Source: an uncultured Chloroflexia bacterium
Lineage (GTDB): Bacteria; Chloroflexota; Dehalococcoidia; DSTF01; JALHUB01
Direction: 5' to 3'
DNA: 64,000 nt
Assembly (NCBI GenBank): GCA_963703345.1
Contig: OY969814.1
Span: 1,630,967-1,694,966, forward strand
Shown here: piece after piece, positions 1 to 64,000 of the stretch
Layout of the letters: each line of letters starts with the position of its first letter
How positions within the stretch are numbered: position 1 is the first letter of the stretch
Program-made: the position numbers and the translations under genes
The notes under the pieces: generated by a model
What the model saw: only the letters and a program-made list of their open reading frames with translations
Told to the model about the DNA's origin: nothing
Database searches by the model: none

Positions 1-6
1 ACCACT

Positions 7-26
7 CTGAGGGTTGAAACCCTCAG
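7..26. repeat. Palindromic hairpin ctgaggg-ttgaaa-ccctcag (7-bp stem, 6-nt loop) downstream of the polyprenyl synthase gene. It is an intact copy of the sequence split by the IS at 9651-9658 and 11375-11382.
   Basis: Perfect inverted repeat read directly. The same 20-mer is reconstituted by joining the two flanks of the IS1595 insertion. Confidence 0.6.
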
Positions 27-57
27 CTTACGGGGGATAGCCGAGAGGTGGGTCAGG

Positions 58-1092
58 CTATGTTTCGCGGCTGACGAAATAGCGCGCAAGACGGTCCAGG
101 TCGTGGCGGCGCGCGGGGACGAGGTCAAGCGCGTCGAGGAGGCGCAGGGCATCGGCGGCGAAGCGTTCGGCAGTTTCCTGAGCGCACACGCGGGCGCCGG
201 AGCGCTCCAGGATCGCGACGGCCTGCGAAACATCGTCGTCGGTCAGCGCCTCCTTCGCGTAGATGGCGCGGAGGGAGGTGCGGTCGGACGGCGGCGCGTT
301 CTCCAGCGCGTGGACGACGGGGAAGGATTTCTTGCGGGTGCGGACGTCGTCGCCGGTGGGCTTGCCGGTCTCCGCGCTGGCGCCCCAGATGCCGAGGACG
401 TCGTCGCGAATCTGGAAGGCGAGGCCCAGCTTCTCGCCGAACTGCTCGAAGGCGCTCACGGCGGCAGGCGAGGCTTCGCCGACGAGGGCGCCGCTTCCCG
501 CTGCGGCGGCGATGAGCGCGGCGGTCTTGCCGGAGACCATCGCCAGGTAGTCGTCGGCGGTTACGTCGAGGCGCTTTTCCAGGGCGAGGTCGAGGTACTG
601 GCCCTCGCAGAGGCGCAGGGAAGCGGTGTCGAGGAGGCGGGCCACCGCCGCGAAGCGCCGGGCATCGACGTCAAGGTCGAGCAGGCGGTGCAACGCGACG
701 TGGGCCAGCGCGAACATGCCGTCGCCAGCGTTGACGGCGAGAGGGACGCCCCAGGCGCGCCAGAGGGTATCGCGGCCGTGGCGACGCGGGCTGCCGTCCT
801 CGATATCGTCGTGGATGAGACTGAAGTTGTGCAGGAGCTCCAGCGCGGCCGCCAGGGGAAGCGCCGCCTCGGTGTCGCCGCCGACGGCCTCGCAGGCGCA
901 GAGGCAGAGCAGGGGGCGGACGAGCTTGCCGCGGAGAGCGCCTTCGTCGTGCTCCCAGCCCAGGTGATAGCGCATGAGGTCGTAGTGCGGCAGGTCGCGG
1001 CCTTCGAAGACGCGGCGCAGCTCGGCATCGATGCGCGGGGCGAGCCTGTCAAGCAAGGGCTGGAGCGAGACGTCTCTGTCCGGGGCTGTCAC
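58..1092 (-). CDS. Polyprenyl diphosphate synthase (trans-isoprenyl diphosphate synthase family, GGPP/heptaprenyl type)
   Basis: Two Asp-rich motifs, LIHDDIED and FQIRDDVLG, plus GKPTGDD; length 344 aa. Confidence 0.8.
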   Translation of the reverse strand: MTAPDRDVSLQPLLDRLAPRIDAELRRVFEGRDLPHYDLMRYHLGWEHDEGALRGKLVRPLLCLCACEAVGGDTEAALPLAAALELLHNFSLIHDDIEDGSPRRHGRDTLWRAWGVPLAVNAGDGMFALAHVALHRLLDLDVDARRFAAVARLLDTASLRLCEGQYLDLALEKRLDVTADDYLAMVSGKTAALIAAAAGSGALVGEASPAAVSAFEQFGEKLGLAFQIRDDVLGIWGASAETGKPTGDDVRTRKKSFPVVHALENAPPSDRTSLRAIYAKEALTDDDVSQAVAILERSGARVCAQETAERFAADALRLLDALDLVPARRHDLDRLARYFVSRET

Positions 1093-1157
1093 GTCGAAGC
1101 GCCTCTCAGGACCGCCGAGACTGGAAAGTCTCAGCTACACGGTTCTTTAACGGCATT

Positions 1158-1607
1158 CTACGTGTCCGGCTGCGTTTCGAGCGCCTGGAGCTTCGCCAGG
1201 CGACGGCTGTGGCGTCCGCCTTCGAACTCGGCGGCGAGAAAGGCGTCGAGAACGTCGCGGGCCACGCCCTCGCCGATGCACCAGGCGCCGAGGCAAAGGA
1301 CGTTGGCGTTCGTGTGCTGGCGGGCGCGTCGGGAGGCGAAGGTGTCGTGGCAGAGGGCGGCGCGGATGCCGCGGACCTTGTTGGCGCAGACGGTCATGCC
1401 GACGCCGTTGCTGCAGATGAGGATGCCGAGATCGGCTTCATCGCCAGCGACGGCGAGGGACAGAGGGATGGCGACGTCTGTGTAGTCGACCGGGGCCTCG
1501 CCGAGGCAGCCGAAGTCCTGGACGACATGTCCAGCGACAGCCAGGTGCTGCATTAGGACGTGCTTCAGTTGAAAGCCGCGGTGGTCGCAGCCGATGGCTA
1601 TGCGCAT
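1158..1607 (-). CDS. rpiB: Ribose-5-phosphate isomerase B (RpiB/LacAB family)
   Basis: MRIAIGCDHRGF...LICSNGVGM...CHD motifs; 149 aa. Confidence 0.8.
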   Translation of the reverse strand: MRIAIGCDHRGFQLKHVLMQHLAVAGHVVQDFGCLGEAPVDYTDVAIPLSLAVAGDEADLGILICSNGVGMTVCANKVRGIRAALCHDTFASRRARQHTNANVLCLGAWCIGEGVARDVLDAFLAAEFEGGRHSRRLAKLQALETQPDT

Positions 1608-1608
1608 T

Positions 1609-2256
1609 CTAGTCGCCTCCGAGTTCGAACCTGACGCCGGCCGCGGCCTCCAGGTCGTCGCGGGAGAGGACGCCTTCGCGCAGGATACGCGGCGGCTCGA
1701 CCGTAAGGTCCACCACCGTCGATTCTACGCCGATTGGCGCGGAGCCGCCGTCGATGATTATGTCGACTTCTTCGCCCAGTTGCCCCTCGACCTCAGCAGC
1801 CGTCCGAGGCGGCGGCTCGCCGGAGCGGTTGGCGCTGGTGCCGCTCATCGGCCTTCCCAGCGAGCGGATGAGCGCCAGCGGGACGGGGTGATCAGGCGCA
1901 CGCAGGGCGACGGTGTCGCCGCCAGCGAGGGCGAGGGAATGGAACGTCTCGGCGCGCTTCATGACGAGGGTGAGCGCGCCCGGCCAGTAGCGAGAGGCTA
2001 ACTTTAGCGCTAAGGGAGGCATCTCTTGGACCAACTCACTTGCCTGGTCGGTGCCGAGTACCAGAATCGGGAGAGGTGCATCGAGGGGGCGCCTTTTAGC
2101 TTGGAATAGCATCCGCACTGCTTCGTCGTTCGTGGCGTCGGCGCCGAGGCCGTAGAGAGTGTCGGTTGGAAACGCCACCAGCTTTCCCTGCCTTACGGCG
2201 TCGACAGCGGCGGTCAAGGCCGCATCGCGAGATTCGCTCCAATTGAGAATGCGCAT
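1609..2256 (-). CDS. tsaC: L-threonylcarbamoyladenylate synthase (YrdC/TsaC/Sua5 family)
   Basis: [13 protein letters not shown]...[11 protein letters not shown] motifs. Start chosen at the internal ATG (MRILNW); the ORF could extend to 2325. Confidence 0.75.
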
Positions 2257-2395
2257 AGGCAAAAAGATGAAAGGGAGGCTCCCCTTTCTTGACGCCAGTA
2301 TAGCACGCTGGTATGGTGGTGTCACGGCATCGGCGTGGGCGGACGGCTTTCCGCCCCCAACACATTCAATCCCCCTTTCGGCGCAAAACCAGGCG

Positions 2396-4066
2396 ATGGA
2401 CGAATCTGAGAGCAGCGGCTACCGCGTTCCCACCAGCGACGACATCGAGGTGTCGACGTACCTGGAGATCGCGCGCGAGAAGGGCGGCGAGCAACCGGTC
2501 CTCAGCGAAGAGCCGCCCGGCGCCGGCCCGGAGACCATCGTCGTCATCGACTTCGGGTCGCAGTACAGCATGCTCATCGCCCGGCGCATCCGCGAGTGCA
2601 ACGTTTACTGTGAGATCGTGCCGCACACGGCCGTCTGGCAGGACGTGTCGCGACTCAACGTGAAGGGGTTCGTCCTCTCCGGCGGCCCGGCCAGCGTCTA
2701 CGTCGAGAAGGCGCCGCTGGCGCCGCCGTTCATCTTCGAGAAGGGCTTCCCCGTTCTCGGCATCTGCTACGGGATGCAACTGATCGCGCACCAGCTCGGC
2801 GGGCGCGTGACTCCGAGCGACAAGCATGAATACGGCCACACGATCATCCACCAGTCGGAGCCGTCGGAGCTTTTCGCGGACCTGCCGCCGGCGATCCCCG
2901 TCTGGATGAGCCACGGCGACCGCATCGCGCAGATGCCTTCTGGCTTCCATTCGCTGGCCTACACCGATAACTCGCCGGTGGCCGTGATGGGGAACGAGCA
3001 CGGCATGCTGGGGCTACAGTTCCACCCGGAGGTCGTGCACACGCCGCAGGGCAAGCAGATCATCCGCAACTTCCTCTACCGCGTCTGCGGCTGCCGCGGC
3101 GATTGGACGCCTTCGAACTTCGTGACGGAGAGCATGGAGCGCATCCGCGAGCAGGTCGGCGATGGGCGCGTCATCTGCGCCCTCTCCGGCGGGGTCGACT
3201 CGGCGGTTGCGGCGACGCTGGTGCACCAGGCGGTCGGCGACCAGCTCACCTGCATCTTCGTCAACAACGGCCTGCTGCGTCGCGAGGAGCCGGAGCGCGT
3301 TCTCGACACCTTCCGGCGCAATCTGAAGATGAACCTGGTCTACGTCGACGCGACGGAGCGCTTTCTTGCGACGCTGGCCGGCGTCGTCGACCCGGAGACG
3401 AAGCGGCACCGCGTCGGCGAGGAGTTCATCCGCGTCTTCGAAGAGGAGGCGGGCAAGCTGGGCCGCGTCGACTTCATGGTCCAGGGGACGACGTACCCCG
3501 ACGTCATCGAGAGCGCGTCTTCGCCGACGGGCGACGGGGCAGCGGCGAAGATCAAGACGCATCACAACGTCGGCGGGCTGCCCAGCCACATGACCTTAAG
3601 GCTCATCGAGCCGCTGCGACACCTGTTCAAGGATGAGGTGCGTCAGGTGGGACTGGCGGTCGGACTGCCGGAGGAGATGGTGTACCGTCAGCCGTTCCCG
3701 GGGCCGGGCCTTTCGATCCGGATCATCGGCGAGGTGACGCCGGAGAAGCTGGAGACGCTGCGGGCCTGCGACTGGGTGGTGATGAACGAGATCAAGAAGG
3801 CGGGGCTCTACCGCGAACTGTGGCAGGCGTTCGCTGTACTGACGGACAGTCGCAGCGTGGGCGTGATGGGCGACTTCCGCACGTATGGGCACGTGGTGGC
3901 GCTACGGCTGGTGACGGCGGAGGACGCGATGACGGCGGACTGGGCGCGGCTTCCGTACGACCTGCTGGCGCGGATTTCGACTCGAATCGTGAACGAGGTG
4001 CCGACGGTGAACCGGGTGGTGTATGACATCACGTCGAAGCCGCCGGGCACGATTGAGTGGGAGTAG
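2396..4066 (+). CDS. guaA: GMP synthase (glutamine-hydrolysing): GATase1 plus ATP-pyrophosphatase domains
   Basis: [29 protein letters not shown]-loop-like motif, C-terminal dimerisation domain ending PGTIEWE. The start is uncertain; ATG at 2396 is in frame, and the ORF extends to 2159. Confidence 0.85.
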
Positions 4067-4070
4067 AGTA

Positions 4071-4117
4071 GTTCAGGGGGACACCCCCTGAACCCCCGGC
4101 AGAGGGAAACCCTCTGC
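4071..4117 (+). terminator. Two tandem GC-rich hairpins (gttcaggggg-acac-cccctgaac and gcagaggg-aaa-ccctctgc) immediately after the guaA stop
   Basis: Perfect inverted repeats read directly. There is no U-tract, which is typical for a high-GC genome. Confidence 0.45.
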
Positions 4118-4236
4118 ACTCCCGGTTGTCCGCCGCCCTCCCGGGCCGAAGATTCCGAACGGTATTGCCCATCGTGTGGAGAGCCGCTACCATCATGACG
4201 GCAGGACGCTAGTACCCCATTCGGTAGAGGAAGCGG

Positions 4237-5529
4237 TTGCGAGTTCTCATCGTCGGCTCCGGCGCGCGTGAGCACGCCCTCGCCTGGAAGCTGCGCCAGT
4301 CGCCGCGCCTCGACGCCCTCTACGTCTCCCCCGGGAACGCCGGCACGGCCCAGATCGCGGACAACCTCTCGGTCAAGGCGAACAACGTCGAAGGCATCGT
4401 GCGCACGGCGCAGGAGCAGGCGATCGACCTCGTCGTCGTCGGGCCGGAGGAGCCGCTCACGCTCGGGCTCGTCGACCGGTTGGAGGGCGCGGGCATCGCC
4501 GCTTTCGGGCCGAGCAAGGCGGCGACGGAGATCGAGGCGAGCAAGGTGTTCGCCAAGGAGCTGATGGTCCGACACGGCATTCCCACCGCGCAACACCGCA
4601 GCTTCGATTCGATACTGGAGGCTGGCACGTATATCGCCGAGCACCGCGAGCCGCTGGTCATCAAGGCGGACGGGCTGGCCGCCGGCAAGGGGGCGATACT
4701 GACGCGCGACTCGGCCGAGGCGCTGGAGGTGGCCGACGCGTTGCTCTGCGACCGCGTCTTCGGTGACGCCGGCGCGCGCATCGTCGTCGAGGAGCGGCTG
4801 AGCGGGCGCGAGACGTCGGCGCAGGCGTTTAGCGACGGCAGCAGCGTCGTGCCGATGCCGCTGTCGTGCGACCACAAGGCAGTCTTCGACTACGACGAGG
4901 GTCCGAACACGGGCGGCATGGGCGCCTACAGCCCGCCCGGCTGGCTGCCCCGCGAGACAGTCGACTGGATAGACGAGCACATCACGCGCGCTACCGTGCG
5001 GGCGATGGCGGAAGAGGGTCGGCTGTACCGCGGCGTCATCTATCCCGGGCTGCTGGTGACGGAGAGCGGGCCGCACGTCCTGGAGTATAACTGTCGCTTC
5101 GGCGACCCGGAGACGCAGGCGATACTGCCCCGCCTGGAGAGCGACCTGCTGGACGTGCTGTGGGCGGTGGCGACCGGACGGCTGCACGAGGCGAGCGTCG
5201 AATGGCGCGGCGAGGCGTGCGTGGCGGTGGTGCTCGCTTCCGGCGGCTACCCGGGCAAGTATGAGACGGGCTTCCCCATCGAGGGGCTGGACGATATCGA
5301 CGACGATGTTATGCTGTTCCACGCCGGCACGAAGACGGACGAGGACGGCCGGATCGCGACGAGCGGCGGGCGCGTACTCACCGTGTCAGCGCTGGGCGCG
5401 ACGCTGGAGGAAGCGCGTCGGAAGGCGTACGCGAACGTGGAGCGCATCCGCTGGCCGGGCATGCACTACCGGACGGATGTCGGCGGGCGGCGGCAGCGTC
5501 CGCGTCCGGAATGGCTGGAGATACCGTGA
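4237..5529 (+). CDS. purD: Phosphoribosylamine--glycine ligase
   Basis: MRVLIVGSGAREHALAWKL N-terminus, ATP-grasp motifs; 430 aa. TTG start. Confidence 0.85.
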   Translation: MRVLIVGSGAREHALAWKLRQSPRLDALYVSPGNAGTAQIADNLSVKANNVEGIVRTAQEQAIDLVVVGPEEPLTLGLVDRLEGAGIAAFGPSKAATEIEASKVFAKELMVRHGIPTAQHRSFDSILEAGTYIAEHREPLVIKADGLAAGKGAILTRDSAEALEVADALLCDRVFGDAGARIVVEERLSGRETSAQAFSDGSSVVPMPLSCDHKAVFDYDEGPNTGGMGAYSPPGWLPRETVDWIDEHITRATVRAMAEEGRLYRGVIYPGLLVTESGPHVLEYNCRFGDPETQAILPRLESDLLDVLWAVATGRLHEASVEWRGEACVAVVLASGGYPGKYETGFPIEGLDDIDDDVMLFHAGTKTDEDGRIATSGGRVLTVSALGATLEEARRKAYANVERIRWPGMHYRTDVGGRRQRPRPEWLEIP

Positions 5530-5990
5530 ACGAGCCCATCGTTGCCGTTGTTATGGGGTCGAAGTCGGACGCGCCGACGATGCAGGAGTGCCTCGACACG
5601 CTCGACAAGCTGGGCATCGCCTACGAGACGGCCGTCATGTCGGCGCACCGCACGCCGGACAAGGTGCGGGAGTTCGCGCAGGCGGCGGCGGAGCGAGGCA
5701 TACGCGTCATCATCGCGGGCGCGGGCGGATCGGCGGCGCTGCCGGGCGTTATCAAAGCGTACACGGCGCTGCCGGTCATCGGCGTGCCGCTGGCGTCGAG
5801 CGACTTGAAGGGCGTCGACGCGCTGATGGCGATGGCGCAGATGCCGCCGGGAGTGCCGGTCGCGACGGTGGCCGTCGGCAAGTGGGGGGCGCGCAATGCG
5901 GCGCTGCTGGCGGCGGAGATACTGGCTGCCTGCGACGAGTCGGTGCGCAAGGCGTACGAGGTCTATCGCCAGGGATTGGCGTCGGGTTAA
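5511..5990 (+). CDS. purE: N5-carboxyaminoimidazole ribonucleotide mutase (PurE)
   Basis: VAVVMGSKSDAPTM...IIAGAGGSAALPGV... signature. Overlaps the purD stop. An alternative GTG start lies at 5526. Confidence 0.85.
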   Translation: MAGDTVNEPIVAVVMGSKSDAPTMQECLDTLDKLGIAYETAVMSAHRTPDKVREFAQAAAERGIRVIIAGAGGSAALPGVIKAYTALPVIGVPLASSDLKGVDALMAMAQMPPGVPVATVAVGKWGARNAALLAAEILAACDESVRKAYEVYRQGLASG

Positions 5991-6092
5991 ACTGAGGGCG
6001 CGGGGGTGCCGAGGCTGGAAAGCCTTGGCGACGGGATCTGCAAACCGGAACGGCACCTGGCGGGCAGGATGCTCGCCCTACGCGGGAAACCC

Positions 6093-6413
6093 ATGTTCAA
6101 GCATACTAGCGAATCCACGCCCTTCGAGATGTTCCCCGGCATCGTGCGCCGCGCGCTCTGCGGCGCCGAACGCATGACTGTGTGCGAGATCACGCTGCGC
6201 AAGGGCGCCACGGTGCCGCTGCACAGCCACGAGGACGAGCAGGCCGGCTATGTGATCCAGGGCCGCATGCTGTTCAAGATCGGCGAGGAGGAGCGCGAGA
6301 TAGGCGCGGGCTGCGGCTACCTGGCGCCGGGCGGCGTCGCCCACGCGCTGACGATCCTGGAAGACAGCGTGATCGTCGAGGTCTTTTCGCCGCCGCGCAA
6401 GGAGTACCTGTGA
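6093..6413 (+). CDS. Cupin-domain protein embedded in the pur operon
   Basis: Two-His/Glu cupin motif (PLHSHEDEQAGYVIQG...GAGCGYLAPGGVAHAL). Its stop overlaps the purB GTG start. Confidence 0.6.
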   Translation: MFKHTSESTPFEMFPGIVRRALCGAERMTVCEITLRKGATVPLHSHEDEQAGYVIQGRMLFKIGEEEREIGAGCGYLAPGGVAHALTILEDSVIVEVFSPPRKEYL

Positions 6414-7702
6414 TACCAAAATACTCGCGACCGGAGATGGCCGCCATCTGGTCGGACAAGGGGAAGTACGACCGCTGGCTTGAGGTCGAGATTGCCGTCT
6501 GCGACGCCTGGGCCGAGCGCGGCGACATTCCCCAGGAGGCGGCGGAGAAGATCCGCAACGCCCGCTACAACCTTGACGACTTCGAACGCTACCTGAAGGA
6601 AATCCACCACGACGTCATCTCCTTCCTTCGCTCCGTCGCCGACAGCCTGGGCGAGGAGTCGCGGTTCGTGCACATGGGGCTGACTTCGTACGACGTCGTA
6701 GACACGGCGCTGGGCATGCAGCTCCGCGACGCCAGCGACATCCTCCAGCGCGACCTGGAAGCGCTGACCGCGGTCGTCGAGGAGAAGGCGCGGCGCTACA
6801 AGGACACGCTGATGATGGGCCGGACGCACGGCGTCCACGCCGAGCCGATAACCTTCGGGCTCAAGCTTGCCGGCTGGGTCGACGAGCTGCGCCGCAACGG
6901 CCGCCGTCTCGCCGACGCGCGCGCGGAGGTGGCGATCGGCAAGGTGAGCGGCGCCGTCGGCAGCCACGCGACCGTGCCGCCGGAGATCGAGGAGACGGTC
7001 TGCGCGCGGCTGGGCCTGAGCATTGAGCCAATCAGCACGCAGATCGTGCAGCGCGACCGCCACGCCCGCTTCGTCACGACGCTGGCGATTCTGGCGTCGT
7101 CGCTGGAGAAGTTCGCGACGGAGGTCCGTCACCTACAGCGGACGGAGGTGCTGGAGGTTGAGGAGCCGTTCGAGGAGGGCCAGGCGGGCTCGAGCGCGAT
7201 GCCGCACAAGCGTAACCCGGAGAAGTGCGAGCGCGTCTGCGGGCTGGCGCGGGTCGTGCGGGGGTATTCGGTCACGGCGCTGGAGAACGTAGCGCTGTGG
7301 CACGAGCGCGACCTGACGGACTCGGCGCCGGAGCGCGTCATCCTGCCCGACGCCTGCCTGGTGCTGGACTACATCCTGGACCTGTTCACTTATGTAATGC
7401 GCGGCCTCCAGGTCTATGCGGACCGAATGCGCGAGAACCTGGAGCTGACGCAGGGGCTGGTCTTCACGTCGCGGGCGCTGGTGGCGCTGGTCAACAAGGG
7501 GCTCAGCCGCGAGAAGGCGTACAAGCTGATTCAGGCGTGCTCGATGCGGGCGTGGAAGGAGCGCGTTCCCCTGCGCGGCCTGCTCGAGGGCGACGCCGAA
7601 GTGTCGGCGCTGCTGTCGGCGGCGGAGCTGGACGCGATATTCGACTACAGCGTCTATACGAAGTACGTGGACGACTCCTTCCGGAGGGTGGACCTCCTTT
7701 GA
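6410..7702 (+). CDS. purB: Adenylosuccinate lyase
   Basis: YSRPEMAAIWSD..., fumarate-lyase signature GSSAMPHKRNP. Confidence 0.85.
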   Translation: MIPKYSRPEMAAIWSDKGKYDRWLEVEIAVCDAWAERGDIPQEAAEKIRNARYNLDDFERYLKEIHHDVISFLRSVADSLGEESRFVHMGLTSYDVVDTALGMQLRDASDILQRDLEALTAVVEEKARRYKDTLMMGRTHGVHAEPITFGLKLAGWVDELRRNGRRLADARAEVAIGKVSGAVGSHATVPPEIEETVCARLGLSIEPISTQIVQRDRHARFVTTLAILASSLEKFATEVRHLQRTEVLEVEEPFEEGQAGSSAMPHKRNPEKCERVCGLARVVRGYSVTALENVALWHERDLTDSAPERVILPDACLVLDYILDLFTYVMRGLQVYADRMRENLELTQGLVFTSRALVALVNKGLSREKAYKLIQACSMRAWKERVPLRGLLEGDAEVSALLSAAELDAIFDYSVYTKYVDDSFRRVDLL

Positions 7703-7737
7703 ACAGCGTCCCCTCCGGCGGCGGCCTGCGGCGTCCC

Positions 7738-8442
7738 ATGGAGCTGGGGCAGATCGTCAACACGGCGATCAAAGTCTACCGGCAGAACTTCGGCGAGTTC
7801 CTGGCGATTGCGGCCGTCACCCTGCCTATCAGCGCGATAGGGGCCATCCTGGGAGGTCTCATCGAAGACAGGGTGACTGCCGGGGTTGTCGTCGCGGTCT
7901 TCACTGTGCTCAGCGCGGTGATCACGCTGGTCGCCGATGCGGCTCTGGTGCGCGGCGTGGCGGACGTTGCCGAGGGCATACCGCCGGACTTCAACTACGT
8001 GTACGTGCGCGTCTTCGAACGGCTGGGCGCGCTCTTCCTGACCGTCCTGCGCGTGCTGGTGATATTCATAGCGCTCTGTATTACTGTCGTTGGCATTCCC
8101 TTCGCAGTCTATTTCCTCGTGCGGTGGGCGTTCGTCACGCAGACCGTGATTATTGAAGGCCAGTCAGGCCACGGGGCGATGGAGCTCAGCGCCGGAGTCG
8201 TGCAGGGTTGCTGGTGGCGCACCCTAGGCGTCTTGTTCATCCTTGGACTGCTGGCAAGCTTTCCGACGGGCGCCGTCAGCCTGCTGTTCTCGGCGGCAGC
8301 GCCGGTTGCGGGCAGCCTGGCGAGCGCGGTGGTCGCGGTCATCGTGCTGCCATTCAGCGCCACGGCGTCGACGCTGCTGTTCTTCGATCTGCAAAGCAGG
8401 GAGCGCGAACGTGTCAGTATTGCTCGAGACGAATCTGCCTAA
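7738..8442 (+). CDS. Polytopic membrane protein of unknown function, between purB and purC
   Basis: Six or more hydrophobic helices. No recognisable catalytic motif. Start is ambiguous (TTG at 7699 also possible). Confidence 0.5.
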   Translation: MELGQIVNTAIKVYRQNFGEFLAIAAVTLPISAIGAILGGLIEDRVTAGVVVAVFTVLSAVITLVADAALVRGVADVAEGIPPDFNYVYVRVFERLGALFLTVLRVLVIFIALCITVVGIPFAVYFLVRWAFVTQTVIIEGQSGHGAMELSAGVVQGCWWRTLGVLFILGLLASFPTGAVSLLFSAAAPVAGSLASAVVAVIVLPFSATASTLLFFDLQSRERERVSIARDESA

Positions 8443-9298
8443 CCTCTTCGCGCGCGGCAAGGTGCGCGATACGTACGATCTCGGCGACGGACGGCTGCTC
8501 ATCGTTGCCACGGACCGCATCTCGGCGTTCGACGTCGTGCTGCCGCAGGGGGTGCCGGACAAGGGCGCGGTGCTGACGCAACTCTCGGCGTTCTGGTTCG
8601 AGATGACGGCGGACGTGATGCCGAACCACTTCCTACGCCTGATCAGCAACTGCGACAACGCGGATTTGCCGTTCCCCTGCTCCCACGACATCGCCGGCCG
8701 GTCGATGGTGGTGAAGAAGGCGAAGCGGCTGGACATCGAGTGCGTGGCGCGCGGCTACCTGTCGGGCTCCGGCTGGGCGGAGTATCGGGAGTCGGGCTCG
8801 GTGTGCGGCATCCGGCTGCCGGCGGGGCTGCGGCAGAGCGACAAGCTGCCCGAGCCGATATTCACGCCGTCGACGAAGGCGGAGAGCGGCCACGACCTGA
8901 ACATCGACTTCGCGCGGGTCGCGGATATGGTCGGCGCGGAGACGGCAGCCGGCATGCGCGACGCAACTCTGGCGATCTACCGCTTTGCGGCGGACTTCGC
9001 CCGCCAGCGGGGCATCATCATCGCCGACACGAAGATCGAGCTGGGACGGCACGACGGCCGGCTCATAGCGATCGACGAGCTGCTTACACCGGACTCCAGC
9101 CGCTTCTGGGACATCGAGACGTACGAGCCCGGCAAGTCGCAGCCGAGCTTCGACAAGCAGCCGGTGCGCGATTGGCTGACGGCGTCGGGCTGGAACCGGG
9201 AGCCGCCACCGCCGGACCTGCCGGACGAGGTGGTCGCCGACACGTCGGCGCGGTACCGGGAGGCGTTCCGCCGTTTGACGGGACATGACCTGTTCTAG
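8411..9298 (+). CDS. purC: Phosphoribosylaminoimidazole-succinocarboxamide synthase (SAICAR synthetase)
   Basis: LFARGKVRDTYDLGDGRLLIVATDRISAFD motif. GTG start overlaps the upstream gene. Confidence 0.85.
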   Translation: MSVLLETNLPNLFARGKVRDTYDLGDGRLLIVATDRISAFDVVLPQGVPDKGAVLTQLSAFWFEMTADVMPNHFLRLISNCDNADLPFPCSHDIAGRSMVVKKAKRLDIECVARGYLSGSGWAEYRESGSVCGIRLPAGLRQSDKLPEPIFTPSTKAESGHDLNIDFARVADMVGAETAAGMRDATLAIYRFAADFARQRGIIIADTKIELGRHDGRLIAIDELLTPDSSRFWDIETYEPGKSQPSFDKQPVRDWLTASGWNREPPPPDLPDEVVADTSARYREAFRRLTGHDLF

Positions 9299-9332
9299 CG
9301 CCGTGCCTACCGAGAGGCAGGAGGAGTTTCAG

Positions 9333-9587
9333 GTGTTTCTTGCGAAGGTTTACGTGACGTTGAAGCCGACGGTCAACGACCCGCAGGGGCTGACGATCCG
9401 GGGTGGATTGCACTCGCTGGGGTTCAACAGCGTGGAGGCGGTGCGAGCCGGGAAGTACCTGGAGATACGCGTCGCGGGGTCGGACCGGGGGCAGGCGGAG
9501 TCGCAGGTGCACGAGATGTGCCGTCAGCTCCTAGCGAACCCGATCATCGAGGACTACCGCTTCGAGATCGAGGAGGCGGCGGGCTAG
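9333..9587 (+). CDS. purS: Phosphoribosylformylglycinamidine synthase subunit PurS
   Basis: VFLAKVYVTLKPTVNDPQG...LANPIIEDY; about 84 aa; GGAGGAG RBS upstream of the GTG. Confidence 0.8.
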   Translation: MFLAKVYVTLKPTVNDPQGLTIRGGLHSLGFNSVEAVRAGKYLEIRVAGSDRGQAESQVHEMCRQLLANPIIEDYRFEIEEAAG

Positions 9588-9857
9588 AGCGTGCCTTTTG
9601 TGGCGGGAATTTCCCCTGCTTGAATCGGGCGGCCGAACACAGTCCTGAGGGTTGAAACGGTAATTGTATACTTGACACAAGGCTGCTCACCTGCTATTCT
9701 TGTCTTGTGATGATGATGCAGATTCGGTTTCAGGCTTCTCGGGGTGAGCGAGCTTCTTCAAATGCTTCGCGGCTTTCTTCGGAAAGACGCGTTTCGCAAG
9801 TTCTTCGCTCGTCATCTCGTGGGCCTTCTTCTTACGCTTGGGCATAGGAGAACTCCA

Positions 9858-18401: not shown

Positions 18402-19739
18402 ATGAAGGGCGTCCGTCTGCTGACGGCCTGTCTCGTGCTGGCTGCGGGCACGGTTGGGTCGGCCTGCGGAAATCCGGTGCACGAGCATGGCGCCGTCAAC
18501 GTGCTGACAGTCGACGGCGACATCAATCCGGTGATGGCGCGCTATGTCGAGCGGGGGATAGCGAACGCGGAGGACGCCGACGCCGCGGCGGTGGTCATTC
18601 GCGTCGATACGCCGGGCGGGCTGGAGGACTCGATGCGCGACATCGTCCAGCGGATCGAAGCGGCGAAGGTGCCGGTAATTACGTATGTGTCGCCCAGCGG
18701 CGCGCGGGCGGCTTCGGCGGGTACGTTCATCGTGCTGGCGGGAAACGTGGCGGCAATGGCGCCGAACACGACGATCGGCGCGGCGCATCCGGTCAACGCG
18801 ACGGGCGGCGACATTACGGGCACGCTGGGCGACAAGGTGACGAACGAAGCCGCGGAGTACGCGCGCGGCATCGCCACTTTGCGCGGTCGCAACGCCGATT
18901 GGGCGGAGCAGTCGGTGCGGCAGAGCATCGCCAGCAACCAGGACGAGGCGCTTAGTCAGAACGTGGTCGACCTGGTCAGCGGCAGCACGGACGACCTGCT
19001 GAGCCGGGTGGACGGCCGGTCGGTAGCGCTTTCGTCGGGCACGGTGACGCTGCAAACGAAGGATGCGCCGGTGGTCACGAACGGCATGACGCTGGTGGAG
19101 CGCTTCCTTCTCATCATCAGCGATCCCAACATCGCCTTCCTTCTCATCAGCCTCGGCAGCCTGGGCATCCTCATCGAGCTAATCCATCCGGGCATAGCCT
19201 TCCCCGGCATCTTCGGGGCGATAGCGCTCCTCATCGGCTTCTTCTCAGTCGGGACGCTGCCGGTGAACTGGGCCGGCGTCTTCTTCATCATCCTGGCGTT
19301 CGTCCTGTTTGGAGCGGAGCTGGTGGTGGGCGCCCACGGCACCCTGGGCATCGGCGGCGTGATATCCTTGATTCTGGGAGGGCTGCTCCTGACGAGCACG
19401 AGCAATCCGCAGTTCCAGGTGTCGCGATGGCTTGTCTTCGGCCTTGCGGCGGTGATCGCCTTTTTCGTATTCTCGATCGTCAGCTCGATCATTCGCGCTC
19501 GCCGCCTGCCGGCGACGCTGAGCACGTACACGCTCGTCGGGAAGCGGGCCGTGGCGAGGACGCCGCTGGAGCCGACGGGCATCGTCTTCATCAACGGTGA
19601 GCGCTGGACGGCGACTTCGACCGGTCGATCGGTCAAACAGGGAGAGCCGGTGGAGATAACCGGCGTCGACGGTATCAAGCTGCAGGTGCGGCCATTCGAA
19701 AAGGAGGACGAAGGTGGCACGAATGGAAATACAGCCTGA
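18402..19739 (+). CDS. NfeD-family membrane-bound serine protease (ClpP-like N-terminal domain, TM segments, C-terminal OB domain)
   Basis: Signal/lipobox-like N-terminus, ClpP-like TPGGL...SAGT region, multiple TM helices, C-terminal beta-rich domain. Paired with the SPFH gene. Confidence 0.7.
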
Positions 19740-20613
19740 GGAGCAGGCCGAAGAGCGAATGATCACCAACACCGCGATGCGCTGGCTCCTGCTGCCGCTG
19801 GCGATCATCGGATCGCTGCGGATCATCCAGGAGTACGAGCGAGGGGTGCTGTTCCGGCTCGGCCACGCGATGGGGGTCACGCCGCCGGGGCCGTTCCTCG
19901 TCATCCCCGGCTTCGAACGGCTGGTGAAGCGCGATCTGCGCATCGTGACGATGGACGTGCCCAGCCAGGAGGCGATCACCAAGGACAACGTGACCGTGAA
20001 GGTGAACGCCGTCGTCTACTTCCGCATCGTGCGGCCGTGGGAAGCGGTCCTGAAGGTGCTGGACCACATTCGGGCGACGTTCCAGATAGCGCAGACGACG
20101 CTGCGAAGCGTGCTGGGGCAGTCGTCGCTGGACGAGCTTCTCGCCGAGCGGGAGAAGATCAACCAGCGTCTTCAGCAGATCATCGATGAGCAGACGGAGC
20201 CCTGGGGCGTCAAGGTCACCACCGTCGAGGTGAAGGACGTGGAGCTGCCACAGGGGATGCAGCGGGCGATGGCGCGCCAGGCGGAGGCGGAGAGAGAGCG
20301 TCGGGCGAAGATCATCAACGCCGAGGGCGAATTCCAGGCGGCCGAGCGGCTGGCGCAGGCAGGCGCGATTATCGCGGCGACGCCGACGACGCTGCAGCTA
20401 CGCTTCTTGCAGACGCTGGCGGAGATAGCGACGGAGAAGAACAGCACAATCGTCTTCCCGGTGCCGATCGACATAATCCGGGCCTTCATAGAGAAGGGCG
20501 GCGCCGTCGTGATGCCCAGTCCGGTGGAGACGATGGAGACGATGAAGGCGCTGCAGGCGCAGCCGCCGGCGGAGATGGCGCCGCCAGCGGAGATGGAGCC
20601 GCCGCCCGAGTAG
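19714..20613 (+). CDS. SPFH/band-7 (stomatin-like) protein
   Basis: [14 protein letters not shown]...[15 protein letters not shown]... plus a coiled-coil [16 protein letters not shown]. Classic nfeD-stomatin operon. Confidence 0.8.
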
Positions 20614-20642
20614 GACGGGCCCGAGCCGAAGGAGGTCGGTTG

Positions 20643-21260
20643 ATGGAGCCGCTCAAGTGTGTTGAGTGTGGCGCATTGTTCGAATTGTCGGAGGATAGAC
20701 GGCGGAGGTATCCAAAGTGGAAACCGAAGGTATGCCTAGCCTGCTACACGCGCGCCAGGCAGCGCCCTGAACTCAACCTTTCGACCGACGAGGTACTTCA
20801 GAGGTTCACCAAGGGCCCGAACACAGGTCTCTTCACAGATGGCAGTTGTGAGCACAATCCGAATGGACCAGGTGGATGGGGAGCGGTGAGAGTCCGGAAC
20901 GGCGTCGTTATGGTTCAGAAGTGCGGGCATTCGCCCGAGACCACGAGCAATCGCATGGAACTCACGGCACTCATTGAAGCGTACAAGATGCTGGCACCCG
21001 ATGAGGAAGCAGTAGTCTACACAGACAACAGGTACGGTCAAAACATCGCCTCGGCGTGGGCACGGACGTGGAAGAGAAACGGATGGACCCGAGGAAAGAA
21101 GCACGAGCCGGTAGAGAACCTAGACCTAGTGCAGGAATTGTACGCATTGGTTGAGGCTCACCCGCTGGTTCGCGTGGAATGGCAAAGGGGACACGACGGC
21201 TGTCGGTGGAATGAGTACGCTGACTCCCTATCGACAGCGTACACCCGCGATAGTGTCTAG
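20643..21260 (+). CDS. RNase H (type 1) domain protein with an N-terminal CxxC...CxxC zinc ribbon, in a low-GC (~54%) islet
   Basis: CVECG...CLAC; LFTDGSC (Asp1), ELTALIEAY (Glu), VYTDNRY (Asp), WQRGHDGCRWNEYADSLS (Asp). Local GC is about 14 points below the flanks. Confidence 0.65.
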   Translation: MEPLKCVECGALFELSEDRRRRYPKWKPKVCLACYTRARQRPELNLSTDEVLQRFTKGPNTGLFTDGSCEHNPNGPGGWGAVRVRNGVVMVQKCGHSPETTSNRMELTALIEAYKMLAPDEEAVVYTDNRYGQNIASAWARTWKRNGWTRGKKHEPVENLDLVQELYALVEAHPLVRVEWQRGHDGCRWNEYADSLSTAYTRDSV

Positions 21261-22039
21261 GACTCCCCAGCCAGCGTGACGTCGCCGGCGGAGATGACGG
21301 CGATGCTGCCGTCGGGGCGACGCAGCAGGAGGTTGCCCTCGGCGTCAACGTCCTCCGCGACGCCTTCCTCCAGGCGGTCGCCGAACTGCGCGCGCACCTG
21401 CTTACCGAGCGTCTCTAACCGCGTTCGCCAGGCCTCGTAGACATCGCCGTCGAGGCGAGAGGCGGCGAGGAGCTTCTCGAATCGGTTGAGAACGGTGGCA
21501 AGCAGCTTCTCCCGCGCGACTTTTCGTCCGGACTCGTGCTCCAGGCTGACGGCGATGTCGCGAATCCCTTCGTGCTGCGAGGGGTCGAGATCGACGTTAA
21601 CGCCGATGCCGACGAGCGCGTACTCGACGTCACCGCCGCGGAGACGCGAGTCGATCAGGATACCGCCCACCTTGCGCCCTTCAATCAATATGTCGTTCGG
21701 CCATTTGATGCTGCTCCTCACGCCGGCGACGGCGTCGACCGCTTCGCAGACCGCGAGCGGCGCCACCATGACGAGTTGACGGACGGCGTCGGGCTCCGGG
21801 CGAAGGACGATGGTGACGTAGAGGCCACCGGGCGGCGAGACCCAGGCGCGGCCGCGGCGCCCGCGACCGGCGGTCTGCTCATCGGCGAGGACGATGAAGC
21901 CGTGGGGAGCGCCAGATTCCGCCTCTTCTCGCGCCACGTCCATCGTCGAAGAGACGGCGCTTTGATGCAGGGCCAACCGACCAAGTGAGTCGGTTTCAAG
22001 CAGCGACTGGAGCGCGCTTAGACAAAAGTCGCCATTCAT
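21257..22039 (-). CDS. birA: Biotin--[acetyl-CoA-carboxylase] ligase (group I, no HTH)
   Basis: EQTAGRGRRGRAWVSPPG...KWPNDIL...GILIE motifs. Confidence 0.8.
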   Translation of the reverse strand: MNGDFCLSALQSLLETDSLGRLALHQSAVSSTMDVAREEAESGAPHGFIVLADEQTAGRGRRGRAWVSPPGGLYVTIVLRPEPDAVRQLVMVAPLAVCEAVDAVAGVRSSIKWPNDILIEGRKVGGILIDSRLRGGDVEYALVGIGVNVDLDPSQHEGIRDIAVSLEHESGRKVAREKLLATVLNRFEKLLAASRLDGDVYEAWRTRLETLGKQVRAQFGDRLEEGVAEDVDAEGNLLLRRPDGSIAVISAGDVTLAGES

Positions 22040-23574
22040 TTCGGCACCGGGTACAGCTCTTGGAGGAGCTCGCGGGCGACGCTTCGGTCGTCCCAGGGGA
22101 CATGCATGTCGCCGATGACCATCGATTGCTCGGTGCCCTTGCCAGCGAGGAGCACGACGTCGCCGGGGCGCGCGAGCTCGAAGGCGCGGCGGATGGCGGC
22201 GCGGCGGTTCGGAACGCGCAGGAAGTCGTCGCTTTCCCGACGGCCGGCGGCGATGAGGGCGCGGGCGATCTCGGCGATGATGGCGTCGGGGTCCTCGGAG
22301 CGCGGGTCTTCGTTCGTGAGGATGACGAAATCGGCGAGCTCGGCGGCGGCGCGGCCCATCCCTTGGCGGCGATTGTGGTCGCGCTCACCGGCGCAACCGA
22401 AGACGGCGATGAGGCGGCCTTTCGTCGTCGAACGGAGGACCTGGAGGACGCGACGCAGGGCCTCCGGCGTGGAAGCGATATCGACGACGACGGGGAACGG
22501 CTGGCCGCAGTCGACCGTCTCCATGCGGCCGGGCACACCCTTGAAGGCGGCAAGCGCGGCGCATGTTGTCTCCGGCGCTACCCCAAGCGAGAGGGCGACG
22601 GCGACGGCGGCAAGGGCATCGTACAGGTTGTGCCGTCCGGGAAGCGGCAGGCGGACGGGCAGGCGGCCAAACGCCCCGACGAGGTCGAAGACGGAGGCGA
22701 GCGGCTCCAGTCGAAGCGATTCGGCGCGGATGTCGGCCGGCGCGTCGATGGCGTAGGTGACGGCGTTGGCGCGCGTACGGGAGCGCAGAACGTCGGAGGC
22801 GGGATCGTCGGCGTTGAGGACGGCCGTCTTGGGCACGCCCTTGTCGACGCTCTCGTCCAGCATCCCAAACAGGCGGCCCTTCGCGGCGAGGTAGGCGGAC
22901 GAGTCGCCATGGAAGTCGAGGTGGTCGCTGCTGAGGGTCGTGAAGACCGCAACGTCGAACTCGCACTCGTCGACGCGGTTGAGCGCGAGGCCGTGCGAGG
23001 AAGCCTCGATGACGGCGTAGCGGCGGCCCCCCGCGACCATACGGGCGAGCATCTCCTGCACTTCGGGCGCCTGGAGCGTCGTCATGTGGGTGGCGTTGAG
23101 CTCCGGGCTGGTCGCTGTCTGGAAGGCAACGCTGCTGAGGTAGCCGGCAGGCAGGCAGGCCGCCTCCAGGAGCGCGGCGATGAGATGGACGGTGGTTGTC
23201 TTGCCGTCGGTGCCGGTGACGCCGATTGTGACGAGCCTTCGGGCCGGGAATCCCCAGAAGGCGGCGGCAATTCGCGCCAGCGAGCGGCGGCTGTCGGGGA
23301 CGACGACGAAGGCCGCGCTACCACCGTTTGCCAGCGCCTGCCACTTCGCCTGCCGGTCGGCCTGGACGACGATTGCGGCGGCGCCCTTTTCAAGCGCCAT
23401 GGCGACGAAGTCGTGGCCGTCGCGGCTTTGCGGCGGCAGGGCGCCGGGCACGGCGACGAAGACCGAGCCCGAGGTGACGAGTCGGGAGTCGTAGCAAACG
23501 GCCGGGACGGACGCAGGCGGTTGCCCGTCGAAGCGGGCGTAGGGCAGGAGCAAAGGCCAGTCGATGCGGGTCAT
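22036..23574 (-). CDS. murE: UDP-N-acetylmuramoyl-L-alanyl-D-glutamate--2,6-diaminopimelate ligase
   Basis: GVTGTDGKTTT P-loop, DNADD, Mur ligase C-terminal domain. ATG at 23574 has a GAGGTG RBS; the ORF is open to 23787. Confidence 0.8.
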   Translation of the reverse strand: MTRIDWPLLLPYARFDGQPPASVPAVCYDSRLVTSGSVFVAVPGALPPQSRDGHDFVAMALEKGAAAIVVQADRQAKWQALANGGSAAFVVVPDSRRSLARIAAAFWGFPARRLVTIGVTGTDGKTTTVHLIAALLEAACLPAGYLSSVAFQTATSPELNATHMTTLQAPEVQEMLARMVAGGRRYAVIEASSHGLALNRVDECEFDVAVFTTLSSDHLDFHGDSSAYLAAKGRLFGMLDESVDKGVPKTAVLNADDPASDVLRSRTRANAVTYAIDAPADIRAESLRLEPLASVFDLVGAFGRLPVRLPLPGRHNLYDALAAVAVALSLGVAPETTCAALAAFKGVPGRMETVDCGQPFPVVVDIASTPEALRRVLQVLRSTTKGRLIAVFGCAGERDHNRRQGMGRAAAELADFVILTNEDPRSEDPDAIIAEIARALIAAGRRESDDFLRVPNRRAAIRRAFELARPGDVVLLAGKGTEQSMVIGDMHVPWDDRSVARELLQELYPVPK

Positions 23575-23671
23575 ATCACCTCGCGAGTCGATTTCCGTCA
23601 TTATAGCGCCGGAGCCGAGCGTCGGCGAGAAAAGGGAGGCCCGTCCGCCTGAGGCGGACGGGCCACGCAAG

Positions 23672-24079
23672 CGCCAGCGGACCTGTAAGCCGAGTTCTGT
23701 CTTTCCGCCCAAGGCGGACAGGCCGCCTTCGACGAAACGGTGACCATCTATCTGGGATGACGGTTGCCCGCCACCTCTAGCGACCAACCCGAGGACGGGC
23801 CGGGCGAGCCCATAGTCCTCCTATTCGGTCTTGCTCCGGGTGGGGCTTGCCCGGCCAGCCGGTCGCCCGACTGCCGGTGAGCTCTTACCTCGCCATTTCA
23901 CCCTTATCCACCTGAGGCAGACAGGCCGCCTGCGGCGGACGGTATGTTTCTGTGGCGCTTTCCGTAGGGTCGCCCCTCCTGGGTGTTACCCAGCACCCTC
24001 GCCCGGTGGAGCTCGGACTTTCCTCCCTCATGCGTCTGCATCGCAGACGCGCGAGAGCGGTCACCCGGTCTGCTGGCGA
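23672..24079 (-). ncRNA. rnpB: RNase P RNA (bacterial type A)
   Basis: Reverse-strand reading gives GGGAGGAAAGUCCGAGCUCC (P4 5' strand), GGGUAACACCCAGG, ACAGAAACAUACCGCC, UAAGGGUGAAAUGGCGAGGUAAGAGCUCACC, and 3' ACAGAACUCGGCUUACAGG with a P1 pairing cgccagc/gctggcg. About 408 nt. A GC hairpin follows the 3' end. Confidence 0.85.
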
Positions 24080-24137
24080 GTCAAGTATAGCAGGAACGGG
24101 AGGACTTTAGAAGGCCGCCGTACTTCTGCCGGCGCGC

Positions 24138-24369
24138 CGAGGGCGTGTCTGAGGCGTCACTATAGGCAGCCCGGAGCGCGTTAGCACAAGCGCCTCGAGC
24201 GCGTGTCTGAGGCGTCACTATAGGCAGCCCGGAGCGCGTTAGCACAAGCGCCTCGAGCGCGTGTCTGAGGCGTCACTATAGGCAGCCCGGAGCGCGTTAG
24301 CACAAGCGCCTCGAGCGCGTGTCTGAGGCGTCACTATAGGCAGCCCGGAGCGCGTTAGCACAAGCGCCT
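24138..24369 (+). repeat. Four perfect tandem copies of a 58-bp unit (cgagcgcgtgtctgaggcgtcactataggcagcccggagcgcgttagcacaagcgcct), with no spacers
   Basis: Exact 58-bp periodicity read directly. Related solo copies lie at 44140 and 61438. Confidence 0.9.
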
Positions 24370-24411
24370 CGACGGCCTGGATCGTTCGTTGGATAGACAG
24401 GCGCCAATTCG

Positions 24412-24831
24412 TTATGTCGAGCTGTCGAGGGCCTGGTTGGCGAGGTTGTCGGCGAGGCGATTGCCGGTGCGCGGGACGTTTCGAAAGGTGGCGGACTGGA
24501 AACGGCTGCGCAGGTCAAGGAGGCGCTTGTAGAGAGGGATCAGTCGCGGGTTTCGAACGCGGTAACGGCCGGTGAGCTGCCGGACGACGAGCTCGGAGTC
24601 CATGCGCAGCTCGACATGAGCGGCACCGAGGCCCAATGCGGCTTCCAGAGCGCTGATGGCGGCACGGTACTCCGCCTCGTTGTTGGTGCCGACGCCGGTT
24701 CGTCGCGACTGCCGGTGGACTTCGCGGCCGGCGGGATCGAAGATGACGACGCCGACAGCCGAAGGACCCGGGTTGCCCCGCGAGGCGCCGTCGGCATAGG
24801 CGACGTAGACCGACCGCTGCGCCTCGCTCAC
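24412..24831 (-). CDS. rnhA: Ribonuclease HI-like protein
   Basis: YADGASRGNPGPSAVGVV...NNEAEYRA...RMDSELVVRQ...NRLADNLANQA; all four RNase H catalytic D/E/D/D positions present. Confidence 0.8.
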   Translation of the reverse strand: MSEAQRSVYVAYADGASRGNPGPSAVGVVIFDPAGREVHRQSRRTGVGTNNEAEYRAAISALEAALGLGAAHVELRMDSELVVRQLTGRYRVRNPRLIPLYKRLLDLRSRFQSATFRNVPRTGNRLADNLANQALDSST

Positions 24832-26240
24832 GGCCGCAGCGACACCTCGATGCCATCGTCGACGACGATAATACGGTTGACGACGTCACGCAGGAGAGAG
24901 CGCCGCGAGGGGAAATCGAGCGAGTCCCAGCGGTCGCAGAGACGAAGCAACGCCTGCTCCTGCGCCCGCCGTCGCGCGGCCACCGACGCCTGTTCCTCGA
25001 CGCGCCGCTCCGCCGCGACTAATCGCCCCTCCATCTCAAGCCGCTCGGTGGCAAGCGCCATGCCGAGTGATTGCAGCTTCTCGCGGCTAAGGCGGCCGCG
25101 GGCGGCGGCGTCCATGTGCCGCTCCAGTCGCTTGTCCAGTTGGGCCAGGCGGCGTCGCATCTCTTCTCGCTCTTCCTTCGATTCGGCGAAGACGGCGTCC
25201 TGATCACCGGCCTGGCGGAAGGCGCTTCCGCCATCTAGGTCGAGTGCGGAAAGCTGCCCGCGCACCTCGCTTTCGAGGTCGTCGGCGCGACGGGTGTGAT
25301 AATCGCAGAGGCTCTGGTTTGTGCGCGACTGGCACTGATAATAGCGATAGGAGGCTTCGGCGACGGAACCGTCCCGCTGCCGCTTCCAACTCTGTCGGCG
25401 GCTTACGCCAATCATTTTGTTGTTGCAGTAGCCGCAGTAGACGAGTCCGGAGAGCAGGAAGGGCGCGGCCTGCGGCGCGGAGTAGCTGCTGCGGCGCGCC
25501 ATCAGGCAGTCCTGCACGCGGCGGAAGTCCTCATTTGAGATGAGAGCGGGATGGCTGCCCGGCACGCGGACGCCGAAGCGGCTGTAGGTGCCAAGGTAGG
25601 TGCGGTTGCGAAGGATGTCGCGGATGCTCACCATGCTCCAGTTGCCGCCGCGTCGGGTCTTGACGCCCTCCTGGTTCAGGCAGCGGGCGATGCGTCGGAT
25701 GCCGAGCCCCTCCTGCAAGTAGAGTCGAAAGATGTAGCGGACGACGACGGCTTCCTCCGGGACCAGGTCCAGGCGGCGGCGATTGCCGACCCGATAGCCG
25801 AAAGGCGGCCGGCCGAGCACTTCGCCTCTGACGGCTTTGCGTCGCATGGCGGAGCGTACTTTGTCGCCGACGCGGCCCTGGTTGCTCTTGGTCCAGGCTT
25901 CGAGGAGGCGACCGGTTGCGTCGTCGTCGTTCATGACGAGCACCTGGGCGCCGAGGCCCTGCAGCTCGAACCAGCTCCGGGCGGCCTCCTTGACGTCGCG
26001 GCCGAGGCAATCGATTGACGGCGTGACGACCATCAGGAAGCCTTTCTCCGGCCGCTTGAGGAACTCGACGAGTTGCTGGTAGCCGGGACGCCTTTCGGCA
26101 TCGACTGCGGCACCGTCGACGAAGGAGGCGACCGCCTCGTAGCCGCGATCACGGCAGAACTCAAGGAAGGCCGTGCTCTGCGCCGCGAGCGGTTCGCCGC
26201 GATCCCCCGCGGGCTCTTTGAAGTAGCCTACCGCCTTCAT
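24828..26240 (-). CDS. Large serine-recombinase homologue (resolvase-like N-domain, recombinase domain, Cys4 zinc ribbon, coiled coil) that apparently lacks the catalytic Ser/Arg residues
   Basis: Recombinase domain (LGRPPFGYR...VRYIFRLY), zinc ribbon (CGYCNNKM...YYQCQS...C). N-terminal AVGYFKEPAGD in place of the A-x-Y-x-R-x-S-T/S-x-x-Q catalytic motif; IDCLGRD in place of DRLGR. Start and stop overlap the flanking genes. Confidence 0.65.
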   Translation of the reverse strand: MKAVGYFKEPAGDRGEPLAAQSTAFLEFCRDRGYEAVASFVDGAAVDAERRPGYQQLVEFLKRPEKGFLMVVTPSIDCLGRDVKEAARSWFELQGLGAQVLVMNDDDATGRLLEAWTKSNQGRVGDKVRSAMRRKAVRGEVLGRPPFGYRVGNRRRLDLVPEEAVVVRYIFRLYLQEGLGIRRIARCLNQEGVKTRRGGNWSMVSIRDILRNRTYLGTYSRFGVRVPGSHPALISNEDFRRVQDCLMARRSSYSAPQAAPFLLSGLVYCGYCNNKMIGVSRRQSWKRQRDGSVAEASYRYYQCQSRTNQSLCDYHTRRADDLESEVRGQLSALDLDGGSAFRQAGDQDAVFAESKEEREEMRRRLAQLDKRLERHMDAAARGRLSREKLQSLGMALATERLEMEGRLVAAERRVEEQASVAARRRAQEQALLRLCDRWDSLDFPSRRSLLRDVVNRIIVVDDGIEVSLRP

Positions 26241-26244
26241 CCGA

Positions 26245-26949
26245 TCAACTCACGTAGAGTATCCGCTCGCAACTGCTGCATTGGACGATGACGTCGGAGC
26301 CGCCGCGGGCCTTCTGCAGTAGCGACATGGGCAGGGAGATGCGGCAGCCGCCGCAGGTGCCCCGCTCGACCTTGGCGACGGCGCGCCCCTGGTGCTTGGA
26401 GCGAAGGACGTCGTACTGGGAGAGCCCCGCGCCATCTATGGCTGCCCGCTGCTGTGCCCGCTTCCCTTCCAGTTCCTCGATCTCGGCCGTCAGGTCAGCT
26501 TGCCGTTGGCGAAGGTCTCGCTGCTCTTGCTCCCAGGCGCCTAGAAGCGAGGCATGCTCGCGACGGGCGGCGGCAAGCGCTCTTTCCGCCTCTTCGAGCT
26601 GCGACATCACTTCGAGCGCCTTGTCCTCGAGGACGCGTTTGCGCGCCTGGATGGACTGGATGTCCTCCTGCAGGCTCGCGAGCTCCTTGGGGTTGTGGAG
26701 GGTGCCGGCGTAGAGCTTCTTCTCCAGGGGCCGGATCTTGTTCGTCAGGTCGTCGACCTCCCATTCGGCGCTGCGGAGGTGCTTCTGAATCTCCTGTGCT
26801 TCGCCTTCCCACCCGCCGATTGCGGCGGCCGCCTCCGCGACCTCTTCGGAGTCGCCGAGCCGCCCTTCGATCTCCTCCAGAGCAGCGCGCTGGCTGTCGA
26901 TCTCCAGGTCCGTCTCCTGAAGCTCGTAGAGGTCGGATATTCTTGTCAT
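26245..26949 (-). CDS. COG1579/DUF164 coiled-coil protein with C-terminal C4 zinc ribbon
   Basis: Long heptad-rich region, then CGGCRISLP...CSSCERIL. This gene is conserved next to RNase H in many Gram-positive/actinobacterial genomes. Confidence 0.7.
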   Translation of the reverse strand: MTRISDLYELQETDLEIDSQRAALEEIEGRLGDSEEVAEAAAAIGGWEGEAQEIQKHLRSAEWEVDDLTNKIRPLEKKLYAGTLHNPKELASLQEDIQSIQARKRVLEDKALEVMSQLEEAERALAAARREHASLLGAWEQEQRDLRQRQADLTAEIEELEGKRAQQRAAIDGAGLSQYDVLRSKHQGRAVAKVERGTCGGCRISLPMSLLQKARGGSDVIVQCSSCERILYVS

Positions 26950-27149
26950 GCGGTCAATTGCAGGCGTGGGTTGCTACTCGTGTCAGGACGAAGGGTGGGA
27001 GGCCCATCGCTGGGCCGCAAGCAGGATTATACGGCGAGCGGCGAAAGACCCGCAAGACGAGACGGAGCGATCCGTCTGGTTTGACCCGCGCAAACAGCGC
27101 TCTTTATAATGGAATTTGAACTTGTTCCTCAGAAGGTTGTGATCCAATA

Positions 27150-27692
27150 ATGCTTTTCGATGTTGGTCCTTTTCTTCGCCAGCCCGCCGGCGCCACGCGA
27201 GCCTATCGCCTGAGCGAGCGGCAGGAGGAGTTGGACGGCATGCCGGCGGCGGACGTGACGGGGACCGTCTCATTTCTGCGCACTCAGCGGAGCATTCTGG
27301 TCAGTGTCTGCCTGTCAGTGAGCAGCAGCGATGTGTGCAGTCGCTGCCTTGAGCCGCTGCGCACTTCGTACGCCATCGACTTCCAGGAGGAGTTCGGGCC
27401 GACCGTCGATATCGAGACGGGGCTGCGCCTGGCGCCGCCGGAGGATATGTTCGCCATCGACGAGCGGCAGACGCTTGACCTGAACGAGGCGATCCGGCAG
27501 TACCGCCTGGCCTGGCAGTCGATGAAGCCGCTGTGCCGTCCGGACTGCAAGGGGCTCTGCCCGGAGTGCGGCACCAATCTGAACCTGGGGACCTGCGCCT
27601 GTTCCCTCAGAAGCGAAAACGTTGACGATCAGGCTCTGGCGGCGCTGCACGAGATCAAGGCGCAGATAAGCGACAAGGAAAGGGGTAGCTAG
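27150..27692 (+). CDS. yceD: YceD/DUF177 (large-subunit rRNA accumulation) protein
   Basis: C-terminal CxxCGxxLN...CxC motif (CPECGTNLNLGTCAC), positioned directly upstream of rpmF. Confidence 0.7.
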   Translation: MLFDVGPFLRQPAGATRAYRLSERQEELDGMPAADVTGTVSFLRTQRSILVSVCLSVSSSDVCSRCLEPLRTSYAIDFQEEFGPTVDIETGLRLAPPEDMFAIDERQTLDLNEAIRQYRLAWQSMKPLCRPDCKGLCPECGTNLNLGTCACSLRSENVDDQALAALHEIKAQISDKERGS

Positions 27693-27695
27693 GAC

Positions 27696-27893
27696 TTGCC
27701 ACCACTACCAAAGCGGAAATACCCGAAGTCGCGGCAGGGGAAGCGCCGCAGCCACCTGCGGATCGACACGCCGCGGCTGACGGAATGCCCTCAGTGTCAT
27801 ACGCCGCGCCTGCCTCATCATCCGTGCCCGGTATGCGGCACATACAAGGGGCGACAGGCGATCAAGATCGAGGAAGCGCGTCTCAACGAGTAG
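27696..27893 (+). CDS. rpmF: 50S ribosomal protein L32
   Basis: PKRKxSKSR...CPQCH...CPVCGTYKGRQ; 65 aa; TTG start. Confidence 0.8.
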   Translation: MPPLPKRKYPKSRQGKRRSHLRIDTPRLTECPQCHTPRLPHHPCPVCGTYKGRQAIKIEEARLNE

Positions 27894-27943
27894 CGTAAGC
27901 CGCTTCTCATCTCCCATGCAGTCGAACGGAGGCGAAGCCAGGG

Positions 27944-28909
27944 GTGGTACCCTCGACAGATAGGATTGCCTGGCTCTTCCCGGGACAGGGCGCCCAGCAG
28001 GTCGGCATGGGGCGCGAGCTGGCGGAGAAATCGCCGGCGGCACGAGAGCTGTTCGAGCGGGCCGACGCCGTTCTCGGGCGTCGCCTCTCGGACATCTGCT
28101 TCGACGGACCGGAAGATCTGCTGCGCCAGACCGTCAACACGCAGCCGGCGATCATGACCCTCAGCCTCGCCTGCCTGGCAACGGCGAAGGAGGGCGGCGA
28201 TCTTCGCGAGGAGCCGACCTTGGTCGCCGGACACAGCCTGGGCGAGTATACCGCGGCGGTCGCAGTCGGCGCGCTTTCATTCCAGGACGGGCTGCTGCTG
28301 GTCCAGGCGCGCGGCCGCCTGATGCAAGCGGCCGGCGAGGAAAACCCCGGCGGCATGATCGCCGTGCTCGGCCTCGACGAAGCGGCGGCGGAGAAGCTGT
28401 GCGCGGAAAGCGGGGCTCAAGTCTGCAACGTCAACTCGCCGGAGCAGATCGTCATCGGCGGCAGCGTCGAAGCGGTGGCCAGGGCGACGGAGCTGGCGCG
28501 CTCGCACGGGGCGCGCAGGGCGGTTCCACTTGCCGTTAGCGGCGCCTTCCACACGGAGCTAATGCAGCCTGCGGCCATCGGCATGGCGGCGGCGCTGGGG
28601 CGAACGTCCTTCCACGATCTGGCCGTGCCGCTCGTCGCCAACGGCACCGCGAAGGCGATTGCGGAGGGGTCGCTGCTGCGCGAGGAGCTGTCGTATCAGC
28701 TCACGCACACGGTTCTGTGGCGGCAGTCGGTGGAGCGCATGCTGGCGATGGGCGTGACCGCTTTCGTCGAGTTCGGGCCCGGGCAAGTGCTGTCGGGGCT
28801 GGTGAAGCGAATCGCGCCTTCGGCTGCCGTGCGGACGATCGGCGAGCGGGAGCTTTTGGAGAAGACGGCGTCGCTGTCGGCTCAGGGCGAGCGGAACGGC
28901 AGGACGTAG
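27944..28909 (+). CDS. fabD: Malonyl-CoA:ACP transacylase
   Basis: FPGQGAQ...GHSLGEY active-site serine motif...GAFHT. Confidence 0.85.
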   Translation: MVPSTDRIAWLFPGQGAQQVGMGRELAEKSPAARELFERADAVLGRRLSDICFDGPEDLLRQTVNTQPAIMTLSLACLATAKEGGDLREEPTLVAGHSLGEYTAAVAVGALSFQDGLLLVQARGRLMQAAGEENPGGMIAVLGLDEAAAEKLCAESGAQVCNVNSPEQIVIGGSVEAVARATELARSHGARRAVPLAVSGAFHTELMQPAAIGMAAALGRTSFHDLAVPLVANGTAKAIAEGSLLREELSYQLTHTVLWRQSVERMLAMGVTAFVEFGPGQVLSGLVKRIAPSAAVRTIGERELLEKTASLSAQGERNGRT

Positions 28910-28914
28910 CGACG

Positions 28915-29325
28915 ATGCCAACGAGACGACGGCTGGCGCGGACTCTGGCGCTCCAGGCTCTCTATGAGGCGGACACGACGGGCCACGACCCGCAGGACGC
29001 GCTGGAACGCCTGCTCGTCGAGGCAGACGCGGTGCAGGAGAGCGCGGACTTCGCGCGGGAGCTGGTGACGGGCGCCGTCGAGCAACGCCAGCAACTCGAC
29101 GAGGTGATAGCGCGCGTGGCGCCGGCCTGGCCGCTCGAGCAGATGGCGGCGATAGACAGGAATATCCTGAGGCTTGCAATCCTGGAGATTTTGCTGAATA
29201 ATAGGACGCCAGTGAAGGCGGCAATCAACGAGGCCGTCGAGCTTGCCAAGACCTTCGGCAGCGATAATTCAGCGAAGTTCGTCAACGGCGTGCTTGGATC
29301 GGTTAGCTCGATGGCAGCGCGTTAA
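28915..29325 (+). CDS. nusB: Transcription antitermination factor NusB
   Basis: RRLARTLALQALYE...DRNILRLAILEIL; ATG at 28915, 6 nt after the fabD stop. Confidence 0.75.
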   Translation: MPTRRRLARTLALQALYEADTTGHDPQDALERLLVEADAVQESADFARELVTGAVEQRQQLDEVIARVAPAWPLEQMAAIDRNILRLAILEILLNNRTPVKAAINEAVELAKTFGSDNSAKFVNGVLGSVSSMAAR

Positions 29326-29344
29326 TCGGAGAAAGGAGTGGTAG

Positions 29345-29605
29345 GTGGCTACAGTTTTCGAGCGGGTACGCAAGATTGTCGTGGACCAGTTGGGAGTCGA
29401 GGAAGAGCAGGTAGTGCCCAGCGCCTCGTTCGTGGACGACCTGAACGCGGACTCCCTGGACCTGGTCGAGCTCATCATGTCGATGGAAGAGGAGTTCAGC
29501 AAGGACGGCAAGGCCCTTGAGATCTCCGACGAGGACGCGGAGAAGATCGTCACCGTCCAGGACGCAATCGACTACCTGAAGGACCTCGGCATAGAGGACA
29601 AGTAG
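29345..29605 (+). CDS. acpP: Acyl carrier protein
   Basis: LGADSLD-type phosphopantetheine site ([13 protein letters not shown]); 86 aa. Confidence 0.85.
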
Positions 29606-29720
29606 GCCCCCTGCCGCCCTGCGCGAGACCAGGCCTCTCTCGTTAGCGGTGTGGTACGTTTCCCCTTCGAAGAGCATAATTGGTTTAGAAGTATCGCTGT
29701 CACTCTCTTGATTTGAGCTT

Positions 29721-30164
29721 ATGGAGTTTTTCGGAGTAGGGCTGCCGGAGCTCGTGCTGATCCTCGTCCTCACGCTCATCGTGGTGGGGCCGCAGCGATT
29801 GCCGGAGGTTGCCGCGCAACTCGGCCGCGCGATCCGCGAGTTCCGTCGCTACAGCTCAGGCGTCAGCAAAGAGCTCCTGGATGCGGTGGCGGACCTGGAG
29901 CGCGAGTACAAGGAGCTGAAGGGGGAGCTGCGCTCGGTCAGCGGCGAGATGCTTCAGCGAGCGGAGTCGCTGGGGCGCGATCTGACGGACGTGTCGGAGG
30001 AGGTGCGGAAGAAGCTGAAGATTGAGGAGCCGCAGGCGAAGCCGCCCGCCCGGTCGCAACCCAGCGACAACGGCGCGACCGCCGATAGCGCGGCGCCGCC
30101 CGCTGTACAAACGACGGCGACAGAGGTCCGGAGTGACACGGTCCTCGAGGGACGGGAGGACTGA
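29721..30164 (+). CDS. tatB: Twin-arginine translocase TatA/TatB-family protein
   Basis: N-terminal TM helix + GPQRLPE hinge + amphipathic helix, long charged tail; 147 aa. Confidence 0.7.
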   Translation: MEFFGVGLPELVLILVLTLIVVGPQRLPEVAAQLGRAIREFRRYSSGVSKELLDAVADLEREYKELKGELRSVSGEMLQRAESLGRDLTDVSEEVRKKLKIEEPQAKPPARSQPSDNGATADSAAPPAVQTTATEVRSDTVLEGRED

Positions 30165-30223
30165 AGTCCTCCCCTACAGTTCGCCTCGACGGGTTGTCGA
30201 GAGTTCAGTGAGGGCAGGTCGAA

Positions 30224-30988
30224 GTGGCGACAGCCGAGGCCGACGCGGGCAGCGCAAGTAGCGGCAAGGAGCTGACGATACTGGAGCATCTCCAGGAGCT
30301 GCGGCGGCGCCTCATTGTCTGCGCCATCGTGATCGTTGTCTCTTTCGGCGTATCCCTGTTTCTGACGAGGTGGTTCCTGGAGTGGATCACTGCGCCGGCA
30401 AAGAACAGCGGTCAGGACGTCTCTATCGTCTTCACCGACGTCCTCGGCTACTGGGGCGCCTACTTTCGCGTCGCGCTTCTGGCGGCGGTCGCGATGTCGA
30501 TGCCCGTTCTCGTCTACGAGGCGCTGGCCTTCGTCGGACCGGCACTGACGAAGCAGGAGAAGCGCTGGGTGTTCCCCATCGCCTTCGGGGCGACCGTGCT
30601 CTTCGTTATCGGCGTTCTCTTCGCCTACTACCTGGAACTGCCGCCCGCTCTCCGTTTCCTGCTCAACGCCAGCAACAACATCAAGCCGATGATCAACGTC
30701 AGCGGTTATGTCGACTTCGTAACGCGGCTGATGCTTGTGACCGGCCTGGTGTTCGAGCTGCCGCTGATCGTGATGGGGCTGGCGAAGCTGCATGTCGTGA
30801 CATCGCGGAAGTTGCTGGGCTGGTGGCGGTACGCTATCGTCGTCGCCTTCATCGTCTCGGCAATCGTTACGCCCTCCATCGATCCGATAACGCAGACAGT
30901 CGTCGCCGTGCCGATGATCGTTCTCTACTTCACGGGCATTATCCTCGCCAAGCTCGTCGAGCGGTCACGGGCGCCGGCAAACGGCTAA
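30224..30988 (+). CDS. tatC: Twin-arginine translocase subunit TatC
   Basis: ILEHLQELRRRL N-terminus, six TM helices, TatC-family layout. Confidence 0.8.
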   Translation: MATAEADAGSASSGKELTILEHLQELRRRLIVCAIVIVVSFGVSLFLTRWFLEWITAPAKNSGQDVSIVFTDVLGYWGAYFRVALLAAVAMSMPVLVYEALAFVGPALTKQEKRWVFPIAFGATVLFVIGVLFAYYLELPPALRFLLNASNNIKPMINVSGYVDFVTRLMLVTGLVFELPLIVMGLAKLHVVTSRKLLGWWRYAIVVAFIVSAIVTPSIDPITQTVVAVPMIVLYFTGIILAKLVERSRAPANG

Positions 30989-31008
30989 TCCGTCTTCTCA
31001 CTTTCTCA

Positions 31009-31038
31009 TTGACTTTCCGCTTTGGTCGTGCTATTATC
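31009..31038 (+). promoter_or_regulatory. sigma70-like promoter (TTGACT - 18 nt - TATTAT) about 130 nt upstream of the UDG gene
   Basis: Near-consensus hexamers read directly. Confidence 0.45.
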
Positions 31039-31170
31039 CGCCGCGTGGCGAGGTAACGCGCTGAGGTCGCGGTGCGAGCATGGAAGTTGTTTGGAGAAGC
31101 GACCTCCGGTCCTCAAAGGAGCCGTGGAGCTCCGAGGGCCCTGGGCTTCCCTCGCCTGCCGCATTTCTGA

Positions 31171-31797
31171 GTGACGGAGATGATTGAGGTTGACAGGAAG
31201 TCTGCGCTGGCGGAGCTGAACGGCGAGATAGCGCAGTGCGCGCAGTGCGAGCTGGCGGCGGCGCGTAGTCGAACAGTGCCAGGCGAGGGCCACGCCGACG
31301 CCGACATCCTCTTCATCGGCGAGGCGCCGGGCTACTACGAGGACCAGCAAGGGCGGCCGTTCGTCGGGCCGGCGGGACAGTTCCTGGAGCAGCTTCTTGG
31401 CTCCATCGGGTTGCGACGCGCCGACGTTTTCATCGCCAACGTCATCAAGTGCCGGCCGCCGCAGAACCAGGACCCGCTGCCGCACCAGATTTCGGCCTGT
31501 GGGGGCTGGCTGCAACGTCAGTTGGAGATAATCGAGCCGAAACTGGTGATAACGCTTGGGCGCTACTCCATGGCCAAGTTCTTCCCTGGGCAGTCGATAA
31601 GCCGGATCCACGGCCAGCCGCGACGAATCGGCGGGCTGCTAGTGGTGCCGATGTACCATCCGGCGGCGGCGCTGCATCAGGGGAGCCTGCGACGGACGAT
31701 CGAGGACGATTTTAAGAAGCTGCCACCGGTGCTGAAAAGCTCGCTGGCGGAGGAGTCTGCGGCAGTGCCGGAGTCGCAGCAGATGAAGCTGTTCTAG
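31171..31797 (+). CDS. Uracil-DNA glycosylase, family 4 (Fe-S cluster type)
   Basis: CxxCxL...GEGxxDADILFIGEAPG...GRPFVGPAG...IANVIKCRPP...HPAA motifs. Confidence 0.8.
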   Translation: MTEMIEVDRKSALAELNGEIAQCAQCELAAARSRTVPGEGHADADILFIGEAPGYYEDQQGRPFVGPAGQFLEQLLGSIGLRRADVFIANVIKCRPPQNQDPLPHQISACGGWLQRQLEIIEPKLVITLGRYSMAKFFPGQSISRIHGQPRRIGGLLVVPMYHPAAALHQGSLRRTIEDDFKKLPPVLKSSLAEESAAVPESQQMKLF

Positions 31798-31842
31798 ATA
31801 GGGAGATGACCGGTCGCGGGGGCGACCATCAAGGACGATAAG

Positions 31843-34272
31843 TTGGCCAAGGCAACGATGAGGTCACGGCCGGGCGGCGGCAAGCCGTCCAGCCTTGCGC
31901 CGCGCCGAGCGGCCGGCAGGCAGTTGCCGCGACGTCGCTCAGCGGGACGAGGGCGTCGGAGCCCGTCATTCCTTTCGACGCTGCGACCGCTGCTCTTCCG
32001 CTGGGAGACGTTGGGCGTGGCGCTTGTCGTCGTCGCCGTCGTCGCCATCCCCTGGCTGGTGCCCGTTACGACGGGCCTTGCCGATGCCCGCGATTCGCTG
32101 GTCGAGACGCTGGGCGCGGGCGTGTTCCTGCTCATCCTCCTGTTGGGCGTCGTCGGCTGGCTGATAATCCGGCGCACGCTCTTCTCGAGCTTCTACGTCT
32201 ACTGGCGAAGGTGGCTCGTCTCCCTCCTGCTTGCTGGGTTCGCGCTCGGGTTCCTCGCGCTCTTCCGGCCCGATTGGAAACTGGGCGGCACAGCTCTGTC
32301 CGACGTCACCGCCGGCGGCGATTGGGGCCATACGCTGGTCTCGGCCCCCATAGGCGTCCTTGCCTGGCTATGGCTGGCGCTGGCGGCGGCGGTCGTTATC
32401 TGGCCGAGGAGGTCGCTCCGCATTCTGCAGCGAAGTCCGCGGCTGGGCGTGGCCGTCTGGCGGCTGCACCTGCCGCAGCGGACGTACCGTTTGGCGCGGC
32501 GCACGGGCGACGCGATCTTCCCGACGACACTGGAGCCAGAGCCGACGGAGCCTGTCTCGGTGGAGACGCTGATGTGGGCGCGGACCAACGCGTCCCCGGT
32601 CGCCGAGCCGGGCGCGGCGGAAGCGACGGTGGCTGAGACGCAGGCGCCGGGCGAGCAGCAGGTCGCCGAACCGTGGCAACCCGCCCTGCCCCTCGCGCTC
32701 GAAGGTCCCGACGCGGACGCCCCGGAGACGGCGCCCCGCAGCAACGGGCGGTGGGAGATGCCGCCGCTGGACACGCTCCTCCCTGCCGGCACGGAGTCCG
32801 GCGAACGGCCCGACAACGCCGCTCGCTCGCGGCTGATCGTCGATACGCTGGCCAGCTTCGGCGTGGACGCGGAGGTCGTGCAGATTAACGAAGGCCCAAC
32901 GGTCACGCAGTTCGGCATCGAGCCGGGCTGGGAGGTCAAGACGCGCACGGTACAGGAGCGCAATAGCGCCGGCCGGCCCGTCATCGACCGAAACGGCCAT
33001 CCGAAGATGAGGACGGAGGAGGTATCGCGGACAAGGGTGCGGGTCAGCCAGATCACGTCGCTGGCCAACGACCTGGCGCTGGCGCTGGCAACGCCGTCGC
33101 TCCGGATAGAGGCGCCGGTGCCCGGGAAGCCGGTGGTCGGCATCGAGGTGCCGAACGTCACGACGTCGCTGGTGACGCTGCGCAGCGTCGTCGAGAGCCC
33201 GGCATTCCACCGGCTGGCGGGTCGCACCAAGCTGGCGCTGGCGCTGGGCAAGAGCGTTTCGGGAGAGCCGGTGGTAGCGGACCTGGCGAAGATGCCGCAC
33301 CTGCTCATTGCCGGCGCGACGGGCAGCGGCAAGAGCGTCTGTATCAACTCCATCATCGCCTGCCTGCTCATGCAGTCGTCTCCCGACGACGTGCGGCTCA
33401 TCATGATCGACCCCAAGCGCGTGGAGCTGGCGGCGTTCGCGCCGATACCACACCTGGCGTTTTCGTCGATCGTCATCGACGTCGACAAGGTTGTGGGCAC
33501 GCTGCAGGCGGTGATCCACGAGATGGAGAGCCGCTATCGACGGTTCGCGTCGCTGGCGGTGCGCAACATCGAGGCGTTCAACCGCCACCCGAAGGCGCAC
33601 CTGCGACTGCCGTACTGGGTCATCATTATCGACGAGCTGGCGGACCTGATGATGGCGGCGCCCTACGAGGTGGAGCGTCAGGTGTGCCGGCTGGCGCAAC
33701 TGGCGCGGGCGACGGGCATTCACCTGATCATCGCGACACAGCGGCCGTCGGTGGACGTGGTGACGGGGCTGATCAAGGCGAACTTCCCGACGCGCATCGC
33801 CTTCGCGGTGTCGTCGCAGGTGGACTCGCGGACGATTCTCGACGGCGGCGGCGCGGAGAAGCTGCTGGGTCGCGGCGACATGCTGTACCAGCCGACGGAC
33901 GCGGCGAAGCCGAAGCGGTTGCAGGGCGTATATGTGTCGGACCAGGAGATCGAGCGGCTGGTGGCGTTCTGGACGCAGGAGCGGTTCCGCGAGGTGCAGC
34001 GGCAGGTATACGACAACTTGCTGAACGAGGCCCGGCCGGAGGTGGATGAGCTGTTCGGGGCGGACGACCCGCTGTACGAGCGGGCGCGAACGCTGGCGAT
34101 GGAGCACACGCGGATGTCGACGTCGATGCTGCAGCGGCGGCTACGGATAGGCTATCCGCGGGCGGCGCGTCTGATGGACATGCTGGAGGAGAAGGGGGTG
34201 GTGGCGGAGTCGGAAGGCGGGAGCTCGCGGCGGGTGCTGGTGCGCGCGGAGGAGGACGAGCAGGACGACTGA
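31843..34272 (+). CDS. ftsK: DNA translocase FtsK/SpoIIIE
   Basis: N-terminal TM domain, Pro/Ala-rich linker, motor domain with LIAGATGSGKS Walker A and DELADL Walker B, C-terminal gamma wHTH. Confidence 0.85.
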   Translation: MAKATMRSRPGGGKPSSLAPRRAAGRQLPRRRSAGRGRRSPSFLSTLRPLLFRWETLGVALVVVAVVAIPWLVPVTTGLADARDSLVETLGAGVFLLILLLGVVGWLIIRRTLFSSFYVYWRRWLVSLLLAGFALGFLALFRPDWKLGGTALSDVTAGGDWGHTLVSAPIGVLAWLWLALAAAVVIWPRRSLRILQRSPRLGVAVWRLHLPQRTYRLARRTGDAIFPTTLEPEPTEPVSVETLMWARTNASPVAEPGAAEATVAETQAPGEQQVAEPWQPALPLALEGPDADAPETAPRSNGRWEMPPLDTLLPAGTESGERPDNAARSRLIVDTLASFGVDAEVVQINEGPTVTQFGIEPGWEVKTRTVQERNSAGRPVIDRNGHPKMRTEEVSRTRVRVSQITSLANDLALALATPSLRIEAPVPGKPVVGIEVPNVTTSLVTLRSVVESPAFHRLAGRTKLALALGKSVSGEPVVADLAKMPHLLIAGATGSGKSVCINSIIACLLMQSSPDDVRLIMIDPKRVELAAFAPIPHLAFSSIVIDVDKVVGTLQAVIHEMESRYRRFASLAVRNIEAFNRHPKAHLRLPYWVIIIDELADLMMAAPYEVERQVCRLAQLARATGIHLIIATQRPSVDVVTGLIKANFPTRIAFAVSSQVDSRTILDGGGAEKLLGRGDMLYQPTDAAKPKRLQGVYVSDQEIERLVAFWTQERFREVQRQVYDNLLNEARPEVDELFGADDPLYERARTLAMEHTRMSTSMLQRRLRIGYPRAARLMDMLEEKGVVAESEGGSSRRVLVRAEEDEQDD

Positions 34273-34275
34273 TTG

Positions 34276-34599
34276 TTATTGTTTTCTAGAAACACGCGCT
34301 TTCCGAATCTGGGGAAGCGCGTTTTGCGTGATTGACCTGCGAATTATGCGGCGCGCCATCTCGTTGGAGGCGTCCTGAAGGGTGCGGTCGCCGCGCTTCC
34401 TCTGCTCAAGCATTCTGAGGAGGATGGGGCGCATGGCGGGGCTGGCAAGCAGGACCTCGGTGAGGGCGAGCAGTTGCCTGGAGTGCCGCCCGGTCTTGAG
34501 GGCGTTAAGGTTGCCCTTAGGGGCGCCTCGCCGGGGCGAGCCTTCGACTCTCCGAGGCGAGTCTTTGACGGCGGCGGGTCGTCTTCCTCCTGCTGGCAT
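34276..34599 (-). CDS. Possible small basic protein (107 aa) with a GNLNALKTGRHS motif. Coding status is uncertain.
   Basis: Open frame in a lower-GC intergenic-like region. Overlapping ORFs lie on the other strand. Confidence 0.25.
   Translation of the reverse strand: MPAGGRRPAAVKDSPRRVEGSPRRGAPKGNLNALKTGRHSRQLLALTEVLLASPAMRPILLRMLEQRKRGDRTLQDASNEMARRIIRRSITQNALPQIRKARVSRKQ
34294..34326 (+). terminator. Rho-independent terminator (acgcgctt / aagcgcgt stem plus TTTTG) 22 nt after the ftsK stop
   Basis: 8-bp perfect stem, 13-nt loop, and T-run read directly. Confidence 0.6.
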
Positions 34600-34689
34600 G
34601 GCGAGGTGATCGTAGCCGGTGCGCGAGGTTTTTCCAAGAGGGAAGTGGCACTGCTAACGCGTGGCAGCGAAACTCGGCCGCGAACGCTC

Positions 34690-34718
34690 TTGACAGACCT
34701 CTCCCAGGCACATATGAT
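34690..34718 (+). promoter_or_regulatory. Consensus sigma70 promoter (TTGACA - 17 nt - TATGAT), driving a ~190-nt structured leader ahead of the tail-fibre-like gene
   Basis: Perfect -35, 17-bp spacer, and near-perfect -10 read directly. AGGAGGT RBS at 34900. Confidence 0.6.
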
Positions 34719-34913
34719 GCTAAAGCCCCAGCCACTGGCGTGTGGCCGCCTCCCTTGTATGTGACACGCAAGTAGGACGCTTGCGGGCCCGAGCCTCCCC
34801 CGCGGCCTCGGCGTAACAGCCGAGCCACTCGATTCCGCTTCCGTTCGCCGTATATTCGCGTCTTCGTTTCGTCGGCCGGCAACAGCAGGAATTAGCACAA
34901 AGGAGGTATCACT

Positions 34914-36941
34914 ATGTGGCATCCTAAGAGCGTCAGAATCATCGTCATCCCGGTAGCGGCGTTGGCCGTCGGCCTCGCCCTGTGCGCGGCGATCTTAGTC
35001 ATCGCCCTGGGAGTGCGCCCAGCGGCGGCAGGGCCGAACGCCAGCCCGGGCGCGCCCAACCCGGGCCACGCCTGGGCCGAAATCGAAGGCCACGGGACAG
35101 ACTCAGCAGGCTGGTGGCTGGGCACCAGCGCCAGCACGGCCCTGGAGCTGCGCGTGAACGGTGTCCGCGCCCTGCGCCTGGAGCCCAACGCCACCAGCCC
35201 CAACGTCATCGGCGGCTACAGCGGCAACAGCGTGACGGCGGGTGCGGTGGGAGCCGCCATCGGCGGCGGCGGGGCGAGCGGCAATAGTAACAGCGTGAGC
35301 GACGACTACGGCACGGTGGGAGGGGGCTACAAAAACCAGGCGGGCGACAACGCGGGCACCACCTCAGACCGCACCTACGCCACCGTCGACGGGGGCGCCC
35401 TCAACATCGCCGACGGCACCACCTCTACCGTGGGCGGGGGCGCCTCGAATCACGCCAGCGGCGGCGGCTCGGCCGTCGGCGGGGGCTGGAGCAACACGGC
35501 CAGCGGCGTGTTCGCCACCGTGCCGGGGGGCGTCAGCAACACCGCCAGCGCCGACTACGCCACAATTGCGGGAGGCGGCAGAAGCGACCCCAACAACGCC
35601 AGCACGGGCAACCGCGTGACCGACAACTACGGCACGGTGGGAGGAGGCGGAAACAACCAGGCAGGCGACGGGGGCGACACCACAAGCAGCACCTACGCCA
35701 CCGTCGGCGGGGGCCAGAGCAACACCGCCAGCGGCACCCTCGCCACCGTCGGCGGGGGCCAATCCAACAACGCCAGCTCGTACGCCACCGTCGGCGGGGG
35801 CCAAAACAACAACGCCAGCGGCGGCGGCGCCACCGTCGGCGGGGGCTACGGCAGCATCGCCAGCGGCGGCTACGCCACCGTCGGCGGGGGCAGCAGCAAC
35901 ACGGCCAGCAGCAACTACGCCACCGTCGGCGGGGGCCAGAGCAACACTGCCAGCGCCGACTACGCCACCGTCAGCGGGGGCGACGGCAACCAGGCCAGCG
36001 CCGAGGGCGCCACCGTCGCCGGAGGCGGCTACGACCCCCTCTTCGGGGAGGGGGGCAGCAACTTGGCCAGCAATTTGGATGCCACCGTCGGCGGGGGCGC
36101 ACACAACATCGCCAACAGCGACTCCGCCACCGTCGGCGGGGGCAATTACAACACGGCCTCAGGGCCAGCCGCCACCGTGCCGGGGGGCTGGTGGGACGTC
36201 GCGTCGGGAATGTACAGCTTCGCTGCCGGCAACCGGGCCAAGGCCAACAACCAGGGGTGCTTCGTGTGGGCCGACTCTACCTACGCCGACTACACTTGCA
36301 GCACCAACGACCGGTTCCAGGTCCGCGCCAACGGCGGCGCGCGCTTTGACGTGAACAACGGCAGCTTCGTGCAGATCTTCAATGACGGGGTCAACCTTAT
36401 CAACACCTCGGCGGGCGGCGCGCGTCTGACGATGGCCGGCGTTTGGACCAACGCCTCGGATGCCGCCCTGAAGGAGAACTTCAGTCTCGTGGACGGCAAG
36501 GAGGTACTCGCCGACGTCGTCGCCATGCCCGTCAGCACCTGGAGCTACCGCGTCGAGGGCAGCGACACCGTGCACATGGGCCCGACGGCGCAGGACTTCT
36601 ACAGCGCGTTCAAGCTGGGCGACAGTGACAAGTCCATCGGCACCGTGGACGCCGAGGGCGTGGCGCTCGCATCCATCCAGGGGCTCTACCAGCTCTCCCA
36701 AGAGCAGGCCACCCGCATCCAGACCCTGGAGGACGAGAACGCTTCCCTCAAGCAAGGGCTTGACAGCCTGGACGCGCGGGTGACGGCGCTGGAAGGGGCA
36801 AACGGGACGAGCAACAGCAGCAACGGCGGATCGGCTGGACCGTTCTCCTCCGGCCTGAGCATCGGCTGGCTGCCTATCGGCGGACTGCTGGTGGCGGGCC
36901 TGGTCCTGGTGCAGCGCCGCCGCGCGGGAGGCAAGCGATGA
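34914..36941 (+). CDS. Cell-surface fibre protein: N-terminal signal anchor, ~25 Gly-rich 12-13-aa repeats (ATVGGGxSNTAS), a phage tail-fibre-type C-terminal intramolecular-chaperone (peptidase S74) domain, a coiled coil, and a C-terminal TM plus RRR tail
   Basis: SDAALKENFSLVDG...VSTWSYR...HMGPTAQDFYSAFKLG...LASIQGLYQL matches the S74 auto-cleaving chaperone signature (SDxxLKxNI...). C-terminus is LPIGGLLVAGLVLVQRRRAGGKR. Confidence 0.7.
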   Translation: MWHPKSVRIIVIPVAALAVGLALCAAILVIALGVRPAAAGPNASPGAPNPGHAWAEIEGHGTDSAGWWLGTSASTALELRVNGVRALRLEPNATSPNVIGGYSGNSVTAGAVGAAIGGGGASGNSNSVSDDYGTVGGGYKNQAGDNAGTTSDRTYATVDGGALNIADGTTSTVGGGASNHASGGGSAVGGGWSNTASGVFATVPGGVSNTASADYATIAGGGRSDPNNASTGNRVTDNYGTVGGGGNNQAGDGGDTTSSTYATVGGGQSNTASGTLATVGGGQSNNASSYATVGGGQNNNASGGGATVGGGYGSIASGGYATVGGGSSNTASSNYATVGGGQSNTASADYATVSGGDGNQASAEGATVAGGGYDPLFGEGGSNLASNLDATVGGGAHNIANSDSATVGGGNYNTASGPAATVPGGWWDVASGMYSFAAGNRAKANNQGCFVWADSTYADYTCSTNDRFQVRANGGARFDVNNGSFVQIFNDGVNLINTSAGGARLTMAGVWTNASDAALKENFSLVDGKEVLADVVAMPVSTWSYRVEGSDTVHMGPTAQDFYSAFKLGDSDKSIGTVDAEGVALASIQGLYQLSQEQATRIQTLEDENASLKQGLDSLDARVTALEGANGTSNSSNGGSAGPFSSGLSIGWLPIGGLLVAGLVLVQRRRAGGKR

Positions 36942-37606
36942 GACGAGCAGCAATATTCGCGGCCCTGCTCCTCGCTGTGCTGGCGGGCGCGCTCCGTGGG
37001 TACTGGCCGCTGGGCAGTGGCTCTGTCTCGTCCGCAGGCGGGCTGACATGCAGTGTGAGGGCGGGTAGCTGCGTCGGCGGCGAGGTAGCGGTATTCCGGA
37101 TGTCGGCCCTGGCCAACGCTCATGCGGGAACGGCGACCGTCTCGGGCTACCCTGACGTGGTGTGCTGCAGCGGCGTGACGGGCCTGAGCAATAGCTGTAG
37201 CGGGAGCCACGCCACGGTGCTGAGGCTATCGGCGACGGACAACGCGCACGTGGCCTCCAGCGACCCCAGCTACACGACCCAGGCGTGCCTGTCGGCGACC
37301 GGTACAACAATTACCTGCCAGTACGCATCAAGCTGCGGCAGTGGTTACACTTGCCTGGCAACTATCTACAGCAGCACCAACGCGCACGTGGCGGACTGCG
37401 ACGGCACCAACGACTACGGAACGAAGGTGTGTTGCTACGCCGGCGCGGCTGTGGCCGTCGGCGGCGTGGCGGAGCCTCCGGACGTAGCGGGATCGGGGAG
37501 CGGGTCGTCTTCTCCGCCGTATGCGGCGCTGGCGGGAGCGGCGGCAGGGGTCGTCGCGCTGGCGGCGGGCGGATGGTACGTTAGGAGGCGTTGGCGCACG
37601 GACTAG
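36938..37606 (+). CDS. Secreted Cys-rich protein (about 20 Cys) with a C-terminal VAVGGVAEPPD - G/S linker - TM - AGGWYVRRRWR tail
   Basis: Signal peptide MRRAAIFAALLLAVLAGA. Shares its C-terminal motif with the gene at 38530. 4-nt overlap with the upstream gene. Confidence 0.6.
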   Translation: MRRAAIFAALLLAVLAGALRGYWPLGSGSVSSAGGLTCSVRAGSCVGGEVAVFRMSALANAHAGTATVSGYPDVVCCSGVTGLSNSCSGSHATVLRLSATDNAHVASSDPSYTTQACLSATGTTITCQYASSCGSGYTCLATIYSSTNAHVADCDGTNDYGTKVCCYAGAAVAVGGVAEPPDVAGSGSGSSSPPYAALAGAAAGVVALAAGGWYVRRRWRTD

Positions 37607-37609
37607 CGG

Positions 37610-38287
37610 CTAGGTCTGCCAGACGACCTCGTAGAGCCTGAAGCGGCCGGGGAAGCCCCGGATGCTGTGCTTCCCCCTGTCGACGAACTTGAACCCCGGA
37701 TAGGGCCCGCCGAGCTCCTTCACGAGCTCCGACATCAGTATCTGATTGCCCTTCGCTTTCTCGGCGATGCGGGCCGCCAGGTTGACGGCGGCGCCGAAAA
37801 GGTCCTGCTCATCGCGGAGGGCATCGCCGGAGTTGAGGCCCATGCGCAGGACGAGCGGCCTGTCGGGGTTGTCGCGGTTCTGCTCGGCGATCTTGCGCTG
37901 GATGTCGATGGCGCAGAGGACGGCGCGACGGGCGCTGGTGAAGGCGACCATAAAGCCGTCGCCCTGGTACTTGATTTCGGTGCCGCCGTGGTTCTGTATC
38001 TGGGCGCGGACGATCTGGTTGTGGCGCTTGAGGGCGTCGAGGGCCTGCTGGTCGCCGACGGAGGCGGTGAGGTCGGAGAAGCCCTGGATGTCGGTGAAGA
38101 GGACGGTTACGGTTGCCTCGACGGTCGTCTGAAGGGCGAGGCCGAGGGCGTGGCCGCACTGGGCGCAGAACCGCGAGCCTTCCGGGATGGTGGCGCCGCA
38201 GTTGGCGCAGATGAAGGGCGCCGACGGCGTGGCGCTAAAGCGGTCGTCGGGCAGGAGGGAGCCGGCATGGTGGTCGATGTCTTCCAT
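37610..38287 (-). CDS. Class III adenylate/guanylate cyclase with an N-terminal double zinc ribbon
   Basis: CANCGATIPEGSRFCAQCGHAL, then a CHD core (VTVLFTDIQGFS...GDGFMVAF...LRMGLNSGD...FGAAVNLAARI). ATG at 38287; the ORF is open further upstream. Confidence 0.7.
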   Translation of the reverse strand: MEDIDHHAGSLLPDDRFSATPSAPFICANCGATIPEGSRFCAQCGHALGLALQTTVEATVTVLFTDIQGFSDLTASVGDQQALDALKRHNQIVRAQIQNHGGTEIKYQGDGFMVAFTSARRAVLCAIDIQRKIAEQNRDNPDRPLVLRMGLNSGDALRDEQDLFGAAVNLAARIAEKAKGNQILMSELVKELGGPYPGFKFVDRGKHSIRGFPGRFRLYEVVWQT

Positions 38288-38529
38288 GCCTGCGGGCGGC
38301 CGGACGGGGTCGGATGACGGCATGACATTCCTCGTCGAAGGCGCATGATCGCCTAACATTTCACCGTAGCATGCCGCAGAAGGATCGTCAAACGAGGGGA
38401 TTCGCGGCGTCGAGAGGCGGCACGGGTCGTCGAGTACGGGACATTGCTTGCACGAACCAGGGCCTTGACATTCGTCGCGCGAAGAGTATGCTTGGGATGC
38501 TGGTGGTCGATAGTGGTCTATGGAGGTGC

Positions 38530-40326
38530 ATGATGCTCTCCTCACGCCTGCTCCGTCTTTTCCCGCTTCTGTTCGTCTGTTCGCTCGTGGTGATGTCGTC
38601 GGGTTCCAGCAGAAAGGCCCTGGCCGGGGTCATCGGCCAAATGTTTGGCGGCACCTCGCCGGCATCTGCAGCAAACGCCTCGGCCGTGTCCGCGGGGTGG
38701 AACTACACCTGCGCTCTAACGACAGCGGGCGGACTCCAGTGCTGGGGGAACAACTGGTACGGCCAGCTGGGGGACGGCACTACCACCGATCGCCACACCC
38801 CCGTCGACGTCTCAGGGCTCACCAGCGGCGTGGCCACCGTGGCCGCGGGCAATTTCCACGCCTGTGCCCTCACCACCGCGGGCGGCGTCGAGTGCTGGGG
38901 GTGGAACTACTACGGTGAGTTGGGGGACGGCACCACCACCTCGAGCACCACCCCCGTCGACGTGTCCGGTCTCAGCAGCGGCGTGGCTGCCGTGGCGGCA
39001 GGCGCCGAGCACACCTGCGCCCTGACAATACAGGGCGGCGTCAAATGCTGGGGGTACAACGCCGACGGCGAGTTGGGGGACGGCACCACCACCTCGAGCA
39101 CCACCCCCGTCGATGTCTCCGGCCTCACCAGCGGCGTGGCCGCCGTGGCCGCAGGCGCCATTCGGACCTGCGCCCTGACAACGGCGGGCAGCGTAAAGTG
39201 CTGGGGATCCGGTTACGGGCTCAACCCAGTCGACGTCTGCGGCGCCATCAGTGGCATGGCCGCCGTGGCCGCAGGCGACTATCACACCTGCGCCCTCACC
39301 AGCGGTGGCGGCCTCAAGTGCTGGGAGAACAATACCTACGGCCAATTGGGGGACGGCACCACTACCTGGCGCACCTCCCCCGTCGACGTCTCCGGCCTCA
39401 CCAGCGGCGTCGCTGCCGTGGCACCAGGCTCCATTCACACCTGCGCCCTGACCACGGGGGGCGGCGTCCAGTGCTGGGGGTGGAACCACGACGGTCAGTT
39501 GGGAGATGGCACCACCACCTCACGCCACACCCCGGTCAACGTCTCCGGCCTGACCGGCGGCGTGGCCGCCGTGGCCGCGGGCACCAATCACACTTGCGCC
39601 CTGACCACGGGTGGCGCCCTCAAGTGCTGGGGGGACAACAGCTACGGCGAGTTGGGGGATGGCACCACCGCCTCGCGGCACATCCCCGTGGACGTGCTGT
39701 TCAGCGGCGAACCGACGCCCACCGCCACGCTCACCTCCACCCCCGGTGGGCCCACCCCCACGTACACTGCCACTCCCGCGGCCACTGTCACTCCCACGTA
39801 CACGCCGACAGCAACGTCCACACCCCTGGTGGGTCCTCAGATCGACAAGACTGTCAACGGCCGGCAGTGTCTCGTCGTCGCCTCGGGTGACTCGGTCATC
39901 TACCATTGGGTCGTCACCAATGCTGGTGGCGAAGCATTCACCGCCGACGTCAATGATGACACTCACGCCGCCCTTGACAACCACTGCTCATCGGTCGCGC
40001 CGGGCGACACATGCGAGCAGTCGGCGCAGGTGGCCCTTCTGACCCCGGGACTCGTCACGGACATCGCCTCAGTGGAGGCGTGCAGCACTGGATCCGGCTG
40101 CAGTTCCGCCTCGGACTCTGTCACGGTCAACGTTCTGGCCCCTACGCCGACGCGCGATCCAGTGGCCGTTGGCGGGATTGGGGAGCCGCCGGATGACATG
40201 AAGACGACGCATGGAGGCGGCGGGCCTCCGGTGGGCGCAATCGCGATGCTTGCGGGCGTCGCTGTCGTCGTCGCGATGGCCGGCGGATGGTACGCGCAGC
40301 GGCGGGTCGGGCGTCAGCGGCGGTAG
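38530..40326 (+). CDS. Secreted RCC1-repeat beta-propeller protein (7-8 repeats) plus a DUF11-like beta-sandwich domain, a Thr/Pro linker, and a C-terminal [11 protein letters not shown] - linker - TM - [15 protein letters not shown] tail
   Basis: Repeats of the form [45 protein letters not shown]. Signal peptide [21 protein letters not shown]. Confidence 0.7.
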
Positions 40327-42380
40327 CGGCCGCGACGACCACCACCGTTGCCGCGGAACAGCGGGCCGGGACGGCCGGCCGCCTTCGCGAATTCGTGGAG
40401 GGCATCGGGCCCGCCGATCATCTGCTTGCGCAGCTCCACGATCTCGTCGCGCAAAAGCGCCGCGCGCTCGAACTCCAACTGTTTCGCCGCCGCCTTCATC
40501 TGGCTCTCCAGGTCGGCGATGACACGCGGCAACTCCTCTTTGGGCAGCGCGCCGGTGGTGTACGGCGCCCGCTCCTCGGCGACTTTCTTCACGCGATCTG
40601 TTATGTCACGTATCGCCTTGCGGATGCCCTGCGGCGTTATGCCGCGCTCTTCGTTGTAGACGATCTGGATGCTACGGCGCCGGTACGTCTCGTCGATCGC
40701 CTGTCGCATCGACTCTGTGACCTTGTCGGCGTACATGATGACGGCGCCGTCGATGTGGCGCGAGGCGCGGCCGATGGTCTGGATGAGCGAGTCGCGGGAG
40801 CGCAGGTAGCCCTCCTTGTCGGCGTCGAGGATGGCGACGAGGCTGACCTCCGGCAGGTCGAGCCCTTCGCGGAGGAGGTTGATGCCAACGACAACGTCGT
40901 GGACGCCGGCGCGGAGGTCGCGCAGGATCTCGACGCGCTCGAGGGTGTCGATCTCCGAGTGCAGGTAGTGAGTGCGGACGCCCATCTCGATCAGGTAGTC
41001 GGCGAGGTCCTCCGCCATCTTCTTCGTCAGCGTCGTCACGAGGACGCGCTGGTCGCGCTCCACGCGGAGGCGTATCTGGTCGAGCAGGTCGTCGATCTGG
41101 CCGGCGGTCGGCTTCACTTCGACCGAGGGGTCGATGAGGCCGGTGGGCCGGACGATCTGCTCGACGGTCTGGCTGCTGTGTTGCCGCTCGAACGGCCCGG
41201 GCGTGGCGGAAACGTAGACGACCTGGCTGAGATGGTCCTGGAACTCGTGGAAGTTGAGCGGCCGGTTGTCCAGAGCGGACGGCAGGCGGAAGCCGTAGTC
41301 GACGAGAGTCTGCTTGCGGGAGAGGTCGCCGAAGTACATGCCGCGCACCTGCGGAATGCTGATGTGCGACTCGTCGATGAACATCAGGAAGTCGTCCGGG
41401 AAGTAGTCGAGCAGCGTCCAGGGCGTGCTGCCGGCGGGACGGCGGGCCAGGTGGCGGGAGTAGTTCTCGATGCCGGAGCAGTAGCCGGCCTCGCGGAGGC
41501 TCTCCAGGTCGTAGTTGGTGCGCTCCTCGAGGCGGGCCGCCTCCAACAGCTTGTCCTGCGCCCGCAGCTCGGCGACGCGCTCCGCCAGCTCGGCCTGGAT
41601 GTTGACGATGGCGGCGTTGAGCTTGTCCTGCGAGGTCACGAAGTGCTTCGCGGGGTAGATGTCGATGTGGTCGCGCTCGGCGAGGAGCTCGCCGGTGAGC
41701 GGGTCGAGCTCGATGATGCGCTCGACCTGGTCGCCGAGGAAGTCGATGCGGACGGCGGTCTCCTCGTAGGCGGGCATGACCGTCAGGGAGTCGCCGCGGA
41801 GGCGGAAGTGGCCGCGGGTGAGCGTCATGTCGTTGCGGTCGTACTGCATGTTGACCAGGCGGCGGACGGCGCGGCCGCGGTTGAAGGCTTCGCCGGCGCG
41901 GAAGGTGAGGGTGAAGCCGTGGTACTCCTCCGGCTCGCCGAGGCCGTAGATGCAGGAGACGGAGGCGACGATGAGCACGTCGCGGCGCTCGAAGAGGGCG
42001 CGGGTGGCGGCGTGGCGCAGCTTGTCGATCTCGTCGTTGATGTCGGCGTCCTTGGCGATGTAGGTGTCGGTGCGGGGGACGTAGGCCTCGGGCTGGTAGT
42101 AGTCGTAGTAGCTGACGAAGTACTCGACGGAGCTTTCCGGGAAGAAGTCCTTGAACTCGGAGCAGAGCTGGGCGGCAAGCGTGCGGTTGGGGGCGAGCAC
42201 GAGCGTCGGGCGCTGAACGCGGGCGACAACGCTGGCCATGGTGAAAGTCTTGCCGCTGCCGGTGACGCCGAGGAGCGTCTGATGCTTGATGCCGCGGGTC
42301 AGGCCGTTGACGAGGCCGTCGATGGCTTGCGGCTGGTCGCCGGTGGCGTCGAAGTCGGAGACGAGCTTGAAGTCGGGCAT
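40314..42380 (-). CDS. uvrB: Excinuclease ABC subunit B
   Basis: [12 protein letters not shown] Walker A, beta-hairpin region, helicase motifs, C-terminal UVR domain ([12 protein letters not shown]). Confidence 0.9.
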
Positions 42381-42421
42381 TGCATGTCTAGTCTACTATG
42401 CCGACAACCTTGTCCAAAGTC

Positions 42422-43402
42422 TCAACGGCCGGTGTGCGTCTCTAGTGCGATCTGGCTCAGGTGCTGAAGCACATGATCTACCCACCTTTGGTACCAACAC
42501 CACTGGCCACAGACCGGCACGCCAAACCCCTTGGCCGGGTTCTTTGCATCGGTGTTCTTCCACAACTGAGTGTGCTGGTAGATACCGAAACTCGCAAATC
42601 CCTCTTCACGGGCGATTCTGATGACATCCTTCGCGCGGAACTTCGGTTTCTCGGTGTCTTTCAGCACCCAGCGCTCCTTCGGAACGTCCCCTGCTTCTTC
42701 AGAATCGGGGGAGATGAACTCGAATACGCTGTCGGCCTGACCTCGCTTGCCAACCGCTTTGTCAGTGAAGAAGAAGCGGCGAGAATAGCGTTTGCTGTTC
42801 ATTTCATCGTCACTCAGGCCATCATCAAATCGAGAGACGTATGATCGAATAGAGTTTGGAATGGTGTCGTCGCCGGATACCATACTTGCGACTTGCTGCC
42901 GGCTCAACTCAGCGAACTGAATGCTATAGGTTAGATGTCGGTCGAGCCCATAGCGGGGACCGAACAGCTTCTTTAGATAGTGATCGTAGTTGAGAGCGCA
43001 CGCCTGATATCTCCCTGAGAGGTGGGTGTCTAGCTGGGGAGGCTTGACGTGCTCGATTTCGTGTCTCAATCCTAGCAGGAATTGGAGGTTGTTCCTCGTG
43101 TCTCGGTCCAGAGGACACTGTTCAACCTTGAGACACTTGGCCAGATCCCAGTACCGATGCCGGCCGTCAACTCGCTCGAACATGCGCCTTTTCGCGCCCG
43201 GTTTGTAGTAGCGGTACTCCACTTTTGCCCCTCTGTAGTGCGCGTGCAGCAAATATGTCCAAGCCATGACCATCAATACAATAAAGGTCTCACTCTTGAA
43301 GGTGATGAGGGGGTTGTTGTAAGTCTGAATGGCGGCAAGAGCCGCTTCTCTTGAGCTTCGGATCAGCGCGACCTTGTGAGAGAACAACTTCCTTGCTGCC
43401 AT
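42422..43402 (-). CDS. DUF3644-like protein of unknown function in a low-GC (~52%) islet between uvrB and ruvA
   Basis: AALAAIQTYNNP...FKSETFIVLMVMAWTYLLHA resembles the DUF3644 N-terminal signature. Its GC is about 15 points below the neighbours. The ORF is open to 43462. Confidence 0.5.
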   Translation of the reverse strand: MAARKLFSHKVALIRSSREAALAAIQTYNNPLITFKSETFIVLMVMAWTYLLHAHYRGAKVEYRYYKPGAKRRMFERVDGRHRYWDLAKCLKVEQCPLDRDTRNNLQFLLGLRHEIEHVKPPQLDTHLSGRYQACALNYDHYLKKLFGPRYGLDRHLTYSIQFAELSRQQVASMVSGDDTIPNSIRSYVSRFDDGLSDDEMNSKRYSRRFFFTDKAVGKRGQADSVFEFISPDSEEAGDVPKERWVLKDTEKPKFRAKDVIRIAREEGFASFGIYQHTQLWKNTDAKNPAKGFGVPVCGQWCWYQRWVDHVLQHLSQIALETHTGR

Positions 43403-43513
43403 GCCTACCTCCCGACCGGATTTGCCTCCACCAGCTAGAGCACTGGCGGGGTATTCCGGCAAAGAGATAATACAGGCCTAATTCGTGAGCGGCAATTGCC
43501 CTCGCTGAGCGTG

Positions 43514-44110
43514 CTAGGACGTGAAGGAGGATAGGGCGAGACGGATCTTGTCTTCCAGCGAGAGCGAGCCGTCGGACGGTAAGCGACCCGCGGCGGCGGC
43601 GGCTTCGGCCTGGGTGTAGCCCAGCGATACTAGCGCCGCGATCACTTCGTCGTCGGCACTGAGGAGGGAGGCGGCGGGAACGCCCATGGACAGGTGCTCG
43701 GGCAACCGCCCCTTGAGGTCGATGATGATGCGGCTGGCGGTCTTGGCGCCGATGCCCGGCACACCACGGATGCGCTCGACATCGCCGTTGGCGATGGCCT
43801 CCCAGATGGAGTCGCCGGGAAGGCCGGTCAGCAGGGCAAGGCCGGCCTTGGGCCCGACGCCGGAGACGCCGATGAGCAGGTGGAAGAGTCGCATCTCGTC
43901 GGCGGTGGCGAATCCGTAGAGGGCGATGTCGCTCTCGCGCGCCTGAAGATGGGTGTAGAGCGACACTTCGCGGCCCGGGACGCCCAGGGCGTCGCGGGTG
44001 TGGCCCGGCACCTGGACGAGCACCCCAAGACCGGTGCCGTCGACTCGGATGGTTATGCCCTCGGGACCGGCGTCTTCGACGACGCCCCAGATGCGAGTGA
44101 CGGCGCTCAT
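43514..44110 (-). CDS. ruvA: Holliday junction branch migration complex subunit RuvA
   Basis: OB-fold N-terminus, two HhH motifs (LIGVSGVGPKAGLALL / GVPGIGAKTASRII), C-terminal domain III. Confidence 0.8.
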   Translation of the reverse strand: MSAVTRIWGVVEDAGPEGITIRVDGTGLGVLVQVPGHTRDALGVPGREVSLYTHLQARESDIALYGFATADEMRLFHLLIGVSGVGPKAGLALLTGLPGDSIWEAIANGDVERIRGVPGIGAKTASRIIIDLKGRLPEHLSMGVPAASLLSADDEVIAALVSLGYTQAEAAAAAGRLPSDGSLSLEDKIRLALSSFTS

Positions 44111-44139
44111 GGCGCGACGCTCCTCTCGATCAGCGCCTG

Positions 44140-44205
44140 CGAGCGCGTGTCTGAGGCGCCGCTACAAGCAGCCCGGAGCGCGTTAGCGAAAGCGTATCTT
44201 GAGCG
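44140..44205 (+). repeat. Solo copy of the 24138-family repeat (gagcgcgtgtctgaggcgccgctacaagcagcccggagcgcgttagcgaaagcg...gagcgc), in the ruvC-ruvA spacer
   Basis: About 80% identity to the tandem unit over about 60 bp; read directly. Confidence 0.7.
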
Positions 44206-44234
44206 CAAATCGCGCAGCTTGAGTTCGGCAACGC

Positions 44235-44771
44235 TCATGGCATTGCGCTCCTTTCCAGGAGGGACCGCGAGCGCGTGTGGTTGACGTGGCAGATGGCGAC
44301 CGCGAGGGCGTCGGCGGCGTCGAACGGCTGCGGCAGGTCGCGGAGGCCGAGCTGCAGACGCACCATCTCCTGCACCTGCCCCTTCGGGCCGCGTCCGTAG
44401 CCGGTCACTGAGCGCTTCACTTCGGCGGGCGAGTACTGCTCGACGGGTAGCCCGGCGAGCCCCGCGGCAAGGACGGCCAGCGCCCGCGCTTCGCCTATCG
44501 CCAGCGCGGAGTGGGCGTTTACGGCAACGAACGGCTGCTCGACGGCGACCTCCGTCGGCGCGTGACGGGCGATGACATCTTGCAGCGAGGCGAAGAGAGC
44601 GGCGAGTCGCTCCGGCAGAGGGAGCCGCGGATTGACCGCGAAACAGCCGTAGTCGACGGCCTGCAGCGACTCGCCGCAGCAGGCGACGAGTCCGAAGCCC
44701 ATCATCCTCAGTCCCGGGTCGATGCCGAGAACGAGGCTGCTTTCGGACCGGTCGGCGTCGCTGTGAGACAT
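44235..44771 (-). CDS. ruvC: Crossover junction endodeoxyribonuclease RuvC
   Basis: LGIDPG...E...AD...H catalytic tetrad layout. The true start is probably about 12 codons inside the ORF (near LVLGIDPG). Confidence 0.8.
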   Translation of the reverse strand: MSHSDADRSESSLVLGIDPGLRMMGFGLVACCGESLQAVDYGCFAVNPRLPLPERLAALFASLQDVIARHAPTEVAVEQPFVAVNAHSALAIGEARALAVLAAGLAGLPVEQYSPAEVKRSVTGYGRGPKGQVQEMVRLQLGLRDLPQPFDAADALAVAICHVNHTRSRSLLERSAMP

Positions 44772-45521
44772 CTAGCCGGTGTACGCTTCGAGGACTTCGT
44801 CGGGGAACTCGGCGTTGGAGTGCACGCGCTGGACGTCGTCGAGCTCTTCCAGCCTGTCGAGGAGCTTGAGCGCCTGCAGCGCCTCCTTGTCGCCGAGGCT
44901 GACTGTCGTCTTCGGGACCTTGCTCAGCTCCGCGGACTCGATGGCGACGCCCTGCTCTTCAAGAGCCTGCCGGACCTTCTCCAGGTCTTCGGCGCGCGTG
45001 TAGACTTCGAGGCGCGCGTCCTGGACGTTGACGTCTTCGGCGCCGGCGTCGATGGCGGTCAGGGCGAGGTCTTCGCCGCCGCCGTCTTCCGCATTGATGG
45101 CGATGATGCCTTTGCTCTCGAACAGCCAGGCAACGGAACCGGCCTCGCTGAGGTTGCCGCCGGCGCGGCCCATGGTGGCGCGGATTTCGGAGACGGAGCG
45201 GTTGCGGTTGTCGGTGACGACGTCGATCAGGACGGCGACGCCGCCCGGACCGTAGCCCTCGTACGTCGCCTCGATGAGCTCGGCCGCGTCAGGACCGCTG
45301 GCGCCACGCTTCATGGCGCGCTCGATGGTGTCGTTGGGCATGTTGCTCTCGCGCGCCTTCTGGACAGCAAGCCGGAGGCGGAAGTTCGAGTTAGTGTCGG
45401 GGCCGCCCTGTCGGGAAGCGACGGTTATCTCGCGGCCGAGCTTGGTGAAGAGCTGGCCGCGGCGGGCGTCGGCGGCGCCCTTCTGGCGTTTGACCTGGCT
45501 CCAGTGGGAATGGCCTCCCAT
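44772..45521 (-). CDS. yebC: YebC/PmpR-family transcriptional regulator
   Basis: MGGHSHWSQVKRQKGAADARRG...; 249 aa. Confidence 0.85.
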   Translation of the reverse strand: MGGHSHWSQVKRQKGAADARRGQLFTKLGREITVASRQGGPDTNSNFRLRLAVQKARESNMPNDTIERAMKRGASGPDAAELIEATYEGYGPGGVAVLIDVVTDNRNRSVSEIRATMGRAGGNLSEAGSVAWLFESKGIIAINAEDGGGEDLALTAIDAGAEDVNVQDARLEVYTRAEDLEKVRQALEEQGVAIESAELSKVPKTTVSLGDKEALQALKLLDRLEELDDVQRVHSNAEFPDEVLEAYTG

Positions 45522-45713
45522 TGGGTTCTCCTATCGTCGGGATTGGCGTCCACATTCTAGCATCGAGACGGGCGCGGGGCAAAACGGTCAGGGGCAGCAA
45601 GACCTTGGCGGGAGCGGGTCACGACGCCCGGGAAAGGAATACCCCGGCCTGCGCGTCCGCCGGAAAGGGCGGGCCAAAGGGCCGGGGCATTCTATGCGAA
45701 GTCTTCGACGGGG

Positions 45714-46628
45714 CTATTTGCCGGTGGGGCTGTCGAAGACGATGGGCTGGCGCTTTTCGCCCACTGTTACATTGTCGATGAGGCGCGTAATGCCGATGCG
45801 CACGGCCAGCGAAACAAGGGCCGGACCTTCTGTAATGTCCAGCTCCTGCAGGGTTTGGGGATCGGCTATGCTGATGTAGTCGGCATGCGCCAGCGGCTCC
45901 CGTGCGATCAGGCCTTCCAGGCGGTCGCGCAGCTTGCCTGCATCGTGCTCCCCCTGACGGTGCAGGCGCTCGACGAGGCTCATGCAGCGGAAGAGGACGA
46001 GGGCGGCGCGTCGCTCGTCCGGCGACAAGAAGACGTTGCGACTGCTCATCGCCAGGCCGCCGGTCTCGCGAATCGTCGGGCAGCCGACGATCTCCACGCC
46101 CAGGTTCAGATCCTGCGTCATCTTGCGGATGACGACGAGCTGCTGGGCGTCCTTCTGGCCGAAGTAGGCGCGGTGTGGCTGGACGGCGTTGAACAGCTTC
46201 AGGACGACGGTGGCGACGCCGCGGAAATGGCCCGGGCGGCAGCTTCCCTCGAGGACCTCGGTGACGTGGCCGACCTCGACGTAGCTGTCGAACCCCTCGG
46301 GGTACATGTCGACGGCAGACGGCATGAAGACGATGTCGACGTTCTCCTGTTGCAGGAGCGACAGGTCGCGCTGCGTGTCGCGGGGGTACTTGTCGAAGTC
46401 CTCGTTGGGGCCGAACTGGATGGGGTTGACGAAGATGCTGACGACGACGAGCTCGTTGTCGGCGCGGGCGCGTCGCACGAGGGAGAGATGGCCTTCGTGG
46501 AGGTAACCCATAGTCGGCACGAAGCCCACCTTCCGACCGTTGGTCTGGCTGCGCAGTCGACGCATCCCGTTGACGGACGAGACCACCTGCATTGTCCTGA
46601 GGCCGCGAATCGTTTCTGAGAGTGCCAT
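45714..46628 (-). CDS. panC: Pantoate--beta-alanine ligase
   Basis: GFVPTMGYLHEGHLSLV HxGH motif...GQKDAQQ. ATG at 46628 overlaps the panB stop. Confidence 0.85.
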   Translation of the reverse strand: MALSETIRGLRTMQVVSSVNGMRRLRSQTNGRKVGFVPTMGYLHEGHLSLVRRARADNELVVVSIFVNPIQFGPNEDFDKYPRDTQRDLSLLQQENVDIVFMPSAVDMYPEGFDSYVEVGHVTEVLEGSCRPGHFRGVATVVLKLFNAVQPHRAYFGQKDAQQLVVIRKMTQDLNLGVEIVGCPTIRETGGLAMSSRNVFLSPDERRAALVLFRCMSLVERLHRQGEHDAGKLRDRLEGLIAREPLAHADYISIADPQTLQELDITEGPALVSLAVRIGITRLIDNVTVGEKRQPIVFDSPTGK

Positions 46629-46629
46629 G

Positions 46630-47472
46630 TCACACCGCCATCTGTGAGAGCTCCGCCAGGGCCGCTTCGTCCATGGAGAAGCTCTCCCTAGCAGTCGGGA
46701 AGTCTCCCGACTGCACGTCCCGTTGATAGCGCTCGACGGCGCTTTGTATCTCTTCGGCAAGACGGGCGTACTGCTTGGAATGGCGGGGTGTGAAATCGGG
46801 ATCCAGGCCGAGGAGGTCGCTGAGGACCTGCACCTGGCCGTCGCAATGGGGCCCGGCGCCAATGCCGATTGTGGGTATGGAAAGCCTCTCGGTTATGAGC
46901 TTGCCGAGGGCGGCCGGTACGCACTCCAGGACGACGGCGAAAGCCCCCGCTTCCTGGAGAGCGGCCGCATCGCTGAGGAGGCGAACGGCGGCAGCGGGCG
47001 TCTTGCCCTGAACTTTATGGCCGCCGAGCTGGTGGATCGATTGCGGCGTGAGGCCGAGATGACCCATGACGGGAATGCCGAAGGAGACGAGGGCGCGAAC
47101 GATGTCGACGACGGGCGCGCCGCCTTCGAGCTTGACGGCGCCGGCGCCGGCCTCCTGCAAGAAGCGACCGGCATTCCGGATGGCGTCCTGGATGCCGGTC
47201 TGGTAGCTCATGAAGGGCATGTCGCCGATGATGAGGGCGTTCTGGGCGCCGCGCACGACGGCCCTGGTGTGATGCAGCATGTCGTCCATGGTCACCGGAA
47301 CGGTGGATTCGTAGCCGAGGACGGTCATTCCGAGGGAGTCGCCGACAAGGATGACGGGGATTTCAGCGCGGTCGAGGAGCTTGGCGGTGGGGAAGTCGTA
47401 GGCGGTGAGCATGGCGAACTTCTCGCCGCGGAGCTTCATCGCCTTCAGTTCGTGTACCAATACTCGAGCCAT
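46630..47472 (-). CDS. panB: 3-methyl-2-oxobutanoate hydroxymethyltransferase
   Basis: KFAMLTAYDFPTA...VILVGDSLGM...KLEGG motifs. ATG at 47472; the ORF is open to 47583. Confidence 0.85.
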   Translation of the reverse strand: MARVLVHELKAMKLRGEKFAMLTAYDFPTAKLLDRAEIPVILVGDSLGMTVLGYESTVPVTMDDMLHHTRAVVRGAQNALIIGDMPFMSYQTGIQDAIRNAGRFLQEAGAGAVKLEGGAPVVDIVRALVSFGIPVMGHLGLTPQSIHQLGGHKVQGKTPAAAVRLLSDAAALQEAGAFAVVLECVPAALGKLITERLSIPTIGIGAGPHCDGQVQVLSDLLGLDPDFTPRHSKQYARLAEEIQSAVERYQRDVQSGDFPTARESFSMDEAALAELSQMAV

Positions 47473-47503
47473 TGTCACACCTCGGCTTTCCGCCTGCCGG
47501 CCC

Positions 47504-47905
47504 CTAGTTGAACATGCTCCAGTGGTCGATGACGCCGATCTGTTCGACCGGCGGGTCGATGCGCTTGATGCGGTTCTGCTCATCGACGTGGACGACGATG
47601 GGCCGGATGCGCCGCGCTTCCTCTTCCGAGTAGTCGGAGTAGGTCAGCACGAGAACCAGGTCGCCGGGATGGACGAGGCGGGCAGCCGCGCCGTTGATGC
47701 AGCATCCGCCGCTGCCGCGTTCGCCGGCGAGGGCGTAGGTCAGGAGACGATTGCCGTTGTCGACGTCGAGGACGTGGACCTGCTCGTATTCCAGGATATC
47801 GGCGGCTTCCAAGAGCTCAGGGTCGAGGGTGATGCTGCCCACATAGTTGAGGTCAGCTTCTGTGACCGTGACGCGATGGATCTTGCTCTTCAGCATTTTC
47901 CTCAA
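47504..47905 (-). CDS. panD: Aspartate 1-decarboxylase
   Basis: [25 protein letters not shown]...GERGSG self-processing Gly-Ser site. Confidence 0.85.
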
Positions 47906-48530
47906 CGTACCTTACCTCCTGCTCTGACCGACGCGCCGCGCGCCCGACAAAAAACCCTTCCGGTCGGAGACCGAAAGGGCAGAATCCGCTGTCGAAGCTT
48001 CTGCACCGTCTCGGTCGCCGAGCGATCCAAGCGGCATCTTCTCAAGCCACTGAGGCGAAGACGGCTCCGGGGAGCCCTCAACGCGAAGGTTGTCGCCCAA
48101 GGGCGGGGGTCGACACCGCCGCCAGTATAGCAAAGAATAACAATTTGTCAAGGGCTAGTGATTAAATTCACGGAATTTTCCCCTAAATTGCTCCTTCTCC
48201 GCCCCTAGGAGTTTCCTAGCTTTGGTTAGGTCGTCGATGTCGCGGCCGCGGGCTTCGTCAAGGGAAGACGGCCCGAAGGATGAATCCCTCAACTTCCTCT
48301 CCACCAAAGCCACCCTAAATGAAGCGCCACAAGTGGGGTAGGGCTGAAGCCCTGCCTGCCGGCAAGCGGGCTTCCTCATCGTCGTTGGGCGGCGATGTCG
48401 CGGAGCCTTCTTCGGCGGGGGCGAATGCTGGCGTCTGTGCAAGTGCGTGACGGTACGTTACAATGACGCTAGAGACGCGGGGCGCCGCGTTCCGGTAGAG
48501 GCGCTGATTGAAGAGGGGAGGCAGGAAGCC

Positions 48531-50372
48531 TTGTGTGGCATCATCGGCTACGTTGGTCCGCGGGAGGCGGGACCGCTTTTGCTGGAAGGACTGCGCCGGC
48601 TGGAGTACCGCGGCTACGATAGCGCCGGCATCGCGGTCATCGACGGTGGCGGCTCTCCCTGCATCGTCAAGTCCACCGGCAAACTGCAGAGCCTAGCCGC
48701 CTGCCTGGAAGACGGCTTCCCCAAAGGGTCAATCGGCATCGGCCACACGCGCTGGGCGACGCACGGCCGCCCCAGCGACACGAACGCTCATCCTCACTGC
48801 GACTGCGACGGCGACGTCGTGGTCATCCACAACGGCATCGTCGAGAACTACAACGCGTTGAGGCAGCAACTTCGAGCGCAAGGGCACGTCTTCAAGTCGG
48901 ACACGGACACGGAGGTCATTCCCCACCTGATCGAGGCCGAGCTGGCGCAAGGGCGTCCGCTGGTGGAAGCTGTGAGGCGGACGATAGCGCAGTTGGATGG
49001 GGCGCATGCCATACTGGCCATCGCCGCCTGCCAGCCGGGCACGGTGGTTGCGGCACGCGTCGGTAACGCCGGCGGCGTGGTGATCGGCTACGGCGACGGC
49101 GAGATGTTCCTTTCCAGCGACCTGCCGGCGCTTTTGCCGCACACGCGCCAGGTCGTCTTCCTGAGCGACGGCGACGTCGTCGCGGTCGAGCGAAGCGGCG
49201 CAACATATTGGCACGGCAACGGCGAAGGCGAGCAGCGCATACCGCAGTCGATGCCCTTCGACCCGATGGCGGCCGCGAAGGGCGGCTACAAGCATTTCAT
49301 GCTCAAGGAGATCATGGAGCAGCCGGAGGCGGTGCTCGACACGATACGCGGTCGCATCCAGTTCGAGCCGCTGGGGCTGCAGCTAGAAGACATGCCGCCG
49401 GCAGAGGCGCTCTCCCGAGTCGAACGCGTGGTGCTGGTGGCGATGGGCACGAGCCTGCACGCGGCGATGGTCGGGAGACACTACATCGAGCAGATCGCGG
49501 GGCTGCCAGCGGAGGTGGACAACGCGTCGGAGTACCGTTACCGGCGGCCGATCATCGGCCCGGGGACGCTGCTGATCTCCGTGGCCCAGTCCGGCGAGAC
49601 CGTCGATACACTGGAGGCGATGGCGGAGGCGAAAGCGAAGGGCGCGCTGGAAATCACGGTGTGCAACACGCCCGGAAGCCAGGCGACGCGCGTCGCCGAC
49701 GGCGTCGTGTACACACGCTGCGGCCTGGAGATAGGCGTCGCCAGTACGAAGACGCTATTAGGATCGATAGTCGCGTTGTATATGCTCGCCTGCCATCTGG
49801 GGCAGCAGCGCGGCCACCTGAACGAGGCGCAGCTCGGCGAGCTCCTGACGCCGCTGGCGCATATGCCGCAGCTCATCGGCAAGGTCGTCGGGCAGTCGGA
49901 GCAGTTCGAAGCGCTGGCGCGCACCTTCTTCCGTCGCCAGGACTTCCTTTACCTCGGAAGAGGGATTCAGTACCCGATAGCCATGGAGGGCGCGCTGAAG
50001 CTCAAGGAGGTAAGCTACATCCACGCCGAGGGGTATCCGGCCGGCGAGATGAAGCACGGCCCCATCGCCCTCATCGACCAGGAAATGCCGGTGGTGACGA
50101 TCGTCGTGCGGGACGAGCTGCGCGACAAGATGATCTCCAACCTCGAGCAGGTGAAGGCGCGCGATGGCATCGTCATTGCTCTGGCGAACGAGGGAGACAA
50201 TGAGATAGCGAAGCTGGCCGATCACGTGGTCTACCTGCCGGAGACAACACCTCTGCTCATGCCGCTGCTGACGGCGATACCGCTGCAACTGCTGGCTTAC
50301 CACATCGCTGTGCACCGCGGCTGCGACGTGGATCAGCCGCGTCATCTGGCAAAGACGGTCACCGTCGAATAG
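48531..50372 (+). CDS. glmS: Glutamine--fructose-6-phosphate aminotransferase (isomerising)
   Basis: TTG-Cys start (M)CGIIGYVG (Ntn Cys2), two SIS domains, C-terminal ...VDQPRHLAKTVTVE. Confidence 0.9.
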   Translation: MCGIIGYVGPREAGPLLLEGLRRLEYRGYDSAGIAVIDGGGSPCIVKSTGKLQSLAACLEDGFPKGSIGIGHTRWATHGRPSDTNAHPHCDCDGDVVVIHNGIVENYNALRQQLRAQGHVFKSDTDTEVIPHLIEAELAQGRPLVEAVRRTIAQLDGAHAILAIAACQPGTVVAARVGNAGGVVIGYGDGEMFLSSDLPALLPHTRQVVFLSDGDVVAVERSGATYWHGNGEGEQRIPQSMPFDPMAAAKGGYKHFMLKEIMEQPEAVLDTIRGRIQFEPLGLQLEDMPPAEALSRVERVVLVAMGTSLHAAMVGRHYIEQIAGLPAEVDNASEYRYRRPIIGPGTLLISVAQSGETVDTLEAMAEAKAKGALEITVCNTPGSQATRVADGVVYTRCGLEIGVASTKTLLGSIVALYMLACHLGQQRGHLNEAQLGELLTPLAHMPQLIGKVVGQSEQFEALARTFFRRQDFLYLGRGIQYPIAMEGALKLKEVSYIHAEGYPAGEMKHGPIALIDQEMPVVTIVVRDELRDKMISNLEQVKARDGIVIALANEGDNEIAKLADHVVYLPETTPLLMPLLTAIPLQLLAYHIAVHRGCDVDQPRHLAKTVTVE

Positions 50373-50518
50373 GGGTTTTCCCCGGGGGGGAGCCGCCTAT
50401 TGCTCTTATTTCCTTTCGCCCGATAATATACTGTCTTCATTTGCCGAAGACCCCTGTATTCCGCCAACAGCGGCGGCGCACCGGAAGCGCCGGCCCCGCA
50501 GCAAGGGAGGCTGAACGA

Positions 50519-52801
50519 ATGACTGACCAGCGAGACGTTGTCGCGTTTGAAGAGGTGGGAAGGGGCGATATTCCCCTGGTCGGAGGGAAGGGCGCCAATC
50601 TCGGAGAGATGCTTCGGGCGGGAATCCCCGTTCCCAGCGGCTTCATCGTCACCGCCGACGCGTACGGGCGCTTCATAGAGCAATCAGGGCTCCGGCCCAA
50701 GATCGAAGCGATCCTCAACAATCTCGACGTCCACGACAGCGACGCTTTGCAGAAAGCTTCGCGCGACATCGAGAAGCTGATGGTCGACACACCCGTTCCC
50801 GCCGACATGGCTGAGGAGATCAAGCGGCGCTACCGCGATCTGGGCGAGCCGCCGGTGGCCGTCCGCAGCTCCGCGACGGCGGAGGACCTTCCGGAGGCGT
50901 CGTTCGCCGGGCAGCAGAGCACCTTTCTGAACGTCGTCGGCGGCGACAGGGTCGTGCAGGCGGTCAAGGAGTGCTGGGCGTCCCTATTCGAGGCGCGCGC
51001 GATCTTCTATCGGTCGGAGAACGCCTTCGAGCACATGAAGGTGAAGATTGCGGTGCCCGTGCAGCGGATGGTGCAGTCGGAGTTTTCCGGCGTGATGTTC
51101 ACCGTCGAGCCGGTGACGAGCGATCGCAGCAAGATTACGGTGGAAGCGATCGTCGGCCTGGGCGAAGGGCTTGTCTCCGGCGAAATCAGTCCGGACCTGT
51201 ACGTCGTCGACAAGGAAACGCTGCGGATCCTGGAGAAGCACGTCGCGGTGCAGGACCGTCACCTCGCGCGAACGGCCGTCGGCGGGGGCAAGGGCATCGC
51301 CGACATCTCCTGGCAGGAAGTGCCGTCAAGCCTGCGCTCCAGCCAGAAGCTCAGCGACGATGAGGTCCGCGAGGTGGCGCAGATCGGCAAGCGCATCGAG
51401 CAGCACTACGGCTTTCCGCAGGACATCGAGTGGGCGAAGGAGGACCACAAGTTCTACATCGTCCAGACGCGCCCGGTGACAACGCTGGTCGAGGCGCCCG
51501 CTGCGCCGACGGAGGCCCTCGAGGAGACCGTGCCGGTGCTGCTGACGGGCTCGGCAGCGAGCCCCGGAGCGGCAGCCGGTGAAGTCAAGATCATTCTCGA
51601 CCCGAACGAGATCGGGAGGGTGCGTGACGGCGACATTCTCGTCGCGGAGATGACCACCCCGGACTTCGTCCCCGCCATGAAGCGCGCCGTCGCTATCGTC
51701 ACCGACCGTGGTGGCCGCACCGCCCACGCCGCCATCGTCAGCCGGGAGCTGGGGATACCTTGCGTCGTCGGCACGGGCGAGGCGACGAAGAAGCTGAAGG
51801 ACGGTCAGATCGTAACCGTCGATGGCGCGCGCGGCCTAGTCTACGACGGTCGCGCCGCCGCGACGCTGGCGTATTACGAGCGGGAGAAGGCGGTGGCCAT
51901 GGGGGCGGCGGTGAAGACCAGGACCCGCGTTTATGTCAACCTGGCTCAGCCCGACCTGGCGGACCGGGTCGCCGCCCGCAACGTCGACGGCGTGGGGCTG
52001 CTGCGCGCGGAGTTCATCGTCGCGGATATCGGCGAGCACCCGCGCTACGCCCTCGAACAGGGCCGCGGCGAGGAGTTCACCCAGAAGATGGCCAAGGGGC
52101 TGATGGCTTTCGCGGCCGCCTTCGACCCGCGCCCGGTGGTCTACCGGACAACCGACTTCAAGACAAACGAGTACGCCGGCCTGAAGGGCGGCGAAAAGTA
52201 CGAGCAGTCGGAAGAGAACCCGATGATCGGCTATCGCGGCGCCTCCCGCTACATTCGCGACCGCGAGGTCTTCGAGCTGGAGATCGAGGCGGTCAAGCGG
52301 GTCCGTCAGCAGCACAAGAACCTGCACGTGATGATCCCGTTCTGCCGGACGCCGGAGGAGATGGCCGGCGTCAAGAAGCTGATGGAGGAGCTCGGCCTCA
52401 AGCGATCGCCCGAGTTCAAGCTCTGGATGATGGTGGAGATCCCGTCCAACGTCATCCTTTTGAACGAGTTCATCGACGTCGGAATCGACGGCGTGTCGAT
52501 AGGCTCGAACGACCTGACGCAGCTTACGCTGGGCATCGACCGCGACAACTCGATCCTGGCGAAGGACTTCGACGAGCGGAACCCGGCCGTGACGCGGTCG
52601 CTGGAGCAGATCGTAAAGACGTGCCGCCAGCGGGGCGTCACCTCGTCGATTTGCGGCCAGGCGCCGTCGGACTACCCGGAGATCACGGAGAAGCTGGTCG
52701 AGTGGGGAATAACGTCGGTCTCGGTGAACCCGGACGTAATCGAGCGAACGCGCAAGATCGTTGCGGCTGCGGAGGCGAAGCTGGGAGTCAAGCCCGAGTA
52801 G
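50519..52801 (+). CDS. ppsA: Phosphoenolpyruvate synthase (pyruvate, water dikinase)
   Basis: PLVGGKGANLGEM ATP-grasp, central phospho-His domain (TDRGGRTAHAAIVSRELGIPCVVG), C-terminal PEP-utilising TIM barrel with ICGQ. Confidence 0.85.
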   Translation: MTDQRDVVAFEEVGRGDIPLVGGKGANLGEMLRAGIPVPSGFIVTADAYGRFIEQSGLRPKIEAILNNLDVHDSDALQKASRDIEKLMVDTPVPADMAEEIKRRYRDLGEPPVAVRSSATAEDLPEASFAGQQSTFLNVVGGDRVVQAVKECWASLFEARAIFYRSENAFEHMKVKIAVPVQRMVQSEFSGVMFTVEPVTSDRSKITVEAIVGLGEGLVSGEISPDLYVVDKETLRILEKHVAVQDRHLARTAVGGGKGIADISWQEVPSSLRSSQKLSDDEVREVAQIGKRIEQHYGFPQDIEWAKEDHKFYIVQTRPVTTLVEAPAAPTEALEETVPVLLTGSAASPGAAAGEVKIILDPNEIGRVRDGDILVAEMTTPDFVPAMKRAVAIVTDRGGRTAHAAIVSRELGIPCVVGTGEATKKLKDGQIVTVDGARGLVYDGRAAATLAYYEREKAVAMGAAVKTRTRVYVNLAQPDLADRVAARNVDGVGLLRAEFIVADIGEHPRYALEQGRGEEFTQKMAKGLMAFAAAFDPRPVVYRTTDFKTNEYAGLKGGEKYEQSEENPMIGYRGASRYIRDREVFELEIEAVKRVRQQHKNLHVMIPFCRTPEEMAGVKKLMEELGLKRSPEFKLWMMVEIPSNVILLNEFIDVGIDGVSIGSNDLTQLTLGIDRDNSILAKDFDERNPAVTRSLEQIVKTCRQRGVTSSICGQAPSDYPEITEKLVEWGITSVSVNPDVIERTRKIVAAAEAKLGVKPE

Positions 52802-52944
52802 GACGCATTCACATCGCAATGTCGAAGGGCGGGAGCTTGGGCTTCCGCCCTTTCGCTTTCGGCGCGTCGTTGTCTGTAGAATCGTCAAGCGGCGGTGCGC
52901 TGCTTGACATAGGGTGAAGACAACCTTATCGTTTTACCTACGAT

Positions 52945-53862
52945 TTGAACATGACTCAGGCTGGAAACTTGCACGCACGTCCCCTGTTCCTGCTCCTGGC
53001 GCTGCTCGCGCTCTCCCTCGGCTCCGTGCTGGCCGGCTGTGGCGGCGGCGGAAAGAAAGCGGCCGGAGAGGAATACATCGTTTTCTCGACCAGTCGCAAC
53101 GGCCTCTCCGAAGTCTACTCAATGCGCTTCGACGGCACTGTTCAGAACTTGACGGCCAATCCAGCAGGGGACTACGCGCCCTCTTGCTCGCCCGATGGCT
53201 CCAAGATCGCCTTCACGTCGGACCGCGACGGCGACCTCAAAGTGTTTGTCATGAACGCCGACGGCAGCGACCAGACGGCGCTCACGAGCAGCACCGGCGG
53301 CGTCTACTCGCCCCGCTGGTCGCCCGACGGCTCCTTGATTGCCTATGATTCAAAAGAGAGCGGCATTGAGCAAATCCACGTCATGAAGGCTGACGGAAGC
53401 CATGACGCGAATCTCTCAAACAGCCAGGCAAACGATTGGGGGCCTTCCTGGTCGGGGGACGGCAGCAAGATCGCCTTCACGAGCGATCGCGACGGCAACC
53501 AAGAGATATACGTGATGAGCGCGAACGGCGGCGATCAGACGCGCCTCACGGATAGCAGCGCCGAGGACTGGGCCCCTTCGTTCTCGCCGGACGGCTCGAA
53601 GATCGCTTTTGTGACTGACCGGGAAGGTGATCCCGAAATCTACGTAATGAACGTTGACGGTTCCGACCCGCAAAACCTGACGAACAGCAATTCGACCGAT
53701 TGGTCACCCGCGTTCTCCACCGATGGCTCGCGCATCGCGTTCGTGTCTGACCGCGATGGCGACCCCGAGATATATGTCATGAATGCCGACGGCTCAGGGT
53801 TGACGCGCCTCACGCACAACACGGCTCAGGACATTGGTCCCGCCTGGTGCCGGCTCCCCTAG
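52945..53862 (+). CDS. TolB-like lipoprotein with about 6 PD40 (WD40-like beta-propeller) repeats
   Basis: Lipobox LAGC, repeated PxxSPDGSKIAFxSDRDGxxEIYVMNADGS units. Confidence 0.7.
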   Translation: MNMTQAGNLHARPLFLLLALLALSLGSVLAGCGGGGKKAAGEEYIVFSTSRNGLSEVYSMRFDGTVQNLTANPAGDYAPSCSPDGSKIAFTSDRDGDLKVFVMNADGSDQTALTSSTGGVYSPRWSPDGSLIAYDSKESGIEQIHVMKADGSHDANLSNSQANDWGPSWSGDGSKIAFTSDRDGNQEIYVMSANGGDQTRLTDSSAEDWAPSFSPDGSKIAFVTDREGDPEIYVMNVDGSDPQNLTNSNSTDWSPAFSTDGSRIAFVSDRDGDPEIYVMNADGSGLTRLTHNTAQDIGPAWCRLP

Positions 53863-53870
53863 CCTGACCC

Positions 53871-54917
53871 ATGCGTCACTCTGAAGAGGTAAGGAGATCT
53901 CTGGAGCAGCGAGAGGCAGGGCTTTCGCCGTACGCAGCGAGGAGCAGCACAAGTCGGGGGCGCGAGCGGCCGGAGGAGCCCTCACCCGTCCGCCTGGAAT
54001 TCCAACGCGACCGCGACCGGATCATCCACTGCAAGTCGTTTCGGCGCCTGAAGCACAAGACTCAGGTGTTCGTGGCGCCCGCCGGCGACCACTATGTGAC
54101 GCGACTGACGCACACGTTGGAAGTAGCGCAGATCGCCCGGACAATCGCCCGCGCCCTCAACCTCAACGAAGACCTGACGGAGGCGATAGCGCTGGGGCAT
54201 GACCTGGGGCACACGCCTTTTGGCCACCGCGGCGAGGAAGCGCTGGCGGACCTGCTGCCGGAGGGGTTCTCGCACAACGCGCAGAGCCTGCGCGTCGTTG
54301 AGCGGTTGGAGCGCGGCGGCAGAGGTTTGAACCTGACCTGGGAGGTGCGCGACGGCATCCTCCATCACTCCAAGTCGCGGGAGGGCGTCATGGCGCCCGA
54401 TTCGGACTTGCCGGCAACGCTGGAGGGACAGATCGCGCGCATTGCTGACAGCATCGCTTACTTGAACCACGACATCGCCGATGCAATTCGGGCCGGCTTG
54501 CTGACTGACGGCGACCTGCCCGAGAAGGTGCAAATCACCCTCGGCGACCACCATTCGCAGCGCATCAACACGCTCGTCTGCGACATCGTCGATGAGTCGT
54601 GGGCGGCGACAGGGCGAGTCGCAGGGGAGACGGCGCCTTCGATCAGGATGAGCGACGGCGTCCTTGCCGCTACGGACGAGCTGCGGGAGTTCATGTTCCA
54701 GCGCGTCTATCTATGGGAGGACGCGCAACGAGAGGCCGCCAACGCCAGGAGGCTGGTGCGCTTCCTTTTCGAGTACTACCTGGCGCATCCAGAGGACATC
54801 AGCTCGGACTTCGCTTTGAGCGGCGACCCTCCCTGGCGGCGCGCGGCCGACTACATCGCCGGCATGACGGACACGTTCGCCCTGGAGCTCGGACAGCGGC
54901 TGGGCTTCGAAGATTGA
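53871..54917 (+). CDS. dgt: dGTPase-like deoxynucleoside triphosphate triphosphohydrolase (HD domain)
   Basis: FQRDRDRIIHCKSFRRLKHKTQVF...THTLEVAQIAR...GHDLGHTPFGH motifs. Confidence 0.8.
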   Translation: MRHSEEVRRSLEQREAGLSPYAARSSTSRGRERPEEPSPVRLEFQRDRDRIIHCKSFRRLKHKTQVFVAPAGDHYVTRLTHTLEVAQIARTIARALNLNEDLTEAIALGHDLGHTPFGHRGEEALADLLPEGFSHNAQSLRVVERLERGGRGLNLTWEVRDGILHHSKSREGVMAPDSDLPATLEGQIARIADSIAYLNHDIADAIRAGLLTDGDLPEKVQITLGDHHSQRINTLVCDIVDESWAATGRVAGETAPSIRMSDGVLAATDELREFMFQRVYLWEDAQREAANARRLVRFLFEYYLAHPEDISSDFALSGDPPWRRAADYIAGMTDTFALELGQRLGFED

Positions 54918-55018
54918 GCATTTTCCGGCCGGGACAGCTACATTTGAGGGCAGAGTTTCTGTTAGAATAGGCCCGCTCGACGGCTGGACTGCAACCCGGA
55001 CCCGATCTCGCTGCTTAA

Positions 55019-55936
55019 ATGAGACAATCCCTTCGACAGAACGGCACCTCTTTCCTCCACAGTCCCCTCATCCTCGTCGGGATCGCGGTTATTGCCCTGG
55101 CGCTGGTGTTCGCCGTCGCGCTCATTTTCAAGGCGGGCGGCGACAGCACAAAGGGCTCCGTCTCAGTTCCGACAGGTGCAGGCCGGACACCGACTGCCAG
55201 TCCGACAGAAGACAGCATCAACGGGCCGGCGGCGAAGGCCACAAGTTCAGTCAACGTCCGCAGCGGCCCGGCCAACGGCTACGTCGTCCTCGGCGTACTG
55301 CGCCGGGGGTCGGAAGCGAAGATAGTCGGCCGAAGCGACGACGGCGAGTGGCTGGAAATCGAATATCCAGCGCACTCCAATTTGCTCGGCTGGATCATCG
55401 TCAGCTCCGTGCAAACGAGCGCAGACCTGGCGGCAATTCCTATCGCCACGCCGGAAAGCCTGCCAATGGCGATAATCCCGACCGACGTGCCGGTGACGAT
55501 CTTCCCGACGGAGACTCCCCCAGCGGCGACGACGGGTACGGCCACGCCCGGGTCGGCGCTGCCGGACCTAGTGGTCGGCGGAACGCTCGTCTCGGGCGGG
55601 ACGCTTGTCGTGACGGTGACGAACCAGGGCAAGGGAGCGCTCAAAGCCGCCACAATCGAAGTCGGCGTCTTCGACGTGTCGGGGTCGCAACTGCTGAAGT
55701 CGGCCAGCGTGGTGGCGAACCTCAACCCCGGCGCGAGCATCGACGTTCAGACCAACTACATAGCGGTCGTCGGCCCGGAGCAGGTGCTGGTCATCGTCGA
55801 CCCGAACGGCAAGATCAAAGAGTCGGAAGACACGAACAACAGGCTTGTCGTTTCGTTTGCGGCAACTCCGACGCCGCCGGCAAGCACGCCGTCCGCGACC
55901 GCCAAAGCGACGGCCAGGCCAACGCCGACTCCATAG
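55019..55936 (+). CDS. Membrane-anchored protein with a bacterial SH3 domain and a CARDB-like Ig domain, Pro/Thr-rich linkers
   Basis: N-terminal TM; VNVRSGPANGYVVLGVLRRGSEAKIVGRSDDGEWLEIEY (SH3b); LVVTVTNQGKGAL...NNRL (CARDB-like). Confidence 0.55.
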   Translation: MRQSLRQNGTSFLHSPLILVGIAVIALALVFAVALIFKAGGDSTKGSVSVPTGAGRTPTASPTEDSINGPAAKATSSVNVRSGPANGYVVLGVLRRGSEAKIVGRSDDGEWLEIEYPAHSNLLGWIIVSSVQTSADLAAIPIATPESLPMAIIPTDVPVTIFPTETPPAATTGTATPGSALPDLVVGGTLVSGGTLVVTVTNQGKGALKAATIEVGVFDVSGSQLLKSASVVANLNPGASIDVQTNYIAVVGPEQVLVIVDPNGKIKESEDTNNRLVVSFAATPTPPASTPSATAKATARPTPTP

Positions 55937-56079
55937 GACGCGGTCAGGCAGCTTAACAGCTTCCGGGCAAGTCGGGTGGGCTGCGACTGAGCGGGCATTT
56001 TCAATCGGATGAGGGGTAGAGACGGGCGCAACGGCCGCAGCACGGCGACGTTGTGTCTTTGTGAGGGATCCGGTCGACG

Positions 56080-57765
56080 GTGAACCCCATCGAGGAGATC
56101 AAGCAGCGGCTGGACATCGTCGACGTGGTCGGCGAGTCGGTGAGTCTGCATAAGGCGGGCCGCAACTACAGAGCGCTCTGTCCGTTCCACGTCGAGAAGG
56201 CACCCTCTTTCTACGTCTTCCCGGAAAGGGGCACCTGGCACTGCTTCGGCGGCTGCGCTACCGGCGGCGACGTGTTCGCCTTCGTCATGAAGAAGGAGAA
56301 CCTCGATTTCTCCGGCGCGCTGCGCTCCCTGGCGGAGAGAGCGGGAATAAGCCTGGCGCGAAAGAACGTGGCCGCGGAGGAGACGGAGAAAGACCGTCTG
56401 CGCCAGGCGAACGAGGCGGCAGCGCTCTTCTTCAAGCAGGCGCTCTTCAACACGCGGCCCGGCCTAAAAGCGCTGGACTACCTTTCGCTGAGGGGAATCG
56501 ACCGGCAGACGGCGGAGGCGTTCCAGTTGGGCTACGCGCCCGACTCCTGGGACGCCCTGCGCGAGCACCTGAAGGGCCGCGGCTTCAGCGAAGGGGAGCT
56601 GTTGCGGGCGGGCCTGCTCGTCGAAGGGGAAAGGGGGCTCTACGACCGCTTTCGCAATCGCGCTGTGATACCGATTCGCGACGGGCAGGGACGCGCGGTC
56701 GGCTTCGGCTCGCGCAAGCTGCCGGCGGAGGACGACGAGGAGCCCGCCGGCGACTCGGAAAGCCCAAAGTACTTGAATACGCCCCAAACGCCGATTTTTG
56801 ATAAGGGCGCGATACTGTTCGGGCTGGACCGGGCGGCGGAGAGCATCCGGCGCGCAGACGTTGCGGTCATTGTGGAAGGCTACATGGACGTCATCGCGGC
56901 GCACCAGCACGGCAACGGCAACGTCGTCGCCAGCATGGGGACGGCGCTGACGGAGCGTCAGCTCGGGCTGCTGCGGCGGCTGACGGAGAACATCGTCCTC
57001 GCCTTCGACCCTGATACGGCGGGGCAGGCAGCAAGCGAGCGCGGCGATCTCGTCGCCCAGCGGATGGGGGCACAGGTGCGGGTCATGAAGCTGCCGAAGG
57101 GGCGCGATCCGGACGAGATCATTCGCGCCGACCCGGACGGCTGGCGGCGGCTCGTCGTCGAAGCGGAAGCGCCGAAAGCTTTCTCCTCCGCCGCCATCCA
57201 GGCGACGCCGACGGAGCACGGCCGGCGAACGGCGAAAGCGCGTCCGAGGGCGGGCAGTGGCGAGGAGGAGCGGGTCGACGTGTCGAAGGGAGAGGAAACG
57301 TGCCTGGCGCTTCTCGTCCGCTATCCGCAGTTGCGCGGGCAGGGGCTGACGCTGGACGAAGAGTTGTTCGTCCGGACGGAGAACCGTCAGGTGTTCGAGG
57401 CGTGGCGCGCGTCGGAGCCGGGGCGCCCGCTGGAGGAGACGCTTGCGGAGGAGCTGCGTCCGCACCTGGAGCAGATCGTGGCGCGGAACCTGCCGCCTTT
57501 CGACCCGGCGCAGGCGGAGAAGGCGCTTCTAACCTGTACGGAGCGCCTGAGAAGGAGTAAGATTAAGGTAGAAAAGACGTTTATAGGTTTGGAGATTGCG
57601 GAAAAGGAACAGAGGCTAGGCGCCGAGAATTTGCTTGAGCGCGCCCGAAAGTATATGGAGGGCGAGGCTCTTTCCCAAGACCTGCCGGAAGATGAGACCG
57701 CCGATGCGAGAATCGTCGTGCGGGACATGGAGGCAGGTCTGGAGTTGCATGAGAAGAAGGCTTAG
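56080..57765 (+). CDS. dnaG: DNA primase
   Basis: Zinc-binding CPFHVEKAPSF...CFGC, TOPRIM (VIVEGYMDVI...), C-terminal helicase-binding domain. Confidence 0.85.
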   Translation: MNPIEEIKQRLDIVDVVGESVSLHKAGRNYRALCPFHVEKAPSFYVFPERGTWHCFGGCATGGDVFAFVMKKENLDFSGALRSLAERAGISLARKNVAAEETEKDRLRQANEAAALFFKQALFNTRPGLKALDYLSLRGIDRQTAEAFQLGYAPDSWDALREHLKGRGFSEGELLRAGLLVEGERGLYDRFRNRAVIPIRDGQGRAVGFGSRKLPAEDDEEPAGDSESPKYLNTPQTPIFDKGAILFGLDRAAESIRRADVAVIVEGYMDVIAAHQHGNGNVVASMGTALTERQLGLLRRLTENIVLAFDPDTAGQAASERGDLVAQRMGAQVRVMKLPKGRDPDEIIRADPDGWRRLVVEAEAPKAFSSAAIQATPTEHGRRTAKARPRAGSGEEERVDVSKGEETCLALLVRYPQLRGQGLTLDEELFVRTENRQVFEAWRASEPGRPLEETLAEELRPHLEQIVARNLPPFDPAQAEKALLTCTERLRRSKIKVEKTFIGLEIAEKEQRLGAENLLERARKYMEGEALSQDLPEDETADARIVVRDMEAGLELHEKKA

Positions 57766-57795
57766 GCTTCCGCAAGGAAAAGCAAGAACGAAATC

Positions 57796-64000: not shown

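Follow-up and report, generated by a model that had tools for sequence, protein, structure and literature searches.

A short, uncatalogued family of intergenic repeats in uncultured Chloroflexota that resembles MIRU and REP elements

A 58-bp unit found in the gene spacers of uncultured Chloroflexota probably represents an uncatalogued family of short, non-coding, non-autonomous, MIRU/REP-like interspersed repeats that are selfish or nearly neutral. It was studied in a 64-kb stretch of DNA (hereafter the window; the source genome has a G+C content of 65%) and in related genomes, where it behaves like the selfish "junk" repeats of other bacteria and not like an RNA gene or a promoter. Although the feature is genuine and apparently undescribed, its kind is a familiar one, and it does not represent a new type of biological system. 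REPs, MIRUs, Correia elements and other short interspersed repeats affect operon expression and genome plasticity and serve as strain-typing markers; to our knowledge, almost none have been described in Chloroflexota. The present family offers a clean series of sites that are filled in some genomes and empty in others, an array of variable copy number next to the universal marker gene rnpB, and a case in which insertion into a 4-nt gene overlap is accommodated by a 47-nt junction duplication and a bridging open reading frame (ORF). It is useful material for studying how non-palindromic repeats of the MIRU-like sort spread when no transposase is known for them.

Three sites in the window carry the element. 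Tandem Repeats Finder detects an array at 24138-24372 with a period of 58, 4.1 copies, 99% matches and a score of 463, which by this program and by pattern and HMM matches consists of four head-to-tail 58-bp units on the + strand (24138-24195, 24196-24253, 24254-24311 and 24312-24369, each a 46-nt core with a 12-nt tail) and 3 nt of a fifth. The array lies between the stop codon of rnhA (24412-24831, - strand; Pfam), at 24412, and the inferred promoter of rnpB (23670-24076, - strand; Rfam RF00010, 284.6 bits). An earlier note on this DNA had described four identical copies; the four 58-bp units are present, the description being a slight overstatement because unit 1 carries GAGGGCG instead of GAGCGCG, a single substitution relative to the identical units 2-4. 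The two solo copies that it had placed at 44140 and 61438 were located at 44140 and 61437. The first (44140-44206, + strand; core 44140-44185, tail 44186-44200, a third GAGCGC box 44201-44206) occupies the spacer between ruvC (44235-44771, - strand) and ruvA (43514-44110, - strand). The second (61437-61501, + strand; core 61437-61482, tail 61483-61494, third box CGAGCGC 61495-61501) lies between the stop codon of mazG (60594-61403, + strand) and the promoter of archease (61581-62006, + strand), these four genes being assigned by Pfam. Over 44140-44199 and 61437-61496 the solo copies are 85% and 83% identical to the array unit, respectively. All six flanking genes are those named earlier, and every copy in the window is indeed intergenic and in the same absolute orientation, with the core HMM finding no copies in the 64 kb beyond the array and the two solos.

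An alignment of 19 distinct units drawn from the window and related loci defines the anatomy of the element. Each unit is 58-60 bp long and consists of a 46-nt core (CGAGCGCGTGTCTGAGRCG...GGAGCGCGTK) and a variable tail of 12-15 nt, which is poorly conserved and evolves fast. The core, CGAGCGCGTGTCTGAGRCGYNGCTAYNRGCAGCCYGGAGCGCGTK, contains two direct GAGCGCGT boxes 35 nt apart, bearing out the internal direct repeat GAGCGCGT...GAGCGCGT that had been seen in common in the array and the solo copies. All 19 units begin with CGAG or CGGG and end with GCGT(K). Box 2 (GGAGCGCGT) is invariant in 16 of the 19, and the interior between the boxes varies. The conservation of box 1 is partly forced, since the search patterns demanded it, whereas box 2 was absent from the metagenome search pattern, so its conservation was not imposed there. 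A third GAGCGC box is found at about +59 in three of the six solo copies. At locus L004, box 2 opens a second, truncated core, and the underlying module is therefore about 35 nt long. On the sense strand, none of the unit's three reading frames is free of stop codons.

The 18-mer GAGCGCGTGTCTGAGGCG of box 1, with up to three mismatches allowed, occurs six times in the window against 0.45 occurrences expected, and none of 100 shuffles reaches six. The core HMM recognises 28 units at nine independent insertion sites in the window and the related loci, with E-values from 1e-16 to 5e-4, and finds no units among chance pattern matches. All nine sites are intergenic, with copies located solely in gene spacers; at least six of them lie between co-directional genes and one between divergent genes, a count in which the upstream neighbour alone is known for L007 and L011. 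Perfect tandem arrays can be mis-assembled, and GC-rich spacers of a genome with this base composition might look alike by chance, but we consider such an artefact hardly credible. Besides the excess of the pattern count over the shuffles and the lowest HMM E-values, it is refuted by an independent short-read contig, L008, which is orthologous to window positions 22067-25076 (85% identity) and has four non-identical 58-bp units in the same place.

Related copies were found at six further loci in related metagenome contigs and metagenome-assembled genomes (MAGs). A scan of JGI metagenomes yielded six contigs with the element (L006-L011), including L008; L010, which is orthologous to the ruvC region and carries the orthologous copy; L009 with two units; and L011 with at least two units of 60 bp. 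A two-box pattern run over 185,579 species-representative genomes, a collection that leaves out the source genome of the window, gave one true match, in the uncultured Chloroflexota MAG L004 (OY970386.1). Homologues of RuvC, RNase H and archease, together with their contigs, supplied ~225 kb of related genomes for comparison. The related organisms are labelled 'Chloroflexia' or 'Dehalococcoidia' by their depositors, and five lineages (the window, L008, L014-18, L019/L004 and L021) are roughly equidistant at 82-87% nucleotide identity. An Rfam scan of the window returned RNase P RNA as the sole match at the gathering threshold, and no other match was obtained for window positions 24000-24500 at E-values up to 10. 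Plasmids and phages gave no match to the element. Viral contigs gave two chance matches to the 18-mer without the remainder of the core, and a viral origin was dropped. Nor is the element described in the literature searched. The characterisation as an undescribed dispersed family thus holds across these sources, and as far as the searches reach, the family is confined to a narrow clade of uncultured peat and soil Chloroflexota.

A comparison of orthologous spacers indicates behaviour like that of mobile or selfish DNA, mobility having been suspected in the earlier note: each of the four spacers that allow comparison with relatives is occupied in some lineages and vacant in others. The rnhA-rnpB spacer has four units in the window, four in L008, one in L014-18, one in L021, one degenerate unit in L019/L020 and none in the more distant L028 and L029, in which the rnpB promoter nearly abuts the rnhA stop codon. 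The tandem copy number thus differs between lineages (4, 4, 1, 1, 1, 0). The flank homology common to these loci indicates one old insertion, after which the number of units rose or fell locally. The L014-18 unit abuts the rnhA stop codon and has a mutated box 2, and the degenerate copy of L019/L020 indicates that the element sequence can decay. At ruvC/ruvA, the window and L010 have the element in a spacer of 124 nt, versus a 4-nt gene overlap in L012 and L013. Between NfeD and hisZ the element is present in L019 and missing from the window, L014 and L021. Between mazG and archease it is present in the window only and missing from L022, L023 and L024/25, the L022 spacer being a compact 68 nt. 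Other arrays, of two and at least two units, are found at two other loci. Different lineages have acquired copies at different spacers, with multiplication on the spot. Arrays may lengthen or shorten when the direct boxes undergo slippage or unequal exchange; the array beside rnpB would be an old insertion that was amplified locally, outside the rnpB gene and its core promoter.

Small repeats of another type, GTAG-type hairpins (GTAGGGGAGGAC...GTCCTCCC), occupy the NfeD/hisZ and mazG/archease spacers of relatives without the GAGCGCGT-box element (L014 ~10150-10230, L021 ~15600-15680, L023 ~9875-9920 and L024 ~2130-2240, the L024 repeat ending ...CCCGCCCTAC). Because relatives carry these unrelated inserts there, both spacers are general landing sites for small repeats.

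Insertion has left traces at the ruvC-ruvA site. A repeat search and an alignment with the empty sites of L012 and L013 reveal a 47-nt direct duplication flanking the inserted segment, the two halves being 77% identical. The left copy (44104-44150, + strand) comprises the junction of the ruvC end and ruvA start with CGAGCGCGTGT, and the right copy (44232-44278, + strand) lies in the 3′ coding end of ruvC, to which CGAGCGCGTGT is native. On the strand antisense to this copy of the element, translation gives a 43-codon ORF (44107-44238, - strand) that bridges the two genes, with its ATG overlapping the ruvC stop codon (ATGA) and its stop codon overlapping the ruvA ATG (ATGA). In L010, the bridging frame stays open through the element despite a 6-nt indel. 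We estimate from the G+C content that such an arrangement has a chance probability of roughly 0.1. The ORF may be translated, and since the sense unit has stops in all three frames, only the antisense orientation could keep translational coupling.

Further traces were found at other sites. The 7-mer GCCTCTC is present on both sides of the mazG copy, and in the empty rnhA-rnpB site of L029 a CGAGCGG adjoins the rnhA stop codon. A GAGCG-like sequence is already present at or near two targets, the ruvC 3′ end and the empty L029 site. Thin as this indication is, targets may often resemble the box, which would fit microhomology-guided copying. One single insertion mechanism is not established, because the target duplications differ greatly, 47 nt versus about 7 nt.

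The window has a second long junction duplication, at an IS1595-family insertion between purS and hisB, which abut in convergent orientation. Here the sequence surrounding both stop codons, ~28 bp in length (GCTAGAGCGTnCC..TTTGTG), flanks the 2.1-kb insert at 9583-9610 and 11693-11720, with the insertion sequence itself at 9645-11388 (DDE_Tnp_IS1595 transposase at 9744-10766, 38-nt terminal inverted repeats). The idea that the 58-bp unit derives from this element, the only insertion sequence in the window, was discarded, the terminal inverted repeats (CTGAGGGTTGAAACGG...) being unrelated to the unit ends. Close to the ruvC-ruvA site, a DUF3644 gene (42422-43462, - strand) between ruvA and uvrB has a third-position G+C of 0.65 compared with about 0.85 in its neighbours; it is probably a recent acquisition, because in L013 ruvA is directly followed by uvrB.

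Compared with the known classes of short repeats, the family is MIRU-like in four respects and occupies the niche of REPs, yet lacks defining features of both. MIRUs (Supply et al. 1997, as summarised in PMC3184786 and PMC12548453) are likewise non-coding units of 40-100 bp that form direct head-to-tail arrays in spacers between co-directional genes. Their copy number also varies by lineage (here in arrays of 4, 4, 2 and at least 2 units), and in both cases a comparison of filled and empty sites suggests insertion. A fourth, partial likeness is an ORF in the element that is coupled to both neighbours by ATGA (-4) overlaps, exactly as described for MIRUs (PMC12548453; PMC3184786); here it is found at ruvC/ruvA only, because sense-oriented units carry stops in all three frames. 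The likeness concerns behaviour as described in these papers. Unlike MIRUs, the element is hosted by Chloroflexota instead of Actinomycetota, and its orientation relative to the flanking genes is mixed (five sense, three antisense, one divergent) instead of uniform.

REP, BIME and REPIN elements are GTAG- and CGTC-tagged extragenic palindromes (PMC3733652, PMC6006769). The present element resembles them in being small, abundant, intergenic and lineage-specific, mostly downstream of ORFs between unidirectional genes; it shares spacers that GTAG-type repeats fill in relatives, and its replication-strand bias, described below, recalls single-strand mobilisation from the lagging-strand template. 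It differs in that no conserved GTAG, GTGG or CGTC is present at either end of the 19 aligned units, the palindrome is weak and no better than in shuffled sequence, and inverted doublets are absent, with the units always being head-to-tail. No RAYT, Y1 or HuH transposase was found among the 29 Pfam-scanned genes of the 53 predicted in the window. With MITEs the element has in common that it is short, non-autonomous and dispersed in spacers, with filled and empty sites and direct duplications at its flanks; in contrast to MITEs, the unit ends are not terminal inverted repeats, and the 47-nt and about 7-nt flank duplications are no fixed short target-site duplication. The suggestion of a REP- or MITE-like element can therefore not be maintained in the strict sense of either term. 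The exclusion of a CRISPR was right, since the units abut without spacers beside rnhA, rnpB and murE. A type III toxin-antitoxin (ToxI-like) arrangement was also rejected, there being no + strand ORF downstream of the array, rnhA lying on the - strand and the solo copies being dispersed.

The common orientation of the copies in the window tracks the replication strand. Across the window GC skew is positive, 24 of its 25 2.5-kb chunks agreeing in sign. At eight of the nine independent insertion sites, the strand on which the element reads in sense is the G-rich one (one-sided binomial p about 0.02), a bias resting on nine events with weak skew at two of the sites. As the orientation relative to the flanking genes is mixed, it is replication and not transcription that the orientation follows. 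The spread of the element may accordingly be tied to replication, given that the sense strand almost always coincides with the G-rich strand, the lagging-strand template. Box 1 contains GCGCGTG, the Lactococcus Chi sequence. Outside the elements, in 256 kb comprising the window and 11 related loci, the leading strand has 58 occurrences of GCGCGTG and the lagging strand 42, the corresponding numbers for GAGCGCGT being 26 and 29; since neither is a strand-skewed motif, a Chi-like role of box 1 was rejected. When these 256 kb are oriented by GC skew, the leading strand is very strongly enriched in several G-rich octamers (CGAGGGCG 73 versus 10 on the lagging strand, GGAGGCGA 55 versus 5 and TGCCGGTG 45 versus 4), which are candidate polar (KOPS/Chi-like) motifs of the clade. 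The first of them, CGAGGGCG, is the box 1 variant in the first array unit and in L019.

Scanning the units revealed neither a sigma-70 promoter nor an intrinsic terminator. A promoter read from the - strand of the unit (TTGTGC-19 nt-TATAGT) was dismissed on account of its wrong spacing, the lack of conservation of its hexamers in other copies and the negative scan, and a reading as an intrinsic terminator was discarded as well, no terminator-like site being found at the element. The inferred rnpB promoter (24084-24112, - strand; -35 TTCTAA at 24112-24107, a 17-nt spacer, -10 TATACT at 24089-24084) lies between the array and rnpB, outside the repeat. Its -10 hexamer TATACT is conserved in five orthologous loci; the scan detected the L021 promoter (TTGACA-16-TATACT), and the promoter of the window scores under the scan threshold. 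The archease promoter similarly lies downstream of the mazG-archease solo copy.

Five of the nine insertions are sense-oriented and located 24-73 nt downstream of a stop codon. They could be transcribed into an RNA that acts as a 3′-UTR or intercistronic hairpin stabilising the upstream mRNA, as a U-tract-free terminator of the kind proposed for REPs, or as a small processed RNA. A stem between box 1 and box 2 is possible on the + strand, with 96.5% of alignment cells being able to pair, and all one-sided changes (G-C to G-U, U-G to C-G or U-A) keep the pairing on this strand only. As RNA, the + strand also folds 5-6 kcal/mol better than the - strand. However, the stem needs three or four G.U/G.T pairs, RNAalifold finds 0 compensatory pairs with a covariation term of -0.09, and column shuffles match the observed pairing. 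The folding z-scores of the + strand RNA (-1.0, +0.4 and -1.3) are not significant against shuffles. L014 has two uncompensated stem-breaking substitutions, and three or four insertions are antisense to their flanking genes, the oldest one among them. Given in addition the absence of terminator-like sites and of Rfam matches, a role as RNA is improbable and a weaker rival than the protein binding considered below. The earlier suggestion of a small structured RNA family is not supported. As single-stranded DNA, the + strand has z-scores of +0.2 to +1.0 and neither strand folds better than shuffles, on which ground a REP-type hairpin was rejected; over RNA and DNA together the z-scores range from -1.3 to +1.1.

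Some observations sit uneasily with selfish DNA. The boxes are almost invariant while the interior is variable, and the rnhA-rnpB copy keeps its boxes across about 15% genome divergence, so that functional constraint instead of selfish persistence is possible. For the same two reasons, strongly conserved boxes and an rnhA-rnpB copy that five lineages have retained, protein binding stays the main rival. The direct GAGCGCGT boxes would then be a double-stranded binding site, or an array of sites, for a sequence-specific protein such as a nucleoid-associated protein, a regulator or a serine-recombinase-like protein encoded two genes upstream of the array, and the array would modulate the expression of rnpB or of the rnhA operon. 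The invariance of box 2 where the search pattern did not require it is consistent with this, as is the degenerate L019 unit, in which both boxes (GGGGGCGT and GAGGGCGT) carry an identical C-to-G substitution that breaks the pairing and leaves them alike. In five lineages the rnhA-rnpB copy lies 20-35 nt upstream of the rnpB -35 hexamer, and the neighbouring protein, of 470 aa, possesses the DNA-binding region of large serine recombinases in full and keeps its syntenic position in every relative. Against protein binding, the position relative to promoters is inconsistent (copies follow stop codons, sit within an operon or occupy a divergent spacer), close relatives differ by gains and losses of sites, and the box spacing of 35 nt is not a whole number of helical turns. 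Moreover, the rnpB site is empty in L028 and L029, even though L029 retains the recombinase-like gene. On balance we regard a binding site as unlikely.

The 470-aa protein itself (24828-26240, - strand) has Resolvase, Recombinase and Zn_ribbon_recom domains. Its gene lies between a CT398-like gene and rnhA, the start of which its end overlaps, and it is syntenic also in the repeat-free L029. The C-terminal 320 residues align with the DNA-binding region of the A118 serine integrase, and the N-terminus, MKAVGYFKEPAG, lacks the YxRVS motif of the catalytic serine and reads DCLGR in place of the expected DRLxR. Judged from these motifs, it looks like a domesticated, catalytically dead large serine recombinase in a housekeeping operon.

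We therefore return to the preferred reading, a selfish or nearly neutral repeat, and to how it might persist and spread. Such DNA would persist where expression is unharmed, namely after stop codons and upstream of the next promoter, and between translationally coupled genes it would persist in the orientation that leaves the bridging ORF open. Possible routes of entry are single-strand insertion or microhomology-guided template switching at GAGCG-like targets, the former facing the objection that the hairpin it requires does not exceed shuffled sequence in stability. The analysis identified no gene, transposase or other, that would mobilise the element, and the only insertion sequence of the window has unrelated ends. 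A bolder interpretation, which we hold to be doubtful, is an active mini-element oriented by the replication strand, which would enter the lagging-strand template or spread by template switching at GAGCG-like sites. Equally doubtful is the further proposal that it has its own 'adaptor', with three-frame stops one way and an open coupling frame the other way, and could thus colonise 4-nt overlaps with a long junction duplication. Were such a replication-oriented mini-element real, it would be the first MIRU-like system outside mycobacteria, with its spread reconstructable from filled and empty sites. In a more remote variant, the conserved and apparently catalytically dead large serine recombinase encoded beside the oldest copy might bind the 46-nt core as a pseudo-att site.

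Two further features of the window were recorded. The region around rnhA encodes two RNase H paralogues: besides rnhA itself (RVT_3/RNase_H) there is a second gene about 3 kb away (20640-21260, + strand; 206 aa, third-position G+C 0.66), which L019 and L029 have as well. Other strong tandem-repeat matches, at 35693-36186 and 38705-39695, lie inside two large repeat-rich proteins (34914-36941 and 38371-40326, + strand), one with a Peptidase_S74 chaperone domain and the other an RCC1-repeat beta-propeller.

Follow-up and report, generated by a model that had tools for sequence, protein, structure and literature searches.

Serine recombinases are enzymes of mobile DNA, i.e., integrases, resolvases, invertases and transposases. 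What, then, is the role of a homologue of the large serine recombinases (LSRs) that lacks the catalytic serine and is encoded among housekeeping genes on a bacterial chromosome? The gene in question lies in a 64,000-nucleotide stretch of DNA (the window) from contig OY969814.1 of an uncultured Chloroflexia bacterium, and its product is referred to here as the pseudo-recombinase. Coordinates of the locus are given in Table 1.

Table 1. Features of the pseudo-recombinase locus, numbered from the first nucleotide of the window.
Feature	Position	Strand	Basis
Intrinsic terminator after rnpB, 12-bp stem with 11 G-C pairs, T-rich tail	23638..23664	-	
rnpB, bacterial type A RNase P RNA	23670..24076	-	Rfam RF00010
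rnpB promoter -10 with TG extension (TGcTATACT)	24084..24092	-	Sequence; 7 nt ahead of the 5' end of rnpB
Tandem repeat with a 58-bp unit, 4.1 copies (99% identical), occupying the spacer between rnhA and rnpB	24138..24372	.	
RNase HI gene, 139 aa, Rv2228c N-terminal-domain type	24412..24831	-	Pfam, NCBIfam
Serine-less LSR homologue (pseudo-recombinase), 470 aa	24828..26240	-	ORF, Pfam, profile alignment, AF2, Foldseek, dN/dS
Coiled-coil hairpin, aa 333-440	24921..25244	-	AF2 helices
Cys4 zinc-ribbon domain, aa 262-332	25245..25457	-	Pfam, invariant Cys
End of alpha-E, linker and recombinase domain, aa 134-250	25491..25841	-	Conservation, charge
N-terminal resolvase-like domain, aa 1-133, degenerate active site	25842..26240	-	Profile alignments, AF2
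COG1579-type gene, CT398-like coiled-coil hairpin and C4 zinc ribbon, 234 aa	26245..26949	-	Pfam
Promoter-like site for cluster: TTGCGG 27055-27050, 18-nt spacer, TATAAT 27031-27026	27026..27055	-	Sequence read

The complete LSR architecture that a preliminary description had attributed to this open reading frame was confirmed. Pfam matches to Resolvase (residues 12-117, 41.5 bits, HMM positions 10-117 only), Recombinase (residues 161-244, 75 bits) and Zn_ribbon_recom (residues 262-327, 48.3 bits) were followed in the AF2 model (pLDDT 81.5) by a two-helix coiled coil (residues 347-380 and 386-436), and the four zinc-ribbon cysteines (C269, C272, C303 and C312) were invariant in 36 relatives. 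The region of helix E and the linker was modelled poorly (pLDDT below 50 at residues 127-142), and by hand comparison the alpha-E region fell some 10 residues short of its counterpart in gamma-delta resolvase. The best Foldseek matches were the full-length LSRs SPbeta, Bxb1, A118 and PhiC31 (E-values from 1e-19 to 1e-13), and comparison of the modelled N-terminal domain with the TP901-1 catalytic domain (3bvp) gave a target-normalised TM of 0.70. Both the four-part architecture and the fold are shared along the whole length with known LSRs, i.e., the A118/LI integrase (4KIS), SPbeta SprA (9DXF), Bxb1 (9IU2) and PhiC31 (9RAH). The fold agrees with that of LSRs in complex with DNA. The best family-level matches were phrog_95, XisF and CcrA/B/C; the score was 264 bits for the serine integrase family phrog_95, the best match in PHROG, and far under cut-off for NCBIfam models (e.g., XisF, 74.6 bits against 375). 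The Pfam Resolvase score fell from 99.7 bits for the nearest active relative to 41.5 bits for the window protein and to no match in subfamily B.

Loss of the nucleophilic serine and of active-site arginine from the window protein, previously read directly from the sequence as substitutions to Pro, Lys and Cys, was confirmed by alignment. In a profile alignment to solved serine recombinases, Y6-F7-R8-E9-x10 of the family corresponded to Y-A-R-V-S, and D77-C78-L-G-R81-D82 of the window protein to D67-R68-L-G-R71-D72, while hmmalign to the nearest canonical LSRs gave the identical register, with their serine over P10 of the window protein. Since the two alignments agree, the window protein can be described as K8, P10 and C68 (C78) with R71 (R81) retained. 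Among 179 unique relatives, position 10 was variable (P in 47, S in 38, A in 35, T in 25, and other residues), with Pro, Ala, Leu or Gly in most family members, including the window protein. Column counts for the same family showed Arg at position 8 in 170 of 179 sequences, at the R71 position in 37 and at the R68 position in none; equivalents of Y6, Q19 and E124/R125 were also retained. The combination of R8, S10, R68 and R71 occurred only in the 5 lowest-scoring of 85 representatives (50% clustering, both motifs aligned), and the 54 non-canonical representatives formed a single clade in a neighbour-joining tree. By these alignments catalytic inactivity is a trait of the whole family and not a lesion private to the window copy, and with both the nucleophilic serine and the Arg68/Arg71 pocket lost, the pseudo-recombinase is thus predicted to be unable to cut or rejoin DNA.

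Two other serines were considered as nucleophiles and rejected. The serine at Q-4 of the S-L-A-x-Q motif aligned with Ser15 rather than Ser10 of gamma-delta resolvase and is Pro in the window protein, and the position of S22 (in AAQST) is occupied by N, S, A, H or T across the family. The loop length from the Ser motif to the S-L-x-x-Q motif is shared by the nearest active relatives, the closest of which (P0252) is encoded on a contig of 2.2 kb. In subfamilies B and C, a nearly invariant His was noted at the R68 position, within the motif P-D-A-x-H-L-G-x-D-L-E; as a sequence feature, it hints at retained or new chemistry of the N-terminal domain beyond the explanation preferred below.

Relatives of the pseudo-recombinase were present in at least 303 species-representative genomes, the best 80 all being from Chloroflexota/Dehalococcoidia, and among the 150 best representatives (50% clustering) the majority belonged to the inactive clade. 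The gene occupied the same place in all 89 loci examined. Purifying selection was evident from dN/dS values of 0.07-0.14 overall, 0.05-0.19 for the N-terminal domain, 0.08-0.15 for the coiled coil and approximately 0.05 for the linker and recombinase domain. Mean top-residue frequencies in 179 sequences were 0.94 for the linker, 0.88 for the recombinase domain and 0.66 for the N-terminal domain, and the sequence of the coiled-coil hairpin varied between relatives. Judged by residue conservation, the linker, the recombinase domain and the zinc ribbon are the best conserved parts of the protein; the linker and recombinase domain (aa 134-250), with a net charge of +15, also form its most basic stretch.

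In its surroundings, too, the family differs from known LSRs, being chromosomal, vertically inherited and confined to a single locus, where the gene shares an operon with housekeeping genes and neither a mobile element nor att sites were found. Codon-position GC of the gene matched that of its neighbours, no relative was encoded on 2.9 million viral contigs, and the only repeats found around the cluster were a 58-bp tandem array and inverted repeats at chance level, and no att-type flanks were seen. Native composition, synteny and absence from viral contigs led us to reject recent horizontal acquisition. Membership of a defence system was likewise rejected, since PADLOC gave no match for the recombinase homologue and only coiled-coil noise for the COG1579 protein. 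Recurrence of identical substitutions and gene order in hundreds of genomes places the observation far beyond chance. In line with the earlier proposal of a domesticated recombinase, the constant position in 89 loci, the absence from viral contigs and the lack of att-like flanks indicate that the gene is not a recent integrase remnant.

The operonic character of the gene, also proposed earlier, was borne out by very short junctions to its neighbours. The pseudo-recombinase stop codon overlaps the GTG start of rnhA (GTGA, 24831-24828) as originally described; the other overlap described, between the pseudo-recombinase start and the COG1579 stop, does not exist, as the TGA at 26247-26245 and the ATG at 26240 are separated by 4 nt. 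The in-frame TGA at 26252-26250 leaves no room for a longer N-terminus. The gap from COG1579 to the recombinase homologue was -1 to +4 nt in 74 of the 82 non-redundant loci, and the junction with the RNase H gene was a 4-nt overlap in 22 loci and 8 nt or less in most others. The promoter-like site for the cluster lies about 77 nt 5' of the COG1579 ATG and was missed by a consensus scanner because its -35 element matches at 3 of 6 positions only. Of 86 related loci, 70 had CTATAATC with a TTGC-type -35 at the equivalent relative position. Upstream of COG1579 is a divergent yceD, and NIF3 is absent there. On the cluster strand, only one terminator-like site was noted from the promoter to the end of rnpB, and that site follows rnpB.

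The product of the COG1579 gene matched Pfam CT398_CC (65.8 bits) and Zn_ribbon_9 (36.2 bits) and scored 48 bits, under the cut-off, against NF047363 CdsZ. A COG1579 gene was found immediately 5' of the pseudo-recombinase gene in every locus with upstream flank, and this pairing was kept across subfamilies at only 35-40% identity. At the other end of the cluster, in 72 of the 89 loci, rnpB (in the window RF00010, 284.6 bits against a gathering score of 100, model positions 1-367, i.e., full) was located 3' of the pseudo-recombinase gene and in the same orientation; it was missing nearby in 11 loci with enough flank. In subfamilies B and C, rnpB began 20-100 nt past the recombinase stop in 6 of 7 sampled loci. 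A TG-extended -10 directly 5' of rnpB, like that of the window, was noted in several related loci.

The gene that follows the pseudo-recombinase was less constant. It encoded RNase HI in 65 loci and RNase HIII in 16 (TIGR00716, 190.5 bits against a cut-off of 161.2, for L001:7412-8350), and 7 loci were without RNase H. The window RNase HI matched RVT_3 (84.8 bits), RNase_H (46.3 bits) and the N-terminal domain of NCBIfam NF005567 (132.8 bits, profile positions 7-133), and D14, E53, D78 and D127 (DEDD) were present by inspection. RNase HI and RNase HIII are exchanged in place within the subfamily of the window, the only subfamily in which an RNase H gene separates the pseudo-recombinase gene from rnpB; the order in 6 of 7 sampled loci of the divergent subfamilies (B and C) was COG1579, pseudo-recombinase and rnpB with no RNase H. 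Thus, the deepest and most constant partners of the pseudo-recombinase are COG1579 and rnpB rather than COG1579 and RNase H. Of the proposal that a dead recombinase had been recruited into a COG1579-RNase H operon, the operonic part stands, while restriction of RNase H to one subfamily and its replacement there make insertion between COG1579 and RNase H genes only one possible history.

The 58-bp repeats in the window, earlier suggested as a possible mark of an ancient integration, do not represent one. Identity among the copies is 99%, the spacer occurs only once in 92%-identical relatives, and the repeat unit has its homologue in the single-copy spacer of relatives L005 and L055. Amplification was thus recent and lineage-specific, and an integration scar was rejected. 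Scans of 86 COG1579-upstream and 72 rnpB-proximal spacers by k-mer and alignment methods revealed promoter elements only, with no conserved dyad, and no operator-like motif common to the subfamilies was found in upstream regions.

The COG1579 gene is essential in Mycobacterium tuberculosis, and products of such genes associate with RNA polymerase. To our knowledge, none of the characterised members of the CT398 family has a recombinase-like protein as partner, and the pairing of COG1579 with such a protein appears specific to Chloroflexota. The upstream partner described here belongs to the family of CT398 (CdsZ), HP0958 (FlgZ), MSMEG_4306 and ML1638, members of which associate with RNA polymerase or sigma factors (PMC7092591; bioRxiv 10.64898/2026.07.15.738315). 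The COG1579 homologue MSMEG_4306 was recovered together with the beta subunit of RNA polymerase and could be cross-linked to DNA (PMC7092591), and proteins of the ML1638/CT398 family are predicted to bind the beta' subunit (bioRxiv 10.64898/2026.07.15.738315). Polymerase association of COG1579 proteins is thus known from distant homologues and, in part, from structure prediction, which tempers its extension to the Chloroflexota proteins.

Adjacency of COG1579 and RNase H genes in other bacteria, to which the preliminary description had pointed, is documented for the mycobacterial operon Rv2231c-Rv2230c(NIF3)-Rv2229c(COG1579)-Rv2228c(RNase HI/CobC) (PMC7466739). The window resembles this operon in that a COG1579 gene precedes an RNase HI gene of the Rv2228c N-terminal-domain type in one operon but differs from it in that the 470-aa pseudo-recombinase keeps the two genes apart, the RNase H lacks a CobC domain and a divergent yceD takes the upstream place of NIF3; subfamilies B and C, moreover, lack the RNase H gene. 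In some bacteria a homologue of flgZ adjoins rnhA, and in Borrelia it adjoins rnpB (PMC3372290), the latter arrangement resembling the position of rnpB 3' of COG1579 in the loci described here.

Loss of catalytic residues, strong selection in hundreds of species and fixed position together argue for reuse as a host nucleic-acid-binding protein, and the pseudo-recombinase appears to be a former mobile-element enzyme reused in this way. Domesticated transposases and recombinases typically retain DNA-binding modules while catalytic residues decay and are inherited vertically as host genes. The pseudo-recombinase resembles domesticated transposases in both respects, and we know of no earlier example of domestication in the serine recombinase superfamily. 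A literature search on serine-less recombinases and rnpB synteny in Chloroflexi returned nothing relevant and no prior description. The parts kept under purifying selection include those with which LSRs hold DNA, i.e., the C-terminus of helix E together with the linker, recombinase domain and Cys4 zinc ribbon, as well as the coiled coil, which LSRs use for protein-protein contacts. From these retained domains, a DNA-binding or scaffold role is plausible.

The explanation that we prefer, at roughly even odds (probability about 0.5), is a domesticated inactive LSR that serves as a DNA-binding anchor or adaptor with the COG1579 factor near rnpB. The most likely role is thus that of a non-catalytic adaptor that works with a polymerase-associated protein, and the mechanism that we infer is as follows. 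The pseudo-recombinase would be made from one promoter, back-to-back with the COG1579 coiled-coil/zinc-ribbon protein, by transcription that would run into rnpB with no intrinsic terminator between. As a dimer that does not cleave, it would occupy a fixed site on the chromosome, for which the rnpB flank is the most plausible place, and would there provide the COG1579 factor, itself on transcribing RNA polymerase, with a DNA anchor or adaptor. In the subfamily of the window, the RNase HI or HIII encoded in between would remove RNA-DNA hybrids formed at this site. The gene itself would likely have originated as an integrase gene left beside its attachment junction at rnpB. Against this explanation stand the lack of a conserved dyad in the spacers scanned, the loci with no rnpB or RNase H gene nearby, the low-confidence model of the helix E/linker segment and the His at the R68 position in subfamilies B and C. 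A stronger version is more tentative and less likely than not: the two proteins may constitute a Chloroflexota-wide RNA polymerase accessory module, derived from an integrase of the rnpB flank and anchored to DNA at rnpB, that controls or insulates rnpB transcription and, together with RNase HI/HIII, removes R-loops.

The target of the pseudo-recombinase could instead be RNA, in which case it and the COG1579 protein would form an assembly or maturation factor that binds the RNase P RNA precursor or a read-through transcript and aids its processing or folding. Adjacency to rnpB, the most constant feature after COG1579, lack of a terminator between the cluster and rnpB, the basic, Arg-rich recombinase and zinc-ribbon domains, which could bind RNA, and the suggestion that the COG1579 homologue HP0958 might be an RNA chaperone (PMC3372290) are all consistent with such a factor. 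The reading is nonetheless rather unlikely, as rnpB has its own TG-extended -10 promoter, association with RNase H suggests hybrids on DNA, and all recombinase and zinc-ribbon domains known from this family, as in the LSR structures matched by Foldseek, bind duplex DNA. We also consider it unlikely that the protein is a plain transcription factor (e.g., an autoregulator of the cluster promoter) linked to COG1579, RNase H and rnpB by co-expression only. Retained DNA-binding domains and a conserved promoter and 5'UTR ahead of COG1579 would suit an autoregulator, but neither the selected 108-aa coiled coil and folded N-terminal domain nor the tight pairing with COG1579 at such low identity would be explained, and upstream regions yielded no operator shared by the subfamilies.

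Readings that retain a role in recombination fared worse. As LSRs contact one another through their coiled coil and dimerisation surfaces, the pseudo-recombinase might be a subunit without catalytic function, or a regulator, of an active recombinase whose gene lies elsewhere; such a heteromeric system is very improbable given that no active recombinase adjoined the gene in any of 89 loci, that the housekeeping context was constant and that no att-like repeats flanked the gene. Activity of the protein itself through a non-canonical nucleophile, e.g., Tyr6 or the Ser or Thr found at position 10 in about one-third of members, would accord with retention of Y6, R8, Q19 and E124/R125 but seems scarcely credible from the motifs as aligned, with position 10 altered in most members, R68 never Arg, R71 usually lost and neither target repeats nor mobile context found. 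Finally, a decaying, functionless prophage or island integrase would account for loss of catalytic residues and for the phrog_95 match. This reading is refuted by intact, full-length copies in hundreds of species, synteny and dN/dS of approximately 0.1, and the fixed position, tight junctions, native composition and absence from viral contigs also stand against it.

A large, ancient and vertically inherited clade that lacks catalysis and keeps DNA-holding and coiled-coil modules would represent a new functional class of the superfamily, and its invariable pairing with COG1579 provides a testable handle on a widespread protein family. The constant neighbourhood of rnpB and the exchange of RNase HI for RNase HIII suggest that transcription of a highly expressed structured RNA gene is specifically linked to the removal of RNA-DNA hybrids. 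Should the polymerase-module version hold, no housekeeping role of a dead serine recombinase would precede it, and the COG1579 family, which is essential in mycobacteria, would for the first time have a partner and a site of action assigned to it. Current annotations call the genes of the inactive clade 'recombinase family protein' or 'site-specific DNA recombinase', and anyone searching for mobile elements or for tools of genome engineering could take them for integrases.

The active-site register was taken from an alignment of a profile of the family N-terminal domain with solved serine recombinases. Family residues Y6-F7-R8-E9-x10 aligned on Y-A-R-V-S of the solved proteins, while S-L-A-x-Q21 was the counterpart of S15-L-D-I-Q19 of gamma-delta resolvase and the segment x-S-L-G-x-D that of D67-R68-L-G-R71-D72. 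Since hmmalign against the nearest canonical large serine recombinases (LSRs) gave an identical register, the window protein has K8, P10 and C68 and retains R71. Among 179 unique family members, position 10 was occupied by P (47), S (38), A (35), T (25), L (8), G (6) or other residues, Arg was present at the R71 position in 37 and at the R68 position in none (S, G, A, T or C there), and Y6, R8 (170/179), Q19 and the equivalents of E124/R125 were kept. The possibility that another serine acts as nucleophile was not borne out, the candidates named in the preliminary description being likewise unconserved across the family.

Apart from these substitutions, the architecture was that of an LSR. A PDB sequence search matched the large serine integrases of A118 and SPbeta, and the AlphaFold2 model (36 relatives as input, mean pLDDT 81.5), with a two-helix coiled coil at residues 347-436, gave full-length LSR structures of SPbeta, Bxb1, A118 and PhiC31 as best Foldseek matches (E-values 1e-19 to 1e-13). 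Taken by itself, the N-terminal domain matched the TP901-1 catalytic domain with a target-normalised TM of 0.70. The best phage family match, phrog_95 (serine integrase), aligned from residue 18 onward only; a longer N-terminus was excluded by an in-frame TGA just upstream. No viral relatives were found among 2.9 million viral contigs and no PADLOC model matched. Overall and codon-position GC content of the gene were those of adjacent genes.

Features of the serine-less LSR gene cluster and its product
Feature	Position	Strand	Remarks
Serine-less LSR ORF	24828-26240	minus	470 aa
Resolvase domain	residues 12-117		Pfam, 41.5 bits, HMM positions 10-117 only
Recombinase domain	residues 161-244		Pfam, 75 bits
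Zn_ribbon_recom domain	residues 262-327		Pfam, 48.3 bits
Cluster promoter	27055-27026	minus	sigma70-type, TTGCGG, 18 nt, TATAAT; upstream of COG1579
5'UTR of COG1579 gene	26950-27025		~70 nt, conserved
COG1579 gene	26245-26949		CT398_CC + Zn_ribbon_9; upstream of LSR gene
RNase HI gene (rnhA)	24412-24831		Rv2228c N-terminal-domain type; downstream of LSR gene
Tandem repeat	24138-24372		58 bp x 4.1 copies, 99% identity; takes up rnhA-rnpB spacer
rnpB -10	24084-24092	minus	own TG-extended -10, TGcTATACT; 7 nt upstream of rnpB 5' end
rnpB	23670-24076		confirmed
Terminator	23638-23664	minus	strong, 12-bp GC-rich; directly past rnpB 3' end

Full-length relatives formed at least 120 clusters in the protein database (56-92% identity), and those carrying names were all Dehalococcoidia or Chloroflexota. 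When each GTDB species was represented by a single genome, 303 genomes had a relative, and the best 80 were all Chloroflexota MAGs (51-92% identity). When the profile was run against 1.84 billion representatives, the serine-less type occupied the match list from 822 down to about 190 bits. Both motifs could be aligned in 85 representatives, of which only five had R8, S10, R68 and R71 (P0252, P0254, P0260, P0265 and P0269); these were the five lowest-scoring and fell outside the single clade formed by 54 non-canonical sequences in a neighbour-joining tree. Subfamilies B (P0231-like) and C (P0173-like) are more divergent: most of their members had no Pfam Resolvase match, and His was nearly invariant at the R68 position of both (0.99 in B, 0.93 in C) within the motif P-D-A-x-H-L-G-x-D-L-E, which was absent from the window's subfamily.

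Comparison with six relatives gave dN/dS values of 0.07-0.14 for the whole protein, 0.05-0.19 for the N-terminal domain and about 0.05 for the recombinase domain. Top-residue frequency was highest in the linker (0.94) and recombinase domain (0.88), which together carry a net charge of +15, followed by the zinc ribbon (0.77), and was lower in the N-terminal domain (0.66) and coiled coil (0.59). The clade is catalytically degenerate, ancient, vertically inherited and under selection, and its most constrained parts are the DNA-holding modules.

Gene order was compared over 89 loci, including the window. COG1579 lay directly upstream of the LSR gene at every locus with flank, RNase HI followed at 65, RNase HIII at 16 and no RNase H at 7, and rnpB lay downstream on the same strand at 72. 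The exchange of RNase HI for RNase HIII at the same position, as in L001 (7412-8350, 312 aa; TIGR00716, 190.5 bits versus a cut-off of 161.2) and a further 15 loci (including L021, L027, L030-L036, L042, L045, L064 and L080), is an in-place non-orthologous replacement. At the seven loci sampled from subfamilies B and C (L085-L091), COG1579 was followed by the LSR gene without RNase H in 7/7, and rnpB began 20-100 nt past the LSR stop codon in 6/7; at the seventh, L090, IS elements were around and rnpB was not nearby. These gene orders indicate a conserved unit of COG1579, LSR, optional RNase HI or HIII, and rnpB, with the LSR fixed beside COG1579 and usually beside rnpB. The earlier operon reading stood for COG1579 as constant neighbour but not for its emphasis on RNase H, which is absent from the sampled loci of subfamilies B and C, or on the tandem repeats; the weight belongs on COG1579 and rnpB. 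The subfamily C clusters of L089 and L090 lay amid IS elements (DDE transposases, rve), and in L090 ruvB was convergent with the LSR gene.

Junctions were tight. Of 82 non-redundant loci, 74 had -1 to +4 nt between COG1579 and the LSR gene; the LSR and RNase H genes overlapped by 4 nt in 22 loci, and most of the remaining junctions spanned no more than 8 nt. In the window, the described overlap of LSR stop and rnhA start was present (GTGA, shared with the GTG start), whereas 4 nt, rather than an overlap, separated the COG1579 stop from the LSR ATG. The promoter core CTATAATC, with a TTGC-type -35, was present in 70/86 loci; several lineages shared a longer block upstream of COG1579, AAGTCTATAATCC...TGTCnACCCC, and no Rfam family matched the conserved promoter/5'UTR block. 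From the cluster promoter to the end of rnpB, the only terminator-like site on the minus strand was the one past rnpB; since no such site separates the protein-coding cluster from rnpB, transcripts could run on into it. The rnhA-rnpB spacer was 335 nt in the window versus about 60-110 nt elsewhere, and the 58-bp unit was homologous to the single-copy spacer of relatives 92% identical in protein. Since its copies are 99% identical, the array reflects recent local amplification and not an ancient attachment-site scar. Every unit holds TTGTGC...TATAGT, spaced too far apart for the promoter scanner.

The cited Rv2229c/Rv2228c precedent was correct, as M. tuberculosis carries Rv2231c, Rv2230c (NIF3), Rv2229c (COG1579) and Rv2228c (RNase HI/CobC) in a single operon (PMC7466739). 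Synteny of COG1579/flgZ homologues includes NIF3, rpoD, dnaG and rnhA, with rnpB in Borrelia (PMC3372290; PMC8469502). RNA polymerase beta subunit co-purifies with MSMEG_4306, which cross-links to DNA (PMC7092591), and beta' is the predicted binding partner of the ML1638/CT398 family (bioRxiv 10.64898/2026.07.15.738315). A literature search returned no description of serine-less LSR homologues or of the COG1579-LSR-rnpB cluster, and the clade is apparently undescribed; it bears on recombinase biology, on the accessory factors of RNA polymerase and on RNase P.

The preliminary description stands with minor corrections, and its interpretation in part. Family-wide loss of catalytic residues, the low dN/dS and the fixed gene order support the original proposal of a dead, domesticated recombinase, and that the protein is dead, domesticated and functional is very probable. 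It would bind DNA without cutting, would cooperate with the polymerase-associated COG1579 protein, possibly via coiled-coil contacts, and may act at or near rnpB, where RNase HI or HIII might handle RNA-DNA hybrids. This specific mechanism, non-cleaving DNA binding with COG1579 at rnpB, is tentative; domestication and mechanism combined, the best explanation, were given a probability of about 0.5. The ancestor may have been an integrase gene stranded next to its rnpB attachment junction, because integrase genes typically adjoin one att junction.

The main rival, in which the protein would act on RNA and help to produce RNase P RNA, has the adjacency of rnpB in its favour and is unlikely. A simple autoregulator, for which the conserved promoter speaks, is somewhat less likely still. 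Membership in a heteromeric recombinase is improbable; a repeat search at the locus found no att-like repeats flanking the cluster. Residual catalysis, with R8 mostly kept and Arg missing at the R68 position throughout, is very improbable, and a functionless remnant is refuted.

A second RNase HI gene (20640-21260, plus strand, 206 aa), with an N-terminal CxxC...CxxC extension before the RNase_H domain (residues 64-199), was convergent with birA and overlapped its end, a layout also noted in L002, L006, L007 and L015. Several ORFs of 100-555 aa antisense to murE, birA and the LSR gene, including 21985-23652 (plus strand), were rejected as genes; their codon-position GC was not coding-like, and such ORFs are a usual artefact at about 65% GC.

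Follow-up and report, generated by a model that had tools for sequence, protein, structure and literature searches.

A recurrent C-terminal tail of Chloroflexota surface proteins and its linked caspase-fold protease suggest a novel bacterial system for the sorting of surface proteins

The window, i.e., the whole stretch of 64,000 nucleotides analysed here, harbors three clustered open reading frames (ORFs) on the + strand, which correspond to their earlier description:

34914..36941, + strand: Gly-rich fibre protein, 675 aa, carrying a Peptidase_S74 chaperone domain and a coiled coil, and ending in a helix and Arg cluster of its own
36938..37606, + strand: Cys-rich secreted protein, 222 aa, with a predicted N-terminal signal peptide, three NAH(A/V)-type Cys-rich repeats and the C-terminal tail domain
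38530..40326, + strand: surface protein with an RCC1-repeat beta-propeller, 598 aa counted from M54 (ORF start at 38371), with the C-terminal tail domain

The fibre protein matches Pfam PF13884 (7.7e-07) and its gene overlaps by 4 nt that of the Cys-rich protein; these operon partners are also kept together in loci L102/L103. Searching Pfam with the Cys-rich protein retrieved no family at its cut-off, and the protein is 60% identical to P0052 of a Dehalococcoidia MAG. The RCC1 gene is located about 1 kb away and its product matches only RCC1-type families of Pfam, WD40_RLD (2.6e-90) and RCC1 (seven times); the DUF11 part of its former RCC1/DUF11 label was not reproduced. Its residue M54 (38530) begins a 21-residue signal-peptide-like stretch, and by clustering, its N-terminal part groups with proteins from loci L001, L007, L012, L019, L050, and L052 that likewise bear the tail. 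The hydrophobic N-termini of the Cys-rich and RCC1 proteins were both read as signal peptides from the sequence.

Both proteins end in a tail of common plan. A VAVGG[VI][AG]EPPD motif is followed by 10 spacer residues and by an Ala-rich helix that is led by PP and closes with GGWY, and an Arg cluster comes last. The parts are distributed as follows:

37451..37483, + strand: Cys-rich protein, motif VAVGGVAEPPD
37484..37513, + strand: Cys-rich protein, Gly/Ser spacer VAGSGSGSSS between motif and helix
37514..37579, + strand: Cys-rich protein, hydrophobic helix PPYAALAGAAAGVVALAAGGWY
37580..37606, + strand: Cys-rich protein, basic cluster VRRRWRTD and stop codon
40162..40194, + strand: RCC1 protein, signature motif of 11 residues
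40195..40224, + strand: RCC1 protein, spacer of 10 residues
40225..40293, + strand: RCC1 protein, hydrophobic helix of 23 residues
40294..40326, + strand: RCC1 protein, basic cluster of 10 residues and stop codon

The ORF translations gave for both tails exactly the sequences of the earlier note, and among all ORFs of the window no other presented EPPD or GGWY near its stop codon.

An independent tail HMM, built from 165 unrelated metagenomic tails and zero window sequences, recovered the Cys-rich tail with 71.2 bits (E 4e-24); the RCC1 tail, a divergent member that carries a 10-residue basic end in place of ARRRWLR, obtained 41.1 bits (E 1e-14). Both matches extend to 2–3 residues short of the stop codon, at the extreme C-terminus. 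Judged by these scores, the likeness of the window tails is far above chance, and the proposal of a real domain made of motif, helix, and basic cluster is borne out. The fibre protein had been suggested to be a third carrier of the same architecture, a suggestion that had to be abandoned: its end, LPIGGLLVAGLVLVQRRRAGGKR, obtained -36.5 bits against the same HMM (best domain -0.8) and has only a generic helix and Arg cluster in common with the family.

The tail is widespread: it matches 1,801 cluster representatives at E<=1e-3, 468 remain when E<=1e-10 is required, and the match reaches the last residue of the protein in nearly all of the top 150. It is fused to unrelated N-terminal domains, including LamG, PD40, RCC1, beta-helix, subtilase with FG-GAP, and DUF7453. 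All 20 genome loci in which a tail was found belong to Chloroflexota, mostly Dehalococcoidia, and a single MAG (PFL44) encodes at least eight tail genes. The family consensus reads PVGGIAELPD...NYxALAGLAAAALVALTAGGWYARRRWLR, and the EPPD of the window is a lineage variant of the consensus ELPD. In a conservation logo of 233 distinct tails, the GG of the motif is present in 100%, the preceding V (V-1) in 89%, A and E in 80% each, and P in 77%; at the end of the tail, W reaches 100%, Y 96%, and RRR 90–95%, and the Ala-rich helix with its GGWY end is conserved position by position. The spacer between motif and helix varies from 8 to 22 residues across the family, the distance from GG to W is most commonly 35 residues (25–49 in nearly all tails), and the Trp lies 9 residues from the C-terminal end in 175 of the 233 tails. 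Read from these alignments, the tail is a modular, recurrent C-terminal domain of motif / helix / basic-cluster design, and its conservation is unlike that of a generic anchor, because GG, W, Y, and RRR are conserved, with fixed spacing to the stop codon, and the spacer is variable.

No Pfam or NCBIfam model reached its cut-off on the window tails, in agreement with the earlier view that the signature falls outside the named classes. MYXO-CTERM (TIGR03901) obtained at best 18.2 bits for a cut-off of 20 and GVDTG_CTERM (NF058571) 19.5 bits for a cut-off of 29, both on the helix and Arg part only; the logo shows no Cys in the tail motif, whereas MYXO-CTERM expects an invariant one. The tail is probably a previously unnamed, Chloroflexota-specific sorting domain, which we named VGG-AELP/GGWY-CTERM in this analysis.

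A gene for a membrane protein of peptidase clan CD recurs next to tail genes. Of the 72 evaluable loci of this gene, 57 have a tail ORF upstream on the same strand that ends 17–312 nt from it (50 of the 65 loci that are not identical); many loci come from a few related sediment studies and are not independent. With only 18 other tails in 527 kb, chance would account for about 0.5 such loci. The same order of tail gene and enzyme gene was seen in L009, L011, L015, and L021, and the gap between the co-transcribed substrate gene and the enzyme gene is about 30 nt in related genomes. The remaining 15 of the 72 loci have no intact upstream tail gene, some of them showing degenerate remnants only. 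By their N-terminal parts, the substrates next to the enzyme separate into 15 unrelated clusters, and therefore the tail is their constant feature. No enzyme gene was detected in the 64-kb window by tblastn and by inspection of selected ORFs. The dedicated processing enzyme postulated in the earlier note has gained strong genomic support from the gene linkage in related genomes, and would be expected to cleave the tail.

The candidate enzyme has at least 884 homologues, for which there is no Pfam or NCBIfam model. As predicted from related loci, it spans the membrane once and bears a CHAT-like ectodomain of the caspase-hemoglobinase fold, whose AF2 core exceeds a pLDDT of 90. Searches of Pfam, NCBIfam (nothing relevant), and PDB sequences revealed no sequence-level match to solved peptidases and no sequence-level membership in C11, C13, C14, C25, C50, or CHAT, the only hint at this level being a weak Pfam CHAT match below cut-off (E 0.04). 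Among its structural neighbours, CHAT/separase and gingipain ranked above C13, and the CHAT-domain protein DdvA was one of the top matches. H142 (after strand 136–140, LIILRVHS) and C216 (after strand 210–214, VVMMGCDG) are invariant in 80 sequences and each stands behind a hydrophobic beta-strand; the model and this conservation, rather than a residue-level superposition, suggest that they may form the catalytic pair. The protein thus looks like an active clan CD peptidase, with a predicted activity on the tail. Because it has a basic N-terminal stub and a helix at residues 40–64, a placement of the catalytic domain and the tail motif on the same side of the membrane fits.

Overall, a Chloroflexota sorting domain with a cognate clan CD enzyme is the explanation that we favour, with somewhat better than even confidence. 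Tail proteins would be exported via Sec using their N-terminal signal peptides, and the Ala-rich helix at their C-terminus would then retain them in the cytoplasmic membrane, with the WYARRRWLR end in the cytoplasm and with a Pro-rich stalk, the PVGGxAE(L/P)P(D/E) motif, and the flexible spacer displayed on the outer face. The single-pass enzyme would keep its basic N-terminal stub in the cytoplasm and expose an ectodomain of the clan CD (caspase / gingipain / legumain / separase-CHAT / GPI-transamidase) fold with the invariant His/Cys pair, and it would cut in or beside the conserved motif, after which the mature protein may be released or transferred to an envelope acceptor. One substrate gene would be co-transcribed with the enzyme, and the others, including the two of the window, would be scattered in the genome in a many-to-one relationship.

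A permanent, uncleaved membrane anchor, composed of stalk, helix, and stop-transfer cluster, is an alternative reading. In that case, the motif and helix would serve oligomerisation or localisation, and the co-transcribed clan CD protein would attack other targets, as a surface protease or sheddase, or would act as a regulator. Such an anchor would agree with the helix and the cytoplasmic WYARRRWLR, whose conservation equals that of the outer motif, possibly owing to a role in binding, and with CHAT-domain proteins that also serve signalling, e.g., the transmembrane anti-sigma factor DdvA; cleavage itself is deduced. We nevertheless consider it unlikely, given that 15 unrelated N-terminal clusters beside the enzyme have the tail as shared element, that the invariant His/Cys pair argues for catalysis, and that the tail, in which a conserved motif precedes a variable spacer and a helix on the enzyme's side of the membrane, has the look of a juxtamembrane cleavage site. 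The likeness of the two window tails could, at the other extreme, reflect chance between Ala/Gly-rich, low-complexity ends or a local duplication of paralogues lying 1 kb apart, a reading of negligible probability that is refuted by the 1,801 representatives and the E-values of the independent HMM; the two tails are only about 40% identical to one another, which also speaks against it.

Two known types of sorting enzyme were also considered. A degenerate LPXTG-type signal, read by a classical sortase and leading to peptidoglycan linkage, could be evoked by tails reading LPDATG or LPDVSG, by a sortase gene (PF04203, 2e-20) that runs convergently with a tail-like ORF at L008, and by the ability of the organism to make peptidoglycan, deduced from a Mur ligase in the window. 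Moreover, some tails score 15.8–16.1 bits against LPXTG_anchor (TIGR01167, cut-off 15.9): the window tails gave 15.8 bits and no hit, aligned at model positions 8–31 only, and two of ten consensus-like relatives passed just over the cut-off (16.1, aligned from model position 6 onward). However, these alignments begin at model positions 5–8 and cover the helix and Arg part, never the LPXTG motif; the T and G positions are V/A and S/A/G in the logo (PPDV/PPDD in the window), the invariant VGG and GGWY have no counterpart in sortase signals, and a sortase neighbour occurs in 1 of 101 loci, whereas the clan CD pairing holds in 57 of 72, which makes this origin very unlikely. Still more improbable is the polytopic exosortase-, archaeosortase-, or rhombosortase-like enzyme encoded elsewhere that the earlier note had proposed. 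The tripartite design does resemble PEP-CTERM, PGF-CTERM, and GlyGly-CTERM, and the genes of sorting enzymes often lie at a distance from those of their substrates (Haft preprint). Yet the models of these three signals had zero matches among the window tails and their relatives even at E<=10, their motif abuts the helix whereas 8–22 residues intervene here, and no polytopic neighbour of tail genes recurred in about 100 loci, unlike the clan CD gene, whose product is single-pass with a caspase-fold ectodomain.

C-terminal sorting signals determine the surface display of bacterial proteins, each known class having its own class of enzyme, and sortases as well as legumain-type ligases were turned into protein-engineering tools. 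Dehalococcoidia and related Chloroflexota are abundant and mostly uncultured in sediments and the subsurface, and little is known about the biology of their envelope. Many of their surface proteins are marked by the tail, whose tight, repeated pairing with the gene of a caspase-fold membrane protein provides a concrete, testable enzyme-substrate hypothesis. With two new HMMs, one for the tail and one for the enzyme, annotators could name well above a thousand protein clusters that currently figure as "hypothetical protein". Together, tail and gene pairing point to a new kind of surface-protein sorting system.

The favoured reading, a sorting domain with a cognate clan CD enzyme, echoes in its design the eukaryotic GPI-anchoring signal and transamidase. 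We tentatively propose, as a possibility to which we give limited credence, a Chloroflexota counterpart of that reaction, in which a membrane-anchored clan CD cysteine transpeptidase would read the motif/spacer/helix/Arg signal, cleave at VGG..ELPD, and move dozens of unrelated surface proteins to a lipid, glycan, or peptidoglycan acceptor; we know of no GPI-like acceptor in Chloroflexota. PIGK/Gpi8 (family C13, clan CD) is anchored by a C-terminal helix within a five-subunit complex, whereas no such partner subunits were seen beside the candidate enzyme, and GPI signals have neither the conserved sequence motif nor the Arg cluster of the tail family. The PorU sortase of Bacteroidota (family C25, clan CD) acts on the outer membrane of a diderm, shows zero sequence similarity, and is associated with the T9SS C-terminal domain, a folded beta-sandwich of about 80 residues instead of a motif, helix, and Arg cluster. 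CHAT proteases (Craspase TPR-CHAT/Csx29, SAVED-CHAT, DdvA) and separase act in the cytoplasm as proteases of defence or of the cell cycle; they possess large regulatory domains, unrelated genomic partners, and negligible sequence similarity to the candidate. The LPXTG/sortase system of Gram-positive bacteria shares the C-terminal motif, hydrophobic helix, and basic cluster, as well as a membrane-anchored extracytoplasmic Cys/His enzyme with many substrates, some encoded beside it, but differs by the unrelated beta-barrel fold of sortase and by its motif and spacing. Finally, PEP-CTERM/exosortase, PGF-CTERM/archaeosortase, GlyGly-CTERM/rhombosortase, and MYXO-CTERM/myxosortase similarly associate lineage-restricted tripartite C-terminal domains, on many substrates, with one dedicated protease, and their discovery relied on similar genomic reasoning, although their proteases are polytopic intramembrane or membrane-embedded enzymes, unlike the single-pass candidate, and their motifs directly adjoin the helix. 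If confirmed, the candidate would be the first bacterial enzyme of clan CD to be linked with a C-terminal signal of the helix type and, under the transamidase-like reading, a fifth, structurally unrelated class of prokaryotic sorting enzymes for such signals, after sortase, exo/archaeosortase, rhombosortase, and myxosortase.

The three ORFs to which an earlier note had attributed a common C-terminal tail, formed by a VGG..EPPD motif, a spacer, an Ala-rich helix ending in GGWY and an Arg cluster, were all found on the + strand where that note had placed them:

34914-36941, + strand: ORF of the fibre protein, 675 aa, with a Peptidase_S74 chaperone domain (Pfam)
36938-37606, + strand: ORF of the Cys-rich protein, 222 aa, without Pfam family at cut-off
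38371/38530-40326, + strand: ORF of the RCC1 protein, with seven RCC1 repeats (Pfam)

Two of them carry the tail. An HMM built from 165 metagenomic tails only gave 71.2 bits for the Cys-rich protein, whose C-terminus reads VAVGGVAEPPD-VAGSGSGSSS-PPYAALAGAAAGVVALAAGGWY-VRRRWRTD, and 41.1 bits for the RCC1 protein, whose tail comprises 54 residues, whereas the fibre protein scored -36.5 bits and has only a generic helix with an Arg cluster at its C-terminus. Tail strings near the stop codon were found in no further ORF of the window, and the DUF11 domain previously assigned to the RCC1 protein was not recovered by Pfam.

The fibre gene and the Cys-rich tail gene share an overlap of 4 nt, and this gene pair is kept in the Dehalococcoidia MAG GCA_049511815.1 (locus L102, 2-1234 and 1231-1911). 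Besides Gly-rich repeats and Peptidase_S74, an intramolecular chaperone, the fibre protein contains a coiled coil and a C-terminal helix of its own. This layout resembles a MYRF-like arrangement, where self-cleavage by S74 would detach the fibre from the membrane anchor. Between the two tail-bearing genes lies one for a zinc-ribbon adenylate/guanylate cyclase (37610-38545, - strand). Elsewhere in the window, a PD40 beta-propeller lipoprotein-like protein (52945-53862) is homologous to tail-bearing PD40 proteins of other Chloroflexota, such as that encoded at 8084-9358 of locus L016, and itself ends without a tail; it illustrates the gain and loss of the tail as a module. An IS1595-family transposase (9744-10766) and a DUF3644 protein (42422-43462) are located in patches with a G+C of 0.59-0.60 versus about 0.66, and both are probably recent insertions.

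A profile of the two window tails retrieved two metagenomic proteins, and iteration brought this number to 37. Among 1.84 billion cluster representatives searched with HMMER, 1,801 matched the tail at E<=1e-3, of which 468 did so at E<=1e-10; for nearly all of the best 150, the match reaches the last residue of the protein. The logo derived from 233 distinct tails starts with a Pro-rich lead-in followed by V(89%)-G-G(100%)-I-A(80%)-E(80%)-L(72%)-P(77%)-D/E, then V-S/A-G/D-S-S and a variable stretch, so that the distance from GG to W has a mode of 35 and a range of 25-49 in nearly all tails. It continues with the helix, [PN]-Y-A-A-L-A-G-G-A-A-A-A-[LV]-[VL]-A-L-[TA]-A-G-[GA], and finishes with W(100%)-Y(96%)-A(92%)-R-R-R(90-95%)-W-L-R-stop, the Trp being located nine residues from the C-terminal end in 175 of the 233. 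The N-terminal partners are unrelated to each other and include LamG, PD40 propellers, RCC1, beta-helix, subtilase with FG-GAP, and DUF7453. In a set of 185,579 species genomes, all 20 tail loci, several of which come from one genome (PFL44 alone has at least 8 tail ORFs), belong to Chloroflexota MAGs, mostly Dehalococcoidia. The closest relative of the Cys-rich protein, P0052 from a Dehalococcoidia MAG, is 60% identical and shows the same EPPD variant, so that the window most probably derives from a high-GC representative of this class.

At E<=10, neither NCBIfam release 20.0 (June 2026) nor Pfam gave a dedicated model for the window tails or for those of ten consensus-like relatives. As the earlier note had anticipated, the signature matches none of the named classes, the window tails being below the cut-off of every model. 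The nearest scores on the tails were those of GVDTG_CTERM (at most 19.5 bits, cut-off 29), MYXO-CTERM (18.2 bits, cut-off 20) and the generic LPXTG_anchor (15.8-16.1 bits, cut-off 15.9), which two relatives barely exceed with an alignment covering the helix and Arg portion alone and never the LPXTG motif. PEP-CTERM, PGF-CTERM and GlyGly-CTERM gave zero matches at this threshold. A literature search on the motif string, on Chloroflexi sorting signals and on clan CD sorting enzymes, with incomplete coverage, found no account of the tail or of the enzyme described below. The tail is a genuine domain of the sorting type, widespread in Chloroflexota and at present without a name.

Clustering of neighbouring genes revealed a protein of 180-295 aa encoded directly downstream of the tail gene on the same strand in three loci (L009, L011 and L015); the same family also adjoins the protein P0034 in L021. 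It counts at least 884 homologues, all annotated as hypothetical and, where the source is named, from Dehalococcoidia. No Pfam or NCBIfam model covers the family, and a PDB sequence search with its profile returned noise only. These proteins begin with a stub rich in Lys and Arg, followed by one helix (40-64 in the homologue P0177) and by a domain, about 215 residues long, with invariant R140, H142 and S143 (LIILRVHS), M214, G215 and C216 (VVMMGCDG), W239 and H247-T-D249. H142 and C216 are the predicted catalytic pair, and R140, D249 and the likewise invariant D217 are candidates for the S1 pocket. Two paralogues stand in tandem in locus L035 (1-251 and 520-1404). The 64-kb window showed no copy of the enzyme by tblastn or among selected ORFs; none of those encoding membrane or unknown proteins (NfeD/SPFH, BirA, Mur ligase, IS1595, DUF3644, PD40, CARDB+SH3 and adenylate cyclase) specified a sortase, an exosortase, a rhomboid or a clan CD protein.

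Searching metagenomes with the enzyme alignment gave 483 relatives; the linkage between enzyme and tail was quantified in the best 80 loci by applying the tail HMM to their six-frame ORFs. Of the 72 loci whose upstream sequence reaches at least 200 nt, many metagenome loci coming from related sediment projects, 57 have a tail ORF that lies on the strand of the enzyme match and ends 17-312 nt upstream of it (50 of 65 once identical copies are removed), most commonly at a gap of about 30 nt. Only 18 further tails occur in these 527 kb, so that about 0.5 adjacent cases are expected by chance. The enzyme-adjacent substrates form 15 separate N-terminal clusters whose common feature is the tail. Conversely, the enzyme lies within 10 kb in no more than 3 of the 20 genome loci recovered by the tail, which fits many substrates per enzyme. 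The dedicated processing enzyme expected by the earlier note thus has a strong candidate from gene linkage, although of another kind than predicted: a membrane-anchored caspase-fold protein and putative cysteine peptidase.

In part of the loci that lack an intact tail gene, degenerate AGAWYA.RRW remnants are present upstream of the enzyme. Short degenerate ORFs ending in AGAWYAGRRCVR- or AGAWYAERRWLG-like strings (L023 ~4230-4472, L033 ~1-229, L032 ~60-259, L038 ~280-467) suggest a decayed former substrate gene. The enzyme linker between helix and domain (12-26 residues) correlates negatively with the motif-to-Trp distance of the adjacent substrate (Spearman rho -0.52, p 0.001, n=36), but the 36 pairs (L009-L101) fall in clade blocks and the statistic ignores relatedness, and we draw no inference from it.

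According to the positive-inside rule, the basic ends of enzyme and substrate would both be cytoplasmic, placing the catalytic domain and the motif with its spacer on the outer face of one membrane. The clan CD enzyme would then cut inside the conserved segment PVGGxAE(L/P)P(D/E) or close to it, the spacer allowing this segment to reach the active site, and the cleaved product may be either released or transferred to an acceptor. In 12 loci, among them L011 (11144-13174), the enzyme gene is directly followed, on its own strand, by one for a protein of about 680 aa with an SLT lytic transglycosylase domain (Pfam 3e-27), which could be a third component of the system. Together with the Mur ligase encoded in the window, it hints at a conceivable connection to peptidoglycan.

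Chance likeness or a local duplication is refuted by the 1,801 matching representatives, the tail thus not being limited to the two window proteins, and by their scores with an independent HMM. A sortase acting on an LPXTG-type signal is a weak reading: some tails contain LPDATG-like strings, and a classical sortase gene (PF04203, 2e-20, TLITC motif; L008 7237-7932, - strand) is convergent to a tail-like ORF whose resemblance is limited to the helix and GGWYARRRWLR. However, this is the sole sortase neighbour in 101 loci, the T and G of LPXTG are missing from the logo and the window tails have PPDV and PPDD, so that a sortase is rejected as the main explanation. Likewise, the exosortase- or rhombosortase-type enzyme previously proposed found no support, either in the model scans or among the neighbours of tail and enzyme loci. 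The tail could also be a never-cleaved anchor, the neighbouring protease then having another role.

Processing by the clan CD candidate has its closest counterparts, in design logic, in the GPI-anchoring signal with PIGK and in PorU of type IX secretion. The tail/enzyme system, which combines a conserved site, hydrophilic spacer, hydrophobic end and putative single-pass clan CD enzyme, is a member of neither family; the comparison draws on what is established about them.
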